IMG/VR virus record: IMGVR_UViG_3300028048_000001
Location: 1-64,000 of that record
DNA: 64,000 nt
Origin: a virus
Taxonomy: Duplodnaviria > Caudoviricetes
Direction: 5' to 3' (one strand)
Under the pieces are notes generated by a model. That model saw only the letters and a list, made by a program, of their open reading frames with translations. It was not told the origin of the DNA and did not search any database. Below are positions 1-64,000 of the stretch, in pieces (the first letter of the stretch is position 1; every line of letters begins with the position of its first letter). Both the position numbers and the translations under genes were made by a program.

Positions 1-164
1 AATGGAGCACTATTAAAACAATTATATCCATTCAAAGGTGCAGTAGCAGTACTTCCATTATACCCATCAGGAAATACTATAGTTGAACCCCATTTAACAC
101 ATGTACAAGTATTAGTACCCCATTTAATAACAGTACATTTTGTACTACCCCATTTAATAGCCAT
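1..164 (-). CDS. Partial CDS (runs off the window) with three tandem [IV]KWGxxxCT-type repeats; possible tail fibre/adhesin-associated protein
   Basis: ATG at 164 translates MAIKWGSTKCTVIKWGTNTCTCVKWGSTIVFPDG...; open to position 1; not in the ORF track. Confidence 0.55.
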   Translation of the reverse strand, partial: MAIKWGSTKCTVIKWGTNTCTCVKWGSTIVFPDGYNGSTATAPLNGYNCFNSAP

Positions 165-362
165 ATAAAAAATATATTATTCTTTACATAGCACATACTA
201 GCGTCATATAAAATAAAAATCCATAGGAGCAATCCTATGGATTTTTATAAAAAAGAAAAATAATTTATATTTTAAAAAAAATATTAGATATATAAGAATT
301 TTTAATAAAAAATAAAAATCTATAAGAGATTTTTCTCCTATAGATTATAGATAAAAATAAAA

Positions 363-446
363 TGCTAGCAGTGGGACTTGAACCCACACGGTAAAATTAC
401 CATCGGATTTTAAGTCCGAAGCGTCTGCCTATTCCGCCATGCTAGC
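363..446 (-). tRNA. tRNA-Leu (UAA)
   Basis: Cloverleaf GCTAGCA...TGCTAGC-A, anticodon arm TCGGA-CT-TAA-AA-TCCGA, long variable arm, GGTTCAAGTCC T arm; no encoded CCA. Confidence 0.95.
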
Positions 447-450
447 ATAA

Positions 451-523
451 TCTCCGATGCGAGATTCGAACTCGCGACAACTTGATTAAAAGTCAAGTGC
501 TCTACCTCCTGAGCTAATCGGAG
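451..523 (-). tRNA. tRNA-Lys (UUU)
   Basis: Anticodon arm CTTGA-CT-TTT-AA-TCAAG, D arm GCTC/GAGC, GTTCGAATC T loop. Confidence 0.95.
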
Positions 524-527
524 TAAA

Positions 528-599
528 CAGCCCCAGGTGGAGTCGGACCACCAAATACAAGAGTCAAAGTCTTGTGCCTTACCGTTTGGCGATGGGGCT
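528..599 (-). tRNA. tRNA-Gln (UUG)
   Basis: Anticodon arm CAAGA-CT-TTG-AC-TCTTG; T loop is the variant TCCGACT. Confidence 0.9.
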
Positions 600-609
600 T
601 AATTAATTA

Positions 610-880
610 ATCTTTTTCTTATATCTCCCCACACGGGCAAGACATAATTTATTTGAGTCGATTATTCTCAAAAACTCCACTGGACCGATTGGGTCAATTC
701 CAGGAGAAGGTATTTTGTACCTTTGCCCATATCCATCCTTTAATCTCATCAGCCAGAGTATGGGAAAGAAACTGATGGGGTACTTGCAATCTTTATACCT
801 TTACAGAGTATAATCTCTGTATGGAAGTGAACGCACCTTCACCCAGGCTTGATAGACAGTACTATCTATCAAAAGATTGC
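610..880 (-). ncRNA. Unclassified structured RNA, copy 1 (four-way junction, pseudoknot, hairpins)
   Basis: Same helix order as 969-1259 with compensatory sequence changes; lies between two tRNAs. Confidence 0.7.
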
Positions 881-884
881 TCAA

Positions 885-958
885 TGGAGCGTCGGGGACT
901 CGAACCCAGGACCGGTCGGTTATGAGCCGACTGCTCTAACCAGCTGAGCTAACGCTCC
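885..958 (-). tRNA. tRNA with CAU anticodon (Ile2-like or Met)
   Basis: Anticodon arm GTCGG-CT-CAT-AA-CCGAC; body resembles Firmicute tRNA-Ile2 rather than initiator tRNA. Confidence 0.9.
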
Positions 959-968
959 TTACATGGTG

Positions 969-1259
969 ATCTTTTTCTTCCCAATTCATCATCGAATCGG
1001 TAATCTTTCGGTTGATCACTTAATCCGAAAACTCTATCTTGACTACGTGGGGTCTCAAGAGAGGTTATTGTATCACCTTGCCCATATTCTTCCCACAATC
1101 TATCAGCCCGAATATGGAAAAGACACTAAAAGCTGATAGAGATGCAGAGCACTTTTACCTTTTACAGATTAGGATCCTAGTAATCTGTTAATGTTTTGCA
1201 TCGAAACATTAGGAATACTATTTATATTAAATATTAATTTAATATAAATAAAGTGCTCT
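969..1259 (-). ncRNA. Unclassified structured RNA, copy 2
   Basis: P1 AGAGCACTTT/AAAGTGCTCT encloses three hairpins; then pseudoknot TCTATCAGC/GCTGATAGA with CCATATTC/GAATATGG; shared 3' AAGAAAAAGAT. Confidence 0.7.
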
Positions 1260-1315
1260 TCTTCTGATACATCTATCAGAAATTTTGTTTTATTTTGAAT
1301 GATTACTCATTCTCA

Positions 1316-1402
1316 AGCTGGCCTTTTTTATTTATGGGAAACGCACCACATAAATATTATGCATGTCTGCACCATGATAATGGGAGTATTGTCCAGCTAC
1401 TC
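1316..1402 (-). ncRNA. Structured RNA domain, repeated at 1629-1704
   Basis: P1 AGCTGG/CCAGCT versus GATTAG/CTAATC in the other copy; conserved ACAATACTYCCAT and ATGGTRCAGACATGYATAA. Confidence 0.6.
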
Positions 1403-1451
1403 TCTATTTTTCAATATTATATTATATAATTGAAAATTTTTATTTTTTAAA

Positions 1452-1525
1452 TCGGGATGACATGATTCGAACATGCGACTCCCTGTTCCCAAAACAGGTG
1501 CCCTACCAGACTGGGCCACATCCCG
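1452..1525 (-). tRNA. tRNA-Pro (UGG)
   Basis: CGGGATG/CATCCCG acceptor stem, anticodon arm CCTGT-TT-TGG-GA-ACAGG, GTTCGAATC T loop. Confidence 0.95.
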
Positions 1526-1532
1526 TAAATAA

Positions 1533-2147
1533 TAATGCACAGTGCATCCACTGTGACTAACTCATGATAATGACCCGAATTATCTAACCGGTATTCAGAT
1601 AATCCTATCATGTTCGGATTTATCCTAAGATTAGCCTTTTCACTATTAGTAAAAATAGTTATACATGTCTGTACCATTTTTATGGAAGTATTGTCTAATC
1701 ACTCTTATAATTAAATCTCCAAACCCAAAGAGATTTATGTCGAGTGTAATACCGATTTTTTATTGTAAAAGTTTTTACCATTACAATGGGACAAGATCTA
1801 AAAGCCCTACTTCATCACAATGTTTTGTGATATACCTATCTCGGGCAAGATAGCCATTATAATATTATGTATTTTTATTTATATATAACATTAAGTGATC
1901 AATTTAATATTATATATAAAAATATCTAATCCATAATAATTAGATACCATAAATAACCATATTTGGTCCGAAGATGTACTTTCTTCAACGGGCATATAAA
2001 ACAAGTAAACCTGTTTTTATTACCCTCAATTATGGTGGACGATCTTATATTTTTATTAATTAAAAAGAAGATCTTTACCCAGATAATTTATAGTCTATTA
2101 TGAAATTATAAAATTATCAAAATTATTTCATAACGTTCTTTGCATCA
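1533..2147 (-). ncRNA. Putative large (~615 nt) multi-hairpin non-coding RNA upstream of tRNA-Pro
   Basis: No credible ORF; dense succession of stem-loops; termini complementary (TGATGCA...TGCATTA). Confidence 0.5.
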
Positions 2148-2422
2148 TATATAAGGTTACTATTTAATATTAAAATAGTCTAGTTGTCCTAGAACGACTT
2201 GGCCAGCCATACCTCTATCGATATAATTATAAATATTTACCTTTGTTTTCTATCTATAGTTTATATCGATTATACGACACTAATAGTTATAGTAGTAATC
2301 GAAACTACTTATAATAATATGAATTATTATAATATACCAATATATAACCTTATTATTTATTATATTTTTTATACTACTCCTGCAACTCTGTACTTATTAG
2401 TTACAGGAGTAGTAAAATATTA

Positions 2423-4246
2423 TTATTTATAATTGAAGGATTTTATAATATTCATCCCCCAATTTAATATATTTCCTTTTATCGATGCTTTTGTAACCCA
2501 TAAAGCCAAGTTAATTTTGTCTGTATTTTCTACAATATTATCAAGAATTGTAGGATACAATCTCCAAATATCTTCTTTATTCTTGATAATTACAATTACA
2601 CTCTCTCCTTTCTGAGGCTGATTATTACTAGAATTATTTATCATTCTGGAAGCCTCCATAATATAGAAAGTATCAACATTACTTTCCATGAAATCTTCAT
2701 AAGTGCAGTTAAAAAGTAGAATTTCACCACCTTTTAAATTTTTCTGAGAAGTAATTTTTTCAAAAGCTTTTATATATCCCCCTGTATCTTCAATGTTACC
2801 GTTAATATATTGAGGGACATAACTTCCAGTTTTTGCATTATAGTGCATTGTGATAAGATTAACATCCATATCAATACATACTTTCATCACAGCACCATAT
2901 GCACATTGCATACCAGAAACATATAATTTCAACTGTTTAATTTTGTTGTTATTATATTCATCAAAATCAAAATTATTTCTAATAAAATCCCTTACAATTC
3001 TTTCTTGTTCTGGATAGTTAAACATTAATTCCTGATCGAAAGATTCAGGAAAAATGAATTTATTTACAGGCATTGGGTGTCTGTCTGCAATAAGTCCAGC
3101 TTCTACAGTTTCAGAATTATTTTTGGATGCAATGTTAAATGAAAAATTATCAAATCCAAAAATTTTCTGAAGTTCTGTAAATTTATCAGGATTAAATTCA
3201 AAATCATTGAGTCCCAATCTTGTTCTTTCAATTGTTTTATCATATTTTACTGTTTCACTGATAAATTGCAGTACTTCTTCATTGCTAATAATACCGTCCT
3301 CATTTTCAAATTTGGTATTACACGCTTTATGAGCATACTGCACAAATTCCTGATTTGTTACATCAAAGAAATCAATTAATCTTAAAATACCATCATTAAT
3401 GATTACAAAATAGTATCTGTTTCTAAAAGAGTTTAAAATCTCAAACTCTTTTTTGTTATTAATTACTATATCTTCTCTAAGATCAGCAGGAGATCTGTTT
3501 TTAGATATACACCAGATGACCTGTTTAGGAAATTTATCATTTTTAATATCATAAACAGGTAAATCTGTTACAAACTTTATTGTACAAATAGAATTTACCA
3601 CATTAGAATTAGGCTTTAAATCTCTATTTCTAATGGGACTCATTTTCTTATTGGTTTTCTTCATATTATCTTCCTCAAGTTTTTCCTCTTTTGCTTTTGC
3701 TGGTAATGTAATAATAACTGCACTAATATCAGTATCAGTATTTGGGCTTTTAGTAGTAGTAACATTTTTTGCTTTATCTTTCGATGTTACATTCCGAGAT
3801 TTTAATATCTCTTTTATTACATACTCGGACGTATTATATTTAGCTGCTAATTTATTCCTACTGTTACATGATGGATTAGTCATGTAATCTAAACAAACAT
3901 TATCTTTTTCTTCTTCAAGAAAGTCATATAACGTTTTTGTAATTTTGTGTACAAAATTACTATCTACTTCTTTATTTTTATCTTTTATTTTTGTTTCTTG
4001 TTCTTGTTTAGTCATGTCTACCTCTTTTGAGTTTTCTTTTAATAAAGTATTTAATAGAAGAGGATTCATTCCTCCTCTAACTTTTATAACTAATCCAGTA
4101 TCTACTTTAAATTTATTTGCTATTTGCCTTAAATCACTGGTTGTTAATAATTTATTACATCGTATAATTTCTCCTTTTATCTCATTTTCAATTTTTGGTA
4201 TTAATTCTTTTAATTGTTTCTTACTAAATGAACCTTTTTGACTCAT
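2423..4246 (-). CDS. Hypothetical protein (607 aa), probably early
   Basis: Long ORF, GAGG RBS, upstream early-type promoter motif at 4291-4307. Confidence 0.85.
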   Translation of the reverse strand: MSQKGSFSKKQLKELIPKIENEIKGEIIRCNKLLTTSDLRQIANKFKVDTGLVIKVRGGMNPLLLNTLLKENSKEVDMTKQEQETKIKDKNKEVDSNFVHKITKTLYDFLEEEKDNVCLDYMTNPSCNSRNKLAAKYNTSEYVIKEILKSRNVTSKDKAKNVTTTKSPNTDTDISAVIITLPAKAKEEKLEEDNMKKTNKKMSPIRNRDLKPNSNVVNSICTIKFVTDLPVYDIKNDKFPKQVIWCISKNRSPADLREDIVINNKKEFEILNSFRNRYYFVIINDGILRLIDFFDVTNQEFVQYAHKACNTKFENEDGIISNEEVLQFISETVKYDKTIERTRLGLNDFEFNPDKFTELQKIFGFDNFSFNIASKNNSETVEAGLIADRHPMPVNKFIFPESFDQELMFNYPEQERIVRDFIRNNFDFDEYNNNKIKQLKLYVSGMQCAYGAVMKVCIDMDVNLITMHYNAKTGSYVPQYINGNIEDTGGYIKAFEKITSQKNLKGGEILLFNCTYEDFMESNVDTFYIMEASRMINNSSNNQPQKGESVIVIIKNKEDIWRLYPTILDNIVENTDKINLALWVTKASIKGNILNWGMNIIKSFNYK

Positions 4247-4365
4247 ATCTACCTCATTTCTTTATGAAATAAAATTACTTATTATATTTTTCACTATTAT
4301 AATATATACTTAAATTTTAATATTTTTTATTTACTTTTTAATAATAAAATAATAAGGATATATCT

Positions 4366-5118
4366 ATGGAGTATAATATTGAAAATTATTTTAATTTTAA
4401 GCAATCAATTCCAGAATTTAAATCTTATATGAAATATAGAAGAATTATTACTGAAGATATAGATGCTGATGAAGGATATGGCAATATATTAAGACCAGTA
4501 TTTATTGTTCTTCTTTATGTAGATTCTACATTTGATAAAATTGCAGAAAAACTTGTTAAAGGACAAAAATATTGGCATGCATCAATATCTTTTGGCCCTT
4601 CATTAAAATATTGCTATTCTTTTAATTATAATTGGGACAAAGAATTTAGTACTAATAAATTTAAAGGTGGGTTATCTTTTGAATCATTTGATACATACAA
4701 ACAAGAAGCTCCTACTGGAACAATGGAAGTGTCTTGTATATTACTTGGCAAAGATAAATACAATAAACTTAAAGAAACGTTAAATTATTATATTAGAAAT
4801 AAAGAAAAAACTAAATATGATTTTTTTAATCTTTTAAGATCTTTATTTGGAAAAGCAACCCCAGATGGAAATAAATTTAATTTAGTTTGTAGTACATTTG
4901 TTGATACTATTTTAAAATCTGTAGATATAAATATATCTAAAGTAAAAGCTATAAATTTAACAAAACCAGATGATTTAAGAGCAATGAGAAGAAATGAAAA
5001 ACAATTTAAATTATATTCTGGTAAAATAATAAATTATCCTATAAATAGAATAGTAGATAAAGTTAATAAACTTACACAAGATGCTAATAATAACTATTTT
5101 AAAGAAATAGAAAAATAA
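4366..5118 (+). CDS. Permuted papain-like (YaeF/YiiX-type NlpC/P60) protein
   Basis: His motif YWHASISF precedes YDF and the Cys motif VCSTFV; paralogous to the C-terminus of 24217-25836. Confidence 0.65.
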   Translation: MEYNIENYFNFKQSIPEFKSYMKYRRIITEDIDADEGYGNILRPVFIVLLYVDSTFDKIAEKLVKGQKYWHASISFGPSLKYCYSFNYNWDKEFSTNKFKGGLSFESFDTYKQEAPTGTMEVSCILLGKDKYNKLKETLNYYIRNKEKTKYDFFNLLRSLFGKATPDGNKFNLVCSTFVDTILKSVDINISKVKAINLTKPDDLRAMRRNEKQFKLYSGKIINYPINRIVDKVNKLTQDANNNYFKEIEK

Positions 5119-5138
5119 ATAATATGATAATAAAATTT

Positions 5139-5168
5139 AACCCTAGAAGAAAAATTCTTCTAGGGTTA
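5139..5168. terminator. Bidirectional intrinsic terminator (representative; similar hairpins follow most operons)
   Basis: AACCCTAGAAGAA/TTCTTCTAGGGTT between convergent genes; others near 10308, 11806, 20073, 25840, 37822, 47815. Confidence 0.75.
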
Positions 5169-5173
5169 AATTA

Positions 5174-5893
5174 TTATTCTTTTTTATTTTTGATCTCGCT
5201 ATATTTTTTCTGTTTATCTTTCTTCTTTTTAGTATTATATTCTTCTACTGCTTTTTTTGCTTCTTCAATTTTATCCATTACTTTTTTTCTTTCTTCAGCT
5301 TCTTTATTAACTTTATCTACAGTTTTATTAGCCATATTATCTATCTGATCTACTAAAGAAGATTCATTATTAATAGATTCTTTTTCATCATTATTATTAT
5401 TATTTTCTTCTACATTATTAGGATAATCGCTCTCTTTTCCAATGTTAACTTTTAATCCATATCTTCTACAGCCTCTGATAAGTTGCATTGGCCAATCATT
5501 ATTAATAGCTTTTCCTAAATTCTCTCCACCAAGAATGTTTTTATTTATACATTCACTAGGAAACACTACATGAAATTCAGCATTCTCAAGTTCTGGATTA
5601 TCACTAATATATTTTTCTAAAATTTGATTTGCAGCTTCATCAAATGGTTTATTTACAGCTTCACAGAAAGTAAAAAATTCAAAAGCTTCAATATAAACAG
5701 CTGGTTTTTCTCCAGTTGTAGCTACAATTTTAAGATTTTCTGGATTAGAAGCATTAATTTTCATAGCTTCTAATACCGTATTAGAAACAGGGACATTTAT
5801 ATTAGTTTCTGAGTAATTTGCAGATTCTTTAACACATTTATTTATAACATCAGACTCATATATAGTCTTAGCATTCATAATATCAAAATTCAT
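5174..5893 (-). CDS. Hypothetical late/virion protein
   Basis: ORF with RBS and AACT-N6-TA motif at 5922-5933. Confidence 0.75.
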   Translation of the reverse strand: MNFDIMNAKTIYESDVINKCVKESANYSETNINVPVSNTVLEAMKINASNPENLKIVATTGEKPAVYIEAFEFFTFCEAVNKPFDEAANQILEKYISDNPELENAEFHVVFPSECINKNILGGENLGKAINNDWPMQLIRGCRRYGLKVNIGKESDYPNNVEENNNNNDEKESINNESSLVDQIDNMANKTVDKVNKEAEERKKVMDKIEEAKKAVEEYNTKKKKDKQKKYSEIKNKKE

Positions 5894-5944
5894 AATAAAA
5901 TTCCCCTTATAGAGTATTAATTATTAAAAAGTTAAAATAAAGTA

Positions 5945-6643
5945 TTAATGTATACTATTATTAGATAAAATATCTGATAATTTTATTTTCATATTTCTTT
6001 CATTTTTTCTTATAATATCATCATATACTTTACTGAGAGTATTATGATTAAAAATATCATTATATGAATGACATGTGTAAATGTTTAATAAATGAGAAAC
6101 ACCGCCAGTTTCAGTATAATTCCATATATCATATAATCCTGTAAATACGGTATCTATAAAATCTCTAGTATCTGGATGTATAGCTTCTTTATATTTTATT
6201 TTTTCTGTCCAATAATCTAATAATATTTTAGGAGTCCAATTTTTTCCATTATAAGCACGAGATGCTCCAATAATATCACATATACATTCAATAGCAGGAT
6301 CTAAAGGAAATCTAACAATATAGCATCCTTCACTAAAACCAGTACTCCAATATGGAAAATGATGGTCATTATGTCCTTTATGATGTATAAATCCTGGAGC
6401 ATAACCAAATAATTTTAATTGTACTTCAACAGGACTTATTCCTTGTTCTACATATTTTACATTTGGTATAAATTCTGTAATAGAGAATTTGCTTAAATCG
6501 TGCACTATTCCTCTCCATATTAAGTCACATTTAAAGCAATATTTTGCAACCCAATATTTATGAATTAATATTGTTTTAATATGTAAAATAATTTTATTCA
6601 ATGTAATTTTATATTCATTTTTATTTTCTTCCATTTTTATCAC
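5945..6643 (-). CDS. HD-like metal-dependent hydrolase (DUF5662-like)
   Basis: HK...HDLSKF...HHKGHNDHH...ECICD motif pattern. Confidence 0.65.
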   Translation of the reverse strand: MIKMEENKNEYKITLNKIILHIKTILIHKYWVAKYCFKCDLIWRGIVHDLSKFSITEFIPNVKYVEQGISPVEVQLKLFGYAPGFIHHKGHNDHHFPYWSTGFSEGCYIVRFPLDPAIECICDIIGASRAYNGKNWTPKILLDYWTEKIKYKEAIHPDTRDFIDTVFTGLYDIWNYTETGGVSHLLNIYTCHSYNDIFNHNTLSKVYDDIIRKNERNMKIKLSDILSNNSIH

Positions 6644-8046
6644 CTTGGTTTTCTTTTATATTTTCTTGTCTTTTTCTTTGTATTATTCTTATTTATAATT
6701 CCAGTAGATTCAGCAGTTACTCCTTTTGTTGTATCCATACTTACACTAATATCACCAGTTATGGTACCAGTAGTAGTTTCAACACTTGCAACTCTACCAG
6801 ATCTTTCATTAATTTTAGATTGAACAGAATTAATAAAATCTGCACATTTTCTTAAAGTTATTGTCATTTGACATTTAAAATCTGTTCCTGATAATAAATA
6901 AATCTCTGTTTTTCCTACCAAATAATATAACCCACAATAAGATGGATTATCATGATAATATGAAAGCATGTATTGCTTATTTGGAGTGAATATTTTACTA
7001 TTCATATCAGATTTTGTAATAGTTAAAGTATTAGCATTTTCAGAAATCATAGTTGCTACATTATTAGCTGCATTAGGATCTGTACTCGATATAATTGAAG
7101 CAGCATTAGTATTACCAGTAATATTAGTTATTGCTGATGTATCTATTATAGAAACATCAGTAGATTCTCCTCCTTGAGAAGTATCTACTGAAGTTATAAT
7201 ACTATTTAAATTACTACTTATTCTATCTGTATTAATTTGAGCATCGTTAGCATTTACATATATTATATAAGCATCTTGAGATTCATCTTCTACTATTCCT
7301 GTAGAAAGGGATTGATATTGTGTTAAATCTTCAACATCAAATGCTATATATCTAAAATCATTATCTTTCATATCTATATAAGATCCATCATTAGATCTTA
7401 AATATGTTTTATCAAAATCTATATAATAAATATAATTACCAGTATAAAACGAATATTTTGAATTTACATAATTTATAAATTGTCCAACAGAAGTAACAGC
7501 AGGACAAGTAAAAGTTTCTATATCTGTATTATTTGTAAAAGGCTGAATAATTATATTCATATTAGATGTAGCTGATTGTATAAGAGATAAAGTATTAGTA
7601 TTTTTATAAACTCCTTCAAAAGTTTTTTGATTTTTTGATAATATATCTGATTTAATCAATCCAATTGTGCATGTTTTATATGCAATATTACCATTAGTTT
7701 CTCCTATTTCATCTAAAGCTTTATAAGCATTAGGATCATCTGTCATATAATAATCAAATTCTCCATTAACTATATACTTTGCTGTAGAAGATGTTGATCC
7801 ACTATCTCTTATACGAGATAAAGTAAGAACTATTTTAGCTGTACCTTGTTGAGGAACCATTTTATTATAAATAGATGGCTTAATATTTGCTTTAAGATAA
7901 ATAATAGGCATTATTTTATTTTTATAGTCATGAGAAATTAATATATACTTAATACATTCTTTCATAATTTCTACAGAATTACCATCTTTATCATTAAAAT
8001 GTAATTCACAATCATAAAGAAATGTAGATACAAATGATTTACCCAA
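6640..8046 (-). CDS. Putative virion structural (tail/baseplate) protein
   Basis: 468 aa, Thr/Ser-rich, TTG start with GGAGG RBS, late-type motif at 8069-8080; function inferred. Confidence 0.45.
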   Translation of the reverse strand: MGKSFVSTFLYDCELHFNDKDGNSVEIMKECIKYILISHDYKNKIMPIIYLKANIKPSIYNKMVPQQGTAKIVLTLSRIRDSGSTSSTAKYIVNGEFDYYMTDDPNAYKALDEIGETNGNIAYKTCTIGLIKSDILSKNQKTFEGVYKNTNTLSLIQSATSNMNIIIQPFTNNTDIETFTCPAVTSVGQFINYVNSKYSFYTGNYIYYIDFDKTYLRSNDGSYIDMKDNDFRYIAFDVEDLTQYQSLSTGIVEDESQDAYIIYVNANDAQINTDRISSNLNSIITSVDTSQGGESTDVSIIDTSAITNITGNTNAASIISSTDPNAANNVATMISENANTLTITKSDMNSKIFTPNKQYMLSYYHDNPSYCGLYYLVGKTEIYLLSGTDFKCQMTITLRKCADFINSVQSKINERSGRVASVETTTGTITGDISVSMDTTKGVTAESTGIINKNNTKKKTRKYKRKPR

Positions 8047-8170
8047 GGAAGAACCCTCCTATAAATATTATAGAGGAGTTTTTTAGATAAATAAACCCAA
8101 TAGGAAAATCCTATTGAGTTTAGTATATTATTTACTGTTATTTTATTATTAGTATTTTCATTTAATAAAT

Positions 8171-9241
8171 TTATTTTTCTTTAGTTACTGGAATTTCTTT
8201 ATGTGTAGTAATATATCTAGCTTTTCCGCCTAATTCAGGATCTTTTTTAGCTTTTTTAATATTATTAATTTTATAATTAGTACTATTTTGATCAGTTCCT
8301 GTTCCACCAGTTTTATCGCCTTTTTTATTTTTATAAAAATATATTCTTGGTGTTTTATAATATGTACCATCATTTGATCTAAATGTTGGAGTTAAATTTT
8401 TTATGTTTTGAGAAGGAGAATTATGATATAAATTATCATCTTTATCAATATTATCATTGTTTTTTGATTTTTTAGGATAAAATTCTAATTTTCCCTGTTG
8501 AAAAACTATATTTTGTATTGCATCAGCTTTTATTCCAGTTAATCTTTCAAATTCTGAATATAATTTTTTATATTCACCATAATCTTTAGTAGTTTCTAAT
8601 TTATTGAATATAGATTTTATTTTTTTATATGTTGGATCATCTTTACTACTAAATTGATGTGAATAAAATGAATTACTTTTTCTATCATTTGAAATTTCAT
8701 TAGTATTAGACTTCTTTATTAATTTAGAAGATATAGATTGAGGTAATTTGCCCCCTCTTTCTAATGTTCTTTTTACTATTATTGCTTTTTCTTTTGGCAT
8801 ATTTTCTATAGTTTTTTCTATATCAATATCTTTATATTTTTTAGATTGATAAAATTTTCTTACTGCTTTAAGATCAGCATCTCTAGATTTTGTAGGATCT
8901 GCTCCGTATTCAGGAACATTTCCTTCTATTGATCTTGATGCATCTCTAATTTTTTCTTTATTAGATTTTTGTTTATTATTAGAATTCATTTTTTCTTTAT
9001 TAAGAGAATATTCTTTTTTATAAGTTTCACTTTGCTTTTCGCCTGGTTTTTTTGGAAATGGATAGATTTTTTCATCAATACCACAATATTTTTTACCTTT
9101 TAATCTATCACTTGATTCTATTCTAGCACCTTTTCTTAAAGTATGAATTCTTTCACCAGACTTTATAGCTCGTTGTGCATCTTCTTTTGAAGCTTCTAAT
9201 AAAAATAAATTTTTTAAAAATTCTAAATTAAATATAGCCAT
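8171..9241 (-). CDS. Basic putative internal head protein; C-terminus resembles an ADP-ribosyltransferase-type fold
   Basis: MAIFNL N-terminus shared with other late proteins; LYHNS...L.P...PRIYF motif; late-type motif at 9261-9272. Confidence 0.4.
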   Translation of the reverse strand: MAIFNLEFLKNLFLLEASKEDAQRAIKSGERIHTLRKGARIESSDRLKGKKYCGIDEKIYPFPKKPGEKQSETYKKEYSLNKEKMNSNNKQKSNKEKIRDASRSIEGNVPEYGADPTKSRDADLKAVRKFYQSKKYKDIDIEKTIENMPKEKAIIVKRTLERGGKLPQSISSKLIKKSNTNEISNDRKSNSFYSHQFSSKDDPTYKKIKSIFNKLETTKDYGEYKKLYSEFERLTGIKADAIQNIVFQQGKLEFYPKKSKNNDNIDKDDNLYHNSPSQNIKNLTPTFRSNDGTYYKTPRIYFYKNKKGDKTGGTGTDQNSTNYKINNIKKAKKDPELGGKARYITTHKEIPVTKEK

Positions 9242-9356
9242 AATAAATCTCCTTATTTATTATAAAGGAGTTTTTCATATAATTCATTTATTTTTAAACA
9301 TGCTAATAATATAGGTATCTAATTGTATGCTAATTTATATTTTGTGAGGTAATTAT

Positions 9357-10295
9357 ATGTCATTTATCAAAACTGTAGACGTAAGTTCATATCAATATAA
9401 TATAGATTGGAAAAAAGTAAAAGCCGCTGGAATAGATTATGCTATTTTAAGAATAGCTACAAAAACTTCTGTAGATTCTGAATTTGAATATAATTATAGA
9501 GAAGCCAGAGCTGCTAACATTAAAGTTGGTGTATATAAATTTTGTTATGCTGATACTGTAGAAAAAGCTATTATGGAGGCCAGATCTTTAGTACTTAACG
9601 TATTGGGTATTAAAATATTAGATCTTCCAATATTTTATGATTTAGAATGGGAAAAGCAAGAATCTATGTCTAAAAAAGAATTAACAGATATAGCTGAAGC
9701 TTTTTTAAAAACTATTGAGCAAAATAGTAATTATATTCCAGCAATTTATACTGGAGCTCATTGGTATAATGCTGATAAACTAGATTTAAATAGATTGGGT
9801 AAATATGATTTTTGGATTGCTAAATATGGAAAAGATACAGGAATATATGACGAATCTATTAAACCTAATATAGATATGGCAGGATGGCAATATACTTCAA
9901 AAGGTAAAGTTGATGGTATCATGGGTAATGTTGATATGTCTATATTCTATAAGGATTATGGAATATTAGCACATTCATCTACTGGTTGGTGTCAAGAAAA
10001 TGATGGAACGTGGAGATTTTATTTATCTCCTAATAAATTTGTTTCTAATGATTGGTATAAATATAAAGATAAATGGTATTGGTTTGATCAATCTGGAACA
10101 ATGGTAACTAATACATGGTATATGTATAAAGATAAATGGTATTATTTAGGATCAGATGGTGCCATGCTAACTGGATTACAGAATATAGATGGAAAATATT
10201 ATTTCTTAAATCCTGATGGTGATATGGCTACAGAACCTGTTACGTTGACTCCTGATGATAATGGTGCATTACATTATCCTGGAATAATATTATAA
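9357..10295 (+). CDS. Endolysin: GH25 muramidase with C-terminal cell-wall/choline-binding repeats
   Basis: DVSSYQ, YDLE, WQYTSKG, GNVDM GH25 motifs; repeated WYY/WYWF...G.M units. Confidence 0.92.
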   Translation: MSFIKTVDVSSYQYNIDWKKVKAAGIDYAILRIATKTSVDSEFEYNYREARAANIKVGVYKFCYADTVEKAIMEARSLVLNVLGIKILDLPIFYDLEWEKQESMSKKELTDIAEAFLKTIEQNSNYIPAIYTGAHWYNADKLDLNRLGKYDFWIAKYGKDTGIYDESIKPNIDMAGWQYTSKGKVDGIMGNVDMSIFYKDYGILAHSSTGWCQENDGTWRFYLSPNKFVSNDWYKYKDKWYWFDQSGTMVTNTWYMYKDKWYYLGSDGAMLTGLQNIDGKYYFLNPDGDMATEPVTLTPDDNGALHYPGIIL

Positions 10296-10348
10296 AATAT
10301 AAATTAAAACCCAATAGAGTTTTCTCTATTGGGTTTATTATATTATCA

Positions 10349-10537
10349 TTAAGCATATCCTATCCAATTACATTTTTTACATATATATTTTCTTTTTGGT
10401 GGATTAGTTGTTAAAATTATTCCATTATCTACAAAAATATATTGACTACATTTTGGACATTTAATATCTGTAACTCTAAGCTTATCTTGTATAATATTTA
10501 AAGAGTTTCTTTGATTTACGAAATCAACCCATTCCAT
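10349..10537 (-). CDS. Small zinc-ribbon protein
   Basis: CPKC...CKKC; AAGGAG RBS. Confidence 0.7.
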   Translation of the reverse strand: MEWVDFVNQRNSLNIIQDKLRVTDIKCPKCSQYIFVDNGIILTTNPPKRKYICKKCNWIGYA

Positions 10538-11024
10538 TATTTTCTCCTTTATCTAATATTACACTATTTTTAATCATTTCTTGTGTGTTTTCATATGCTT
10601 TTCTTAAATCATCATTAGTAATATCAATATGATATACGTCTCCACTTCTTGCATATCCTGCACAAATACAATCACATAAATATTCAATAATATCAATTAA
10701 ATTTATATCATTTGGTACTCTTGTATTTAAATGATGCCTTTCTTCTGTAGTATGATATTTATACCAATCAGAATCTTTAAAATCTACTCCTTGTTCTTTT
10801 GCTAAAGTAAATTGAGTAAAAAATTCTCTTGCTCTTGATATTTTAGTCCAATCGTGATCTTTTCCTCTTTGAATAATTTCATTAGCAAAAGATTCCATAG
10901 TTCTTTTTACATCATTTCTGTGAGATTCCGTAGATTCCATAAATTCTTCAAAAGATATTTTTCTATTTTTATCTGCTGTTCTTGAATCTGCATTATTTGA
11001 CGGTTTAATAATTATTTTTTCCAT
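10524..11024 (-). CDS. HD-like hydrolase (DUF5662-like), paralogue of 5945-6643
   Basis: H...HDWTK...H...ERHH...EYLCD pattern. Confidence 0.6.
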   Translation of the reverse strand: MEKIIIKPSNNADSRTADKNRKISFEEFMESTESHRNDVKRTMESFANEIIQRGKDHDWTKISRAREFFTQFTLAKEQGVDFKDSDWYKYHTTEERHHLNTRVPNDINLIDIIEYLCDCICAGYARSGDVYHIDITNDDLRKAYENTQEMIKNSVILDKGENNGMG

Positions 11025-11049
11025 TTGTTTATTCCTCCTAAAAATAAAA

Positions 11050-11224
11050 ACTCAGTAGGTATATTCTACCTACTGAGATAATAATTATTCCTCTGCTAGA
11101 GGTGTCTAACAGAGGCGGCAACATGAGAATCAAATAAATATTATCCTAGAGAGAAACATGATCTTTACATGATAAGGAGAAAATAAGGCAGTTAGCACAC
11201 CTTAAAGGACAATAATATTTGATT
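11050..11224 (-). ncRNA. Putative small RNA or leader with pseudoknot, anti-SD segment and terminator
   Basis: Late-type motif at 11224-11235; hairpin CCTCTGTTAG-ACACCT-CTAGCAGAGG whose loop matches upstream AGGTGT; terminator at 11051-11077. Confidence 0.5.
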
Positions 11225-11383
11225 ATATTTTTGTTATTATATTTATAAAAATAAATTTTTAAAAAGTTAAAAATTTCAATTAATAAATATAATATTGAAG
11301 ATATATCATCTAGAAAATTTTCTAGATATGGTGAGATTATCGATTTAAATTGATTTAAATTAAGAAAAGGAGATGCAGAAGTT

Positions 11384-11620
11384 ATGAAAAGAAGAAAAAG
11401 AAAAATTAGAAAATTAATCAATTCAATCGTGGTGAGAATTATTGGTATTCTCCTTATATGGATTTCTGTAGCTATCATTTATGCAACAGATGAGCATGAT
11501 TGCACTCATCTTGTTGTAACATTACCTGTAAGCCTTATCATGATAGCATTTCCTGAAGCTTATAATCTCTTTGATTTGTGGGACAAATTCAAAGAGGAAT
11601 TTAAAGATGATTTTTTATAA
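11384..11620 (+). CDS. Small membrane protein with two predicted transmembrane segments
   Basis: Basic N-terminus followed by two hydrophobic stretches; GGAG RBS. Confidence 0.7.
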   Translation: MKRRKRKIRKLINSIVVRIIGILLIWISVAIIYATDEHDCTHLVVTLPVSLIMIAFPEAYNLFDLWDKFKEEFKDDFL

Positions 11621-11641
11621 AAAATAAAAGGAGGAAACAGA

Positions 11642-11821
11642 ATGAAAAGTGTGTTAGATGGATATCTTACCGAAGGGTGCAAAACCTGTTCCATGTGGTC
11701 TGATGGTCATGATGGCAGGCCTCTTGGATGCAACACAAACGTACCAATTGATTGGTGTCCTCATTTCAAAAAATTAATGGAGGAGGATGAAAAGAAAAGA
11801 AGAAATCTAAGTGGGGCATAA
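11642..11821 (+). CDS. Small Cys-rich protein (59 aa), not in the ORF track
   Basis: AGGAGG RBS; MKSVLDGYLTEGCKTCSMW...GC...WCPHF...; followed by a terminator hairpin. Confidence 0.75.
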   Translation: MKSVLDGYLTEGCKTCSMWSDGHDGRPLGCNTNVPIDWCPHFKKLMEEDEKKRRNLSGA

Positions 11822-11849
11822 TAGCCCCACTTAGATTTAATATTATTTT

Positions 11850-12935
11850 TTATAAATTTAATCTATCTAAATCTATAGGAATTTTATCAAAATATTTTGA
11901 TACTATTTCTTTTAAACTCATAGGATCATCTAAATCAATTAAATTTAATATTTTAAATTCTGGTTTTTCTGTAAGTAATATAAATTTAGATTGATAATGA
12001 GTATTTATAGCTCTAAATTTCATATCAAGTTCATTTCTATTACATTGTATATCCATAGCTTCTAAAACAGTATTCATAGAAGATTGAGTATATAATACCC
12101 CTTCAACTAAAAATCTATTTTTTACAGCTTGATCTATTATATGAATAGCTTTTGGAATACTTATTTTCGTATCTCCATAAATAGATCTTTCTGGCAATCT
12201 TGTCATTGTAAGAATATTCTGAAGAAAGTATGGACTTATATTAACATCTGGTTCTCTACCTTTTCTATATTCTACACAAAATCTTTTTATTAGATTATTT
12301 AAATCTGATACATAAGATAAATCTCCATTTTCTTTAGTTTTATTTGGTTTTAATATTCTTACATTATGTTCTGGTACTAATTGAAGCATTAATATATCTT
12401 TACTAATTACTAGATTCTCTGTTTCTCTTTGTTCTAATGGAGATATATAATTTATTATATAATCTACCATAGCAGATACTTCATTTGTACCAATATCAAA
12501 GAAATATATTTTAGGAATATACTGTGTAATAAGTTTTAATATTGCTAAATTATTGTTTATTAATTCAGTAATATCTGGTTTCTTTATATATGAATTAATA
12601 AATTTAGAATTATATCCTTTAATAAAAGTGTCATTTAATGTTGGACAATTTAATCCATATATAAGAAATATATTAGTAGACACTCCAATATATTTAAAAA
12701 ATTCTCTATAATGACCACACATATTTAAAACGGTAGCAGCTATTTCATATATATGTTTATATTTATAACTCCAAGCGTCTATAGAATATAGTGGTTTTAA
12801 TATAGAATTAAGATCTATAAATAAATTAATTTCTGTAGCATTAGAACCATAATAAGTTTCATTAATAATTTTAGATAATCTCGTATATTTTACAAAAGAT
12901 CCAGTGATCATTTGTTCTATTGTAAAATTATTCAT
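11850..12935 (-). CDS. 5'-3' exonuclease / T4 RNase H (FEN/PIN-like) protein
   Basis: NLFIDLNS, EVSAM and LVISKD..LQL acidic motifs in FEN order. Confidence 0.6.
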   Translation of the reverse strand: MNNFTIEQMITGSFVKYTRLSKIINETYYGSNATEINLFIDLNSILKPLYSIDAWSYKYKHIYEIAATVLNMCGHYREFFKYIGVSTNIFLIYGLNCPTLNDTFIKGYNSKFINSYIKKPDITELINNNLAILKLITQYIPKIYFFDIGTNEVSAMVDYIINYISPLEQRETENLVISKDILMLQLVPEHNVRILKPNKTKENGDLSYVSDLNNLIKRFCVEYRKGREPDVNISPYFLQNILTMTRLPERSIYGDTKISIPKAIHIIDQAVKNRFLVEGVLYTQSSMNTVLEAMDIQCNRNELDMKFRAINTHYQSKFILLTEKPEFKILNLIDLDDPMSLKEIVSKYFDKIPIDLDRLNL

Positions 12936-12956
12936 TATAATCCTATTCTTTGATAA

Positions 12957-13352
12957 TTATTTGATAATTTCTCTAAGATCAAAAGTTCCATCATCAGAAT
13001 CTTCTTTATGGATACCATAAGAAGATTTAACAGCATCTTTAAAATCTTCTCTTGTTTTAACAATATCAATAATTTTTTCTGTATTTCCAAATCCTTCTTC
13101 TAAAAGAATATGTGTAAGCTCATGAGGACCTTCTTCACTAAGAAAACTAACTCCTTTAAGCATTCTTTCTTTACCATCTGAATCTGTGGTATATTTTCTT
13201 AAATCATATTTAATTTCATTAGGTTCGCAATCTTCATCTTCACCTTTCCAAGCAATCTGAGCAAACCTAATAAATTGATTTCCTCTTTCTTCTACAATTC
13301 TATTAATTCCTCTAAAAGAATATTTAAATTCTCCATTCTTTTTAAAAGCCAT
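12957..13352 (-). CDS. PC4/YdbC-like ssDNA-binding protein
   Basis: IAW...KYDLRKY...RMLKGVSF motif. Confidence 0.65.
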   Translation of the reverse strand: MAFKKNGEFKYSFRGINRIVEERGNQFIRFAQIAWKGEDEDCEPNEIKYDLRKYTTDSDGKERMLKGVSFLSEEGPHELTHILLEEGFGNTEKIIDIVKTREDFKDAVKSSYGIHKEDSDDGTFDLREIIK

Positions 13353-13481
13353 AATTATCCTCCTATAGTAATATATAAATATTTTATTTATGTATTACTT
13401 GTATTGTAAAAAATAAATAGAGATCAGGAGTAATATTCTCCTGATCTCTATTAGAAATACTTACTTGATTGATTTTACAAA

Positions 13482-14273
13482 TTACAGTCTTTCAGTATTA
13501 ATATTGGGCATACCTTCAAATTCAGGAATCTGCATATACATACCAAGCTGTTTTGCAGCATAATTCAGATTACCACTGTTGAGTCTCATAATAATAAGAT
13601 TCCAGTTGGTAGCTTTCTGATACTGATTTACAGCACCGATAGAACCATTCGGCGTTACCTGATAATAGCACTTGCTTCCATCAGGAGCTTTATCTCCATA
13701 AATCATACGAAGAATATTAAAGATATCAAGCTTAAACACTTCAACATAGGTCCCATCATTACTCACTGTAGGTCTATAAGCCTGAGTCCAATCGAAGTTA
13801 TCTTCAATTTTTATCTGATTGTTTACTTTATTTCTAATAACAAAATCTTCAAGAATAGACTTACCATTGTCAGTAATATCGATCTTAATTCCAACAGTTG
13901 CTGCTGTTCTTGCAACTCTCTGAACTCTAGCAATCATATTATTAGTTGCCATCTCAGACATCGGAATAAATGCTGTAATAGTATTTTCATTATACTGGCT
14001 CTTATCAAGAACCTTGAAATACAGTCTCGGTACAAGAACATATGCACAATAATTAGGCATAAACGTTACATCAAGTTTGCAGCCATAATAATCTGCAAAA
14101 GCATTTCCGAAAATAGTATTAATTACTCTTCCAAGCTCATCTGTGGTTGTAATAGCTACATCTGCTACAGCATTGAAATCGGTATGTGCATCCATACCAA
14201 GCTTAAGAACTTCTACTACTTTCTCCTTCTCATTAGTTTCTTTTGTTTCGTTGGGTGTTACATTCTGTTCCAT
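13482..14273 (-). CDS. Hypothetical early protein
   Basis: AAGGAGG RBS; early-type motif at 14354-14370. Confidence 0.85.
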   Translation of the reverse strand: MEQNVTPNETKETNEKEKVVEVLKLGMDAHTDFNAVADVAITTTDELGRVINTIFGNAFADYYGCKLDVTFMPNYCAYVLVPRLYFKVLDKSQYNENTITAFIPMSEMATNNMIARVQRVARTAATVGIKIDITDNGKSILEDFVIRNKVNNQIKIEDNFDWTQAYRPTVSNDGTYVEVFKLDIFNILRMIYGDKAPDGSKCYYQVTPNGSIGAVNQYQKATNWNLIIMRLNSGNLNYAAKQLGMYMQIPEFEGMPNINTERL

Positions 14274-14353
14274 ATGGAAACCTCCTTAAATAAAATATAG
14301 TGTGTTGCATCTTGCAAGATGTATAATTATAATAATAGATTTTTCTATTATTA

Positions 14354-14370
14354 TCATTATTATAATATAT
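14354..14370 (-). promoter_or_regulatory. Early-type phage promoter motif ATATATTATAAWWRTGA (representative copy)
   Basis: Near-identical intergenic copies at 4291, 15787, 35725, 43603, 44710, 46214, 46402, 47513, 49489, 62411 (minus) and 19050 (plus), oriented with the downstream gene. Confidence 0.75.
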
Positions 14371-14377
14371 TTTTAAT

Positions 14378-15472
14378 TTAATTTTTACAAGTTAATTTTT
14401 GATCATATGCTTTTACGCAATTTAATAATCTTTCTTGTAATTGTATAGTTCGTTCTTCTGTTAATTTATACAGTGAATATATATCAACTTCATCTGAAAA
14501 TTCTGTATAAGGAATAATATAGAGTTCAGATTCTTTATCTATACATTGTAAAGTTGAAACTAATAGATATTTCATTTTAATTGCATTGAGATTAATTTCG
14601 TAAGAAAATCTTAATGGTACAGCTTTATTTATTTTGATTCCACCATATAATGTAATTAATAATAATTTTTCTTCATCATTAAGTTCTTTATTATCTTGAA
14701 GATCAATATCTACTATACTAATTCCCATTCTATTTAATAAATCTTCCATAAATCCAGATTCTAATAAAAATTTATGTAATGTATTACAATATCCGTCCAA
14801 GCATAAATTTTCATATTTATATTTTTCTTTAATAAAATCTGGTTTTGTATTACTTAAATAAAATACTCTTTGTTCAAATAATTCTTTTAAAATAGATTCG
14901 GATTCTTCATTATCTAATAGCATATTAAGATCAAAAGATGAATCTGTTTTATATACATGGCATAATCTTGAATTATTTACTCCATCATTTGTAATAAAAT
15001 CTGATAAAGCATAACCTGCTGGTAAAGTATCTAGAGTTATAGATAATCCAACCTTATCAAGTTCTCCTGCCATTTCTGCAAATATATTATTTATACCTTG
15101 TCTTGCAACAATATAAGGTTGATTTATATCTGGCATTTTTGTAACTCTATTATTTGGAAAATAAATTAATAAAATATCTCTTATTTCTCTGATTTCATTT
15201 TTAACAGAAATAATATTAGATAAAGACACTATTCCTTCTGATTTTAATAAATCATATTCAATTTTAAATTTATTATATCTTTTCTCATCAATAATCATAA
15301 ATTCATTTTCATCATCATAAAAATGGTATGTTTCATTATTAATAGCAAGTAATAAATACTTAATATCATTACTTTCTTTAATAATATTTGCTACTCTATA
15401 CATATCGAAACAATCTTCTTCTTTATTATATTTACAATAAATTTTTCCAAGTTCTGTACTAATATTATCCAT
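14378..15472 (-). CDS. Hypothetical protein
   Basis: 364-aa ORF in operon. Confidence 0.8.
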   Translation of the reverse strand: MDNISTELGKIYCKYNKEEDCFDMYRVANIIKESNDIKYLLLAINNETYHFYDDENEFMIIDEKRYNKFKIEYDLLKSEGIVSLSNIISVKNEIREIRDILLIYFPNNRVTKMPDINQPYIVARQGINNIFAEMAGELDKVGLSITLDTLPAGYALSDFITNDGVNNSRLCHVYKTDSSFDLNMLLDNEESESILKELFEQRVFYLSNTKPDFIKEKYKYENLCLDGYCNTLHKFLLESGFMEDLLNRMGISIVDIDLQDNKELNDEEKLLLITLYGGIKINKAVPLRFSYEINLNAIKMKYLLVSTLQCIDKESELYIIPYTEFSDEVDIYSLYKLTEERTIQLQERLLNCVKAYDQKLTCKN

Positions 15473-15476
15473 AATT

Positions 15477-15707
15477 TTAATTAAACCTCATCTCATCTAT
15501 CTTTTTAATATTTATTGTTCCATCATTATCTATATCTAAATTGTATATATCCAATTTATTTATTTTTGCTTTAACTATACATAATGTTGCTTCTATAATA
15601 GTATATATTGGATTTGTTCTATCATTATTGGGATTACTATTTTTAATTTCTTCATCAATTAATTTAATTACTTCATTATAATCAACTATTTTTGAATTAT
15701 TTTTCAT
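15477..15707 (-). CDS. Hypothetical protein
   Basis: Short ORF with RBS, co-oriented. Confidence 0.65.
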   Translation of the reverse strand: MKNNSKIVDYNEVIKLIDEEIKNSNPNNDRTNPIYTIIEATLCIVKAKINKLDIYNLDIDNDGTINIKKIDEMRFN

Positions 15708-15817
15708 TTAATTAATTACCTTTCTGTTTAAAATATAATAAATTAATATCAGAAGAGAGTAATCTCTCTTCTGATATTATTATACGTCATTATTATAATA
15801 TATTAATATTTATAATT

Positions 15818-16141
15818 TTAATATTCTTCATGAACAGACAACTCTATATAATAACCTTCTGTATGTGCATCTACATGAAAGTTCCTACCATATATGTTTT
15901 TACGATTGTGTAGGGTATTATTAATATAATTAAGAACTTCTTGTAATTCATTCTCATTATTAAATTTAGCTCTAATTTTAAGAATATGTCTATCATTATC
16001 AGTAATACCATGCACATTAGCAGCTGTTTTATCACCTACTATTTCATAAACAGCCATAGTATGGTCAAAGAAGTTTATAATATCATCTATCGATGAAGTA
16101 AAACCTTGGTATGTCTGTCCAATGAATTGTATTCTATCCAT
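15818..16141 (-). CDS. Hypothetical protein
   Basis: GAGG RBS; 107 aa. Confidence 0.75.
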   Translation of the reverse strand: MDRIQFIGQTYQGFTSSIDDIINFFDHTMAVYEIVGDKTAANVHGITDNDRHILKIRAKFNNENELQEVLNYINNTLHNRKNIYGRNFHVDAHTEGYYIELSVHEEY

Positions 16142-16160
16142 TAGATGTATACCTCTCTTT

Positions 16161-16304
16161 TTACATACTATTCTCTAATGCTCTACCAAATGCTGCTGCA
16201 CTTTTTTGTTCTTCTGTCATTTTACTTTCTGCTTCTTTTTCTTTCCAGTAAGCATAATAAAGAGTATGAATTTCATAAAATGGAAGAAGATCTAAATCAT
16301 GCAT
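16161..16304 (-). CDS. Small T4 gp51-like / tail-assembly-chaperone C-terminal module, possibly reached by -1 frameshift
   Basis: MHDLDLLPFYEIHTLYYAYWKEKEAE...; frame stays open upstream to 16397, overlapping the end of 16334-18553. Confidence 0.55.
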   Translation of the reverse strand: MHDLDLLPFYEIHTLYYAYWKEKEAESKMTEEQKSAAAFGRALENSM

Positions 16305-16333
16305 ACTAGCAGCACTTTTAAAGCGTTGAGAAA

Positions 16334-18553
16334 TTATGATCTTTCTGTAGGTGTAGTCGCTAATTCCACCAATCGCTGTTGCATAAAAAGCAACTGTCTA
16401 GGAGCAAGAGGCATTGCAGGAATTTCAGCTCCGCACTTTACACATTTACCAGCTGGAATTTCATATTCAACCATTCTGGTTTCAGTTGCTTTAGTAAGCA
16501 TAGAGTTAATAAGAGCAATTAATACAGAAAATTCTTTGCTATCAAAATCTTTAAGAATTTTAGCATATGTAGCAATCTTAGATTTGAAAGTTTTTCCATA
16601 ATTTCCTACATAAGCTTTCCATCCGATAGGTTCAAAATTCATGGTATCATGATTAATCTTATAAATATAATCAATATATTGAATAATCGAAATAATTGTA
16701 TTATATTTTTCTAAGAAAGGTCTATCTACAGAATTAAGTTCGTATACCATAGTAAATATAGATGGAATCTTAAGACCAATAGCAAAGTCATCATTAATAA
16801 CATTTACCACAGAATCATATTTAGCAGTATTATCTGCAGTAATTGTAGTATTCATAATTTCATTAAATTTATTTTTAATATCATCATTATTAAATTTAAC
16901 AATTTTATCGATATCAATATTATCTGTTAAAAACTGATGCTGACATTTCTGTTCTCTACAAGTCATCGGAAGGTAGTTAGACCCTTTCATAGATGCAAGA
17001 TAAAGAGCAGCAAATATAGATTCAATGTCAAGGAAAGGAATAGTTTTAGCCCAGTTCTCAATAGTAGTAGGCTTATATTCATTAGCATCATGCTCATACA
17101 TAATCTTAAGCTGTTGCTGAGTAATACCTATACTAGATTCAGAACCAGAATCATCATAATCAAAAAGAAGAGCAATTTCTGGTCCTTTAAGAGCTGAAGC
17201 TATAAATGGTCTCTCAGAATACATCATAGGCCATTTTGCAGTTCTTGTAATTTCTGTTACTCTATTTTTAAGAGCATCTTTAATAGGAATAATCTTTTTA
17301 GAAATTACAAACTGAGAAGTATCTAATTTCTTTCCTGTATTAATAATTTTCTTAAGAATTTCATTTTTAAGATTCTTTTCTCCAGCAATTCTTATTTCTT
17401 CAATCTCTTCTGGAGATAATTGAACAGCATCTTCTTCAGTTTGTGCTGCATCTTCTGTAGAATTTACATCATCAAAATCTTCTTCATCAATATCAAAATC
17501 TGAAGAAGAAGAATTAGATATAGTATCTTTTGTAACTTCTGTATCATATGTAACAGTAGAAGATACAGAAATAGCTCTATCCATCAAACTATTTCTAATT
17601 TCTTCATCTTTCTTTTCAAGAATATTTACTTGTTTTTCTTCTTTTTTTACAGGCTTTTCTTCTTCAGATGCTATATCTTTAGTATCCATCTTAGCAAATT
17701 CTTCATTATTATTAGATTCTAATTTATTTTCTTCTTCATTAAATATTTGATCTTCTCTATAATGATCATTTTTATAATCATTAATAGTTCCATCAACTAA
17801 AATTTCATCATCTTCCTCTTCTGCATAATCATCATCGTCATCATCGAAATATCCATCATTATCATTAGCAAAAGACTTTTCTTCTTTTATGTCATATTGA
17901 TTTGCAAAATAACTTTCGGTTTCAAAAGGATTAGAATTTATTTTAGCTGATATGTTTATATTATCATCTATAGTATTAGTATCTTTAAGATCCATTTCAA
18001 GATCTTTTTCTACATCATCTTCTTCATATGCATTATTATCATATTTTACATCATTTTCAACATTTTCATTATTAGAAGCGTTTTGCGTATCTTGAGGATA
18101 GTCTATAGGCATATAATTAACTTCTCCTTCTATCTTCTCAAGACCATTATCAATTTTTTCTCTATTTGTTTTATCTGCTTCTTCAGCATATTTAATAAAA
18201 TCTTGAAATTCCTGCTGTTTTCTTCTTACAGTTGCATCAAGCTGAGACATAGCATTAGATTGAACGGTTTTAATAAAACTTGGTTCATCTTTGGTTTCTT
18301 TTTTAATATAGTCATTAGGGTTGATTTGTTGAATTTCAGAAGTAGCATCTATTGTTCTTCTTGGTCTTTTTCTAAAATTTGGATTAATTCTTATATTATT
18401 AGAATTATCTTGAGTTTCTACTCCAGAAAGACCATTTGTTGTGTTAATACTAACATTTTGCTGAACAGGTCTTTTTACAGCATCTAAAGATACTGTTTGA
18501 GTAGGAGGGGTTTTAACAATATCTGTCATATTTAAATCTTTAACATTATTCAT
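16334..18553 (-). CDS. Putative baseplate hub assembly / tail chaperone protein (T4 gp26-like C-terminal half) with long acidic N-terminus
   Basis: CREQKC and CVKCG Zn knuckles, LKIPS motif, adjacent gp25-like gene. Confidence 0.5.
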   Translation of the reverse strand: MNNVKDLNMTDIVKTPPTQTVSLDAVKRPVQQNVSINTTNGLSGVETQDNSNNIRINPNFRKRPRRTIDATSEIQQINPNDYIKKETKDEPSFIKTVQSNAMSQLDATVRRKQQEFQDFIKYAEEADKTNREKIDNGLEKIEGEVNYMPIDYPQDTQNASNNENVENDVKYDNNAYEEDDVEKDLEMDLKDTNTIDDNINISAKINSNPFETESYFANQYDIKEEKSFANDNDGYFDDDDDDYAEEEDDEILVDGTINDYKNDHYREDQIFNEEENKLESNNNEEFAKMDTKDIASEEEKPVKKEEKQVNILEKKDEEIRNSLMDRAISVSSTVTYDTEVTKDTISNSSSSDFDIDEEDFDDVNSTEDAAQTEEDAVQLSPEEIEEIRIAGEKNLKNEILKKIINTGKKLDTSQFVISKKIIPIKDALKNRVTEITRTAKWPMMYSERPFIASALKGPEIALLFDYDDSGSESSIGITQQQLKIMYEHDANEYKPTTIENWAKTIPFLDIESIFAALYLASMKGSNYLPMTCREQKCQHQFLTDNIDIDKIVKFNNDDIKNKFNEIMNTTITADNTAKYDSVVNVINDDFAIGLKIPSIFTMVYELNSVDRPFLEKYNTIISIIQYIDYIYKINHDTMNFEPIGWKAYVGNYGKTFKSKIATYAKILKDFDSKEFSVLIALINSMLTKATETRMVEYEIPAGKCVKCGAEIPAMPLAPRQLLFMQQRLVELATTPTERS

Positions 18554-18578
18554 TATTTATTTTCCTCCAGGAATATTA

Positions 18579-18953
18579 TTACTTTAAAATATCAGAAAGT
18601 TCTATTGGTGTTTCACTTTCTTCTGTATCATAAATATAATTTGTATCATTAGCAGATATAATAATTTTTAAATAATGAGTAGGTTTAATTTCCATAAATA
18701 CAGTAGTTTTATTAATAAAATCATTTGGAAGATAAGTATTAATTTGATCTTGAACTCTATCTTGAAGCATATTCATATTATCTTCTGTAATAAATCTATA
18801 CTTAGGGCCTAAACCTACACCCATTGCTGGATGTAAAGGATTTTGTCCTGGTTGTAATAATAATAGTCTTAATAAAAGTAAACCATAAGCATCAGATCCT
18901 TCTACATGATCTGGAACCATAAACTCATTGGTAGTTAATAAATATTCTTTCAT
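18579..18953 (-). CDS. gp25-like baseplate wedge subunit
   Basis: LLLLQPGQNPLHPAMGVGL matches the gp25/GPW pattern; 124 aa. Confidence 0.6.
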   Translation of the reverse strand: MKEYLLTTNEFMVPDHVEGSDAYGLLLLRLLLLQPGQNPLHPAMGVGLGPKYRFITEDNMNMLQDRVQDQINTYLPNDFINKTTVFMEIKPTHYLKIIISANDTNYIYDTEESETPIELSDILK

Positions 18954-19109
18954 AAGGAAACCCTCCTTAAGATTATAATATAGTATAACATGTTAATATT
19001 TATTTTAATATATTTTTAATGATGAGTTTAAAAATAAAGAATAATGAATAGATATAATAATTATGAAAAATATAAATAATAATTTTTCAAAGATAAGGAG
19101 AAAAATAAA

Positions 19110-20057
19110 ATGAAGAAAACATTAATTACTCACAATTCCGTGTTCCATGCAGATGAGGTAATGGCGACAGCAATTCTGTCATGCCTCTACGATAGAAGTA
19201 ATGTTACAATTTTAAGAACCAATAAAGTAGATAAATATGTAAATGATGAAAACACGATTATCTATGATATTGGATTTGGAAAATACGATCATCATCAGAA
19301 AGGGGGAAACGGTGTAAGAAAAAATGGTGTTCCTTATGCTGCATGTGGCTTGATCTGGAACGATTTTGGAAAAGATCTTATTGCTAAAACGGCATCCAAT
19401 ATGGGTATCGAATTAACATATGAAGAAGTTAATAAGATCTTTGGAATTATCGATACTTTGATTATTCAGGGTATCGATGCTAATGATAATGGTTACAGGG
19501 CAAAGAATTATGTAAAGCCCGAGGTTAACCATTATAATATCAGTAACATCGTTTTTTCTCTCAACGCCATTAGTTATGACGGCGGTGTAACTTCATCACA
19601 GCAGGATTTCAATTTCATTTCTGCTGTTGATATCTGCAGTAAGATTCTGATTGCAAATATCAGAAAATATGCAGATACTGTAGCAGCAGAAAAGCATCTG
19701 CAGAAATTAATCGATTCAAGAGAGCATAAAAGAATTCTTGTATTAGACAAATATGTTCCTTGGATCAAATACGTCGTTGAAAATAATGACGATATTTGGT
19801 ATGTTGTATTCCCTTCAGCTAGAAATGCTGGAGAATATAACATGCAGACTGTTCAGATCTCTGTAGATTCTTTTGATCAGAGACATCCTGTTCCTAAAGA
19901 ATGGTGGGGTGGAAATACAGATACTCTGCCTGAAATCACTGGTGTACAGGGAGCAACATTCTGTCATCAGAGTAACGGTTTCCTCACTGCAGCACGAGGG
20001 CTAGAAGATATGATGAAGCTCGCTTCTCTTGCTGTAGAAGAAAAAGTTCATGTGTAA
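19110..20057 (+). CDS. MYG1 family (DHH-like) exonuclease
   Basis: THNSVFHADE, DIGFGKYDHHQ, GIDANDNG, ATFCH...GF motifs. Confidence 0.88.
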   Translation: MKKTLITHNSVFHADEVMATAILSCLYDRSNVTILRTNKVDKYVNDENTIIYDIGFGKYDHHQKGGNGVRKNGVPYAACGLIWNDFGKDLIAKTASNMGIELTYEEVNKIFGIIDTLIIQGIDANDNGYRAKNYVKPEVNHYNISNIVFSLNAISYDGGVTSSQQDFNFISAVDICSKILIANIRKYADTVAAEKHLQKLIDSREHKRILVLDKYVPWIKYVVENNDDIWYVVFPSARNAGEYNMQTVQISVDSFDQRHPVPKEWWGGNTDTLPEITGVQGATFCHQSNGFLTAARGLEDMMKLASLAVEEKVHV

Positions 20058-20095
20058 ATAAAAACAAAATAAAAGAGGGAACTAGATTCCCTCTT

Positions 20096-20338
20096 TTATT
20101 TTTTATAATATTTTGAAAATAATTCATTTATAATTTCGTATACATCATCTACAGCAAAAAATTCTATATCTGTTGTTTTATTATTAAATAAATTATTAAT
20201 ATCTTCTAATGTATATCTATTATATGTGTTATTTAATTTTTGTATTATTTCATTTTTAAATTTTGTTAAATTATTATTTATAAACGATTCTTTTTCAAAT
20301 TTCATTCTATAAATATCTTCATCGTTTGGAATATTCAT
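20096..20338 (-). CDS. Hypothetical protein
   Basis: Short ORF with AAGGA RBS. Confidence 0.55.
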   Translation of the reverse strand: MNIPNDEDIYRMKFEKESFINNNLTKFKNEIIQKLNNTYNRYTLEDINNLFNNKTTDIEFFAVDDVYEIINELFSKYYKK

Positions 20339-20459
20339 TAATATAAATCCTTATTATTATTATTTATTTGTTTTATTAATATTATATAATCATTATAAAA
20401 ATATTTTTATATAGCGTTATTTCAAAAACATCCCAATAATCTATTATAAGGAGTCTTTA

Positions 20460-23400
20460 ATGAAAGATATTATTTTAATAGAAGCTTCTTCTAAGAGTAC
20501 TTATCAAAGAAAATATAAATGTCCTTATTGTGAACAGAAGTTTGAGAGAACTAAACTTCATATACATATTCAAAATAAACATGAAGAATTAATTCCAGAA
20601 GGATATACAGCTCTTAGAGTTGCTTTTAATACTATAAATAATAAAACCGAAGGTCATTGTATTATGTGTGGAAAAGTCTCTGATTGGAATGAAGATAAAG
20701 GTAGATATGAGAGACTTTGTAACGATCCAAAGTGCCATGAAGCATATAAAAGAATGGCTGCAGAAAGAAATAAAAAGAAATATGGTACAGAAAGATTACA
20801 ATCTGACCCAAGATATGCTGAAGAAGTTCAAAGAAAAGCACTCCAAGGAAGAAGAATAGCAGGAAAATATAAATTTACCGATGGTGGCGAAATAGATTAT
20901 CTGGGAGCTTATGAAAGAAGATTGCTTGAATTCATGGATAAAGTAATGAAATGTAAATCCGAAGATATTGCTGCTCCTGGACCTACAATAAAGTATATGT
21001 ATCAAGATAAAGAGCATCTTTATATTTCTGATTTTTATTATATTCCATATAATTTAATTATTGAAGTTAAAGATGGAGGAGATAATCCTAATACAAATCC
21101 TGCATTGAGGGGATATAAAACAGAGAGACAAGAAGCTAAAGAAGCTGCTGTAAAAGCTACTGGAAAATATAATTATGTAAGACAGACTAATAACGATTTT
21201 AGCCAAATTATGAGTATCATGGCAGTATTAAAATATAATTTACAAAATGAATATTATGATCCTATAATGAGAATTAATGAAATGGTTTTAATTGAACAAT
21301 TAGAATCAAAATTATCTCTTAATAAATTTCTTAAAGAAAATTCAATAGATGATGCTTATGAACTTTATAGTTGGATGCATAAAAATATTAAATATAAAAG
21401 TACTGGAAGATATCAATCTCCTGAAGAAACTATAGAAAAATTATCTGGAGACTGTCATGATCAAGCTGAATTAGCTTATAGATGTTTAATGAAGCTTGGA
21501 TATCAAGTTGGAAAAGTTTTTATGGTTGAATATTATGATTATGAAAAACCAGGTGGAAGAACTCATACTTTAACATATTTCTTATCAAATAATAATTATT
21601 ATTGGTTTGAAAATGCATGGGGAAATAAAGCTGGAATTCATAAGCTTAAAGGTAAACAATTTATTGAAATACTAAAACCAGTATTTGAAGCTTGGGATTG
21701 GTCTGGAAAATGTGATAAATTATATTGGACTCCATTTAGAGCAAATCCTAAATATGGTTGTGATCTTGGAGAATATGTTGGATTATTAACTCCAGAAAAA
21801 GAACCAAAGAAAAATATTTATTATAAAGATAAATCTTTAAATGAATCTATTCTTTTTAATGAAAAAGATATTTATTATAATAAAGATAAATTTGATTCTG
21901 GAGAAATTAATCTTTGTTTTATTACTGGTCATTCTGGATCTGGTAAATCTACAATGGCTAGAGATATGCAAAAAAATAATGTTGAGCATTATGAACTTGA
22001 TGATCTTCAATGCATTAAAGATTATTTCACAATGTCTCAATTAAAAGAATATGGAGATCTTATTTATTCATATTTTAATGGTCCTGGTAAAAAGTTTTAT
22101 ATAACTTATCAAGAGTTAATGGATAATAAAATTCCAGGATCAGAATATGAAGATAAACTATTTCCAGGATTTGTCCATTATTCTATGCAATATGCTAAAT
22201 CTCATAAAGATAGGAAATATGTAATTGAAGGGGTTTGGCTATTCTGTAATGATGATAATGGATCTCCTTGGTTTAAACCAGAAGAGTTTAAAGATTATGC
22301 TTTTTATATTAAAGGAACTTCAATGATAGTTTCTAAATGGAGAGCAGCAAAAAGAGATGCAGAAAATAATGATAATTCTTTTGATAGATTAAGATATTCT
22401 TCTAAAGATTTCTTTTTTAACAATTGGAAATGGTATTTTATAGATGAAAAACAAATAAACAGATTTAGAAATTATTTTAAAAAGATATTAGTAAATGAAT
22501 CTGTATCTTTATATAATTCTGATTCGGATATTAATTATAATCAATTATCTAAATATAAGATGATAATAGTTGGAGAAATTCATAATAATCGTATGATTAA
22601 TATGTATAGAAAATTATTATCTGCTTATAAATTTGATTATTTGATTGCAGAGTTTGCTGATATAGATAGATCGTTTACAAGAGAAGAATTAAAACAAAAA
22701 ATGGATAATGCTATGAATGGATCGTATAATTATGATCCATCTAGGCCTTGTGATTATCAATATAATTATTGGATTTATAAATTGGCTTATGATTTTGATA
22801 TTCCTCTTATTGGATGTAATCCTGTAAATAAGAAATATAAAAATATGAATGATGAAGATAAAAACAGAGAAGCTTATATGCTTTCTGTAATTAAAGAATT
22901 TGAATCTAAAGGAAGATGTCTTGTTCAATTAGGAGATCATCATTTAAGAAGCATTCCTATTACAAAAGAATTTTTAGAATATTGTAATGATACTACAGAT
23001 GACAGAGGAATATATAAAAATATAGATGATTTAGTTGTAGAAAATTCAAGTCCTATTTGGGATGAATATAATAACAAACCAAATGTTTTATTATTAAGAG
23101 TAAAAAGTGAATATGATAATGAGATTAATTTTATGAAAAATATAAATGAATCATTATTATATGAATCAGATGATGCTTCTAAATTAGATAAAAATTTTAA
23201 GCATAAATCTGGTATAGAATTTGATATTGTTGATATTAGAGATAAAAAAGTAAAAGGAAATATTGATGAAATAAAAGGAAAATATAAAGATTATTTTAAA
23301 GGATTTGCTGCTTTTGAAAAAGGAACCGATAACTTTGCTGGATTTATAAGGGTTTGGCCAAATTGGGTTATGAATGAGAAATATAAAGGTAACCAAATTT

Positions 23401-24224
23401 CTCCAATCGAAGTTAAAAAGAAATATAGAGGATATGGATTAAGTAAATTATTGATTCAAAAATCTATAGAAAAATTTGATGCGAATATGCTATTTGTTGC
23501 TAAAGATAATGAAGTTGCAATAAATCTATATAAAAAGATGGGGTTCAAAATAAAAGAAGAATTTGATTGGAATAATGAGCCTCATTATATAATGACAAGA
23601 GATACAGTTATTAAATTAAGTGAGGTAACTGAAGATATGTCTGGAACTATTGGTGCAGCTCTTGCCCCTACTACTAAAGGAGCTAATATTATTAAACCTT
23701 TACCAGTTCCTACACCATATATATCTGATCCGGATCACTATTTGGTAATAAATACAAGACCTGATCAGAAACTTTCATATTCTATTACTAGAGATCCTCT
23801 TCAATATACTCTTTATTCTGTAGATCCACAAGAAAAAGGATTTTATAAAGTATTTAAATCTGATAAAGGGAAGATCTCTAAAAATTATCTTACTTTTAAA
23901 ATTAAAGATAAGAAAAAAGCTAAAGAATTATATGAAAACCTTACAGAACTTTATAAAAGAAATCTTACTTTTATGGATCATGGATTAAGTTCTGATGTTA
24001 ATGAGAATTATATTTATTCTTATTTAACTGACGGTAATAATATTATAACTCCAGATCAAATCTTATTTGATAATAGATTCGAATTAGTTAGAAGTTTTGA
24101 AGAATCTGTAAATTATGAAAGTTCTAAAATATACAACTATCTTCTTAATGGATATTCTATAGAAGATGAATTAAATATATTATCTGAACAGGTAAAGGAA
24201 TTGGAGGAAGATATTAATGAATGA
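20460..24224 (+). CDS. Multi-module protein: C2H2 Zn finger + PD-(D/E)xK nuclease-like, transglutaminase-like, P-loop kinase-like, unknown alpha/beta module, GNAT acetyltransferase
   Basis: CPYC...H...H; SDF...IIEVKDG; GDCHD...HT...ENAW; GHSGSGKST; IVGEIH...LGDHH; V...YRGYGLS...N..AINLYKKMGF. Confidence 0.8.
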   Translation: MKDIILIEASSKSTYQRKYKCPYCEQKFERTKLHIHIQNKHEELIPEGYTALRVAFNTINNKTEGHCIMCGKVSDWNEDKGRYERLCNDPKCHEAYKRMAAERNKKKYGTERLQSDPRYAEEVQRKALQGRRIAGKYKFTDGGEIDYLGAYERRLLEFMDKVMKCKSEDIAAPGPTIKYMYQDKEHLYISDFYYIPYNLIIEVKDGGDNPNTNPALRGYKTERQEAKEAAVKATGKYNYVRQTNNDFSQIMSIMAVLKYNLQNEYYDPIMRINEMVLIEQLESKLSLNKFLKENSIDDAYELYSWMHKNIKYKSTGRYQSPEETIEKLSGDCHDQAELAYRCLMKLGYQVGKVFMVEYYDYEKPGGRTHTLTYFLSNNNYYWFENAWGNKAGIHKLKGKQFIEILKPVFEAWDWSGKCDKLYWTPFRANPKYGCDLGEYVGLLTPEKEPKKNIYYKDKSLNESILFNEKDIYYNKDKFDSGEINLCFITGHSGSGKSTMARDMQKNNVEHYELDDLQCIKDYFTMSQLKEYGDLIYSYFNGPGKKFYITYQELMDNKIPGSEYEDKLFPGFVHYSMQYAKSHKDRKYVIEGVWLFCNDDNGSPWFKPEEFKDYAFYIKGTSMIVSKWRAAKRDAENNDNSFDRLRYSSKDFFFNNWKWYFIDEKQINRFRNYFKKILVNESVSLYNSDSDINYNQLSKYKMIIVGEIHNNRMINMYRKLLSAYKFDYLIAEFADIDRSFTREELKQKMDNAMNGSYNYDPSRPCDYQYNYWIYKLAYDFDIPLIGCNPVNKKYKNMNDEDKNREAYMLSVIKEFESKGRCLVQLGDHHLRSIPITKEFLEYCNDTTDDRGIYKNIDDLVVENSSPIWDEYNNKPNVLLLRVKSEYDNEINFMKNINESLLYESDDASKLDKNFKHKSGIEFDIVDIRDKKVKGNIDEIKGKYKDYFKGFAAFEKGTDNFAGFIRVWPNWVMNEKYKGNQISPIEVKKKYRGYGLSKLLIQKSIEKFDANMLFVAKDNEVAINLYKKMGFKIKEEFDWNNEPHYIMTRDTVIKLSEVTEDMSGTIGAALAPTTKGANIIKPLPVPTPYISDPDHYLVINTRPDQKLSYSITRDPLQYTLYSVDPQEKGFYKVFKSDKGKISKNYLTFKIKDKKKAKELYENLTELYKRNLTFMDHGLSSDVNENYIYSYLTDGNNIITPDQILFDNRFELVRSFEESVNYESSKIYNYLLNGYSIEDELNILSEQVKELEEDINE

Positions 24225-25836
24225 TCATATGTATATAGTATTACCTCCAGATATTGATAATTTAGAAGAATTAGAATATTGGAAATCTAAATTTGATTCT
24301 ATGACATATTATCAGAGAAAAGTATCTAATGATATTTCAATTGAGAATTTTGGATCTGATAATATTACAAGATACAACAAACTTAAATCTAAATTATTAG
24401 ATAAAATAGATCCTAATATCAATTTAGGAGAAATAAGTCCTGAAGATACTAGATTATCTTTGGAAGATATATTAAGAGATTTAAATGAATCTTCTTCTGA
24501 AACTCCTACTTTAGTGGTCAATGATATAGAGGATAAAATTATTAAAGTTAAAAAAGCAGAATCAGAAGGATTAATTATTATGATAGATCCAGATTTAGGA
24601 TTTTCTGATGATTATCCAGAAGATTCTATTGCTAAGCTTAAAGATAAATGGAACAAATTTCAAGGATTATCATATGATAAAAGACAATTATCAAATGATA
24701 CTGCTAAAGATATATTAGGATTTGATAATTATTCTCTTTATGATATTATTTTAAATAAACATATTAAGAGAATTGATATAGAAGATTCAACACCTTCTGA
24801 TGATAATCCAGAAGAAGATTTTGATATATTAGATAAAGCAAGACCATATTTTACTCCTTATGAATTAGGTTCTGATTTTAAATCAGCTGATCCAATAACA
24901 GAAGCTGGTGGACCATATAAATGGTCTAGATTATTGGAAACTCTTTATGTAGAACTTAATTCTACTTATGATAAAAATAAAATAAAATATATAAAAGAAT
25001 CTATTTATGAATTAGGATGGAATCCAGAAATTCCTTTCTCTTTAGAAACTGCATGTAAAGTTGGTATAAGACATAATAGTTATAATAATATTAGTTTTAT
25101 AGATTTAACAGAATCTGGCATACCAGCAGTAGAAGAAATTCCAAATAACGCTACATATGAGAATTTGAAAGATAAAATAGTTCCGGTATTTGTTGTATTA
25201 GTCTCTGGAAATTCTCTTGCTGGAGCTAGTATAAAATGGTTTACAGATTCTCAATGGAGTCATATATCTATGGGATTTGATTCTAAATTAAAGACTTTAT
25301 ATTCATTTAATTTTTATATAGATGAATTTAAAGTTACTAATGGATTTTCTATAGAAGGAAAAGATTTATATTTAAAGCAAAATAGAAATATGAAAATTAA
25401 AACATATTGTTTATTTGTTACACCAGAACAAAAAGAAAGTATGTTAGAAGCTATTGATTGGTATATAAAAAATAAAAATAAAACTAGATATGATTTTGGA
25501 AATATATTCAAAATTACATTAAGAAGTAATAAAGATTCAAATGATAAAGATAAAATGATATGTAGTCAATTTGTATATTCTATTTTAAAATTAGCAAATT
25601 TTAAAATGAAAATTACAAAAAATAATAGTAAAATAACCCCTTCTGATATAGATAAATTAGCAAATGATGCAAGATTTTATTGCATGTATGAAGGGAAATT
25701 ATCTGAATATAATAGTAATGCAATAGACAATATGATTAAAAAGATTATTGTTACATTACCATTAGAGCAATTTGATATAGAAGAAAATACAGAATTTAAA
25801 GATTTATATAATAAAGCTATGATGCTATTAAATTAA
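24217..25836 (+). CDS. Protein with C-terminal permuted papain-like (YaeF/YiiX) domain
   Basis: IKWFTDSQWSHIS...YDF...MICSQFV...ITPSD. Confidence 0.75.
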   Translation: MNDHMYIVLPPDIDNLEELEYWKSKFDSMTYYQRKVSNDISIENFGSDNITRYNKLKSKLLDKIDPNINLGEISPEDTRLSLEDILRDLNESSSETPTLVVNDIEDKIIKVKKAESEGLIIMIDPDLGFSDDYPEDSIAKLKDKWNKFQGLSYDKRQLSNDTAKDILGFDNYSLYDIILNKHIKRIDIEDSTPSDDNPEEDFDILDKARPYFTPYELGSDFKSADPITEAGGPYKWSRLLETLYVELNSTYDKNKIKYIKESIYELGWNPEIPFSLETACKVGIRHNSYNNISFIDLTESGIPAVEEIPNNATYENLKDKIVPVFVVLVSGNSLAGASIKWFTDSQWSHISMGFDSKLKTLYSFNFYIDEFKVTNGFSIEGKDLYLKQNRNMKIKTYCLFVTPEQKESMLEAIDWYIKNKNKTRYDFGNIFKITLRSNKDSNDKDKMICSQFVYSILKLANFKMKITKNNSKITPSDIDKLANDARFYCMYEGKLSEYNSNAIDNMIKKIIVTLPLEQFDIEENTEFKDLYNKAMMLLN

Positions 25837-25872
25837 AAATAGTGGAGCAGTTTTTACTGCTCCACTATTATA

Positions 25873-28338
25873 TTATTTCTGTTCAGTATTTTGCTGATTT
25901 TGATTAGATTGTTGCTGGTTATTTTGTTGATTATTTTGATTTTGCTGTTGATTGTTGTTTTCATCATTTTTTGGCTTTTTATATAAAGATTTATAAAGAG
26001 CCATAAATTGTCTATAAGCTGCCCAAGTAGCAGTCATTTTTGCAGATAAAGCATAAGTCATATACTTAAAATATCTAGTAATTCTAGCATTTGCTTCTCT
26101 TATTCCACTGCCACTAGTACCTTGAGATTCTTGAGCATCTGCACCAACATTAATCTGAGGAGCTTCATTAATATTAATAATTTTTTCACTAGTAACCAGT
26201 CCAAAATGCTCAGCAAGATTAAATTTAAAATCATCAAATTCAATAGCAGAATTATTCTGACTTTGCATATTATTTCCAACTTCAGAAGCTGGAGTTCCTG
26301 TAACATTATTTATTGTAGAATTTGTGGTATTATTTAATTTCTTATCATCTTCAACTTTATCAGCAGTTTTCTGTTTATTTTGTTGAGCAGACTTAAATTG
26401 CTCATTAATAAATTTTCTATCTTCTTTAATATTACCAAAAGTAGTACCATCAAATCCATTTCTTATTATCTCATCAACGAATTTAAAAGTTTGATCTTTT
26501 CTAAATCCTGCTTGATTAATAGGAATTGGTTTATCTTTTTGAATATAATTAGTATAAAACCCTTCTGATACTTTTGCACTAAAGGTTTTATTATCATCTT
26601 GTTTTGGAGTAATGTCTAATGCTTTATAGATAGCATTTTGCATATCAGCATCTGTATTCAAATATTCAGCATTATCATCATATTTAATTCCATTTAATCT
26701 TCTAGTAAATTTATCAATATCATAACATCTCCAATCAGATACTGTTGTAGATGCAAATTGAATTTCTTTAATTTTTCCTCTATTTCTGTTCCAAAAAGGT
26801 GTATCTATTCCTTTTGTAACAGTTTCAATAACTGTTTGTCTAAATTTATCAAACATTTGATTGAATCTATCAATAAATTGAGGAGCTCCAGATACTTTAC
26901 TGTCTGTATTACCTATATTGCCACTACCATTAGTGACAGTAGTTTGTACAGAATCTGCTTTAGCTTGAGCAGTATTAGCTGTTCCAGCAGTAGCTGTTGG
27001 CTGAGAAGCTCCTGTTTCATCTTCTGTTAAATATTGAATAATAGTAGAATTATATTCATTTTCTAACCAATATTCTTCTGTTATTGTAAGCATTGATTCA
27101 AATTGTTCTTCTAATATTCTAGCATAATAAACATCATCTGTAATTTCAACAGAAGATTCAGTAGTAGATTCTTCTATTCCTAATTGCCTTAAGATAAGTC
27201 TATGTGCTAATGATTTTACTCTAGCAGAATCACCAGTATTATAATCAAAAATTCTATTAATTCTTAATTCTTTAGATTTAAGAATATTTATATTAGCACT
27301 AATTACTTGCTGTACAGTATTAATAATTCTTCCTATACTAGAAACTATTCTATTAGTAATTTCTTGATTCTCTTGTGTACCAGTAGATATATTTTTACTA
27401 ATATTAGATTTAATTTGTGATTCTGCATTGTTTAAAGATTTTATTATATCATTATAATTCTTATCAATAGAATCTATATCTTTCTTAATATTATCAACGA
27501 TCTCTTTTCCTCTTGTAAGATTATCTAATGCAAGAAGATAAAGATCAACAGTAAGTCTTGTGGGTTTACTATCATTAGAGCCAAAAGCTTTCTTGGCAAC
27601 TTCGATAGAAGAATTTACAGGATTAGATACATCATATGAATATCTTCCAAACATTTTTGAAAGCATTGTTTCTTTTTCTTCTTCAAGAAAATCGGCAAGA
27701 GATTCAGAAGCTTCTAAATCTTTTCCAACAGTTTTTGGATCTAATGTACCACTTTTATTATATCCATAAATATATTTATCTTTATAAACATAAGCATCAA
27801 GAGCTTTGGTTGCCATTTTTACAAGATTAGACCCAATAACAGAAGTATCTGGAAAGTTTTTATTCATCAAATCAGCAGTAGGCTCAATATCAGAAATCGT
27901 TAAAGTAGTATCAGCTTCTGTATTATTGTAAAGAGCTTGTCTAAGAATCTTAATTCTTTCATTTTGCCTAAATTTTTGTTCTACTTTATCTTCTTTGTTT
28001 TTATTAAATGATTCATTAATTCTTTTAATTAATTCTTTAAATGCAAATACAATAATTCCACAAACTTTTTTAATAGCACCTACTACTTTTCTTACAATAT
28101 TAGAAACAGTATTTGCAATATTATTAATAAATTCTGATTCATTAACATATTCAATATTATTAAGATTATTTAACTCAATTATAGATTCTCTCATAATCTG
28201 ATTAAATTGAGTAATTTGTTGAATCATATAAGCTTCTGAATAAATAGAATAAGATAAATCATAAGATTTATATTCAGGAATCTTGAAATAAGAATTAGAA
28301 CCTTCTTTAAGAAGGGTGTAATTCAAGTTAAGTCCCAT
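25873..28338 (-). CDS. Putative virion (internal head) protein
   Basis: Helical, multiple xxES sites, Q/N-rich tail, late-type motif at 28365-28376. Confidence 0.55.
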   Translation of the reverse strand: MGLNLNYTLLKEGSNSYFKIPEYKSYDLSYSIYSEAYMIQQITQFNQIMRESIIELNNLNNIEYVNESEFINNIANTVSNIVRKVVGAIKKVCGIIVFAFKELIKRINESFNKNKEDKVEQKFRQNERIKILRQALYNNTEADTTLTISDIEPTADLMNKNFPDTSVIGSNLVKMATKALDAYVYKDKYIYGYNKSGTLDPKTVGKDLEASESLADFLEEEKETMLSKMFGRYSYDVSNPVNSSIEVAKKAFGSNDSKPTRLTVDLYLLALDNLTRGKEIVDNIKKDIDSIDKNYNDIIKSLNNAESQIKSNISKNISTGTQENQEITNRIVSSIGRIINTVQQVISANINILKSKELRINRIFDYNTGDSARVKSLAHRLILRQLGIEESTTESSVEITDDVYYARILEEQFESMLTITEEYWLENEYNSTIIQYLTEDETGASQPTATAGTANTAQAKADSVQTTVTNGSGNIGNTDSKVSGAPQFIDRFNQMFDKFRQTVIETVTKGIDTPFWNRNRGKIKEIQFASTTVSDWRCYDIDKFTRRLNGIKYDDNAEYLNTDADMQNAIYKALDITPKQDDNKTFSAKVSEGFYTNYIQKDKPIPINQAGFRKDQTFKFVDEIIRNGFDGTTFGNIKEDRKFINEQFKSAQQNKQKTADKVEDDKKLNNTTNSTINNVTGTPASEVGNNMQSQNNSAIEFDDFKFNLAEHFGLVTSEKIININEAPQINVGADAQESQGTSGSGIREANARITRYFKYMTYALSAKMTATWAAYRQFMALYKSLYKKPKNDENNNQQQNQNNQQNNQQQSNQNQQNTEQK

Positions 28339-28687
28339 AATAATACTCCTTATATTGTGATAATTATTATAAAGTTAAAAATATAAGAGAACTCAAAAGA
28401 GTTCTCTTATTATATATTTTAAAATGTTTTATTAAAATTTATTTTTTTCTTATATATTCTTAAGATATTTTATTATTATAATTATGAGAAATTAATATAT
28501 ATTTCTAGAAGAGATATATCATCTAAATCGTTTTGATTTTATTATTTATTTAATTTATTTTTAATTTTATTTTTTATATCACTATCTGGAAGAGAATCTA
28601 TATCTACAACTTTTCCTTTATCGTATAATTCTTTAACTTTAGATTTAACTACATTTTTAAATGTATTATTTAAATCTTTATTATCTA

Positions 28688-29152
28688 TTATTTTTCTATC
28701 ATTTTTTTTTCAGATTCATCAAGAACAGCAAGAATATATTCTGCTGCTTCTTTAAGTTTTTTGCTGGTTTTTTGATCAACTTGTTTATTAAGTTTTTCGC
28801 CAGTTTTTGGATCAAATCCTCTTTTTCTTAATTCTCTACCAACAGTTTGACCATACATTTTCTTTGTATCTTTGCCTGCTGACAAATAAGTCATACCATC
28901 TGTAGATTTTAGACTTTTATCGGCTCTTTCTAGTGATTGTTTTCTTGTCTGTTGTAACTCTTCATTTGAACAATTCTTTATACCATCTCTAAGTTTATTA
29001 ACTGTTTTTTTTCTTGTATTCATAACAATATCCGCTACACTTTTTGATAAGCCAGTATTTGGTGCAGATAATGTATTTCTAATTTGCCTATCACTTCTAT
29101 TTTCATTTAAGTATTCACCTAAACTACTCTCATTTACATTAAATATAGACAT
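28688..29152 (-). CDS. Putative internal head protein; may extend to 28542 via a shift at an A9 run
   Basis: MSIFNVNES N-terminus; LKEAAEYILAVLDE motif shared with 58645-59262. Confidence 0.65.
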   Translation of the reverse strand: MSIFNVNESSLGEYLNENRSDRQIRNTLSAPNTGLSKSVADIVMNTRKKTVNKLRDGIKNCSNEELQQTRKQSLERADKSLKSTDGMTYLSAGKDTKKMYGQTVGRELRKRGFDPKTGEKLNKQVDQKTSKKLKEAAEYILAVLDESEKKMIEK

Positions 29153-29229
29153 AATATATTACTCCTTTATATATAGATTATAAGAATTTTTATATTAATA
29201 ATAAGTACTTAAAAAAACGATTTTATGTT

Positions 29230-30486
29230 TTATTTACTATTCAAAATTTCATCGAATCTTTTATCTATAGTATCAAACAATGCTTTATTATCTGTATCTT
29301 GTTCTCTTCTATCTCCACCAAATCTCTTATATAATTCTCTGTAATATGCTCGTCTTATAGCAATACTATCTTCATCTTTTGGAAAATTAATATAATCATC
29401 TATAAGTTTTTGCATTTCTTCAACTTGTTGCAAAAGTTGTATCTTTACTTTTGGATCTAAACTTTCTTTTGCTAATTCTCTCTTTAAATATTCTATACTT
29501 ACTTTAATTCTTGCTAAATCATTAGGATGTGGATCCATAATATTTAATGTATATAAAATAGAATCTATTAATAAAGCTTTAAATACTTTAAAAGCAATGA
29601 TTACTGTATTTCTTGTTTGCTTAATATTATTCATTTTAATATAATATTCTTCAATTTTTCTTAAAAAAGAATGAAGTTCTGGTCCATATCCATACATTAC
29701 AGCAAAAGAATCAGCAAATTTTTCGTTAGTATATCCATATCTTGTTCTTTTCATATTATCTTCCATTGATTCTCTAAAGAATTTAGAAGATACAAATTTC
29801 ATAGCAGATCTTGCAGTACTGCTAATAGCATGAGGAATAGAAAATATATTATTTTTAATTTTAACAAATAAATTATTCAATTGTCCAAATTTATCAAAAA
29901 ATTGAATTGTATCATCTACATCACTTTTTATAGTATCTAAAGTCATTTCTTTCCCGGAAGAAATATTATTATTAATTTTTATATTAATATCTTTTAATAT
30001 TTTAAGAATATTAAATACAAGACTATATACACAATCTTTATCTGTTACAGCTTCAAAGAAATTATGACCAATCTCATGAAGAATACAAGCAATAATTTCG
30101 TCATCAGATATATTATCACAATTTATAAGTCCAATATTTAATGTACATATTCCATTAACTATTCCATTTGAAGCATCATGATAAAAACCATTATTAGAAG
30201 CTTTAAGAAAAGTAATCATTTTTCTAACTTCTTCTTTAGATCTAAATGTATGAGTTCCAAATGTATAAGCATTAATAGTCTGATCTGGAGATATATTTAA
30301 TGCAAAAGAATTAAATCCAAATAATTTTTCAACCATTCTATTAAATTTCAAAATATCTTTATCAGTATTAATAGAATTAGAAAAAGATTTTCCTTTAATT
30401 TTGTTTCTAATAATCGAAAATTGATTCTGTAATGATATTATAGGAGTTTTTCCAATATATAATTCATTTAAAATTTGTTCTCTCAT
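29230..30486 (-). CDS. Zinc metallopeptidase (M48-like, HEXXH)
   Basis: LHEIGH, EKFADSFAVMYGYG and HP...R motifs; late-type motif at 30519-30530. Confidence 0.75.
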   Translation of the reverse strand: MREQILNELYIGKTPIISLQNQFSIIRNKIKGKSFSNSINTDKDILKFNRMVEKLFGFNSFALNISPDQTINAYTFGTHTFRSKEEVRKMITFLKASNNGFYHDASNGIVNGICTLNIGLINCDNISDDEIIACILHEIGHNFFEAVTDKDCVYSLVFNILKILKDINIKINNNISSGKEMTLDTIKSDVDDTIQFFDKFGQLNNLFVKIKNNIFSIPHAISSTARSAMKFVSSKFFRESMEDNMKRTRYGYTNEKFADSFAVMYGYGPELHSFLRKIEEYYIKMNNIKQTRNTVIIAFKVFKALLIDSILYTLNIMDPHPNDLARIKVSIEYLKRELAKESLDPKVKIQLLQQVEEMQKLIDDYINFPKDEDSIAIRRAYYRELYKRFGGDRREQDTDNKALFDTIDKRFDEILNSK

Positions 30487-30575
30487 AATATGTAATCCTT
30501 AATACTATATTTTTATATTATAGATGAGTTAAAAATAAAAAAATAAAAGGCAAGAATAAATCTTGCCTTTTATTT

Positions 30576-31019
30576 TTAAATATATCTTACAATACCATAT
30601 ACTGCATTATATATAACATCTTTATTTTTTGTCATATTTTTAGAAGATATATATTTATTAAATTTATCTGTATTAAAAGCACTAATTGATTTATAATATT
30701 GTCTTCCAGTACTTTTACACCACTCTATATAATTTTCATACATTACTTTAATATTTACTATACCGCCATATTGGTATGTAAGATGAGAATTTACAAAATC
30801 TATTAATCCTTGTTGTAATTCTCTATCTTTATTCTTTTTTGATATATTTAATTTATTAGTAACGTCAGCATATATTCCTTTTTCTCTATCAATATATAAT
30901 GTTATACGAATATCATTATTTTTATCAATATCAACACCAAATTCACTTTTAATATTATTTATAATAATATCATATCTATATTTAGGTAATTCTGTTAATT
31001 TAATTTCCATTATTTTCAT
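30576..31019 (-). CDS. Hypothetical protein, possible C-terminal winged helix
   Basis: F...YENYIEWCK pattern. Confidence 0.55.
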   Translation of the reverse strand: MKIMEIKLTELPKYRYDIIINNIKSEFGVDIDKNNDIRITLYIDREKGIYADVTNKLNISKKNKDRELQQGLIDFVNSHLTYQYGGIVNIKVMYENYIEWCKSTGRQYYKSISAFNTDKFNKYISSKNMTKNKDVIYNAVYGIVRYI

Positions 31020-31593
31020 TATTAGATACCTTATTATTTTCCTTTATTGTAGTAGGATCAATTTTTGCATAAATATCACAATATACAGAATCCCACATAT
31101 CATCAGCACTATCCAAGTACCAAGGTTCATTTTTATAATATGTATGATTAATATCACTCCAATTTGCTGTTCCTAATTTAGCATGAATATATAAAACATC
31201 ATCTCTTTTAATATATTTATTAAAAGTATCACGAGCATTTCTGATTCTTTTAAATTCTGATTTTAATTTATATTTAAGATGTCTTCTAAATTTACCATGA
31301 ATTTTATTCCATTTTATTTCATTATTTTTAATATCATAGTATTTAGATAATTTATTATTTTTTGATTGTATGTAATAAGATATTGCAACAGGATTTATTG
31401 CGAACTTAGGAATACCAAAAATTAATTCTTCTACACAAGATTTTTCAGTAAAATAAAGATCTTCATTATTAATAATAATAGGCTCATATTCATTTTTCAT
31501 AAGTCTATATCCACGAACTCTGGATATATTTATATTATTTTCTTTAGTAATATAACTAAGATCTTCTATTTGAGCATAAGCACCAATATCCAT
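31000..31593 (-). CDS. Hypothetical protein (start revised to MDIGAY)
   Basis: AGGAGG RBS before ATG 31593; the upstream part of the listed ORF overlaps a terminator. Confidence 0.75.
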   Translation of the reverse strand: MDIGAYAQIEDLSYITKENNINISRVRGYRLMKNEYEPIIINNEDLYFTEKSCVEELIFGIPKFAINPVAISYYIQSKNNKLSKYYDIKNNEIKWNKIHGKFRRHLKYKLKSEFKRIRNARDTFNKYIKRDDVLYIHAKLGTANWSDINHTYYKNEPWYLDSADDMWDSVYCDIYAKIDPTTIKENNKVSNNENNGN

Positions 31594-31672
31594 AAAACCT
31601 CCTTTAATACAATAATTAAATAAAATATAAAAGAGGAGAGAAAACTCTCCTCTTTTTATTATATTATAAAAT

Positions 31673-34600
31673 TTAAGTAGTATACATTGATTGAAGAATA
31701 GATTGTTTAAGTGAAAAAAGACGATCAAAATTATTAATATCTTCAGGAGTATAGGTCTCTCTACCGCATCTAGCTAAAGTATTAGCATTGATAAGAGTAT
31801 CTCTTTGCATAGATACAGCAGAATTAAAATATCCATCATTTCTAGATATATACATTACATTTCTAGGGTTAAATTTCTCCCAAGCAAGTTTAATAAAAGT
31901 TTGATTAATTGGAAGAAGAATATTTAAAACATCCAATATCTTCACACAGGTCGCTAATCTGTGCAGTTCTCTTATGAACTTCTTCAGGTGTTACCCGAAT
32001 GTTGAGACTATATCTTCCTATACAATAAATATATAGGCACGCCCATTTTGAATTTGCTTAAATTCTCAAGAGGTACACTCATCTCTCTTTAGTCGTTGAA
32101 CCTTCTTCTGTTCTAGAAGCTTGGCTGCTGATCATCCAATCCTTAATAGTGTAACTATATCAAAATCCTATTATGGTTTGCCATTTATATATCCCTATAT
32201 AAATTTAGTCATTAAGGCTCTAAGGATTTTCCAGCAATTAGAGCGTGTTAGGCAATGTTATTTACCATCGAAATCTGCTGCCAACAAAGGCAAAGGTTGA
32301 AGGGGAACTGACATTGTATATGTTTCTGTAAATCCTACGCAAAACATACTTAATATACTTCCATAACTACGCTTTATTCACATAGAATCGTTGATATTAT
32401 CTCTCTTTCTATGCAGTTCTCTTATGAACTTCCCTATATTTCTATAGGATACTAGACTATATCTTTATCTGCCAATTAGATATTCACCATTTCGATTTAA
32501 AGGGTCTTACTTCCCTAAATGCCCTACCTACTTAGGCTCTAACTTCAAGATTATCTATTATGAGATATTCCTCTACAAATATCTGATATTGTGGAAATTG
32601 AAAAATTTGGAAAAAACTTTTCGGTTATTTCTTTATAATTATATCCATGCTCATTAAGATTTCTAATTAAATCAGCATCTTCATCTGTAAGTCGATGAAG
32701 ATTAGCAGGATTCTTTTTATATGAATCATAGTAAGATTTTGGTTGATAATTTGGATCATAATAAACCTTATTTAAACAAATATTTTGTATAGATGTACCA
32801 GATATATTTTTATACCCCATATTTTGTATTTGACTATAGCTATAACCTTGATCATGAAGATCTCTAATTTTATTAGCCTCATCATAATTAAGTTTATTAC
32901 AAGTTCTTACATTATTATTTTCAGCATGTATAACATTTTCTTTCATGGTGGCCCATTCAATATTAGAGTATAAAGATCCATCTGGCATAACTTTATTTAC
33001 ACAATTATTCGTTTTATCAAAATCTTTATGATTTACTGTTAATTGATCCATATTATTTATAGGATTAAATTTTTTAAGAACAAGTCTATGTATACTATAT
33101 TTCTTTTGTCCATTTTTACAATTATCTGCTGCTAAACAGACATATTGATATCCATTTGGCCGAAGATTAGGTTTAATCATTTTCCCAGATCTAATATTCA
33201 TTATTCTTCCATAGTTACTTACAGCATAATAATTTGGAAGAATATCTTTAGCTTCATTATCGGTTAAAACTTCAAATGTTTCACTTTCTTGAAGATCATC
33301 TGGTAAGAAAAATATGGCTTGTTTCATTGATGTATCATAGAGTCTTGTTCCTTTTGGACAAACTAATCCACCAAAATTACTATTTCCATTTTTTGTAACA
33401 TATTCTCCATTTTCATTATATCTTCCACTATCAGTTTCTTGAGTTGATCTCATAATATATTCTCCTTATATTTTTTAAAATTAAAATATAAAGAAAATAA
33501 TAATCTATTCAGATAGTCGTTGAACCTTCTTCTATTATTATAGAAGCTTGGCTGCTGATTGTCCATAAAATGGAGTTCCCAGCAATTAGATGAATTTTAA
33601 TATATGATATAATAACGTATTGGCATATCATATATTCGACATTATTCCCTTTATATTTTAATTATTTTTTATAACAATAATTAAAGATAACAGAGGGAGT
33701 CCGAATATCGTAGGGTTCCGATTTATTATTACGCTTAAACCAGGTAAACCTTTCTTCTTCTCATTATCTATTATACTTTGTATTATACTGCTTATTCTAT
33801 CTACTGGCTCAATTGTTGCTTTATACCATAATTGATGAGCTTCATTAGGACTCATATTATATGATCTGCATAATATATTTTTTATTCTTTGTTCAAGCAT
33901 TATTGCAAGTCCTATTACAGGTAATGTAACCTCATCAATTCTTAAATCGGGATTCTGAACTATAACATTTCTACTACTGAAGTTATATCGTCCTCCCAAT
34001 AAACATCTAAAATCTCCTTTTTTACCACTTAATATAGTTTCCAGCTCTGTATATAATTCCATAAATTTTTTCTGTAAATTATATAATTGCTGATTCTTTA
34101 TTTTTGGCTCTCTTTGTATTTTGGTTTTATTTCTATTTATTGTAGTTACTAATTTATTCATCATAGTATACATGGCATTTGTAGGTTCATATGTCATATT
34201 TCCATCTTTAATATCAAATGGTCTTAATAACGTAGTAAATACTGGTATACTATGTGTAAATACTATATTTCTGTGTTCATAAATATCATCATAATTTTCT
34301 TTCTTAGTAGGCCTTTTTCGTAAATAGAAATCCATTATTTCATCAAATCTTTTTACAAATTCAACCATACCAATTCCAAAAAACGGTTCATCTTTATTTT
34401 TAGTTTCAATTGCTTTACTAGATAAAGGAGTTACTATATCTGAAATATCTAAAATATTTTCTAATTTAGTTCTTTTAACTCCTTGTATAGTAATACCTTT
34501 ACCTAAGAAAATATCTATCTTTTTATAAAATGCTGGGTGTATAATAACAAAGGGATCTTTTAATACCATCCACCCAAAATAACTAAAATTATCATCTACA

Positions 34601-35004
34601 TATTCACATAAATGACCACATCTTGGACAACGTAATCCAGCGTTTAATCTTCCTTTTAAACCACCATCATCAGTACAATGACAACGATATCTATCTATAA
34701 AAGGATTTACATCTGCCAAAGTTTGTCCAAACCTTCTAGAAAATAATCCATCTTCTGCTTTTAAGTCTTTCTTAATATTTCTTCCAGAAGGAGCAACTTC
34801 AAATCCATTTCCAGAATCTATATCAAGTTTTCTTTCAGCATCAAAATCTATATATTCTATATAAGATTCATATTCATAGTTTTCACTATGAGGATATGTC
34901 ATTGAAGTTGATACTACATCTTTTTCATCATAGTGAAGAAAATTATTTTTATTGTGAGAATCTTCAAACAAAGATCCATATTTAATTTTTTCACTCATTA
35001 TCAT
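31673..35004 (-). CDS. RNA polymerase beta'-like subunit (probably non-virion RNAP), spliced from exons 35004-33707, 32369-32264 and 31933-31673; 554 aa
   Basis: GLFSRRFG, Zn finger, GKKG...GGRYNFSSRNVI; joined exons read NRNPTI-SYGSIL...LLAADFDG-DVLNI in frame. Confidence 0.9.
31934..32263 (-). mobile_element. Group I intron 2 (330 nt, no ORF) inserted at DFDG^D
   Basis: 5' splice site after U with P1 GGT|AA/TTGCC; P10 AACAT/ATGTT; core AATTGCTGG, AATCAGCAG-like, GTTCAACGACTA, GATATAGTC; terminal G. Confidence 0.9.
32370..33706 (-). mobile_element. Group I intron 1 (1337 nt) encoding an HNH endonuclease
   Basis: P1 CGAT|ATT/AATGTCG with U-G pair; core AATTGCTGGGAA, AATCAGCAGCCAAG, GTTCAACGACTA, GATATAGTC; terminal G; exact junction inferred. 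Confidence 0.88.
32551..33453 (-). CDS. Intron-encoded NUMOD4-HNH homing endonuclease
   Basis: YAVSNYGRI, IHRLV, VNHKDFDKTNN, NIEWAT..EN; two C-terminal HTH-like repeats. Confidence 0.9.
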   Translation of the reverse strand: MRSTQETDSGRYNENGEYVTKNGNSNFGGLVCPKGTRLYDTSMKQAIFFLPDDLQESETFEVLTDNEAKDILPNYYAVSNYGRIMNIRSGKMIKPNLRPNGYQYVCLAADNCKNGQKKYSIHRLVLKKFNPINNMDQLTVNHKDFDKTNNCVNKVMPDGSLYSNIEWATMKENVIHAENNNVRTCNKLNYDEANKIRDLHDQGYSYSQIQNMGYKNISGTSIQNICLNKVYYDPNYQPKSYYDSYKKNPANLHRLTDEDADLIRNLNEHGYNYKEITEKFFPNFSISTISDICRGISHNR

Positions 35005-35462
35005 TCTCCAATATAATCATCGCAAGTATCATTTTTATTTATTTTTTTATATTTTTCATCATTATAACAATTATACTTATACTTATACATTTTTTTACGC
35101 TTAACTAATTTATCTAAATCTTTTTTAAACTTGTTTAATAAATCAGTAATATCATCCGTTACGCATTCTGTTTCATTAGAATTAATATAAGAAGAATATT
35201 CAATACTACAATTTACAAGTTTAGGAAAATCATAATTATCATCAAGAATCATCCAATCATTAGATGCAATATTGGTAAATGTATAAGCAGTATTTGTAGT
35301 ATTTCTTATATCAATAATTTCTCCATTAGAACAATGCATCATAATTGTATTATTTTCCCATTTCCAATATCCTTTCCACGATGGAAGTTTAATCTTTTTT
35401 CCATTAAGTAATTCAAACCAAGCTTGCCTCCAAGTTAAATTAGTATTTCCAGGTTTTGCCAT
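35001..35462 (-). CDS. DUF2829/Tad2-like protein
   Basis: A...L.NGKKIKLPSW.GYW ... IASNDWMI pattern. Confidence 0.5.
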   Translation of the reverse strand: MAKPGNTNLTWRQAWFELLNGKKIKLPSWKGYWKWENNTIMMHCSNGEIIDIRNTTNTAYTFTNIASNDWMILDDNYDFPKLVNCSIEYSSYINSNETECVTDDITDLLNKFKKDLDKLVKRKKMYKYKYNCYNDEKYKKINKNDTCDDYIGE

Positions 35463-35485
35463 ATATACCTCCTTAAAATTATTAT

Positions 35486-35704
35486 TTAATTGATTGGTTT
35501 AATTGTTTCATCTGATTCTTTTACTCTTCCAAAAAATTCATCTTTATTTTCTTTAATTTCTGTTATTTTTCCATCTTTATGTATAATATATTTTTTAGGT
35601 ATATTATTTATATACAATGGCTTTTTAATATTTTTACTAAATTTTATTTTTTCTTTTATTGAATCACTATTTAAAAAATCAGTCAAATTGTGTTCAAAGG
35701 ACAT
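35486..35704 (-). CDS. Hypothetical early protein
   Basis: GGAGG RBS; early-type motif at 35725-35741. Confidence 0.7.
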   Translation of the reverse strand: MSFEHNLTDFLNSDSIKEKIKFSKNIKKPLYINNIPKKYIIHKDGKITEIKENKDEFFGRVKESDETIKPIN

Positions 35705-35755
35705 TTAACCCTCCAAAATTGTATTCAATTTTATAATATATTTTTATACAAAAAT

Positions 35756-36367
35756 TTACCTAATGCAACTCAAAATATCATTATACCAATCCTCAATATC
35801 AGATTCGATATTTTGTGATTTTGCAATATTTCTATATTTAGGAGAATTTCCTATAATCATTATAGAATTAATTACATTAGACATAATTTCTGTTGAAGGT
35901 TTAAATTGAGTAAATTTAGTATGTGTAGTAGCAAACATTTTTCGAGCAGCAGCAACAATTGGTGTATCATGATGCTTATCTTCAAGATATATGATATTAG
36001 AAATACCAGTTTGAATGATAGCTTTAGCACATTCGTTACAAGGAAAGAGTGTAACATAAAGAGTAGAATTTCTCAGATCTTTAATGTCTCCACGATAATT
36101 TAAAATAGCATTAAATTCAGCATGAGATGACCACATATATTTATTATTAGGATCAGAAAGATCTCTGTTAGACCAATCGTACTCTGGATCATCATCAGAA
36201 ATACCATTAGGAAAACCATTATAACCAATAGAAAGAATTCTATCATCTTCAGATACAATAACTGCTCCTACTTGTGTATTAGGATCTTTAGAACGTTTAG
36301 AAATAATTTTAGCAATAAGCATATAAACAGAATCTTTAGATATTACATTGTGTCTTTTATTAGACAT
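35756..36367 (-). CDS. dCMP deaminase
   Basis: RSKDPNTQVGA, GYNG, HAEFNAI, FPCNECAK. Confidence 0.93.
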   Translation of the reverse strand: MSNKRHNVISKDSVYMLIAKIISKRSKDPNTQVGAVIVSEDDRILSIGYNGFPNGISDDDPEYDWSNRDLSDPNNKYMWSSHAEFNAILNYRGDIKDLRNSTLYVTLFPCNECAKAIIQTGISNIIYLEDKHHDTPIVAAARKMFATTHTKFTQFKPSTEIMSNVINSIMIIGNSPKYRNIAKSQNIESDIEDWYNDILSCIR

Positions 36368-36482
36368 AAAATAAACCCTCCTAAAAATAATAGTAATAAC
36401 AAGTGAAAATGAAAATGAAAAATAAATATCAGTAGAGTAACACTCTACTGATATTTATTTTATATTAATTAATAAAATAATT

Positions 36483-37715
36483 TTATTTTATTTGATCTTG
36501 TGATATAGGTTTATTTGTAGAAGGGTCTATAAAATAAATTCCATTAATAGGTTTTAATATTTTTTTATTATTACATAATGGCATTGTTAAAGATTCTTCT
36601 ATAGATTTTCCAGATCTGATTCTTTTTGATACAGTTCCTGGGCCAAATCCTATAATTTTATCCCATTGATTATATGAAAATGTATCATCATTATATGTAA
36701 TTAATTTAGGTTTTCTAGAATCAGATACAGGTTCATATAAAGATTTATCCACAGACCAATTTTGTCTAAAATGCCTATCATAAATAAGACCTCTATCTAA
36801 TCCTGTGATTTTTGACCAATCTGATATTGTATGAGATTCTCCATTAGAATCTGTAAGAATTCTCATATATGCATTAACGGGTTCTGTTAATGCTCTTTCA
36901 TCAGGCCATCCATCTTCTTTTCTAGCATATAAAGTAAATGCAGAGATTCCAATTATTGGTTCCCATTCAGCAGCAGTATGAGTAATTCCATTTAGAGTAA
37001 GCTTTATATTATTTCTTCTATTATTTGCTTGAGTAACTCCATCTGTCCATCTACAATTTTCCGGGCAATAGTTTCCATCATTATTTATTCTATCTATACT
37101 TAATCCTGGTTTGTAACCATTAGCCATAGCCCATCTACAAAATGTATCAACACCTGTATCTGGATTTAACCATTCATCACAAATTGAAATTCCTCTTCCA
37201 CCATAATCTTTATATGAATTACGATTAGGGTTATAACATCTTGATTTCATATTATGATATATTTCATATATTGGAGTACCATGCCAACCATGTTTAGTTG
37301 ATACTTCAATTTGAGCACATCCACAACTTTTAGTATGTCCATTTCTTAAATTATGGCCTCTTACTATAACATTATTTCCACAATCACACTTACAAAGCCA
37401 TTGTGTTTCTCTTCCAGAAGTTCCAATAAAATCTTCTGCTCTTTCCAATACTGTAAGTTTACCAAATTTTTTTCCAATCATATTAATTAATTTATTAGAC
37501 TTACATTCTTTACAACAATGAACATTACCATTGAGAAGATTATGGTGTATAACTTCTATAGTATTGCCACAATCACATTTACAAAGCCATCTAGGTTCAT
37601 GTCTTCCAGTAGATGGATAAATATAGTCATCTATTCTTTTAATTACAATTAATTTATCAAATCTTTGATCTTTTAAATCTCTCCATCCTCTTTTTTTAAC
37701 AAATTTAAATTTCAT
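36483..37715 (-). CDS. Free-standing HNH-type homing endonuclease with WLCKCDCGN repeats
   Basis: Two WLCKCDCGN units, MKSRC, YGGRGI, SIDRINNDGNY.PENCRW; start revised to MKFKF. Confidence 0.85.
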   Translation of the reverse strand: MKFKFVKKRGWRDLKDQRFDKLIVIKRIDDYIYPSTGRHEPRWLCKCDCGNTIEVIHHNLLNGNVHCCKECKSNKLINMIGKKFGKLTVLERAEDFIGTSGRETQWLCKCDCGNNVIVRGHNLRNGHTKSCGCAQIEVSTKHGWHGTPIYEIYHNMKSRCYNPNRNSYKDYGGRGISICDEWLNPDTGVDTFCRWAMANGYKPGLSIDRINNDGNYCPENCRWTDGVTQANNRRNNIKLTLNGITHTAAEWEPIIGISAFTLYARKEDGWPDERALTEPVNAYMRILTDSNGESHTISDWSKITGLDRGLIYDRHFRQNWSVDKSLYEPVSDSRKPKLITYNDDTFSYNQWDKIIGFGPGTVSKRIRSGKSIEESLTMPLCNNKKILKPINGIYFIDPSTNKPISQDQIK

Positions 37716-37897
37716 TTTATATATAATATCTCCTTTATTTTTATAATATATAGTTATAAGTACATTAAAAAATAATTTAAATAACATATTTGGATAGTTT
37801 AATAATTAATATAGATAAAAATAATGGTGCTAGGAATAAATCCTAGCACCATTATTATAAATATCAGCAAGTGCTAAGTAATAATTAATTTTGACCT

Positions 37898-39652
37898 TTA
37901 CGGTTGACCTTTACGGATTCCCGACCGATTTATAATTTCGACGCGAGACTGTACCGGCTGATACTCGTCAACTAAGAATCTCTCAAATGCAGTAACAGCA
38001 GGAAGAGCAGGATTCTGAACGTTTCTAAGCTCATTGGAAACATACATCTGATAATCGTAGATTCTATACGTTACTCTGTTGGAGTTGTGTGGCATTAAAA
38101 GTACTATTAAATCGTTTTGCCACCTGAGTTTATCACTGCCAATGAACTGATAGACTCTCTTATCACTGGTAACAACAGTTCTCTTGAAGTCAAGATCCAC
38201 AGGACCAATGCTGCTCGGGCTTGTATAAGTATACTCAATAGGAGTAATCTTTCTAACAAGATCCGGATCACCGAAAATGGTAATAACCATATTAGGATCA
38301 TTCAGAACCTGAAGCATTCTGGTAACCTCAGAATCAAATGCATCAAAGAACATGCTGTGTCTCCAGGTAAGAGGATCAAGAGCATATCCAACAGGCGGAG
38401 CATAATCAAACTCCATGTAACCTCTACTATTCTCAGGAAGTCTATCATAAGACTCATCAAGATACTGCTTAATCTTATCATCCTTGTAGTTAGCAAGAGT
38501 GGTCTTAAGCAGGCTCATAATCTTGGTAAGCTGATTAACCTGATACAGAGCAGCAAGATCTTTAACCTCTTCAGGACTAATGGTAACACTCAGCGGAATA
38601 GCATTAGGAATCTCAATAAGTTTAGTATCAACCTTCCACTTAACAGTGCAGGTGTCAAGCATATGGTTAGCAGTATCAAGTTCTGCACTAAGCATAACTT
38701 TCTTCACTTCACCCTTAGCAGAGATAACAGTAAAGATATTCTTATCCATAGTGCCTGCAAGAACATCAGAGATCTTCTTGTTAGCATCAGCAGACTCTCT
38801 CACAACAAGCTGAACAGGAGCATTAAAGCTTCTCTCATACTGATTGTAACCAGGCTGGAACAGAATATTCACTGGGAACCAAACATTCTCAACTTCACCC
38901 TCATCAGCAGCAGTAGCAATAGGTCCATTTGGACGAATAAATCCATCAGCATCAGGCATGATATCACCCTCAGCAATATACATCTTCTCAATCTGTATAG
39001 CGGATATATGAGTCTTAATGCTAAGAGCATCAAGCTTAGTACCACCACAAAGAGCAAGAACATCGGTCTCACCAATCTCAGGAAGTTCAAGCTCAATATT
39101 ATAAACAGGATTAGAAGCATCAATTGCAGGGGTCATCTTATTCTGATCGGTGAACATATCGATCTCGTTACCCTGAGTATCAACAAGAATTCTCTTTTCC
39201 ATACTCATGGTGAACTTAGGACCTTCAGCAACAACTTTCTGAATAGCACCCTTATCGAAGACCATATTCATAAGAATATTCTTATGGACAGGGAAAGTCA
39301 TACCGATAACCGGGTTATAATCAGCCATATCAGCATGCTCAAAGACAGCTTCAACATCGTTCTCAAACTGTTGTTCCATCATTGCATACTGATCTTCAAT
39401 ATAGCCAGGATCATTCATGAAAGGATCATTGGTATTCTCATCCATGAAATTACTGCAGAAGAATTCTTTAAGAGCTTCTTTAGCTGCAGGTCTACGAAGA
39501 ACCTTTTTCGGCTCTTCAAAAATATCCATACCAGACTCATTAAGCAGGTTCTTAGCAAACTCTGCGAAAGATTGGACATAGTTAGTCATAGGATCTTTAG
39601 AGTAAGAACCACCAACAAAACCAGTCTTGGTAGAAAGCTTACCAATAGGCAT
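37898..39652 (-). CDS. Probable major capsid protein
   Basis: 584 aa, markedly higher GC and strong codon bias typical of a highly expressed gene, strong RBS, late-type motif at 39787-39798, terminator downstream; identity inferred. Confidence 0.7.
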   Translation of the reverse strand: MPIGKLSTKTGFVGGSYSKDPMTNYVQSFAEFAKNLLNESGMDIFEEPKKVLRRPAAKEALKEFFCSNFMDENTNDPFMNDPGYIEDQYAMMEQQFENDVEAVFEHADMADYNPVIGMTFPVHKNILMNMVFDKGAIQKVVAEGPKFTMSMEKRILVDTQGNEIDMFTDQNKMTPAIDASNPVYNIELELPEIGETDVLALCGGTKLDALSIKTHISAIQIEKMYIAEGDIMPDADGFIRPNGPIATAADEGEVENVWFPVNILFQPGYNQYERSFNAPVQLVVRESADANKKISDVLAGTMDKNIFTVISAKGEVKKVMLSAELDTANHMLDTCTVKWKVDTKLIEIPNAIPLSVTISPEEVKDLAALYQVNQLTKIMSLLKTTLANYKDDKIKQYLDESYDRLPENSRGYMEFDYAPPVGYALDPLTWRHSMFFDAFDSEVTRMLQVLNDPNMVITIFGDPDLVRKITPIEYTYTSPSSIGPVDLDFKRTVVTSDKRVYQFIGSDKLRWQNDLIVLLMPHNSNRVTYRIYDYQMYVSNELRNVQNPALPAVTAFERFLVDEYQPVQSRVEIINRSGIRKGQP

Positions 39653-39786
39653 AATTTAATCCTCCTTGTGATTATATAACTAGAATGAAGGACGTTAAGG
39701 CAATCTAGTTACTTCAAAAATATATTTTTTATTTATTTTTTATTATCAAAATACATAGGAGCTTAGAGAGTTACTCCCAAATATTT

Positions 39787-39798
39787 TATTTATTAGTT
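39787..39798 (-). promoter_or_regulatory. Late-type phage promoter motif AACW-N6-TA (representative copy, capsid gene)
   Basis: Copies at 5922, 8069, 9261, 11224, 28365, 30519, 43462, 54306, 59311, 61903 (minus) and 9297, 20427, 62466 (plus); matches the AR9 late consensus AACA-N6-UA. Confidence 0.75.
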
Positions 39799-39803
39799 AA
39801 TAA

Positions 39804-40823
39804 TTATTTTTTAGAGTTATTAATTTCTTCAATAACTTTGTAAATTGAACGAAATACAGACATAAATTTAATATACATAGCATAATTTTCTAAGTAAGGA
39901 TTCTTATCAAAATTATTTTGTATATAATCTATTAATATATTTTTAGTTTTCTCTGTAAACAATGTAAGTCTTTTAATAGTATCAAGATTTTCCATTGTCT
40001 TAGGAATAGAATTTATCCCTTCTTTAGTGGTAATTATAGTTTCATATAAATCTTTATAATCTATTTTTAACTGTAATACTCTAATACGTTTTTGATCATC
40101 TGTCAAAGAATCATATAATTGTTCTTCAGAAGTTTTAATATCTTCATCTGATATACCGTCAGAAGGATCGGATGGAGGAGTATCAGTGGAACCTTCATCA
40201 GTTTGAGTACCACCTTCATCAGTATTTTCTCCGGTTGTATCGTCCCCTTCAGATTCTGCTGAACCTGCTGAATCTCCACCATTATCATCCATAGTGAAAT
40301 CATCAGCTTCTCCATTATCATCAGTTTGATCCTCTGCAGAAGTATCGGCTGTGGTATCAGTATTATTAGATTCATCTGTTTCTGTATCTGATGGTTGTTG
40401 TTCATCATCCATAGTGAAATTATCAGATTCATCACTATTATTATCATTATTATCTGTTTCATTATCATCAGCAGTAGATGAATCATCTTCATCTTCTAAA
40501 GTAAAATTATCTTCGTCTGTATTATCATCATCTTCAGTAGTATCAGTATCTGCCCCTAAATCTTCTGCAGTCTGAGTATCTGTTTCATTTGGATTCTCTG
40601 ATGCGTCTTCTGCAGCATCTTGAGGAGTATTTTCTCCAGATTCGGCTGTTTCATTTCCTTCATCAGTAGATTCATCATCAAAATTTTCTTCTTTATCGTC
40701 CATGGTGAAGTCATTATCATCTCCGACATCTTCACCATTAACTTGAATTTCATTAATGAATTTATTATTATTAGAAGAGAATAATGACTTATTTCTTATA
40801 TTTTTTAAATTAAATATAGCCAT
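39804..40823 (-). CDS. Highly acidic putative scaffold/prohead core protein
   Basis: D/E-rich with repeated D[DN]FT[ML]D units; directly upstream of the probable capsid gene. Confidence 0.55.
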   Translation of the reverse strand: MAIFNLKNIRNKSLFSSNNNKFINEIQVNGEDVGDDNDFTMDDKEENFDDESTDEGNETAESGENTPQDAAEDASENPNETDTQTAEDLGADTDTTEDDDNTDEDNFTLEDEDDSSTADDNETDNNDNNSDESDNFTMDDEQQPSDTETDESNNTDTTADTSAEDQTDDNGEADDFTMDDNGGDSAGSAESEGDDTTGENTDEGGTQTDEGSTDTPPSDPSDGISDEDIKTSEEQLYDSLTDDQKRIRVLQLKIDYKDLYETIITTKEGINSIPKTMENLDTIKRLTLFTEKTKNILIDYIQNNFDKNPYLENYAMYIKFMSVFRSIYKVIEEINNSKK

Positions 40824-40827
40824 ATTT

Positions 40828-43434
40828 TTACTCCCTTCCTCTTAATCCAGAAACCGGTTCCATAGGAATTTTACTTCCTTTTCTAGCAAGACCATAATAA
40901 ATTTCTTGCCTTTTTCTTTGTAAATTCTTTTGAATTGTAAGTAAAGCTCTATATTTCTTAGTAGAACCAGTAGACTCTGCTCTTTGAATTTCTCTATCTA
41001 ATACTTTTAATTCAATATCTATTTCATCTAATATTTGCATTTTTTCTTTTCTTGAAGTATAAGCAGATTTAGCCCACATTACTATAGGTCCTAATACTGC
41101 TAGTGTAGCAGCACCAACACTAGCTCCTGCTGAAGTAGCAACTCCAGCAACAGCACCTATACCGGCCCATGTTATAAGAATTTTTATAGATTTAGAAAGA
41201 CTTCTTTTTACTTGTCCAGTGATAATTTCTTCTCTATAATCTGTAGATAATCCATTTTCTATATTTTTACAGAGATGATTAAATTCCATATCAAGATCTC
41301 TAGATAATTCTTTTTCTTTAGTGGATAAATTTTTTAATTTACTTTTAACACCTGTCCATGCTAATTTAAAATCATTAAGAGACAACGGTTTCTTTTCTGG
41401 TTGTTTATATTGTTTATTTTCTTGATCAGATTCTGTATTATTTTTAATATTATTTTTCTTTATATCTTTAGTATTATGAGCAGTATTATAATCTACAGCT
41501 CCAGGTGTTTTCATAGAATTTTTTATTTTATTTGCAGGATTAAGATCATTAACAGCAGATTTTAAATTTACTTTAGCTCTATTAATTGCATCTTCATTTA
41601 TACCCATAACTTGAGCACAGAAATTTAATCTTAAATTATGATCTTCATAAATATCAAAAGGCTCTTTGTCTTTATTATAACAAATATATTTGATATAATT
41701 ATATCTAGGATTTGCTTCTTCTTTACATAATTCTACAAAATCTGTAAATATATTATCATCAGATTCTAAGTATGGACTAAGGATTTCATAAACCAATCCA
41801 GCTTCTTCTGCAGTAATTGTACCAGCATACTTTCTATCATGTAGTTTATCAACAATAGCAAGAATAGGGGTATCAATTAAGTTTTCAAGAAGATTAGTTG
41901 TTTCATTTAAATTACAAATTAAAGATTTTTCATATGTAGTAAATCCTTTATTTAATTTTTGATTTTCTGATATAATTACATCATATTTACTTCTTAAATT
42001 AATATCAAAACTATTTTCTCCAAGAGTATAATATGCATAAGAATCTCTATTATAAAGTATATTATTAAGACAATTAACAGTAGTATTTACAAAATTATAT
42101 GCTTCTTCTATAGAACCTTCATAATTATAAGATGCAATATTTGTAGAAATATGATTATTAGCATCTATATAATTCATAATATTATCATCATTAATATCAT
42201 CTTCATCTCTTTTTATTCTATGAATATTAAGAGGAGATTCTTTTGCAGAAGTTTTCTCTATAGTAGATAAGAAATCTCCAGCTGTTTGAGAATCTGTAAT
42301 AAGATTATTTATCTTGAATGGATCAATTTCATTAGAAGTAAAAGATACTCTTTCTTTATTACCATCAGCGTAATAAATATCGTTATTTATATCGGCTTCC
42401 CAAATATTAGTAAGATTTTCTACCAAACTATCTGTATCTTGAATATTATTCTCTTTAATAATATTTATTATATTATGTGCTTCACTTCCAGATACAAATT
42501 CTAAATTTTCAAAAATAGTTTTAGGATCAAAATCGATATTATTAATTTTAGTAAAATCATTAATAATATTATTAATTTCTGTAAGGGCAATAATATCATT
42601 AAGATTAGATTTTGCAATTTCTATAAGAGAATCTATAGATTTATTAGAATCTAACTTCCATCTATTAATCCTATCCATCCAATAAGAACTGTTTTTATTA
42701 GAAGATTCTGTTAAAAAACTGATATTTTTATCAGATGCTAAAGGTAAAACTCTAGATTCTTCTATAGCTCTTTTATAAGAATTAATATCTTCTTTTGTAT
42801 TACTATCTCTTAATAAAAAATAATTAGTTACATTTTCTACTATATTTTCTACAGGAATTTCTATTCCTTCTGAATAACATAAATAAGAAACTTCTTCTAA
42901 TACAATATTCATTTTAACAAAAGGAGATAAAGTATAAGTATCTACTTTTTCACAAATAGAAAATATTTTTTCTTTATCTGATTTTGCTTTATTAGAAAAA
43001 GATTCTAATTTAAATTTTTTAGATAAATTTTTATGATTTTTAATAATTCTATCTATTCTTTTATACATTTTAGCAGTTTCTACTAATCTATCAATATTAA
43101 TATCTCCAATATTAGAAGATCTAATAATATCAAGACAATCTCCAAGATTAGCATTCTCTACTAATGGAATAATATCATTAATAACCACTTGACAATATTT
43201 TTCAAGCAATTCATAATCATCTTTTTCATATAAAGATTCAAGAACTGAAATTGCAGATTTGTAATCTGTACATGAATTAAAGAAATTTTCTAATCTCCAT
43301 TTATATAGAGACTTATTAGAATCATCAGATAAATAATTAATATCATAATTAGATGATTCTGCAATACTATTTCTTTTTTCAAGATATCTTTGTCTCTTAT
43401 ACACGTACTTTAAATTTAATGGTTTACTAACCAT
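40828..43434 (-). CDS. Putative virion protein with C-terminal hydrophobic hairpin
   Basis: 868 aa; late-type motif at 43462-43473; in the head operon. Confidence 0.55.
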   Translation of the reverse strand: MVSKPLNLKYVYKRQRYLEKRNSIAESSNYDINYLSDDSNKSLYKWRLENFFNSCTDYKSAISVLESLYEKDDYELLEKYCQVVINDIIPLVENANLGDCLDIIRSSNIGDINIDRLVETAKMYKRIDRIIKNHKNLSKKFKLESFSNKAKSDKEKIFSICEKVDTYTLSPFVKMNIVLEEVSYLCYSEGIEIPVENIVENVTNYFLLRDSNTKEDINSYKRAIEESRVLPLASDKNISFLTESSNKNSSYWMDRINRWKLDSNKSIDSLIEIAKSNLNDIIALTEINNIINDFTKINNIDFDPKTIFENLEFVSGSEAHNIINIIKENNIQDTDSLVENLTNIWEADINNDIYYADGNKERVSFTSNEIDPFKINNLITDSQTAGDFLSTIEKTSAKESPLNIHRIKRDEDDINDDNIMNYIDANNHISTNIASYNYEGSIEEAYNFVNTTVNCLNNILYNRDSYAYYTLGENSFDINLRSKYDVIISENQKLNKGFTTYEKSLICNLNETTNLLENLIDTPILAIVDKLHDRKYAGTITAEEAGLVYEILSPYLESDDNIFTDFVELCKEEANPRYNYIKYICYNKDKEPFDIYEDHNLRLNFCAQVMGINEDAINRAKVNLKSAVNDLNPANKIKNSMKTPGAVDYNTAHNTKDIKKNNIKNNTESDQENKQYKQPEKKPLSLNDFKLAWTGVKSKLKNLSTKEKELSRDLDMEFNHLCKNIENGLSTDYREEIITGQVKRSLSKSIKILITWAGIGAVAGVATSAGASVGAATLAVLGPIVMWAKSAYTSRKEKMQILDEIDIELKVLDREIQRAESTGSTKKYRALLTIQKNLQRKRQEIYYGLARKGSKIPMEPVSGLRGRE

Positions 43435-43510
43435 AATTTAGAGCCCTTTCATATAGGATATTAATATAAAGTTAAATTTTAGATATTTAAAGAAAAATAT
43501 AAAAAATAAA

Positions 43511-43605
43511 TCCCCATAGAGTTTTTTACTCTATGGGGTTAAGGAGAAATAATGTTCGCTGATAAGAAAAATCAGCGATGAGTGATAAAATGATATATTC
43601 TATCA
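43511..43605 (-). ncRNA. Putative early small RNA with anti-RBS segment CATTATTTCTCC
   Basis: Early-type motif at 43603-43619, internal hairpin, terminator at 43512-43538; twin at 46304-46404. Confidence 0.55.
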
Positions 43606-43617
43606 TTATTATAATAT

Positions 43618-44694
43618 TTAATTGAATTTATATATACTTTCACTGATTCTATCAGGTGTTACACCAAAATCTTTTTCATTAATCATATTATTTCTATGTA
43701 TATATAGATTTGCTCCAAATTGTTTGATAAATTCTTTTATTTGTTTCATCTTTTCATCAGTTCCAAATTCATCATTATCTGGATATACATGTACATCAAA
43801 GAAAAAAATTTCATAAGATACAATCAAATGAGTTATAAATCCTAAATAGCTACTTCCAGTAATAGCAGCAAATATACCATCTTCATATCTTCTTAAATTA
43901 TATTTTATTGATAATATATCAAACGGACCTTCTGCTACATGAATTTGTATTTTCTTTGGTATAGTTAAATCTATATTTGCTGGCATAACATACATTTTTT
44001 CTGTATTATCTATTTTATTATGTATATTATAATTTATATATCTTTTATCTATGCCTTTATATAAAATTCCTTCATTATACATTCTTCTTAAATTTACAAA
44101 ATTATTATCTAAAGATAAAAATCCAACGAAATTATCATTTAAAGAATTTATTATATTTATATGTCTTGTATAATAAGAATTATTATTTGTATTCATATTG
44201 TTCGATATATTATATCTATTATAATCTAATAAATCTTTTAAATTTAATATAATTTTTTGTTTTAAGCATTCTTCTATTGTTAATTCTACACCAATTCTAT
44301 TTTTAATATATTCAATTTTCTTATAAGCAAGATTTATATTATTTACATGATTATATATTGGATAATGAAAAGAATTATATCCTTTAAATTTATTATTAGA
44401 AATAGCTTTATTTATTAATTTATCAGTTTCTATTGCTATTTCTGGATTATAAATTCCCCATTCTATAAGTGTTTTACTATTTATAACACCAGATATTTGA
44501 CATTTAAAACAATGATATACAGGGCAATCATCTTTATCTTGTGGAATATGAATATACATATGTCCATGAGTTATATCTTTTGAATCCCCACATGAACGAC
44601 ACCTAACAATTATTTCACGATTTTGACTAGCTAATTTTGCTTCTGGAAAATTAGATATTATAAATTGAGCAAACTGCTCTCCAAATTCAAACAA
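43618..44694 (-). CDS. DNA primase (Zn-binding + TOPRIM)
   Basis: RCRSCGDS...YHCFKC, AEGPFD, YPDND, EKDFG. Confidence 0.85.
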   Translation of the reverse strand: MFEFGEQFAQFIISNFPEAKLASQNREIIVRCRSCGDSKDITHGHMYIHIPQDKDDCPVYHCFKCQISGVINSKTLIEWGIYNPEIAIETDKLINKAISNNKFKGYNSFHYPIYNHVNNINLAYKKIEYIKNRIGVELTIEECLKQKIILNLKDLLDYNRYNISNNMNTNNNSYYTRHINIINSLNDNFVGFLSLDNNFVNLRRMYNEGILYKGIDKRYINYNIHNKIDNTEKMYVMPANIDLTIPKKIQIHVAEGPFDILSIKYNLRRYEDGIFAAITGSSYLGFITHLIVSYEIFFFDVHVYPDNDEFGTDEKMKQIKEFIKQFGANLYIHRNNMINEKDFGVTPDRISESIYKFN

Positions 44695-44763
44695 TTATTT
44701 TACCCCCTTTCACATTTATAATATTTATATGAAAGGATATTTAATTTTCTTCTTTGAATCTCA

Positions 44764-45141
44764 CTATAAAAATATCATTAATATTAATATTAATAAAATA
44801 CAAAGTATAGTAGATTCTACTAATAATATCCAAGTATTATATAATTCATATAATGTAAGTATAGTCATTAAACCAAATACAAGTAATAATCCGATACTGT
44901 TATATAAAAATAATTCTAAAAAGAATTTTATTTTTAAATTATACTTATTACAACGCTTATTAATAAATGATAAGCAAATAGTTCCTATTATGCCAATTAT
45001 AAAAACAATTCCTATTGGATGAGTATAAAATTTATATTTTATGAAATAATAAATTGTACTAAATATTAATAAACAAAAATCTATTAAAAGCATACATATT
45101 AAAATTATTGAAAATTTCTTTAAATTATTTATAATTTTCAT
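44764..45141 (-). CDS. Membrane protein with about four transmembrane segments
   Basis: Hydrophobic segments; GGAG RBS. Confidence 0.6.
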   Translation of the reverse strand: MKIINNLKKFSIILICMLLIDFCLLIFSTIYYFIKYKFYTHPIGIVFIIGIIGTICLSFINKRCNKYNLKIKFFLELFLYNSIGLLLVFGLMTILTLYELYNTWILLVESTILCILLILILMIFL

Positions 45142-45195
45142 TTTAATGGCTCCTAAAAATAAAGAGAGAACATATAGTTCTCTCTTTATATATTT

Positions 45196-45663
45196 TTAAA
45201 TTTCTACATCAAATCTAATTTCATTATCATTTTGCCTTGATATATTTACAGCTCTACCAGTATTTTCTGTAGATATAGATATTACCATTGGAAGATTTGC
45301 TTTAAAAAATTCTTTCATCATTGGTAATTCACATATTATGAAAAATATATCTCTATATTTTAATAATTCATTTGGCAGTATATGAGATTTAAAGTTCATT
45401 TGTGATAAAGAAAACATAAATTTAGATTTATCTGTCATTAATGAATTAATGGTTTCTCCAATATGATTCATGCCATAATCATATATTATTCTACCAAGCA
45501 TTGATACATAAAAATCATCTTTTAAATTAAAAAATACTGGAAATAATTTACCATTATCATCTTCTGTAAACATTAATCTAAATTCATCATTTTTATTAGG
45601 ATCAATAGAATTTAAATCATCTAATTGAACTGACATTTTGCTTATATCTTTTATAGAACTCAT
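45196..45663 (-). CDS. Hypothetical protein (start revised to MSSIKD)
   Basis: AAGGAG RBS before ATG 45663. Confidence 0.75.
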   Translation of the reverse strand: MSSIKDISKMSVQLDDLNSIDPNKNDEFRLMFTEDDNGKLFPVFFNLKDDFYVSMLGRIIYDYGMNHIGETINSLMTDKSKFMFSLSQMNFKSHILPNELLKYRDIFFIICELPMMKEFFKANLPMVISISTENTGRAVNISRQNDNEIRFDVEI

Positions 45664-45689
45664 AATATCTCCTTGATAAAAAATAAAAA

Positions 45690-45899
45690 TGGGTGAGGGA
45701 GGGATCTCACCTCCCACGATAGCTTAGCAGGGTCAGACATTCTAATGCCACGTTCAATGAAGAGTCAAATCTGGCCAGATTTCCAAGGTTGAGTTATGGT
45801 CATTATTAATGAAATCCTCTTCAAAGCTTATCCTCAGAAAAACACGTTCTTCTTCTGATGCTATCTCCCTCTTGCGTCTATTACTTCCGCCATCACCCA
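45690..45899 (-). ncRNA. tRNA-like RNA with a ~150-nt domain in place of the anticodon arm
   Basis: Acceptor TGGGTGA/TCACCCA, Leu-like D arm, T-like arm GGGAGG-TGAGATC-CCTCCC. Confidence 0.7.
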
Positions 45900-45929
45900 T
45901 TATAAATAAGTACTTATTATAATAAATTA

Positions 45930-46175
45930 TTAATTAATAAATCCTAAATTATCATTTAATGCTTTTTCAAAATCTTTAAATTTTTCATTTGTCATTGTAA
46001 TAGAAATGCATCTTTTGTCATTAAAATTACCATGTATATGAATATTTTTAAAATCTTTTGGATCTCCATCTTTCATTGAAATAATAATACTATCTGTTTC
46101 ATAACTTTCTATAGCATACAAATTTATTACTATATCATCGTTTAATCTATATAACATTTTACAAGACTTTCTCAT
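45930..46175 (-). CDS. Small early protein, paralogue of 46525-46749
   Basis: YRLN...VINLY.IESY and F..FE.A....LGF shared. Confidence 0.75.
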   Translation of the reverse strand: MRKSCKMLYRLNDDIVINLYAIESYETDSIIISMKDGDPKDFKNIHIHGNFNDKRCISITMTNEKFKDFEKALNDNLGFIN

Positions 46176-46303
46176 TATTGATTTCCTCCTTTTGTTAAAT
46201 AATATATTTTATATCATATTTATAATATATCTTTGAAATGAATTTATAAAAATTATCCAATAGGAGGAAACTTCTATTAGTTTTATAAAAAAAAATAAAA
46301 TTT

Positions 46304-46404
46304 ATTGACCCAGAGTGATTAAACTCTGGGTCGATGGGAGAAATAATGCTGACCAATTATATTGGCCTAAAATGATAATAATGATAGAATATAATATTTT
46401 ATCA
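46304..46404 (-). ncRNA. Putative early small RNA with anti-RBS segment CATTATTTCTCC (second copy)
   Basis: Early-type motif at 46402-46418, hairpin GGCCAAT/ATTGGTC, terminator GACCCAGAGT/ACTCTGGGTC. Confidence 0.55.
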
Positions 46405-46524
46405 TTATTATAATATCTAATTGAAATTAGATATAACTTCACTAATTTTATCTGAAGTTATATCATAAAAATTTATTTATTACATACTTCTACTATCTCT
46501 CACAAATAATATTATTTTTTTATA

Positions 46525-46749
46525 TTAGTTTTCTTTTTCATATCTTTTAATATAAAAACCTAATGTATTTTTAATAGCATCTTCAAACTCATCAAATTCT
46601 TCTTTTGATAAAAATACTACAATTGTATTTTCGAAACCCATTTTTATTTCAAGTCTTATTTTATTTAATTCTGTAACACTATACATATAAGATTCTATAC
46701 CATACAAATTTATTACATTCATACTATTTAATCTATACATTATGTACAT
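46525..46749 (-). CDS. Small protein, paralogue of 45930-46175
   Basis: Shared motifs; AGGAG RBS. Confidence 0.75.
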   Translation of the reverse strand: MYIMYRLNSMNVINLYGIESYMYSVTELNKIRLEIKMGFENTIVVFLSKEEFDEFEDAIKNTLGFYIKRYEKEN

Positions 46750-46751
46750 TA

Positions 46752-46979
46752 TTAATTCTCCTTTTTTATTGTATATAATGATAATATTCCTGAATTTTTT
46801 GTAACAATAATAGATTTTTTATTTTTATGAAAATTGGATAAATTTATATATTTTCTTATTAATTCATTATACTCCTGATCAGTATATTCTGGATTATGAT
46901 TTTTACAATATTTGTCTAAATACATTTTACCACATTTAGTATTTATTTGTATTGCAGATCTAAATTGTTTTTCATTCAT
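46752..46979 (-). CDS. Hypothetical protein
   Basis: Operon-coupled ORF. Confidence 0.65.
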   Translation of the reverse strand: MNEKQFRSAIQINTKCGKMYLDKYCKNHNPEYTDQEYNELIRKYINLSNFHKNKKSIIVTKNSGILSLYTIKKEN

Positions 46980-47475
46980 CTTTATACTCCCAATTATTTG
47001 AAGTTCTTAAAGAGCAAGTGGTACAAGGTGAATTGTATTGATATTCTATTTCATTTTCCCATAATCCATTATTTTTACATGTTTTACATGTTTTTCTTAT
47101 AATTATACCATTTTCGATCATAATTTCATAATATAATTCATTAATCAAATTAATTGTTTCATAATTAAACGTAATAGATTTATTTTTTGTACTAAAAGAA
47201 TAATCTTGTAAATTAAAATTATTAATATCAAATGTTTGATTTTCTTTTAAATTAATAAATAAATATTCTGATCTTATTGTAAGATCAATTTCTTTTTTAT
47301 TTTTATAATTACAATAAATTTGAATCATATCATGAGTTACAACAAGTGGAGTTGTACTAAATAATTTCCATCTATGCAATAATGCAATATCTTGAGAATC
47401 TTGAGAACTAGTAGAATGAAAACCAAGTTTTTTAAATTTTCTATAAATATTAATTCTTTCTTTACTAAGTGCCAT
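46972..47475 (-). CDS. Hypothetical early protein with C-terminal Cys cluster
   Basis: CKTC...PCTTC...W; AGGAGG RBS; early-type motif at 47513-47529. Confidence 0.75.
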   Translation of the reverse strand: MALSKERINIYRKFKKLGFHSTSSQDSQDIALLHRWKLFSTTPLVVTHDMIQIYCNYKNKKEIDLTIRSEYLFINLKENQTFDINNFNLQDYSFSTKNKSITFNYETINLINELYYEIMIENGIIIRKTCKTCKNNGLWENEIEYQYNSPCTTCSLRTSNNWEYKDE

Positions 47476-47556
47476 TATTTTATCCTCCTATTAAAACTAA
47501 TATTAAATTGCTTCATTATTATAATATATTTTTAAAAAATAATTAGGTGAAAGCAT

Positions 47557-47760
47557 TTAGCTTTCACCTAGTTTATTATTATCAACATATGGCATAAATT
47601 CTAATAAAGCATTTTCAACTTCAAAAAATACATCTTCTCTATTATTGTCTTTAAATTTAACAGATAATACATCTGATTTTTCACCATTAAAAGTAATATA
47701 ATCTACATTATCCATATTTATTATATGCTTACCAAATTTAGATGTTATAGCTATTAACAT
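47557..47760 (-). CDS. Hypothetical protein
   Basis: AGGAG RBS. Confidence 0.7.
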   Translation of the reverse strand: MLIAITSKFGKHIINMDNVDYITFNGEKSDVLSVKFKDNNREDVFFEVENALLEFMPYVDNNKLGES

Positions 47761-47842
47761 TATAACTCCTTTTAAAAATGTATTTTATTATAATATGTTA
47801 ACAAAATAAAAAATATAGGGGTTACAAAGTAACCCCTATATA

Positions 47843-49441
47843 TTAACACATTAAAATGAATGTTTCTACTTCTTCTATGATAATATTAATAGCTACTGTT
47901 TCCAATCTTTTTCCATTTATAGTAGGGTCTAAATCAACAATACTAAAATCCGATGAAATTATTGTTGCAATGATACTAAGAATATTATCAATAATATTTT
48001 CGTTTTTATATTTTTCTAATATTCTTGGATAAGAAGGAGAAGCTTCCACTAAGATTTTCTCTTTCTTATTTATAGTTTTTCTGCTTACAAGCTTTTCAAC
48101 TTTTCCAGATATAATATAAGGAAGAATAATCATGTTTTTACTTTTCAAAATCTTTTTAGCAGCGATAATTAATTTTACATATTCTTCTCTATTAATAGAA
48201 TGAATACTTTGTGTGTCTTTAAACCATCTATAAAACATTGAGAATATTAACTGTTTCTGGAATGGATTAATAGTGTAACCACCTTCTGGAGTCATTAATA
48301 CATTTCTCATATAAAGATCAATCTCTAAAGGATCAAATGGACCAAATTGAACTTCAATATTTCTCATGCAAACTTGTCCATTAATCTTATTCTGAAGATA
48401 TAACCCTTCATTCATTCTAATCAGATTGCTTTCAAATTTATCAAAATCTGATATAGAATCGTTATCTCTTTTTGATGAAGATATTGGAACATATGAAAAT
48501 TCAAATGATATATCTGTAATCTTATATGATGTATTTTTTCTAATACTTGCATAATTAAAACTAATAATATTTTTATCAAAAGTGTATTTCGGCATAATAT
48601 TAAGAATTATATTTTGTACCGAATCGGTAGAGTGAGTAGTAATATCTATTGATCTGATATCTTGCTTAATCCATATACCTTGATTATTTTTCTGATTAGC
48701 TATTACATTAGTATATGCAGTATCATATAATTTAGAATATATATCAATAGAAGTTTCCATATGAAGTATTCTATCATAAAAACTTAGCAGATAATCATCT
48801 ATATTTATATCTAATTTATGCATATAAGCATAATTAGTTAATAATGGTATACAAAGATCCATAATTATTGACATTTTATGTAATAATTTTGCATGTTCAT
48901 TTGTATACTGTAATGATGGGGATTTAATATTTGTATAATTTAAAACTTGATAATAATTATCATCAACCATCTGCTGAACTTTATTTGCTATATTAGAGTA
49001 TATAATATATCTTTCCATATCATAGAAAAACATTTCTATTGGATAAGATAAAACTTCAAATCTATCTATCTTAGATTTCATAGCAACTAATATAGATAAA
49101 TATTCATTATCTGTATCATAATAATTACAAAAATAATTTAAATATTTAAAAAGGTGCTCTCTCATTGCTACAGAATTGTAGCATTTTTTTGTTGATAAAA
49201 TAAATTTATTAAAATTATCTCCAAGACCAATAGATATATTGAAGTAAACACTTAAAGGTGCTATAAAAAATCCAGGTCTACAACTTATTATTACCTCTTC
49301 CATATCTTGAGGCCACCATTGGTCTACAGGAACAAATTTTCTTCCTTGATTCGATTTTGATTTTCTTTCTATCCTGTCCATAAAGTATATGGCAGGAACT
49401 TTCCCTTCTGTTATTTTATTAATGTCACTCATGTCGCACAT
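47843..49441 (-). CDS. Probable sigma-like promoter-specificity subunit of the non-virion RNAP (AR9 gp226/phiKZ gp68-like)
   Basis: Size, helical character, early-type motif at 49489-49505 and proximity to the chaperonin as in AR9; recognition by eye only. Confidence 0.5.
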   Translation of the reverse strand: MCDMSDINKITEGKVPAIYFMDRIERKSKSNQGRKFVPVDQWWPQDMEEVIISCRPGFFIAPLSVYFNISIGLGDNFNKFILSTKKCYNSVAMREHLFKYLNYFCNYYDTDNEYLSILVAMKSKIDRFEVLSYPIEMFFYDMERYIIYSNIANKVQQMVDDNYYQVLNYTNIKSPSLQYTNEHAKLLHKMSIIMDLCIPLLTNYAYMHKLDINIDDYLLSFYDRILHMETSIDIYSKLYDTAYTNVIANQKNNQGIWIKQDIRSIDITTHSTDSVQNIILNIMPKYTFDKNIISFNYASIRKNTSYKITDISFEFSYVPISSSKRDNDSISDFDKFESNLIRMNEGLYLQNKINGQVCMRNIEVQFGPFDPLEIDLYMRNVLMTPEGGYTINPFQKQLIFSMFYRWFKDTQSIHSINREEYVKLIIAAKKILKSKNMIILPYIISGKVEKLVSRKTINKKEKILVEASPSYPRILEKYKNENIIDNILSIIATIISSDFSIVDLDPTINGKRLETVAINIIIEEVETFILMC

Positions 49442-49522
49442 TTCTCCCTAATGCACAATATAGTTAATAAGTTATACTTTTTCAAGTATCATATTTATAA
49501 TATATATCTATTATAAATTTTA

Positions 49523-50299
49523 TTATTTTTTAAAGTGAGCAAATTTATTATCACTTATCTTTTCTATTTTTGGTTTTTTAAAATGTCCAAATTCTTTTTG
49601 ATTTGGCGATTTAAATTTAGAAGTTATTGGTACAGATAACTTCTTAAATTTATCCGATTGATTCTTTTCTTTATTATCTAATCTTTTTCTTGTTTTTCTA
49701 TCAGCATTAATTAATTCATTAGCTTTTCTAATTTTATCATCTGCATGTTCTACTGTTTGATTCCATACGTTTTTATTATATTTTTTAGCTAAAGTTTCCC
49801 ATCTTGATTTGGTAAATAAATCTCCTCTTTTAATTTCTAAATATGCAAAAAATATTGATTTTACATATCCAAGTTCATTTCTAGGATTTTTAATTTTTGC
49901 TTTTTGCTTTAATGCTAATTCACTCATTTTAGAAGATAAATCTTTTATAAACATCTTTCTAGAATTGAAAGCATAACAATAAGTGAATACAAAATTAGCA
50001 TCATTAGAATAAACTTGAATATCATAATTTTTTAAAGTCTTTTCCATTTTTACAGTACTTTTTGTAGGGTAAAATCTTATTACTGTATCATAATAAAAAT
50101 TTTTAGAAATTTCTGATGGGATTTTTAAATGAATATAATAATCATCGGATCCAACATAAAGATTATACATAATCAATCCATTTTCTTTAACTAACAATTC
50201 ATCAAACTGTTTTTGATACATTGCGTGGTACATTTGTCTATTAGTAATAATAGATGCACCTTTACCAGCAGGATTTTTTATATATTCATCAAATGTCAT
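49523..50299 (-). CDS. Hypothetical protein
   Basis: 258-aa ORF in operon. Confidence 0.8.
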   Translation of the reverse strand: MTFDEYIKNPAGKGASIITNRQMYHAMYQKQFDELLVKENGLIMYNLYVGSDDYYIHLKIPSEISKNFYYDTVIRFYPTKSTVKMEKTLKNYDIQVYSNDANFVFTYCYAFNSRKMFIKDLSSKMSELALKQKAKIKNPRNELGYVKSIFFAYLEIKRGDLFTKSRWETLAKKYNKNVWNQTVEHADDKIRKANELINADRKTRKRLDNKEKNQSDKFKKLSVPITSKFKSPNQKEFGHFKKPKIEKISDNKFAHFKK

Positions 50300-50658
50300 G
50301 GTAACTCACTCTTCCATCCATAAATTTCTCTATAATATGACCAAGGGCCATACATTTTACAATAATCATAACAAGATTGTCCTGTATAAGAATCTTTATG
50401 TTTGTAGTCTATTGTATAAGAATAATCTTTACATTGATAAAATTCAGTACTGTTAATTGTAGTTGTTTGATGTGGGAATGTAGTATAAGTTGTTGAAGTA
50501 TTAATTAAACTAGGGGATATTGTTGTATGATTAGACATTATAGTTCTACAGCAACTACATTCATTACATTTTGCATCACAATATCTCCATGTATTTCCAC
50601 ACATTCTCATCTTATATTCTGTATAATCTATATTTGGATTATAAGATTCAGAAAACAT
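50296..50658 (-). CDS. Cys-rich hypothetical protein (start revised to MFSES)
   Basis: AGAAGG RBS; listed start lies within a terminator hairpin. Confidence 0.6.
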   Translation of the reverse strand: MFSESYNPNIDYTEYKMRMCGNTWRYCDAKCNECSCCRTIMSNHTTISPSLINTSTTYTTFPHQTTTINSTEFYQCKDYSYTIDYKHKDSYTGQSCYDYCKMYGPWSYYREIYGWKSELP

Positions 50659-50711
50659 ATTAACCTTCTTTCTCTGGAGAAGGGATGTTACTCCCTTCTC
50701 CAAATATATTA

Positions 50712-52544
50712 TTAATAATGAGAGGTTAATGCTGGCGCTTGCAAAATAGCCTGATTAGCAGTATACATGATTGTAATAATCTTAGAAATAGTATCTAAAA
50801 TTACAGGTTCAGATTCAATTGATGTAAGCACTAATCCATCATATTTTTTAGTATTAATATTATAAGGCTTTCCACCTTCTAAATAAATATTGTCAATAAT
50901 AGTATCTATAACTTCATCATTGAAGACTGTTCTATATAGAGATCTGATCATGTTAGCATATGCTTCATTAATAATTTTAATCATATTATATAAATCTCTA
51001 TTTTCAAAACCATTTCTTTCAATCATATCTCTTGTGATACAATATCCCATTGTGTTGGCACCATATCCAACACCATTTTTTGCTGCAGAACGAGTATTAA
51101 GTACAGCATCTTCTACAAGATCTCTCAAAGAATCTCTATCAGAAATTGAAATTCCTCCAATAAATAATTCAACCATATTAGCTTTAACAGCATTTAATTG
51201 TCTTTTAAGAGATCCAAGTATACCAATATTTCCACCTTGTTCTGAATTCGATTTATATTGTGCTTCTAAGAAATTTATAATATTATTGTATGTTTTACTA
51301 TATATAGGATATCCTTCTTCATCTAATTTAATATCACCTTTTTCATCTTTTTCATACATTTTTTCTGGATCGATAAATCTGGTAATATTAGCATCGGCTT
51401 CTACTTCTCCAGCTGTACCATAGAATTCGCATACGTTTTTTAAAGTAGGAGCTAATCCGCTGTCTTGATCAGCTTTATGAATTTTATCATCAATATATTT
51501 TTTGATTGGTTTACATCCACAAAGATTAGATATATGATCTACATAATTTTCATCAAGTCCAGCATAATTTGTTACAATAAGTAATTGTGGTTTTTGAGAA
51601 TATTCAGATTCACTAAATTGAAGAAGCATTTGAACAACTCTTCTCATATATGCATGAGCATCCCTACTAATTTGTGGAGCTAAAATAACAGTAGGAATTT
51701 CTCTTTGCCTATTTGATCTTTTTCTCATTATATTTTCTTCAATAATTTCAACGAATAAAGCCAATTGTTCACTAGTATCGATTGACTCAGCAAATTGATA
51801 AATATGTACAGGATATGTTTCTGTAGATCTTATACGACAATCATTTCTTTCAAGATTATTAATCATAGCAGGGTCAGAATATCCAGCCTCAATTGTAATA
51901 CCATTATATGCTTTTACATATGTATTTTCATTTGTTGAAGCTGATACATCAATAAAAACAGACATTCCATAATCTTTATAAATTTGCTGAATTTGTTCAG
52001 CAATTTCAGCACTACCATTAGTAGATATATAAGCTATATTATAAATATCGTCAATAGTACAAGCTCTTCCATTTTCTCTTACTTTTTCACTAATGAGTTC
52101 AACACATTTTTTAAATAATCTCATTGTATCATATGGATCATATCCGAATTCTCCATTAAGATATGCTTCATTTAAAGCATCAAAAATCAATGAAGACATT
52201 ACTACTATAGATGAAGTACCATCACCAACAGTTTTTTCTATATATCTAGTAGAATTTTCAATTTCAGATTTAATAGCCATTTCAATAGGATATTGATATT
52301 TAATACTCTTAATAATTTTATTACCATCTTTTGAATATTCTGCAACAATATCCTGATCAGAAGATCCTCTTAAAATAAGAGAGTTAGAACCAGCTGGGCC
52401 CATTGAATTGATTATTGCTTCTTTAAGATCATTTAAAACAGAAGATTGAATTTCCTTAAGTTTCTGTCCAGATACAATGTTGTTAACAGGCTTTGATGAA
52501 TTTACTATTACTTTAGGTATTACTCTATTTTCATTTTTCATCAT
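50712..52544 (-). CDS. GroEL-like phage chaperonin
   Basis: SMGPAG, SKDG, VGDGTSS, EDAVLNTRSA..NGVGYGA. Confidence 0.88.
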   Translation of the reverse strand: MMKNENRVIPKVIVNSSKPVNNIVSGQKLKEIQSSVLNDLKEAIINSMGPAGSNSLILRGSSDQDIVAEYSKDGNKIIKSIKYQYPIEMAIKSEIENSTRYIEKTVGDGTSSIVVMSSLIFDALNEAYLNGEFGYDPYDTMRLFKKCVELISEKVRENGRACTIDDIYNIAYISTNGSAEIAEQIQQIYKDYGMSVFIDVSASTNENTYVKAYNGITIEAGYSDPAMINNLERNDCRIRSTETYPVHIYQFAESIDTSEQLALFVEIIEENIMRKRSNRQREIPTVILAPQISRDAHAYMRRVVQMLLQFSESEYSQKPQLLIVTNYAGLDENYVDHISNLCGCKPIKKYIDDKIHKADQDSGLAPTLKNVCEFYGTAGEVEADANITRFIDPEKMYEKDEKGDIKLDEEGYPIYSKTYNNIINFLEAQYKSNSEQGGNIGILGSLKRQLNAVKANMVELFIGGISISDRDSLRDLVEDAVLNTRSAAKNGVGYGANTMGYCITRDMIERNGFENRDLYNMIKIINEAYANMIRSLYRTVFNDEVIDTIIDNIYLEGGKPYNINTKKYDGLVLTSIESEPVILDTISKIITIMYTANQAILQAPALTSHY

Positions 52545-53194
52545 TTATCTTCTCCATAATTAGAATAATTTTTTCCTATAGATACAAATTCATTATATAA
52601 AGCTAAATTATTATCTGTATCTCTTATATAAATAGCATTATATCTTTTAGGAGATATATAAATCTTCTTTTGCACAATATCTGTTAAATTATTATTTGTA
52701 AAAAAAATATAATCTTTTACATAATATACATCTTTTGATGCTAAATTTCTTTTATCTTTATTATCGGTTGTTTTACTTATATTAAAAAATCTATATATTT
52801 CTTCTTCTTCTAATTTATCATTTATAAATATTACTGGATTAATTCCTAAATTATTACAATTAGCAAACATCATTGATATAAATAAATTTATATTTTTATA
52901 AGTAAGAGATCTATGAATTATATCTTTTTTATAAGTATCAAAAAAGCTTTTATATAATTCATCTATATCTGGTAAATTTTCTTCTGTAGATATTATAGAT
53001 AAAGGGTTCCAATTTAATCGAGAATATAAGAGTGATAGAATATATCTATCACTCTTATTTAATATATCTAATTTGAAGACTCTATCATCTTGGAATTTTT
53101 CTCTAATAAATCTAATTAGGCCTATATCTGTATCTACAAGAAAATTAAAATCTATTAATGTAGATAATACTCTACCACCTAAATTAGTATTCAT
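52541..53194 (-). CDS. Hypothetical protein, possibly HAD-like N-terminus
   Basis: LIDFNFLVDTD. Confidence 0.6.
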   Translation of the reverse strand: MNTNLGGRVLSTLIDFNFLVDTDIGLIRFIREKFQDDRVFKLDILNKSDRYILSLLYSRLNWNPLSIISTEENLPDIDELYKSFFDTYKKDIIHRSLTYKNINLFISMMFANCNNLGINPVIFINDKLEEEEIYRFFNISKTTDNKDKRNLASKDVYYVKDYIFFTNNNLTDIVQKKIYISPKRYNAIYIRDTDNNLALYNEFVSIGKNYSNYGEDK

Positions 53195-53199
53195 ATTTA

Positions 53200-54003
53200 T
53201 TATCCAAGTTCATCTTCCAAATTAGTAATAGGCTTATAATTATTACGTCCTGTATTATTGTCAGATTTATTATTAGAAGATTCTGAATAACCATTATTTA
53301 CTGAAGAAAAATATGAATTATTAGAAACTCCATTATAACTCTTATCTATTGCTCCAACTTTTTCTCCAATTTTTCTAATTAAATTAGATGCTTTAGCGGT
53401 TTCATATCTAGCAGTATCATGATAGAAATAAGCTGCAGCACATGAAGCATTTCTAGAATAATCTTCAAGAAGATCTTTTAACTGATTAAGTTCAATATAA
53501 TTATCATATTCTTTTTTAAATCCAAGTTTTACAATATCATTTATTTGAAGAGAATAATGATAATCTGTATTGAAATTAAATCTTTGATTAGATTCATATT
53601 TACCATTAGCATCTACTTTTGCAATAACAAGATAAGGCTTTCCCATATCTCTGCCAATAGCAATTAATCCTCTAGTTTCTCCTGTACCAGTATCAACTCC
53701 AAAAATATCAATAGCTTCTGGATTTTCAATAATTCTTTTTACACAAGTTGAAAATATTCTTGCCTTTGTGGGAGATAAATGAATATATGCTAATTCATTA
53801 TTTCTACCATCTTGTGCTGTTCCTGCCTCAGAAATAGATAATCTGAGAGTACCATTCCAAAAAGTAAAAGAGAGACGCAAATTATCAACAGGATTTTTTA
53901 TTGAAAGTCTTGAATAATATGTTGGATTATATAATGTATTATTCTGATTATTATTTGAATATGATCTATTGTTAGAATTGCTGTAGGTGCTACCGAGTGC
54001 CAT
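53200..54003 (-). CDS. Putative single-stranded DNA-binding protein
   Basis: Beta-rich core, N/S-rich linker, acidic C-terminal tip; inference. Confidence 0.35.
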   Translation of the reverse strand: MALGSTYSNSNNRSYSNNNQNNTLYNPTYYSRLSIKNPVDNLRLSFTFWNGTLRLSISEAGTAQDGRNNELAYIHLSPTKARIFSTCVKRIIENPEAIDIFGVDTGTGETRGLIAIGRDMGKPYLVIAKVDANGKYESNQRFNFNTDYHYSLQINDIVKLGFKKEYDNYIELNQLKDLLEDYSRNASCAAAYFYHDTARYETAKASNLIRKIGEKVGAIDKSYNGVSNNSYFSSVNNGYSESSNNKSDNNTGRNNYKPITNLEDELG

Positions 54004-54063
54004 AATATTTTCTCCTTTTTATAATTTTTAAATAAATAATAAGTTTTAAAAATAATAAAATAA

Positions 54064-54278
54064 ATTGGCCATATCAGTTATGAGCTGATGTTAAAAGAAT
54101 AATATAAATATAATAACAACATATGGCAAAAAGAAAGAGGGTTTGGCTTATCAAATTATATGTATCATCGGAGGTATAGGTGATTTAGTATAAATAATAT
54201 ATAGCATACCGAAAGGATTAGCAAATTATTCTTACATTTATATTAATCTTTTAGTCTTACATTAAACGAATGGCCAAT
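54064..54278 (-). ncRNA. Putative ~215-nt small RNA closed by a 9-bp terminal stem
   Basis: ATTGGCCAT/ATGGCCAAT; late-type motif at 54306-54317. Confidence 0.45.
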
Positions 54279-54342
54279 AAATATACTATTATGATTATAT
54301 AATAGTATATTTTTGTTATTATAAAAATAAAAATTAAATAAA

Positions 54343-56154
54343 TTAAAATTCTGGTTGTGTTAATTTATTTGTATCACTTGATAATACTAAAGTTAAATTA
54401 TATATCGATTGAACAGCCTCTTTTTCTGATACTCTAATATTCTCACATCCAAGATCTATATAGTTTGATTTAAGATTTACAAAATTTGAAAGTTCTTCGT
54501 TTGTTTCATTCATAAAAGATCCTTTTACTTGGATTGTATCGCCATCATAATCCATTCCAGCACCTTTTAGATAAAGATTACTTACTTGCATAGTATCTAC
54601 AAATTTACTTGCAGAGCTTTTTAATATATCTTCCATTCTAATTTTAGGATAAAATCTATAATATTCACCATTTAAAATTATTTGTTCTGTTTCTGTAGTA
54701 CTTGCAACTTCGATTCCAGTATATATAGTATTAAAATAACTATCATAAGGAAATCTTGTAATAGATATTGTTTTTCCTTCAGTAGATTTAACAGCTGCAA
54801 TATAAATTACATCAACCCAAGTTAATGGTCTTCTTATAATAGGCTCTGGATTAGTTTTTAATTCTTCTTTTGGATCTTTCCATCGTTCTCCTTTAAATTG
54901 CATCATATATACTTTTCCAGGATCCGAATTTTTATCTTTAATAGTAATCTCTATTGGAAGAAATCTATTATCATGAGAATATACAAATTTCTTTAATTGA
55001 TCTTTTAATTTATCATCAGTAAATTCAAGCATTACATTACTTACATCATAATTATGTAAATTTCCTTGAGAATCAATAACTTCATAATTTGTTACATTAA
55101 GAAATTCATTTTCAAAAAATTTTCTCATATGAAATAACATAAACGGATAAAAATCTGCAGCTACTGCAGCAAGAGGCATAGCAGATTTGTCTAATGAAAC
55201 CATTAAGTCATCTATAGTTTCTTTTTTAAGTTCTGGAGCAGATACGACCAATCTAGAAGAATAATCACTTGTATATCCAAGATTCATTTTTATAATTCCA
55301 AATTTACCACTTAACCCAGTTCCTGGATCTTTTATTGTATCGTTTCTATTTCCACAGAACCAATCATATATAGCTCTTAATGTTTCTTGTATTCTAGCAC
55401 ATGTTGTGTCTGCCATTGATAATCCGTAATCTGCATTATCTTTTAAAGCATTAGCAGCTGTTATAAGATTTACATATAAAGTATTAATCTGTCCAACACC
55501 AACATGCTTTTTACTAGTATTAGCATCTCTATAATATGGAGGAATTACTATCCATTTATTAGTAAATAAAGTTCCTCTTTTTAAATTATGATCTATATAT
55601 TTAATTCTCATATCTCTTGTACGAGAATTTGTTCTTTTAAATTTAATTTTATCAAAATTTGCTTTTAACCATTTTATTCCAGTACCACCACCTTGATCTT
55701 CTACTAAATTTCCATTTCCATCTATTTTATATTTTTTTAATCCTTTTACAATAAAACTAAATTTTTGATCTAATCTAAGTAAGCATTTATAACAACTTGG
55801 ATCTATAAAATATTCATAAAGATTAATATAAGCAAAAATGCCAGCTCTATCAGATTGAGTGATACCAAAAATTTCATTACTTAATAACCCATCAGAAGTT
55901 GGAACTCCTCCAGTAGCAAAAAATGTAGGGTTAGTTATAGGTTTTAATTCATTTACTTTTATATATCTATCGATATCTAATACTTCTAATGATAAAATCT
56001 CTTTTTTTGCTCTTTCTTCATAAGAAATTTCGTTAAGATATTTAAGTTCATTATCGTATTTAGAAAATTTTTCATCTAATGGATCTTCATAATATTTGAA
56101 TTCCATAATATCTTCATAGATAAATTCATTATTAGTATTATTTAATATTGGCAT
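54343..56154 (-). CDS. RNA polymerase beta'-like subunit (probably virion RNAP)
   Basis: DGLLSNEIFG, VIPPYYRD, GKFG...DYSSRLVVS, TRFP, GMDYDGD. Confidence 0.9.
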   Translation of the reverse strand: MPILNNTNNEFIYEDIMEFKYYEDPLDEKFSKYDNELKYLNEISYEERAKKEILSLEVLDIDRYIKVNELKPITNPTFFATGGVPTSDGLLSNEIFGITQSDRAGIFAYINLYEYFIDPSCYKCLLRLDQKFSFIVKGLKKYKIDGNGNLVEDQGGGTGIKWLKANFDKIKFKRTNSRTRDMRIKYIDHNLKRGTLFTNKWIVIPPYYRDANTSKKHVGVGQINTLYVNLITAANALKDNADYGLSMADTTCARIQETLRAIYDWFCGNRNDTIKDPGTGLSGKFGIIKMNLGYTSDYSSRLVVSAPELKKETIDDLMVSLDKSAMPLAAVAADFYPFMLFHMRKFFENEFLNVTNYEVIDSQGNLHNYDVSNVMLEFTDDKLKDQLKKFVYSHDNRFLPIEITIKDKNSDPGKVYMMQFKGERWKDPKEELKTNPEPIIRRPLTWVDVIYIAAVKSTEGKTISITRFPYDSYFNTIYTGIEVASTTETEQIILNGEYYRFYPKIRMEDILKSSASKFVDTMQVSNLYLKGAGMDYDGDTIQVKGSFMNETNEELSNFVNLKSNYIDLGCENIRVSEKEAVQSIYNLTLVLSSDTNKLTQPEF

Positions 56155-56206
56155 CTTTATTATCTCCTCAAAAAAGGGATAGGATATTAATTCCTATCCC
56201 AGAAAT

Positions 56207-56791
56207 TTAAAAACTCATATTAATATCATTAAGAGATCTTTGCAATCTATGTAAACAATAATCTATATCTTTTTCTTTAATATTAAAGTATTCGATATAA
56301 AACTCCTTTTTATTTGTTATTTTTAATATCCATTTTTCTAAATAATATTTGTCTAAATTTATATTAGAAATTATCCATTTAAATTTTACAAAGTTTTTTT
56401 CTTCTAAAGCATCTTCTAAAGTTATTTCTAATTTCTTTATTTTATTTATATTTTTAAATATATTTTGATTATTTTTTTCTCTAATATAATTAATAGTATT
56501 AATTATTACCCATTCTTTTTCTTCTATAGATCTTATTATTCCTATTTGAGATACTACTTCGTCCTCAAAAAATGTTATATAAGAAGACATTGTATTATTT
56601 TGAGTTAAATATGCTATAGTATCTTTTTCGTCACAAGAATCTAATATAATTGGTAAACCTATATATTCAGGAAATCCTTCAACTACTGTAGAGTATCTTC
56701 CTACTGTAACAGCAATTATATTATGCTTATTATTTTCTGTAGGTTTTAATACAACTATAGTACCATTTACTAAAAATCCTGGATTTTTCAT
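56207..56791 (-). CDS. Hypothetical protein
   Basis: AGGAG RBS. Confidence 0.7.
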   Translation of the reverse strand: MKNPGFLVNGTIVVLKPTENNKHNIIAVTVGRYSTVVEGFPEYIGLPIILDSCDEKDTIAYLTQNNTMSSYITFFEDEVVSQIGIIRSIEEKEWVIINTINYIREKNNQNIFKNINKIKKLEITLEDALEEKNFVKFKWIISNINLDKYYLEKWILKITNKKEFYIEYFNIKEKDIDYCLHRLQRSLNDINMSF

Positions 56792-56803
56792 TAAGCTCCT
56801 TCC

Positions 56804-57403
56804 TTAGAGCCAATTTTCATGTCTAAAAATAATTCCATGATAAAAATTTTGCATTGTTCTTGTATAATTATCTTGTATTTTTATTTGCTTATATAATAAA
56901 TACATTGTTTTATAATAGTATATAGATAATTGATATTTATAAATCTCTTCTTTATAAACTTCTAAATCATAATTATTACATAAAGAGATTAATAAATAAA
57001 TAATCATGAAAAGTGGCCTAAAAAATGTATTAACAGAATATTGATCTTTATTAATAATATTATAAAGATCAAGATTAAATTTTTCTAATAAATCTGTATT
57101 ATATTGTAATAAATCTTTATTATTTCTTGATATTGTAACAAAGATTTCATATATAATTGAACATATAGCTTCATCTATAATATTAATTTTAAAAATAGAA
57201 TATTCTAATTCAGAAAATATTGGTAAAATATTATCTGGGTTTAATGATTCATTATTAATAATTTTATACAAATAATCTAAACAATCTTGAATAGAAATAA
57301 ATTGATGTTCTGATTTTATTCTATTTAAAAAAGATAATTTATCTATTTCAAAAGGATTATGATGAATGGCTAATAAAGGTTTTAATTTGTTTATATCCTT
57401 CAT
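56804..57403 (-). CDS. Hypothetical protein
   Basis: GAGG RBS. Confidence 0.7.
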   Translation of the reverse strand: MKDINKLKPLLAIHHNPFEIDKLSFLNRIKSEHQFISIQDCLDYLYKIINNESLNPDNILPIFSELEYSIFKINIIDEAICSIIYEIFVTISRNNKDLLQYNTDLLEKFNLDLYNIINKDQYSVNTFFRPLFMIIYLLISLCNNYDLEVYKEEIYKYQLSIYYYKTMYLLYKQIKIQDNYTRTMQNFYHGIIFRHENWL

Positions 57404-57525
57404 TTATATAGTCCTCTTATATACAACCTATTATAATAAGGTTAAAATATGATAATTATAATAATATAAATATATCCCTAATAGGATCACCTATTAGGGA
57501 TATATTTATATTATTAATTATTATA

Positions 57526-58563
57526 TTACTTTCCTTCAAATTTATCAGCAGTTCCTCTAAGAGCTTTACCAATAGTTCTTCTAGCCCCAATTCCAGAGTT
57601 TCTGATTCCGTGATAAACTTTACCAGCAGGAGTTTGACTAAAGTTTTCTTTTTTAGCTTCTTTATTAGCTTCTTTTTGAGCTTTATTTTTTTCTCCTTCA
57701 TCAGATTTTACAGATTTAATAAGAGCACTAACAATAGAAGCATTTGCAAGATAGAATTTGTTATATGCTTTACACATATCTTTACAAACATTAGCATTGC
57801 TCTTAAGAGCATTATTTGCTCTATTCATAGCTTCGCCTAATTCTTCTCCTTTAAATGCAGAGAAATTTTTCTTCATATTATTAAGAGATTTATCTGCTTC
57901 TTCTCTATCTTTTCTAATTTTTTTAATAAGGTCATTTCCAGTAACAACATCAATCGCAGCACTTAAGACACCAGATTTAGTAACTTCTTTACCTTTACCA
58001 TTTTCTTCTCTAATACTGTTTTTAGCAATATCTTCAAATTCTTTAAAGAATTCATCTTTCTCATAAATAGTATGTTCTTTTTGAGAATTAGAAATTAATT
58101 TTTCTTTAAGTCCAGAATCAATTTTATTTTCAATAGCTTTAGATTGCCATCCATTCGTTTTAAAAGAAATGGAAATGTTATTACGTTCTGCATATTCAAC
58201 AGCTTTATCAAGTTTTTGTTTATTCATTCCAATGGTGGCAAGCTTATGCTTAAGAGAATCTATATTATTAGAAATAAAATCAATAATCTTGGAAAAAAGA
58301 GCACTAATCTTAGTTCTAATCGTGTCTACAGCTTGGAAAAACTTATCTTTAAGAGATCTACTATTTTCATTCTCTGAACCATCTTCATTAAAATAATTAA
58401 TTTCAACACCATTCTCATAAAGATATGAATGTTCTGTAAGAAGACAATTCATCATAAAATCATTACAAGTTTCATATACACCTATAAGCATATCATCACA
58501 AGCATCAGAAACACTCATACCTTCATATAAATTTTCTCTAGGCTGATCAATAACAGTAATCAT
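57526..58563 (-). CDS. Putative internal head protein
   Basis: Helical, LYE/LTE sites, late-type motif upstream. Confidence 0.55.
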   Translation of the reverse strand: MITVIDQPRENLYEGMSVSDACDDMLIGVYETCNDFMMNCLLTEHSYLYENGVEINYFNEDGSENENSRSLKDKFFQAVDTIRTKISALFSKIIDFISNNIDSLKHKLATIGMNKQKLDKAVEYAERNNISISFKTNGWQSKAIENKIDSGLKEKLISNSQKEHTIYEKDEFFKEFEDIAKNSIREENGKGKEVTKSGVLSAAIDVVTGNDLIKKIRKDREEADKSLNNMKKNFSAFKGEELGEAMNRANNALKSNANVCKDMCKAYNKFYLANASIVSALIKSVKSDEGEKNKAQKEANKEAKKENFSQTPAGKVYHGIRNSGIGARRTIGKALRGTADKFEGK

Positions 58564-58644
58564 AGTATTATAATACTCCTTTACTAATTTTAAAGTAAAA
58601 TTTTAACGTTAAAATGTTGTTTAAGATTATAAGAATTTTATATA

Positions 58645-59262
58645 TTAAAAGAGATCATCCCAATTAGTGAAACTCTCTTCAATATCATTGTCAACAAATT
58701 TATCATCTAAACCATCTACATTAGAAAATTGATCTTTTTCTTCTGGATAAGATGGAACAGTATTCTGATCAACTCCATCATCATCTATATAATCGTCTTC
58801 GTCTTCACCGTTAGGAGCATATCCATCTTCTTCAAGAACAGCAAGAATATACTCTGCTGCTTCTCTAAGATTCTTTCTCACATTAGCCGGTAAATCAGGA
58901 ATATTAGTAGCTTCAGCTTCTGTAGCTTCAGTAAAATATTTACTCATATTAGTATCTTCCTCCAGATTATCAAAATCTTCACTTGTAAGAGCTTTATTGA
59001 AAATCATTTCAACATCAGTATCTTCACCATCGGATGCAGTGGTAAAACTATTAGCAGCATCAGCAGCTGCATCAAGTCCTTCACTATCTGGTTGATCTAA
59101 TTTATCTTCTCCAAATTCATCTTGTTCTTGAACTGGATCATCACCAAAATCATTACTTGGCTTTTTACTAGAAGGAGTAACTTCTCCAAATTCTTTACTA
59201 TTATCATTAGCATGACTGAAGTCTTCATGTAATGATTTCATATAATCACTAAAATTAATCAT
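58645..59262 (-). CDS. Acidic putative prohead core protein
   Basis: D/E-rich; LREAAEYILAVLEE motif; late-type motif at 59311-59322. Confidence 0.55.
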   Translation of the reverse strand: MINFSDYMKSLHEDFSHANDNSKEFGEVTPSSKKPSNDFGDDPVQEQDEFGEDKLDQPDSEGLDAAADAANSFTTASDGEDTDVEMIFNKALTSEDFDNLEEDTNMSKYFTEATEAEATNIPDLPANVRKNLREAAEYILAVLEEDGYAPNGEDEDDYIDDDGVDQNTVPSYPEEKDQFSNVDGLDDKFVDNDIEESFTNWDDLF

Positions 59263-59409
59263 TTTTATAAATCATATCCTTATAATAAGGATATAACTCC
59301 TTTCTTATATTATAATTAAGTTCTGTAATTATAATACTGACAGGTATTTATTTAGTATAATATTACGAGCTCAAAAAATAATTTATATTATACTAATTTA
59401 TTAAAAATA

Positions 59410-60474
59410 TTAAAATAACCCACCATCGTCGGAAGAATCATCATCTTCTTTTTTTCTTTTCTTTCTATATTCTTCATCATCTTTTTCTGATTCTTTTTTA
59501 GCTTTAGAATCTTTAAGTGCAAAGATGTTAGAAAGTTTCTTCAAAGTTTCTACAATTTTCATTTGTCTTTGATATACTACTTTTTTATGATCATCTCCCT
59601 GATCATCATCCCTATATTGTAAATTCTCAGCATTTACTCTTAAAAATTCTGCTTGAATAGCAAAATAATCAGATACATTCATACTCATATTAAGAAGCCA
59701 ATAAATTGCTTTTCTTAATACAAAGAATAACATTTTAAGTGATTGAATGCTTAAAATAATAAATGCAGGAATTTTTACAATTATAGGTAATCCAGCAAGA
59801 ACTGCTGGAAATACTTCATTAAGAGAATCATAATTTTCTCCAGCAGCTTCTCTCATATGAGTAGCATTATTTTTAATACATTCATTGCATACTTTATCAA
59901 TATTACCATTTCTACATTCATTATTAAATTGCTCTGCATATTGATATAATATATGATCATGAGATTTATTATAAGATGCTTTATCGAAACTTATAGAAAA
60001 TGAATCATGACCATTTTTAATATATTCTATAGAAGAAGTAATTAATAATGATGTTCCTGCTACTACTGACATAACAGCCATATTATATAGCATAATAGGT
60101 AATTCAATATTAAGAGCAAATGCTTTAGCAAAAGTACGTTCTCTTTTTTGTATATTATCTATTAACGTATAAAGAGTAGTAACTTGTTTAGGATCTTCAT
60201 TATATTCTGTTATAAGATCTCTAATAATATTGAGACAATCAACCATTTGCTGATAATTTTCTACCTTAGTGATAATACCTTTAGATCTTGGAATAGTACC
60301 AAAATCTATAGCAGTATAATTAGATTTAATATGTTCATAAAGCTTTTCAACAATATGCTCTATATTAGATATCTTTTTAGCTTCATTGCAAAATAATATT
60401 TCTTTTTTTGTTTTATAGTCAGATAAATCATAATATTCACTGACTAATTGCATATATTGAATATCAGTAAGCAT
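59410..60474 (-). CDS. Putative virion protein
   Basis: In late operon; hydrophobic segments. Confidence 0.5.
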   Translation of the reverse strand: MLTDIQYMQLVSEYYDLSDYKTKKEILFCNEAKKISNIEHIVEKLYEHIKSNYTAIDFGTIPRSKGIITKVENYQQMVDCLNIIRDLITEYNEDPKQVTTLYTLIDNIQKRERTFAKAFALNIELPIMLYNMAVMSVVAGTSLLITSSIEYIKNGHDSFSISFDKASYNKSHDHILYQYAEQFNNECRNGNIDKVCNECIKNNATHMREAAGENYDSLNEVFPAVLAGLPIIVKIPAFIILSIQSLKMLFFVLRKAIYWLLNMSMNVSDYFAIQAEFLRVNAENLQYRDDDQGDDHKKVVYQRQMKIVETLKKLSNIFALKDSKAKKESEKDDEEYRKKRKKEDDDSSDDGGLF

Positions 60475-60491
60475 AATATAATTTATCCTCC

Positions 60492-61880
60492 TTATCTATT
60501 ATTTGCCATGAGCTTAAGCATAGATTTATAAGTTTCGGTTTCTGTTTCTTTAGCAAGCATTTTATATGAAAATTCTTCAAAATATCTATTTCCATCATCA
60601 AACATAAATTTCACAGATTCTACAGAATCATCTGTAATAGCAAATCCAAGAAGATTATAAGATTCCATAAAATGCTTAGCTACGGTAGGGTCTGTAATAT
60701 CAAGATTTTCTTCTTTAAAAAGATCATCTGCATCTTCTCTGGAAATTACTACTGTGGTGATTGCAGAGAAATCATTTCTTTGTCCTCTTGCAATAGCAGT
60801 TTTCGCTGCAGCTGCTCTATTTTGAAGAAGGTTCCATGTATCACCATATGCACCTTTAACTCTTGTTGATTTAAGATCTTCTTTAGTACGAGATAATCCT
60901 AAAAGAAAATCTGTCATTTTAAGCTCACCAGTTATAGCTCTCATTAAATTAAGGAAAGATTTGCCATCTTTATTATCATTAGCAATACGTCTAAGAATTT
61001 CATCAGCATTAATACCAAGAACTTTAGACTTAATGCCAATAATAAATTCTGTAGCTACACTAGCTGTAGCAGAATTATAAAATTTAACTACAATAAGAGA
61101 AGGAACAGCAGCATTCATTTTCTTAATATCTTGATCTTTAAGAATCATAGAAGAATGCCTAGTTTTATTATCATCTTTATTATTAATATCCATCTCTGTA
61201 AAAGATTTAAAAGTAACTTTATAATTATCAAATGACTCTTTTACTATGAAATCATTAATACTTCTCTCATTAAGTTGAGTATCATAAATTTGATATTTTT
61301 CTGCATCACTAAACATTTCCATTAATTCTTTCATCTGTTGATTTGAAATATTAATAGAATTATCATGTTCAAACATTCCATCAAGATTAAATTCATTTAA
61401 ACTATTATTAATTATTGATCCAGAAACTGTAGAAGTTTCTCTAATCTTTTTATTTCTAAAATTAGATATGTCTCTACCCATTGCATTAATAATAGTTGCC
61501 ATAGCAGCCATATCATCTCCACCAATATTTAAGTTTTGATGAAATTTTCTTAAATATTCTGCACCATTTTCTGCATTAGAAATATTCATCATCTGTAATG
61601 CAAGTTGAATAATGATGCAACCTTTTTGCTCGATATATTTAGAAATCATCTGGGCAGTACCAGAACTAACAGATCTACTAATTAAAATTGGATAAACAGC
61701 AATTAATTTTGATGCTGCTTTAGCTGTAGAAGAATAAGAATATGAGTCTCTTTTATCACTAATACTACTAGCATTTCCAGTAGCTAATGCTATTCCTTCT
61801 CCAGCAGCAGCTATAAGTTGACTAACATTTTTAATTGTATTAGGATCAACCATTTCATGTAGATGCTTTGACATCTGCAT
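60492..61880 (-). CDS. Putative virion structural protein
   Basis: AGGAGG RBS; late-type motif at 61903-61914. Confidence 0.55.
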   Translation of the reverse strand: MQMSKHLHEMVDPNTIKNVSQLIAAAGEGIALATGNASSISDKRDSYSYSSTAKAASKLIAVYPILISRSVSSGTAQMISKYIEQKGCIIIQLALQMMNISNAENGAEYLRKFHQNLNIGGDDMAAMATIINAMGRDISNFRNKKIRETSTVSGSIINNSLNEFNLDGMFEHDNSINISNQQMKELMEMFSDAEKYQIYDTQLNERSINDFIVKESFDNYKVTFKSFTEMDINNKDDNKTRHSSMILKDQDIKKMNAAVPSLIVVKFYNSATASVATEFIIGIKSKVLGINADEILRRIANDNKDGKSFLNLMRAITGELKMTDFLLGLSRTKEDLKSTRVKGAYGDTWNLLQNRAAAAKTAIARGQRNDFSAITTVVISREDADDLFKEENLDITDPTVAKHFMESYNLLGFAITDDSVESVKFMFDDGNRYFEEFSYKMLAKETETETYKSMLKLMANNR

Positions 61881-62099
61881 ACCTCCTAAAGAGTATGAAT
61901 ATTATACTAATGTTAAAAAATAAAATATATTATGTTTTAAATAAATAAAATAATACGAATATAATTCATATTATTTTATTTATTTTTAATCTTCATGATC
62001 AATCATTATATAAAATAAGCAAATAATAATCATGAAGACTTTAAACATAAAATATCCATATTCTTCAAAAAATTCAGTCATTATTTTTATTCTCCTATT

Positions 62100-62363
62100 T
62101 TATTTTTTATTTATAAATTCTATAGCTTTTCTATCTTCTTTAAATTCTTTTCCAATAAAATCTGATGCAGCTTTTCTTTTTGTTTCATCAAAAGAACCAA
62201 CAACAGAATCAATTAATCCAAACCCAACATCTCTTCTTTTTGTGTAATTGGTTATCATTGTTCCACAACATTCTATCCCATAAGTTAATAATCCAATAAT
62301 TAAATGATCCATATTTACCTTTTCTGTAATTTTATTTAAAAAATCATTCACAATATGTTTCAC
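62100..62363 (-). CDS. Hypothetical early protein
   Basis: GTG start; early-type motif at 62411-62427. Confidence 0.55.
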   Translation of the reverse strand: MKHIVNDFLNKITEKVNMDHLIIGLLTYGIECCGTMITNYTKRRDVGFGLIDSVVGSFDETKRKAASDFIGKEFKEDRKAIEFINKK

Positions 62364-62501
62364 TTTCTATTGTATTGATAAAATGATATTATTCTCTTTA
62401 TAACACCATTTCATTATTATAATATATTTTTATATTTTATTTTATCCATTATATTTAGTAGGCTGAACTTTAATATAATATTTCAAATTAGGAGTATTAG
62501 A

Positions 62502-63800
62502 ATGGCTGAAAATACAAAATACTTCAGCAATCTAGAACCTAGTGTTATAGATAAATCTAGAACTATTCCAGAAAATTTAAAACCATATAATAGAATAACA
62601 GATGAATTTATGTCATCTGTTGGTCTATATTCTAAAGAAGAATTAGAAAAATCTAGATTTAATAAATATTCTAGATTCGGCAGACCTTTAGATCCTTATG
62701 GAAAATTAAATGATTGTAGAGAATATTTATTTTTTGTTAAACCAGATCTTCATATTGTTGTTCCAAGCGGAGAAACATCAGAAGGTATATATAAATTAGG
62801 ATTATCTTCTTCTGGTTCTTTATATTATGAAGATACTTCATCTTATAACAATTTAAGACTTAATCCTCAATTAGATAATAATCCATATTTTAGAGAATTA
62901 ATAACATCTCACCCAGATGTTATTAGACAACTACAAAAGAGTGCTCCAGTACAATCAGGAATGATTGCAAATGATCCATTTTGTCATTTATTAAGTTTTT
63001 CAGTAAATAGTTATTTGGAACTTCCTGGATCTGAAGCTACTACTTTAGATAATTCATCTACAGTATTTGGTACATCTTATGAATATTTAAAAGATGCAGA
63101 AGAAGCAGACGAAAATCCTTCTTTTTCACTTGAATTTATGGATAATAAGTATTTAGATACTTATCATTTTTTTAAAGCTTATTCTGAATATCATATAGCT
63201 AGAAAATCTGGTTTAGTTACTCCTCCTTCATTAAATTATTATAGATATAAAAGGCTTCATAATACTATGGGTATTTATAAATTCATTGTGGCTGAAGATA
63301 TGGAAACTATTATTTATTATGCATACTTTTGGGGGGTATATCCTACATCTTGTCCAAGAGAAACATTTAGTGATCCATTATTTAATGAAGGACTTACTTT
63401 TTCTGTAAGCTTTAAATCTGCTTTTATAGAAGATATGAATCCTATTATATTAGCACAGTTTAATAAGTTAATGAGTAATGTTATAACTTCATATGGAATT
63501 AACAAAAATGTTTGGCTTCCTGTAGTTAAACAAAATGCTTCTAATGAAACATTATATGCTTCAAAAATAGGTCAGCCAGCTGTACGAATAATGGATAATT
63601 CTTATGATGTAACATCTTTAGGGTTACCTAATTCTAATAAAGGTGTATTTCCTACAAGTATGATTAATGGGGAATTACCAGTGGCTGCTCTTGTTGATGG
63701 TAGACATATTTCTACAAATAAACTTACCATTGAACAAGAGAGACCTAAATATAAATTAAGATGGTATGGAATACCAAAGGAGATATCAGTCAATGGCTAA
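62502..63800 (+). CDS. Putative tail tube-like/baseplate structural protein
   Basis: Late-type motif at 62466-62477; YFWGVYPTSCP...SVSF tube-like pattern. Confidence 0.5.
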   Translation: MAENTKYFSNLEPSVIDKSRTIPENLKPYNRITDEFMSSVGLYSKEELEKSRFNKYSRFGRPLDPYGKLNDCREYLFFVKPDLHIVVPSGETSEGIYKLGLSSSGSLYYEDTSSYNNLRLNPQLDNNPYFRELITSHPDVIRQLQKSAPVQSGMIANDPFCHLLSFSVNSYLELPGSEATTLDNSSTVFGTSYEYLKDAEEADENPSFSLEFMDNKYLDTYHFFKAYSEYHIARKSGLVTPPSLNYYRYKRLHNTMGIYKFIVAEDMETIIYYAYFWGVYPTSCPRETFSDPLFNEGLTFSVSFKSAFIEDMNPIILAQFNKLMSNVITSYGINKNVWLPVVKQNASNETLYASKIGQPAVRIMDNSYDVTSLGLPNSNKGVFPTSMINGELPVAALVDGRHISTNKLTIEQERPKYKLRWYGIPKEISVNG

Positions 63801-64000
63801 GAAATCAGTAAACTCAGATATCTACAATCTTTCTCAACTTGTAGACGATGTAAAAAAGACTTTTATACCAAATGAAACTGATGAGACTCTGGCTATTGGC
63901 ACATATGGATATATTGGTGCTCTTGAGTCTCATAGATTACAAACTCAAGTTCAGATGACTGGAGAATTATGTAATGAATCGTTTCCTTCCAGGGCAAGAC
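63793..64000 (+). CDS. Partial CDS, possibly baseplate protein
   Basis: ATG 63793 with AAGGAG RBS, MAKKSVNSDIYNLSQ..., open to window end. Confidence 0.6.
   Translation, partial: MAKKSVNSDIYNLSQLVDDVKKTFIPNETDETLAIGTYGYIGALESHRLQTQVQMTGELCNESFPSRAR

Follow-up and report, generated by a model that had tools for sequence, protein, structure and literature searches.

Bacteriophage T4 encodes two stable RNAs of unknown function, rnaC (species 1, 139 nt) and rnaD (species 2, 119 nt) (PMC3014915), and the YrlA-type Y RNAs of bacteria and phages are tRNA mimics bound by Ro60 (PMC4201824). We compared these RNAs, tmRNA and class II tRNA-Leu(UAA) (RF00005) with a ~210-nt RNA gene on the minus strand, at 45901-45688, of a rumen jumbo phage sequence (the window, meaning the whole 64,000-nt stretch of DNA that was analysed). 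Like T4 rnaC, this RNA has a tRNA-type T arm beside its closing stem and a large folded middle. By contrast, rnaC has a canonical UUCGAAU T loop and lacks a Leu-type D arm. Moreover, rnaC and rnaD sit within the T4 tRNA cluster, whereas the jumbo-phage RNA lies 44 kb from the tRNA cluster and differs from both in having its own promoter-like motif, a pseudoknot and a palindromic hairpin. We saw no sequence similarity of the RNA to rnaC or rnaD. The RNA resembles YrlA-type Y RNAs in being non-coding and non-decoding and in copying the D and T arms of tRNA. In YrlA, however, the ends of the RNA lie at the anticodon side and the acceptor is closed, whereas the topology here is that of a normal tRNA. 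Assignment to the YrlA/Y RNAs was rejected: the RNA ends form an acceptor-like stem, the phage has no Ro60/TROVE gene, and searches with TROVE and Rfam gave no match.

The RNA shares with tmRNA an acceptor and a T arm that its two ends bring together, and a long helix leading into a domain with an H-type pseudoknot. By contrast, tmRNA is not known to have a D stem and is roughly at least 300 nt long, whereas this RNA has a real D stem and is ~210 nt; it also lacks G3-U70 and a tag reading frame, and ARAGORN, Rfam and SmpB searches were negative. The tmRNA-like topology claimed in the earlier note is superficial only. With class II tRNA-Leu(UAA), the RNA shares a 7-bp acceptor, U8-G9, a 3-bp D stem with G.A, the D-arm word UGGYGGAAG...AGACRC, A26 followed by an AGAGG anticodon-stem strand, a GU before the T stem, and a 7-nt T loop with U1 and A5. 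It further resembles the phage's own tRNA-Leu in not encoding CCA and in having a U-rich trailer. It differs from class II tRNA-Leu(UAA) in having no anticodon loop, a 6-bp T stem, a U-A first pair, U73 and a ~135-nt pseudoknotted domain, and it scores under every tRNA detector threshold.

The earlier note had proposed a tRNA-shaped RNA of ~210 nt in which the decoding arm is swapped for a large folded domain. Comparison of homologous sequences supported this description and confirmed that the tRNA-shaped RNA gene is real and conserved. The G+C content of the RNA is 44.8%, versus 26.3% for the window, which places it in the top 0.5% of 210-nt windows. The fold z-score of the single sequence was only -1.4, which is not significant, and support for the structure therefore comes from comparison and not from folding energy. 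Across 12 variants, all 11 helices, which include the 7-bp acceptor-like stem, the tRNA-Leu-type D arm, the 6-bp T-like arm, helix b and six inner hairpins, stay paired by means of compensatory changes. Helices were 90-100% paired with their own partner, as compared with 40-83% when partners were swapped between variants. Within one clade, with the pseudoknot included, 97.9% of cells were paired versus 38-49% with slid partners, and double changes were found at 22 pairs versus 0-2 with slid partners; judged from these alignments, pairing is far above chance. RNAalifold recovered 9 of the 11 helices from clade B alone, and chose another interior fold for clade A, in which three near-identical rows dominate. 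Because MAFFT misaligned the interior in the all-clade alignment, helix coordinates were set by constrained folding and by hand (Table 1). The inner junctions are poorly conserved in sequence.

Table 1. Features of the RNA locus, in order of transcription; positions refer to the window.
Feature	Positions	Strand	Remarks
Promoter-like motif TACT-N6-TA	45901..45912	minus	predicted start is the last A, 45901
P1 5' strand, AA plus 7-nt acceptor-like UGGGUGA	45893..45901	minus	pairs with 45696-45688
U8-G9 linker and tRNA-Leu-type D arm (GCG/CGC stem with G.A; loop GAAGUAAUAGA, without GG)	45874..45892	minus	
Purine linker AAGAGGGA	45866..45873	minus	AGGG at 45870-45867 is pseudoknot strand a
Helix b 5' strand GAUAGC	45860..45865	minus	pairs with GCUAUC
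Hairpin h1, 9 bp, loop GAACGUG	45834..45858	minus	seven versions covary
Helix c UGAAGAG/CUCUUCA, enclosing hairpins d, e and f	45758..45823	minus	all paired in variants
Hairpins d; e; f (inside helix c)	45812-45800; 45799-45783; 45782-45767	minus	
Apical loop GGCC of hairpin f	45773..45776	minus	self-complementary
Hairpin g GGCAU-UAGA-AUGUC	45736..45749	minus	eight versions paired
Pseudoknot strand a' CCCU	45729..45732	minus	pairs with strand a in variants
Helix b 3' strand GCUAUC	45718..45723	minus	followed by GU, 45717-45716
T-like arm, 6-bp stem GGGAGG/CCUCCC, 7-nt loop UGAGAUC	45697..45715	minus	
P1 3' strand UCACCCA plus UU	45688..45696	minus	pairs with P1 5' strand
U-tract UUUUUAUUUUUU	45678..45689	minus	likely terminator tail
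155-aa gene, always adjoining the RNA	45196..45663	minus	homologues P0001-P0007 and P0009 have the RNA directly upstream

The acceptor-like stem named in the earlier note (UGGGUGA, 45899-45893, with UCACCCA, 45696-45690) is present, as are its T-like arm with a 7-nt loop and its helix GAUAGC/GCUAUC. Three of the four inner stems that it listed, UCAGAAGAA/UUUUUCUGA, UGAAGAG/CUCUUCA and GGCAU/AUGUC, are backed by homologues; the other, GAUUUC/GAAAUC, was rejected, since the competing hairpin f (AAAUCU-GGCC-AGAUUU) covaries instead. That note did not list hairpins d, e and f or the self-complementary loop, nor did it recognise the pseudoknot or any homologue. P1 occurs in seven sequence versions, each 100% paired, with a first pair that is always U-A and is flanked by AA/UU. 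The D stem changes between GCG/CGC and GUG/CAC from clade to clade. In the pseudoknot, GGG located 3' of the D arm pairs with CCC close to the 3' end of the insert, the variants of strands a and a' (45732-45729) being AGGG/CCCU, UGGG/CCCA and UAGG/CCUA; the A-rich loop 3' of strand a' is 4-11 nt long (GCUAA in the window copy). Helix b has seven versions, 100% paired with their own partner versus 56% when swapped, and all versions of helix c (eight) and of hairpins d (six), e (seven) and f (seven) are paired. The h1 loop contains ACGU, UGAUCA or GACG, depending on the clade. The T-like stem is GGGAGG or GGGGAG by clade, with a matching partner each time, and its loop has the consensus UGARAUS, which retains U1 and A5.

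The 4-nt loop of hairpin f is self-complementary in 11/11 variants despite changing its sequence (GGCC, AGCU or GUAC), whereas the chance of self-complementarity for a random 4-mer is 0.065. This pattern suggests RNA-RNA dimerisation; alternatively, the palindrome could be a site at the DNA level. Four nucleotides make a small loop for a kissing contact. GGCC occurs 27 times in the window, as compared with 17-19 expected, and is thus not avoided, so the loop word is uninformative on restriction avoidance.

Several features point to a tRNA-Leu origin. The D-arm word of the RNA, which reads UGGCGGAA-GUAAU-AGACGC (45892-45874) as described before, matches that of the phage's own tRNA-Leu(UAA) at 362-447 (UGGCGGAA-UAGGC-AGACGC). 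Among IMG/VR genes of 81-89 nt with the same D-arm word, ARAGORN called tRNA-Leu in 24/25 distinct cases, mostly with the UAA anticodon. A phage tRNA-Leu(UAA) in contig L005 has the linker sequence AAGAGG as its A26 and the 5' strand of its anticodon stem. The cloverleaf order of acceptor stem, D arm and T arm is present, and all three covary. In the phage's own class II tRNA-Leu, the variable arm leads through GU into the T stem, and the junction of b', GU and T stem matches this arrangement. The GGG/CCC pseudoknot occupies the former position of the anticodon stem. Replacement of the anticodon arm and expansion of the variable arm would therefore fit equally. We found no anticodon stem with a 7-nt loop conserved among the orthologues. 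The D loop, GAAG..AUAGA, lacks the GG corresponding to tRNA G18G19, the T loop is UGARAUS and not UUCRANY, and in place of the 12-bp acceptor/T stack of tRNA (7+5) the RNA has 7+6 bp plus AA/UU. Decoding and aminoacylation are very unlikely given the loss of the anticodon loop, the D-loop GG, the T-loop UUC, the 12-bp acceptor/T length and an encoded CCA. The phage genome contains no gene for a CCA-adding enzyme or a class I synthetase core.

At least six diverged lineages of rumen jumbo phages have a homologue of the RNA in the corresponding position, as does the distant contig L180; the RNA is present in L180 and in every contig encoding a homologue of the downstream protein at 55-97% identity. 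L180 departs from the other homologues in its T loop, which is not T-like, its 11-bp closing stem, its weak U-tract and its lack of hairpin g, which varies in length elsewhere. On account of the deviating T loop, closing stem and U-tract, the tRNA-like top half is less conserved than the D arm and pseudoknot. Such a pattern is easier to reconcile with a role as leader or scaffold than with imitation of a site for tRNA-binding factors. Contigs L009 and L010 carry a second copy of the RNA in which every helix is kept, with only a 43-47-aa gene fragment 3' of the copy. In L008 and L011 the second copy is decaying, indicating that it is dispensable there; in L008-type phages the RNA and the gene start were duplicated together. 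Neither blastn of the region nor tblastn of the 155-aa protein matched any of 50,697 phage records, a search for related loci in IMG/VR with the primase found no close relative, and the D-arm pattern was not found in Staphylococcus phage MarsHill or Bacillus phage BpSp. Early D-arm patterns with a forced AAGAGG retrieved mostly unrelated tRNA-like RNAs and ordinary tRNA-Leu. A metagenome scan with a T-arm pattern gave mostly chance matches in G-rich DNA and found the RNA in three loci only, the duplicate records L161 and L169 and one new variant, L168.

The promoter-like motif reported in the earlier note is present, and its position is conserved: all homologues, the distant L180 included, have the layout (T/C)AC(T/A)-N6-TA-A, after which the stem begins with its first U, so that the predicted start lies 2 nt ahead of the acceptor-like stem. 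Late transcription in phage AR9 starts at the last base of its promoter, AACA-N6-TA/G (PMC5312081). By analogy, the motif is a probable AR9-type late promoter, although the AR9 motif differs (AACA versus TACT). The bare pattern TACT-N6-TA is unenriched in the window (12 found versus 11 expected), as is TACT-N6-TAAT. At the other end, a terminator scanner identified an alternative terminator-like hairpin, GGUGAG/CUCACC (45711-45692), that competes for the P1 3' strand; the end of the phage tRNA-Leu has the same design, an A plus a U-tract. We rejected the possibility that the element is an intrinsic terminator only, since the 190 nt 5' of the terminator-like site are structurally conserved across lineages. 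Two contigs, drawn from two metatranscriptome studies, are confined to the RNA, one of 206 nt (45686-45891) and one of 184 nt (45693-45876); a third contig from an RNA library runs from within the RNA into the downstream ORF. These contigs are weak evidence that the RNA is expressed as a discrete species, since both ends and strand are read from assemblies, which cannot prove where a transcript ends, and since RNA libraries can contain DNA. In some runs parts of the stretch were uncovered by reads, which is no evidence of absence.

The 155-aa gene has its ribosome-binding site a few bases past the U-tract and its ATG 14 nt past the U-tract. It encodes an acidic orphan protein (pI 4.5-5.1 in homologues) for which Pfam, PHROGs, Foldseek-PDB and VIA-wide searches were uninformative, the best hit (Z 5.8) being roadblock/PAS-like only. 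A profile search among 1.84 billion proteins returned only 5 clusters. The distant homologue P0010 has no such RNA upstream.

Other long RNAs with a tRNA-Leu frame are present, unannotated, in IMG/VR (L038, L039, L043, L090, L132, L072, L002/L003, L006/L007, L104 and L107). Like the window RNA, which combines a 7-bp acceptor, the D-arm word, a T-like hairpin abutting the 3' acceptor strand and an expanded middle with the lack of a tRNA call, they have a 7-bp acceptor and a tRNA-Leu D arm, often with a 6-bp T stem and an unusual T loop; they are 97-175 nt long and have no detectable anticodon arm and no tRNA call. They differ in that their inserts are unrelated in sequence and size, and they come mostly from small temperate-phage contigs; sharing of the pseudoknot was compared by eye alone. 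We found no description of such a class in Rfam 15 or in the literature searched.

The best explanation of the sequence comparisons, which we hold as a whole with moderate confidence, is that the RNA evolved from a class II tRNA-Leu(UAA) gene into a stable, non-decoding RNA that also attenuates transcription into the downstream gene. The phage's own late-type RNA polymerase would probably start the transcript at 45901, two A's ahead of the acceptor-like stem, and the transcript would end in the U-tract after 45690, such that its two ends could pair into a 9-bp closing helix. From tRNA-Leu, the RNA keeps the 7-bp acceptor, U8-G9 and the D arm, the GU junction, and the T hairpin with U1 and A5 in its loop. 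An H-type pseudoknot takes the place of the anticodon and variable arms, with the anticodon-stem remnant GGG paired to CCC and interleaved with helix b, and anchors a ~135-nt domain of six hairpins, presumably the working part of the RNA. The tRNA-like frame would most likely make the fold compact and resistant to nucleases, and may also present a surface on which a factor binding the body of tRNA could dock. Hairpin f, palindromic through its loop, would most likely pair two copies of the RNA. The RNA would also act in cis, with the closing helix and U-tract setting read-through into the 155-aa gene and later genes, because the next gene starts only ~25 nt past the stem, which leaves no room for a promoter. 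We counted the second copy in L009 and L010, intact beside a mere gene fragment, in favour of action beyond the neighbouring gene.

A considerably less probable reading is that the RNA serves mainly in cis, as a leader that attenuates the operon of the 155-aa gene, a membrane protein and the primase in the manner of a riboswitch or by sensing a protein, and in which a ligand or factor would decide whether the closing helix and U-tract terminate transcription. Consistent with this reading, the RNA strictly adjoins, and is co-oriented with, one gene family in every lineage, L180 among them; the U-tract of L180 is weak; with only ~25 nt between stem and ATG, the gene must be transcribed through the RNA; one RNA-library contig connects the two; and the alternative terminator hairpin competes for the P1 3' strand. 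Against this reading stand the RNA's own conserved promoter-like motif flush with the structure, the RNA-only contigs in two metatranscriptome studies, and the second copy in L009 and L010, structurally intact next to a 43-47-aa gene fragment. Riboswitch cores are usually invariant, whereas the inner junctions here are poorly conserved, and there is no Rfam match. The constancy of the tRNA-Leu frame under selection, together with the many other phage RNAs that combine this frame with quite different inserts, as expected if the frame matters, would suit a decoy or sponge that draws off some host factor, such as a tRNA-targeting defence toxin, by which the tRNA body (acceptor, T or D arm) is attacked or bound. 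This is the surviving form of the decoy idea in the earlier note. We consider it doubtful, as no defence system or target was identified, T loop and closing-stem length are not conserved in L180, and there is no CCA end for 3'-end toxins. The versions of the idea that the earlier note spelled out are unsupported or unlikely: anticodon nucleases are excluded as targets by the lack of a conserved anticodon-like loop, T-box RNAs need such a loop and also an NCCA end while no CCA is encoded, and mimicry directed at synthetases is unlikely because the D loop lacks GG, position 73 is U, the T stem is 6 bp and the T loop is UGARAUS, these being positions that bacterial LeuRS uses.

The conserved pairing of RNA and gene, and the joint duplication of the RNA and gene start in L008-type phages, could alternatively reflect a ribonucleoprotein formed by the RNA with the product of the adjacent 155-aa gene. 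We regard this as improbable, since every homologue of the protein is acidic, no RNA-binding family or fold is detectable in it, and the distant P0010 is encoded without such an RNA upstream. Lowest in probability, and very improbable, is a role in translation, for which the RNA would be either a reduced tmRNA or the precursor of a tRNA interrupted by a large intron. In the window copy, ARAGORN run at very low stringency reads a tRNA-Gln(CUG) whose intron measures 128-129 nt, and the succession of acceptor, pseudoknot, domain and T arm is reminiscent of tmRNA. By contrast, ARAGORN at default settings called five other tRNAs in the window and none at the RNA, its intron mode at default stringency made no call, and the "anticodons" parsed at low stringency (ps60) disagree among homologues (Gln, Phe, none). 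Removal of the ~130-nt insert leaves no conserved anticodon loop, and we rejected an intron-containing tRNA accordingly; ~130 nt is too short for a group I core. The checks named in the earlier note agreed with its own expectation that the RNA is neither a standard tmRNA nor an intron-containing tRNA: ARAGORN was negative in intron mode at default stringency and in tmRNA mode (-m, ps80), and Rfam models searched against 45600-46000, Intron_gpI and tmRNA included, gave nothing relevant at gathering score (29 bits for tRNA RF00005) or at E<=10, in line with its statement that no group I core is visible. Its observation that G3-U70 is missing was likewise correct, the 3-70 pair being G-C, G-C/G-U (one variant), U-A or C-G. 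No ORF is conserved, as the longest ORFs differ in frame and length across homologues, and we found no SmpB gene in the 274-kb phage genome, although the host could supply one. An HDV-like or theta ribozyme was rejected by eye: there is no P4 hairpin and no conserved C in the a'-b' loop, and stem a is 3-5 bp.

A bolder proposal, which we regard as unlikely and put forward tentatively, is that the RNA belongs to a widespread, undescribed class of phage RNAs in which the body of leucine tRNA scaffolds exchangeable effector domains. Here, palindromic hairpins would build dimers or larger assemblies whose action, exerted in trans on some factor of host or phage, would lie outside translation; a counter-defence sponge is one example.

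The RNA family is a well-defined example of its kind, with 11 covarying helices, an H-type pseudoknot built on an anticodon-stem remnant, and a loop that stays self-complementary despite sequence change. The tRNA finders used for phage annotation skip such genes, and a layer of tRNA-derived, non-decoding RNAs may be hidden as a result. The locus also shows how a late-type promoter and terminator are probably laid out in AR9-like rumen jumbo phages, and the RNA may shed light on T4 rnaC and rnaD (PMC3014915). Should dimerisation or binding to a tRNA-handling factor prove true, the RNA would represent the re-use by a virus of the tRNA fold outside decoding.

The RNA gene differs from its surroundings in composition, with 44.8% G+C compared with 26.3% for the window and 20-22% for the flanks; a G+C content this high is reached by only 0.5% of 210-nt windows. 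ARAGORN and Rfam, the latter at gathering scores and at E<=10, gave no relevant match for the RNA. Its single-sequence fold energy was unremarkable (z = -1.4), and the case for the RNA therefore had to rest on comparison. The 155-aa protein encoded directly downstream has relatives in seven 90%-identity clusters (55-97% identity), and every contig encoding one of these relatives has a ~275-nt upstream gap with a homologous RNA. Of three more distant relatives identified by profile search, the cluster P0009 (locus L180) has the RNA upstream, P0011 (L182) has the 3' part of the RNA visible at the contig end, and P0010 has no such RNA upstream. Pattern scans yielded further IMG/VR and JGI copies (L032, L033, L161 and L168). 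The comparison set comprised 12 distinct variants, divided among three clades: A (the window, L023, L024 and the second copy in L009), B (L014, L015, L019, L027 and L168) and C (L008 and L032), plus L180.

Folding constrained on the outer helices, with the coordinates of the small hairpins set by hand, gave one common architecture across the variants (see table). We tabulated the distinct strand pairs of each helix, which occur in 2-8 versions; pairing was 90-100% with the strand's own partner, compared with 40-83% when partners were exchanged between variants. RNAalifold applied to clade B alone, without the hand-set coordinates, recovered P1, D, b, h1, c, e, f, g and T in a 62-pair structure; compensatory changes were present in 20 of the pairs. 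For this structure plus the pseudoknot, on the same clade B alignment, 97.9% of cells were paired, compared with 38-49% after sliding partners by 1-3 columns; both-sided changes occurred in 22 pairs, compared with 0-2 with slid partners; and the observed covariation was reached by 0 of 500 shuffles. The RNA is a real, conserved RNA gene. The acceptor, D arm (UGGCGGAA-GUAAU-AGACGC), T-like arm (GGGAGG-UGAGAUC-CCUCCC), enclosing helix (GAUAGC/GCUAUC) and promoter-like motif listed in the earlier note were all recovered; the inner stem GAUUUC/GAAAUC was the sole listed element without support, and the overlapping hairpin f was supported instead. The distant family member in L180, from another gut metagenome, retains the D arm, linker AGGG, pseudoknot, h1 (UACGUA loop), c, d, e and f (GUAC loop). 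It departs in its closing stem of 11 bp and in its terminal hairpin, which has 4 bp and a loop of 5 nt; hairpin g is missing and the U-tract is weak.

Coordinates of the RNA's elements (P1 to T arm, numbered from 45901), of other features in the window, and of related RNAs in other loci
Feature	Position	Strand
P1 (AA + 7-bp acceptor-like stem + UU)	1-9 / 206-214	
D stem	12-14 / 26-28	
Pseudoknot a / a'	32-35 / 170-173	
Helix b	37-42 / 179-184	
Hairpin h1	44-68	
Helix c	79-85 / 138-144	
Hairpins d, e, f (inside c)	90-102, 103-119, 120-135	
Hairpin g	153-166	
T arm	187-205	
Acceptor UGGGUGA/UCACCCA, window	45899-45893 / 45696-45690	-
TACT-N6-TA, window	45912-45901	-
Alternative hairpin GGUGAG/CUCACC, window	45692-45711	-
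155-aa protein gene, window	45663-45196	-
Own tRNA-Leu(UAA), window	362-447	-
Distant family member	L180:2254-2465	
Clade B RNAs with AACCYA twice	L014:2754-2975, L019:2744-2974, L027:1004-1245	
Copy 2, intact	L009:928-1141; L010	
Copy 2, decaying	L008:707-919; L011	
GUCACUG...CAGUGAC members	L039:~583-681, L038:~973-1089, L043:~2189-2310, L132:~4943-5083	+
GUCACUG...CAGUGAC member	L090	-
Relative in Enterococcus phage EH-TP1	L187:2501-2606; PQ571301.1 26698-26803	
115-155-nt tRNA-Leu-framed RNAs	L002:3977-4091, L003:385-505	-
115-155-nt tRNA-Leu-framed RNA	L006:1228-1382	+
115-155-nt tRNA-Leu-framed RNAs	L072 (151-nt element), L007	
Class II tRNA-like elements	L134 (100-nt element), L004:287-382	-

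The outer frame of the RNA points to a tRNA-Leu origin. The phage's own tRNA-Leu(UAA) has the D arm UGGCGGAA-UAGGC-AGACGC, and 25 distinct 81-89-nt genes in IMG/VR contain the D-arm word UGGYGGAAG-N4-AGACRC; 24 of these genes were called as tRNA-Leu by ARAGORN (21 with anticodon UAA). Loss of the GG doublet is essentially the sole difference between the clade B D arm and these genes. The linker AAGAGG matches A26 plus the 5' anticodon-stem strand of phage tRNA-Leu(UAA), for example in locus L005, which would most simply make pseudoknot stem a a remnant of the anticodon stem. At the 3' junction, helix b, GU and the T stem copy the variable arm, GU and T stem of the phage's own tRNA-Leu, and the trailer of the RNA (A, then UUUUUAUUUUUU) is nearly identical to the trailer behind that gene, with no encoded CCA there either. 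The tRNA-Leu(UAA) gene itself, followed by A and UUUUAUUUUUAU, shares this end design, so that an acceptor stem plus U-tract may act as a terminator for RNA genes of this phage. We found neither a CCA-adding enzyme nor a class I synthetase core in the phage.

The purine linker after the D arm invariably includes (A/U)(G/A)GG and a following A, and pairs with CC(C/U)(U/A) located directly before an A-rich stretch that leads to helix b's 3' strand. This pairing occurs as AGGG/CCCU, UGGG/CCCA or UAGG/CCUA. The strand order a-b-a'-b' indicates an H-type pseudoknot. Stem a is separated from b by 1 nt (3 nt in L180), and a' from b' by 4-11 residues, mostly A; these are typical loop lengths for an H-type fold. 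The six-hairpin domain is inserted whole where the two pseudoknot stems meet. Three clade B RNAs carry the word AACCYA twice, right after helix b and at strand a', and both copies change along with the linker (UAGG with CCUA, UGGG with CCCA). The linker may thus have two alternative partners, a hint drawn from a comparison of only two states.

Several known identities can be rejected. A decoding tRNA is excluded by a D loop without GG, the lack of a conserved 7-nt anticodon loop, the T loop UGARAUS, the 6-bp T stem, the U-A first pair and the U at position 73. The earlier note had stated that the RNA lacks the alanine G3-U70 identity and has no visible group I core, and we likewise found no G3-U70 pair and no group I model match in Rfam. 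The RNA is not a tmRNA, since it lacks G3-U70 and a conserved ORF and the ARAGORN and Rfam models were negative; no SmpB gene was found in the phage, though its host could supply one. Nor is it an intron-containing tRNA, since no group I model matched and ARAGORN in intron mode at default stringency made no call. At ps60, intron mode called the window copy tRNA-Gln(CUG) and its close relatives tRNA-Phe, and found no parse in that frame in the other clades. A Y RNA is excluded because the phage has no Ro60 gene and the topology is opposite to that of YrlA. Coding is also excluded, since homologues do not keep the window copy's 48-codon ORF and show instead ORFs in different frames or early stop codons. 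The nearest published comparison we found is with rnaC and rnaD of phage T4, stable RNAs of unknown role (PMC3014915); rnaC, as folded here, has a canonical T arm adjoining the closing stem but lacks the Leu D arm.

Hairpin f is capped by GGCC in clades A and B, by AGCU in clade C and by GUAC in L180. The stem covaries, and a U-A to C-G double change between L032 and L008 confirms it, with a one-base bulge. GGCC is not known to be a stable tetraloop. By chance, a 4-mer of this composition would be self-complementary with P = 0.065, giving ~3e-4 for three different self-complementary words if independent. In 6 of 11 variants the hairpin is perfectly palindromic over its full length (10-16 nt), and it might alternatively represent a DNA-level site bound by a dimeric protein. 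From the loop sequences we infer selection for pairing of two RNA copies, as a loop-loop contact or an extended duplex, making hairpin f a probable dimerisation hairpin. The h1 loops are also palindromic in part (ACGU, UACGUA or UGAUCA; CG-containing GACG in clade B), in a less clear-cut manner.

In all lineages, including L180, (T/C)AC(T/A)-N6-TA is followed by A and the first U of the stem at the same distance; the bare promoter pattern is not enriched in the window. The AR9 late promoter is AACA-N6-TA/G, with the last base as start site (PMC5312081), and by analogy transcription from the RNA's own late-type promoter-like motif would start at 45901. Two leading A's would then pair with two U's behind the stem, which may be why this AA/UU flanking pair is invariant across variants. 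A U-tract follows the closing helix at the 3' end, and the ribosome-binding site of the 155-aa gene starts a few bases further on, indicating that this gene must be transcribed through the RNA; by its position, the RNA would also be an attenuator. A scanner detected an alternative hairpin directly before the U-tract, built from the T-stem end, the T-loop start and the P1 3' strand. Formation of this hairpin competes with that of P1 and the T stem, and it could bear on how termination is controlled. Among assembled contigs from four rumen metatranscriptome runs (four studies), two cover the RNA only (206 nt, 45686-45891; 184 nt, 45693-45876), one of 254 nt spans 45701-45954, and one of 693 nt extends from 45851 into the downstream ORF. 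Such contigs cannot prove transcript ends or strand, and RNA libraries may contain DNA; they hint weakly at a higher accumulation of the RNA than of its neighbours, with some read-through, and the gene is probably expressed.

The 155-aa protein is an orphan, with no match in Pfam or PHROGs and only 5 clusters among 1.84 billion representatives in a profile search. Its AlphaFold model (pLDDT 76.6, called confident) is alpha/beta, and gave no significant match to the PDB (Foldseek, VIA; best Z 5.8). All homologues are acidic (pI 4.5-5.1; 4.9 for the window protein), which argues against a classical RNA-binding partner. In L008-type jumbo phages, the RNA is present a second time ~2 kb upstream of the first copy, and only the initial 43-47 codons of the 155-aa gene follow this clade-A-like version. 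In L009 and L010, which share the same sequence, all helices of this second copy are retained, and P1 shows G-C to G-U changes. In L008 and L011 it is decaying, having lost the pseudoknot CCC, the GGCC loop and one acceptor pair, mostly by G>A and C>T changes. These states show that the RNA can be kept without an intact downstream gene, and that a second copy is dispensable.

The window covers the first 64 kb of an IMG/VR virus record that is complete at 274,241 bp and has direct terminal repeats (G+C ~22-35%), and the public runs containing it come from 12 studies of bovine gut (rumen) metagenomes. The primase near the RNA is ~30% identical to primases of Staphylococcus jumbo phages, Bacillus phage BpSp, Yersinia phiR1-37 and Listeria LPJP1, and a 532-aa neighbour matches a phage RNA polymerase family; by these protein likenesses, the phage is a member of the AR9/PBS1-like jumbo phages.

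The D-arm scan also detected ~16 distinct 97-175-nt sequences with a 7-bp acceptor, a Leu D arm and a T-like hairpin, often with a 6-bp T stem and with loops such as GGCAGUG, AGCAUUA, UGCGAUU and UGCAAAU; tRNA finders made no call for them. One group, from small phage and prophage contigs, shares one tRNA-Leu-like frame, with GUCACUG...CAGUGAC, the Leu D arm and unusual T loops, around unrelated inserts (total lengths 98, 116, 121, 140 and 149 nt), and resembles a natural tRNA scaffold whose cargo can be exchanged. In Enterococcus phage EH-TP1, a relative of this frame is located in an unannotated 830-nt gap beside the lysogeny module, flanked by a hypothetical gene and an ImmA/IrrE peptidase gene. 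By eye, a GGG...CCC pairing crosses a closing helix in the order a-b-a'-b', as in the window RNA, in further tRNA-Leu-framed RNAs of 115-155 nt (L002, L003, L006, L007 and L072). Two class II tRNA-like elements (L134 and L004) have canonical T arms and oversized anticodon loops of ~11-13 nt; ARAGORN skipped one and called the other with a 6-nt 'intron'.

The RNA is thus a tRNA-Leu-derived, anticodon-less, pseudoknotted RNA of ~210 nt, and is the first element of an operon leading to the primase. Its stable tRNA-shaped frame would carry a working domain, and the RNA may also attenuate read-through. We place it among the tRNA-like non-decoding RNAs of phages.
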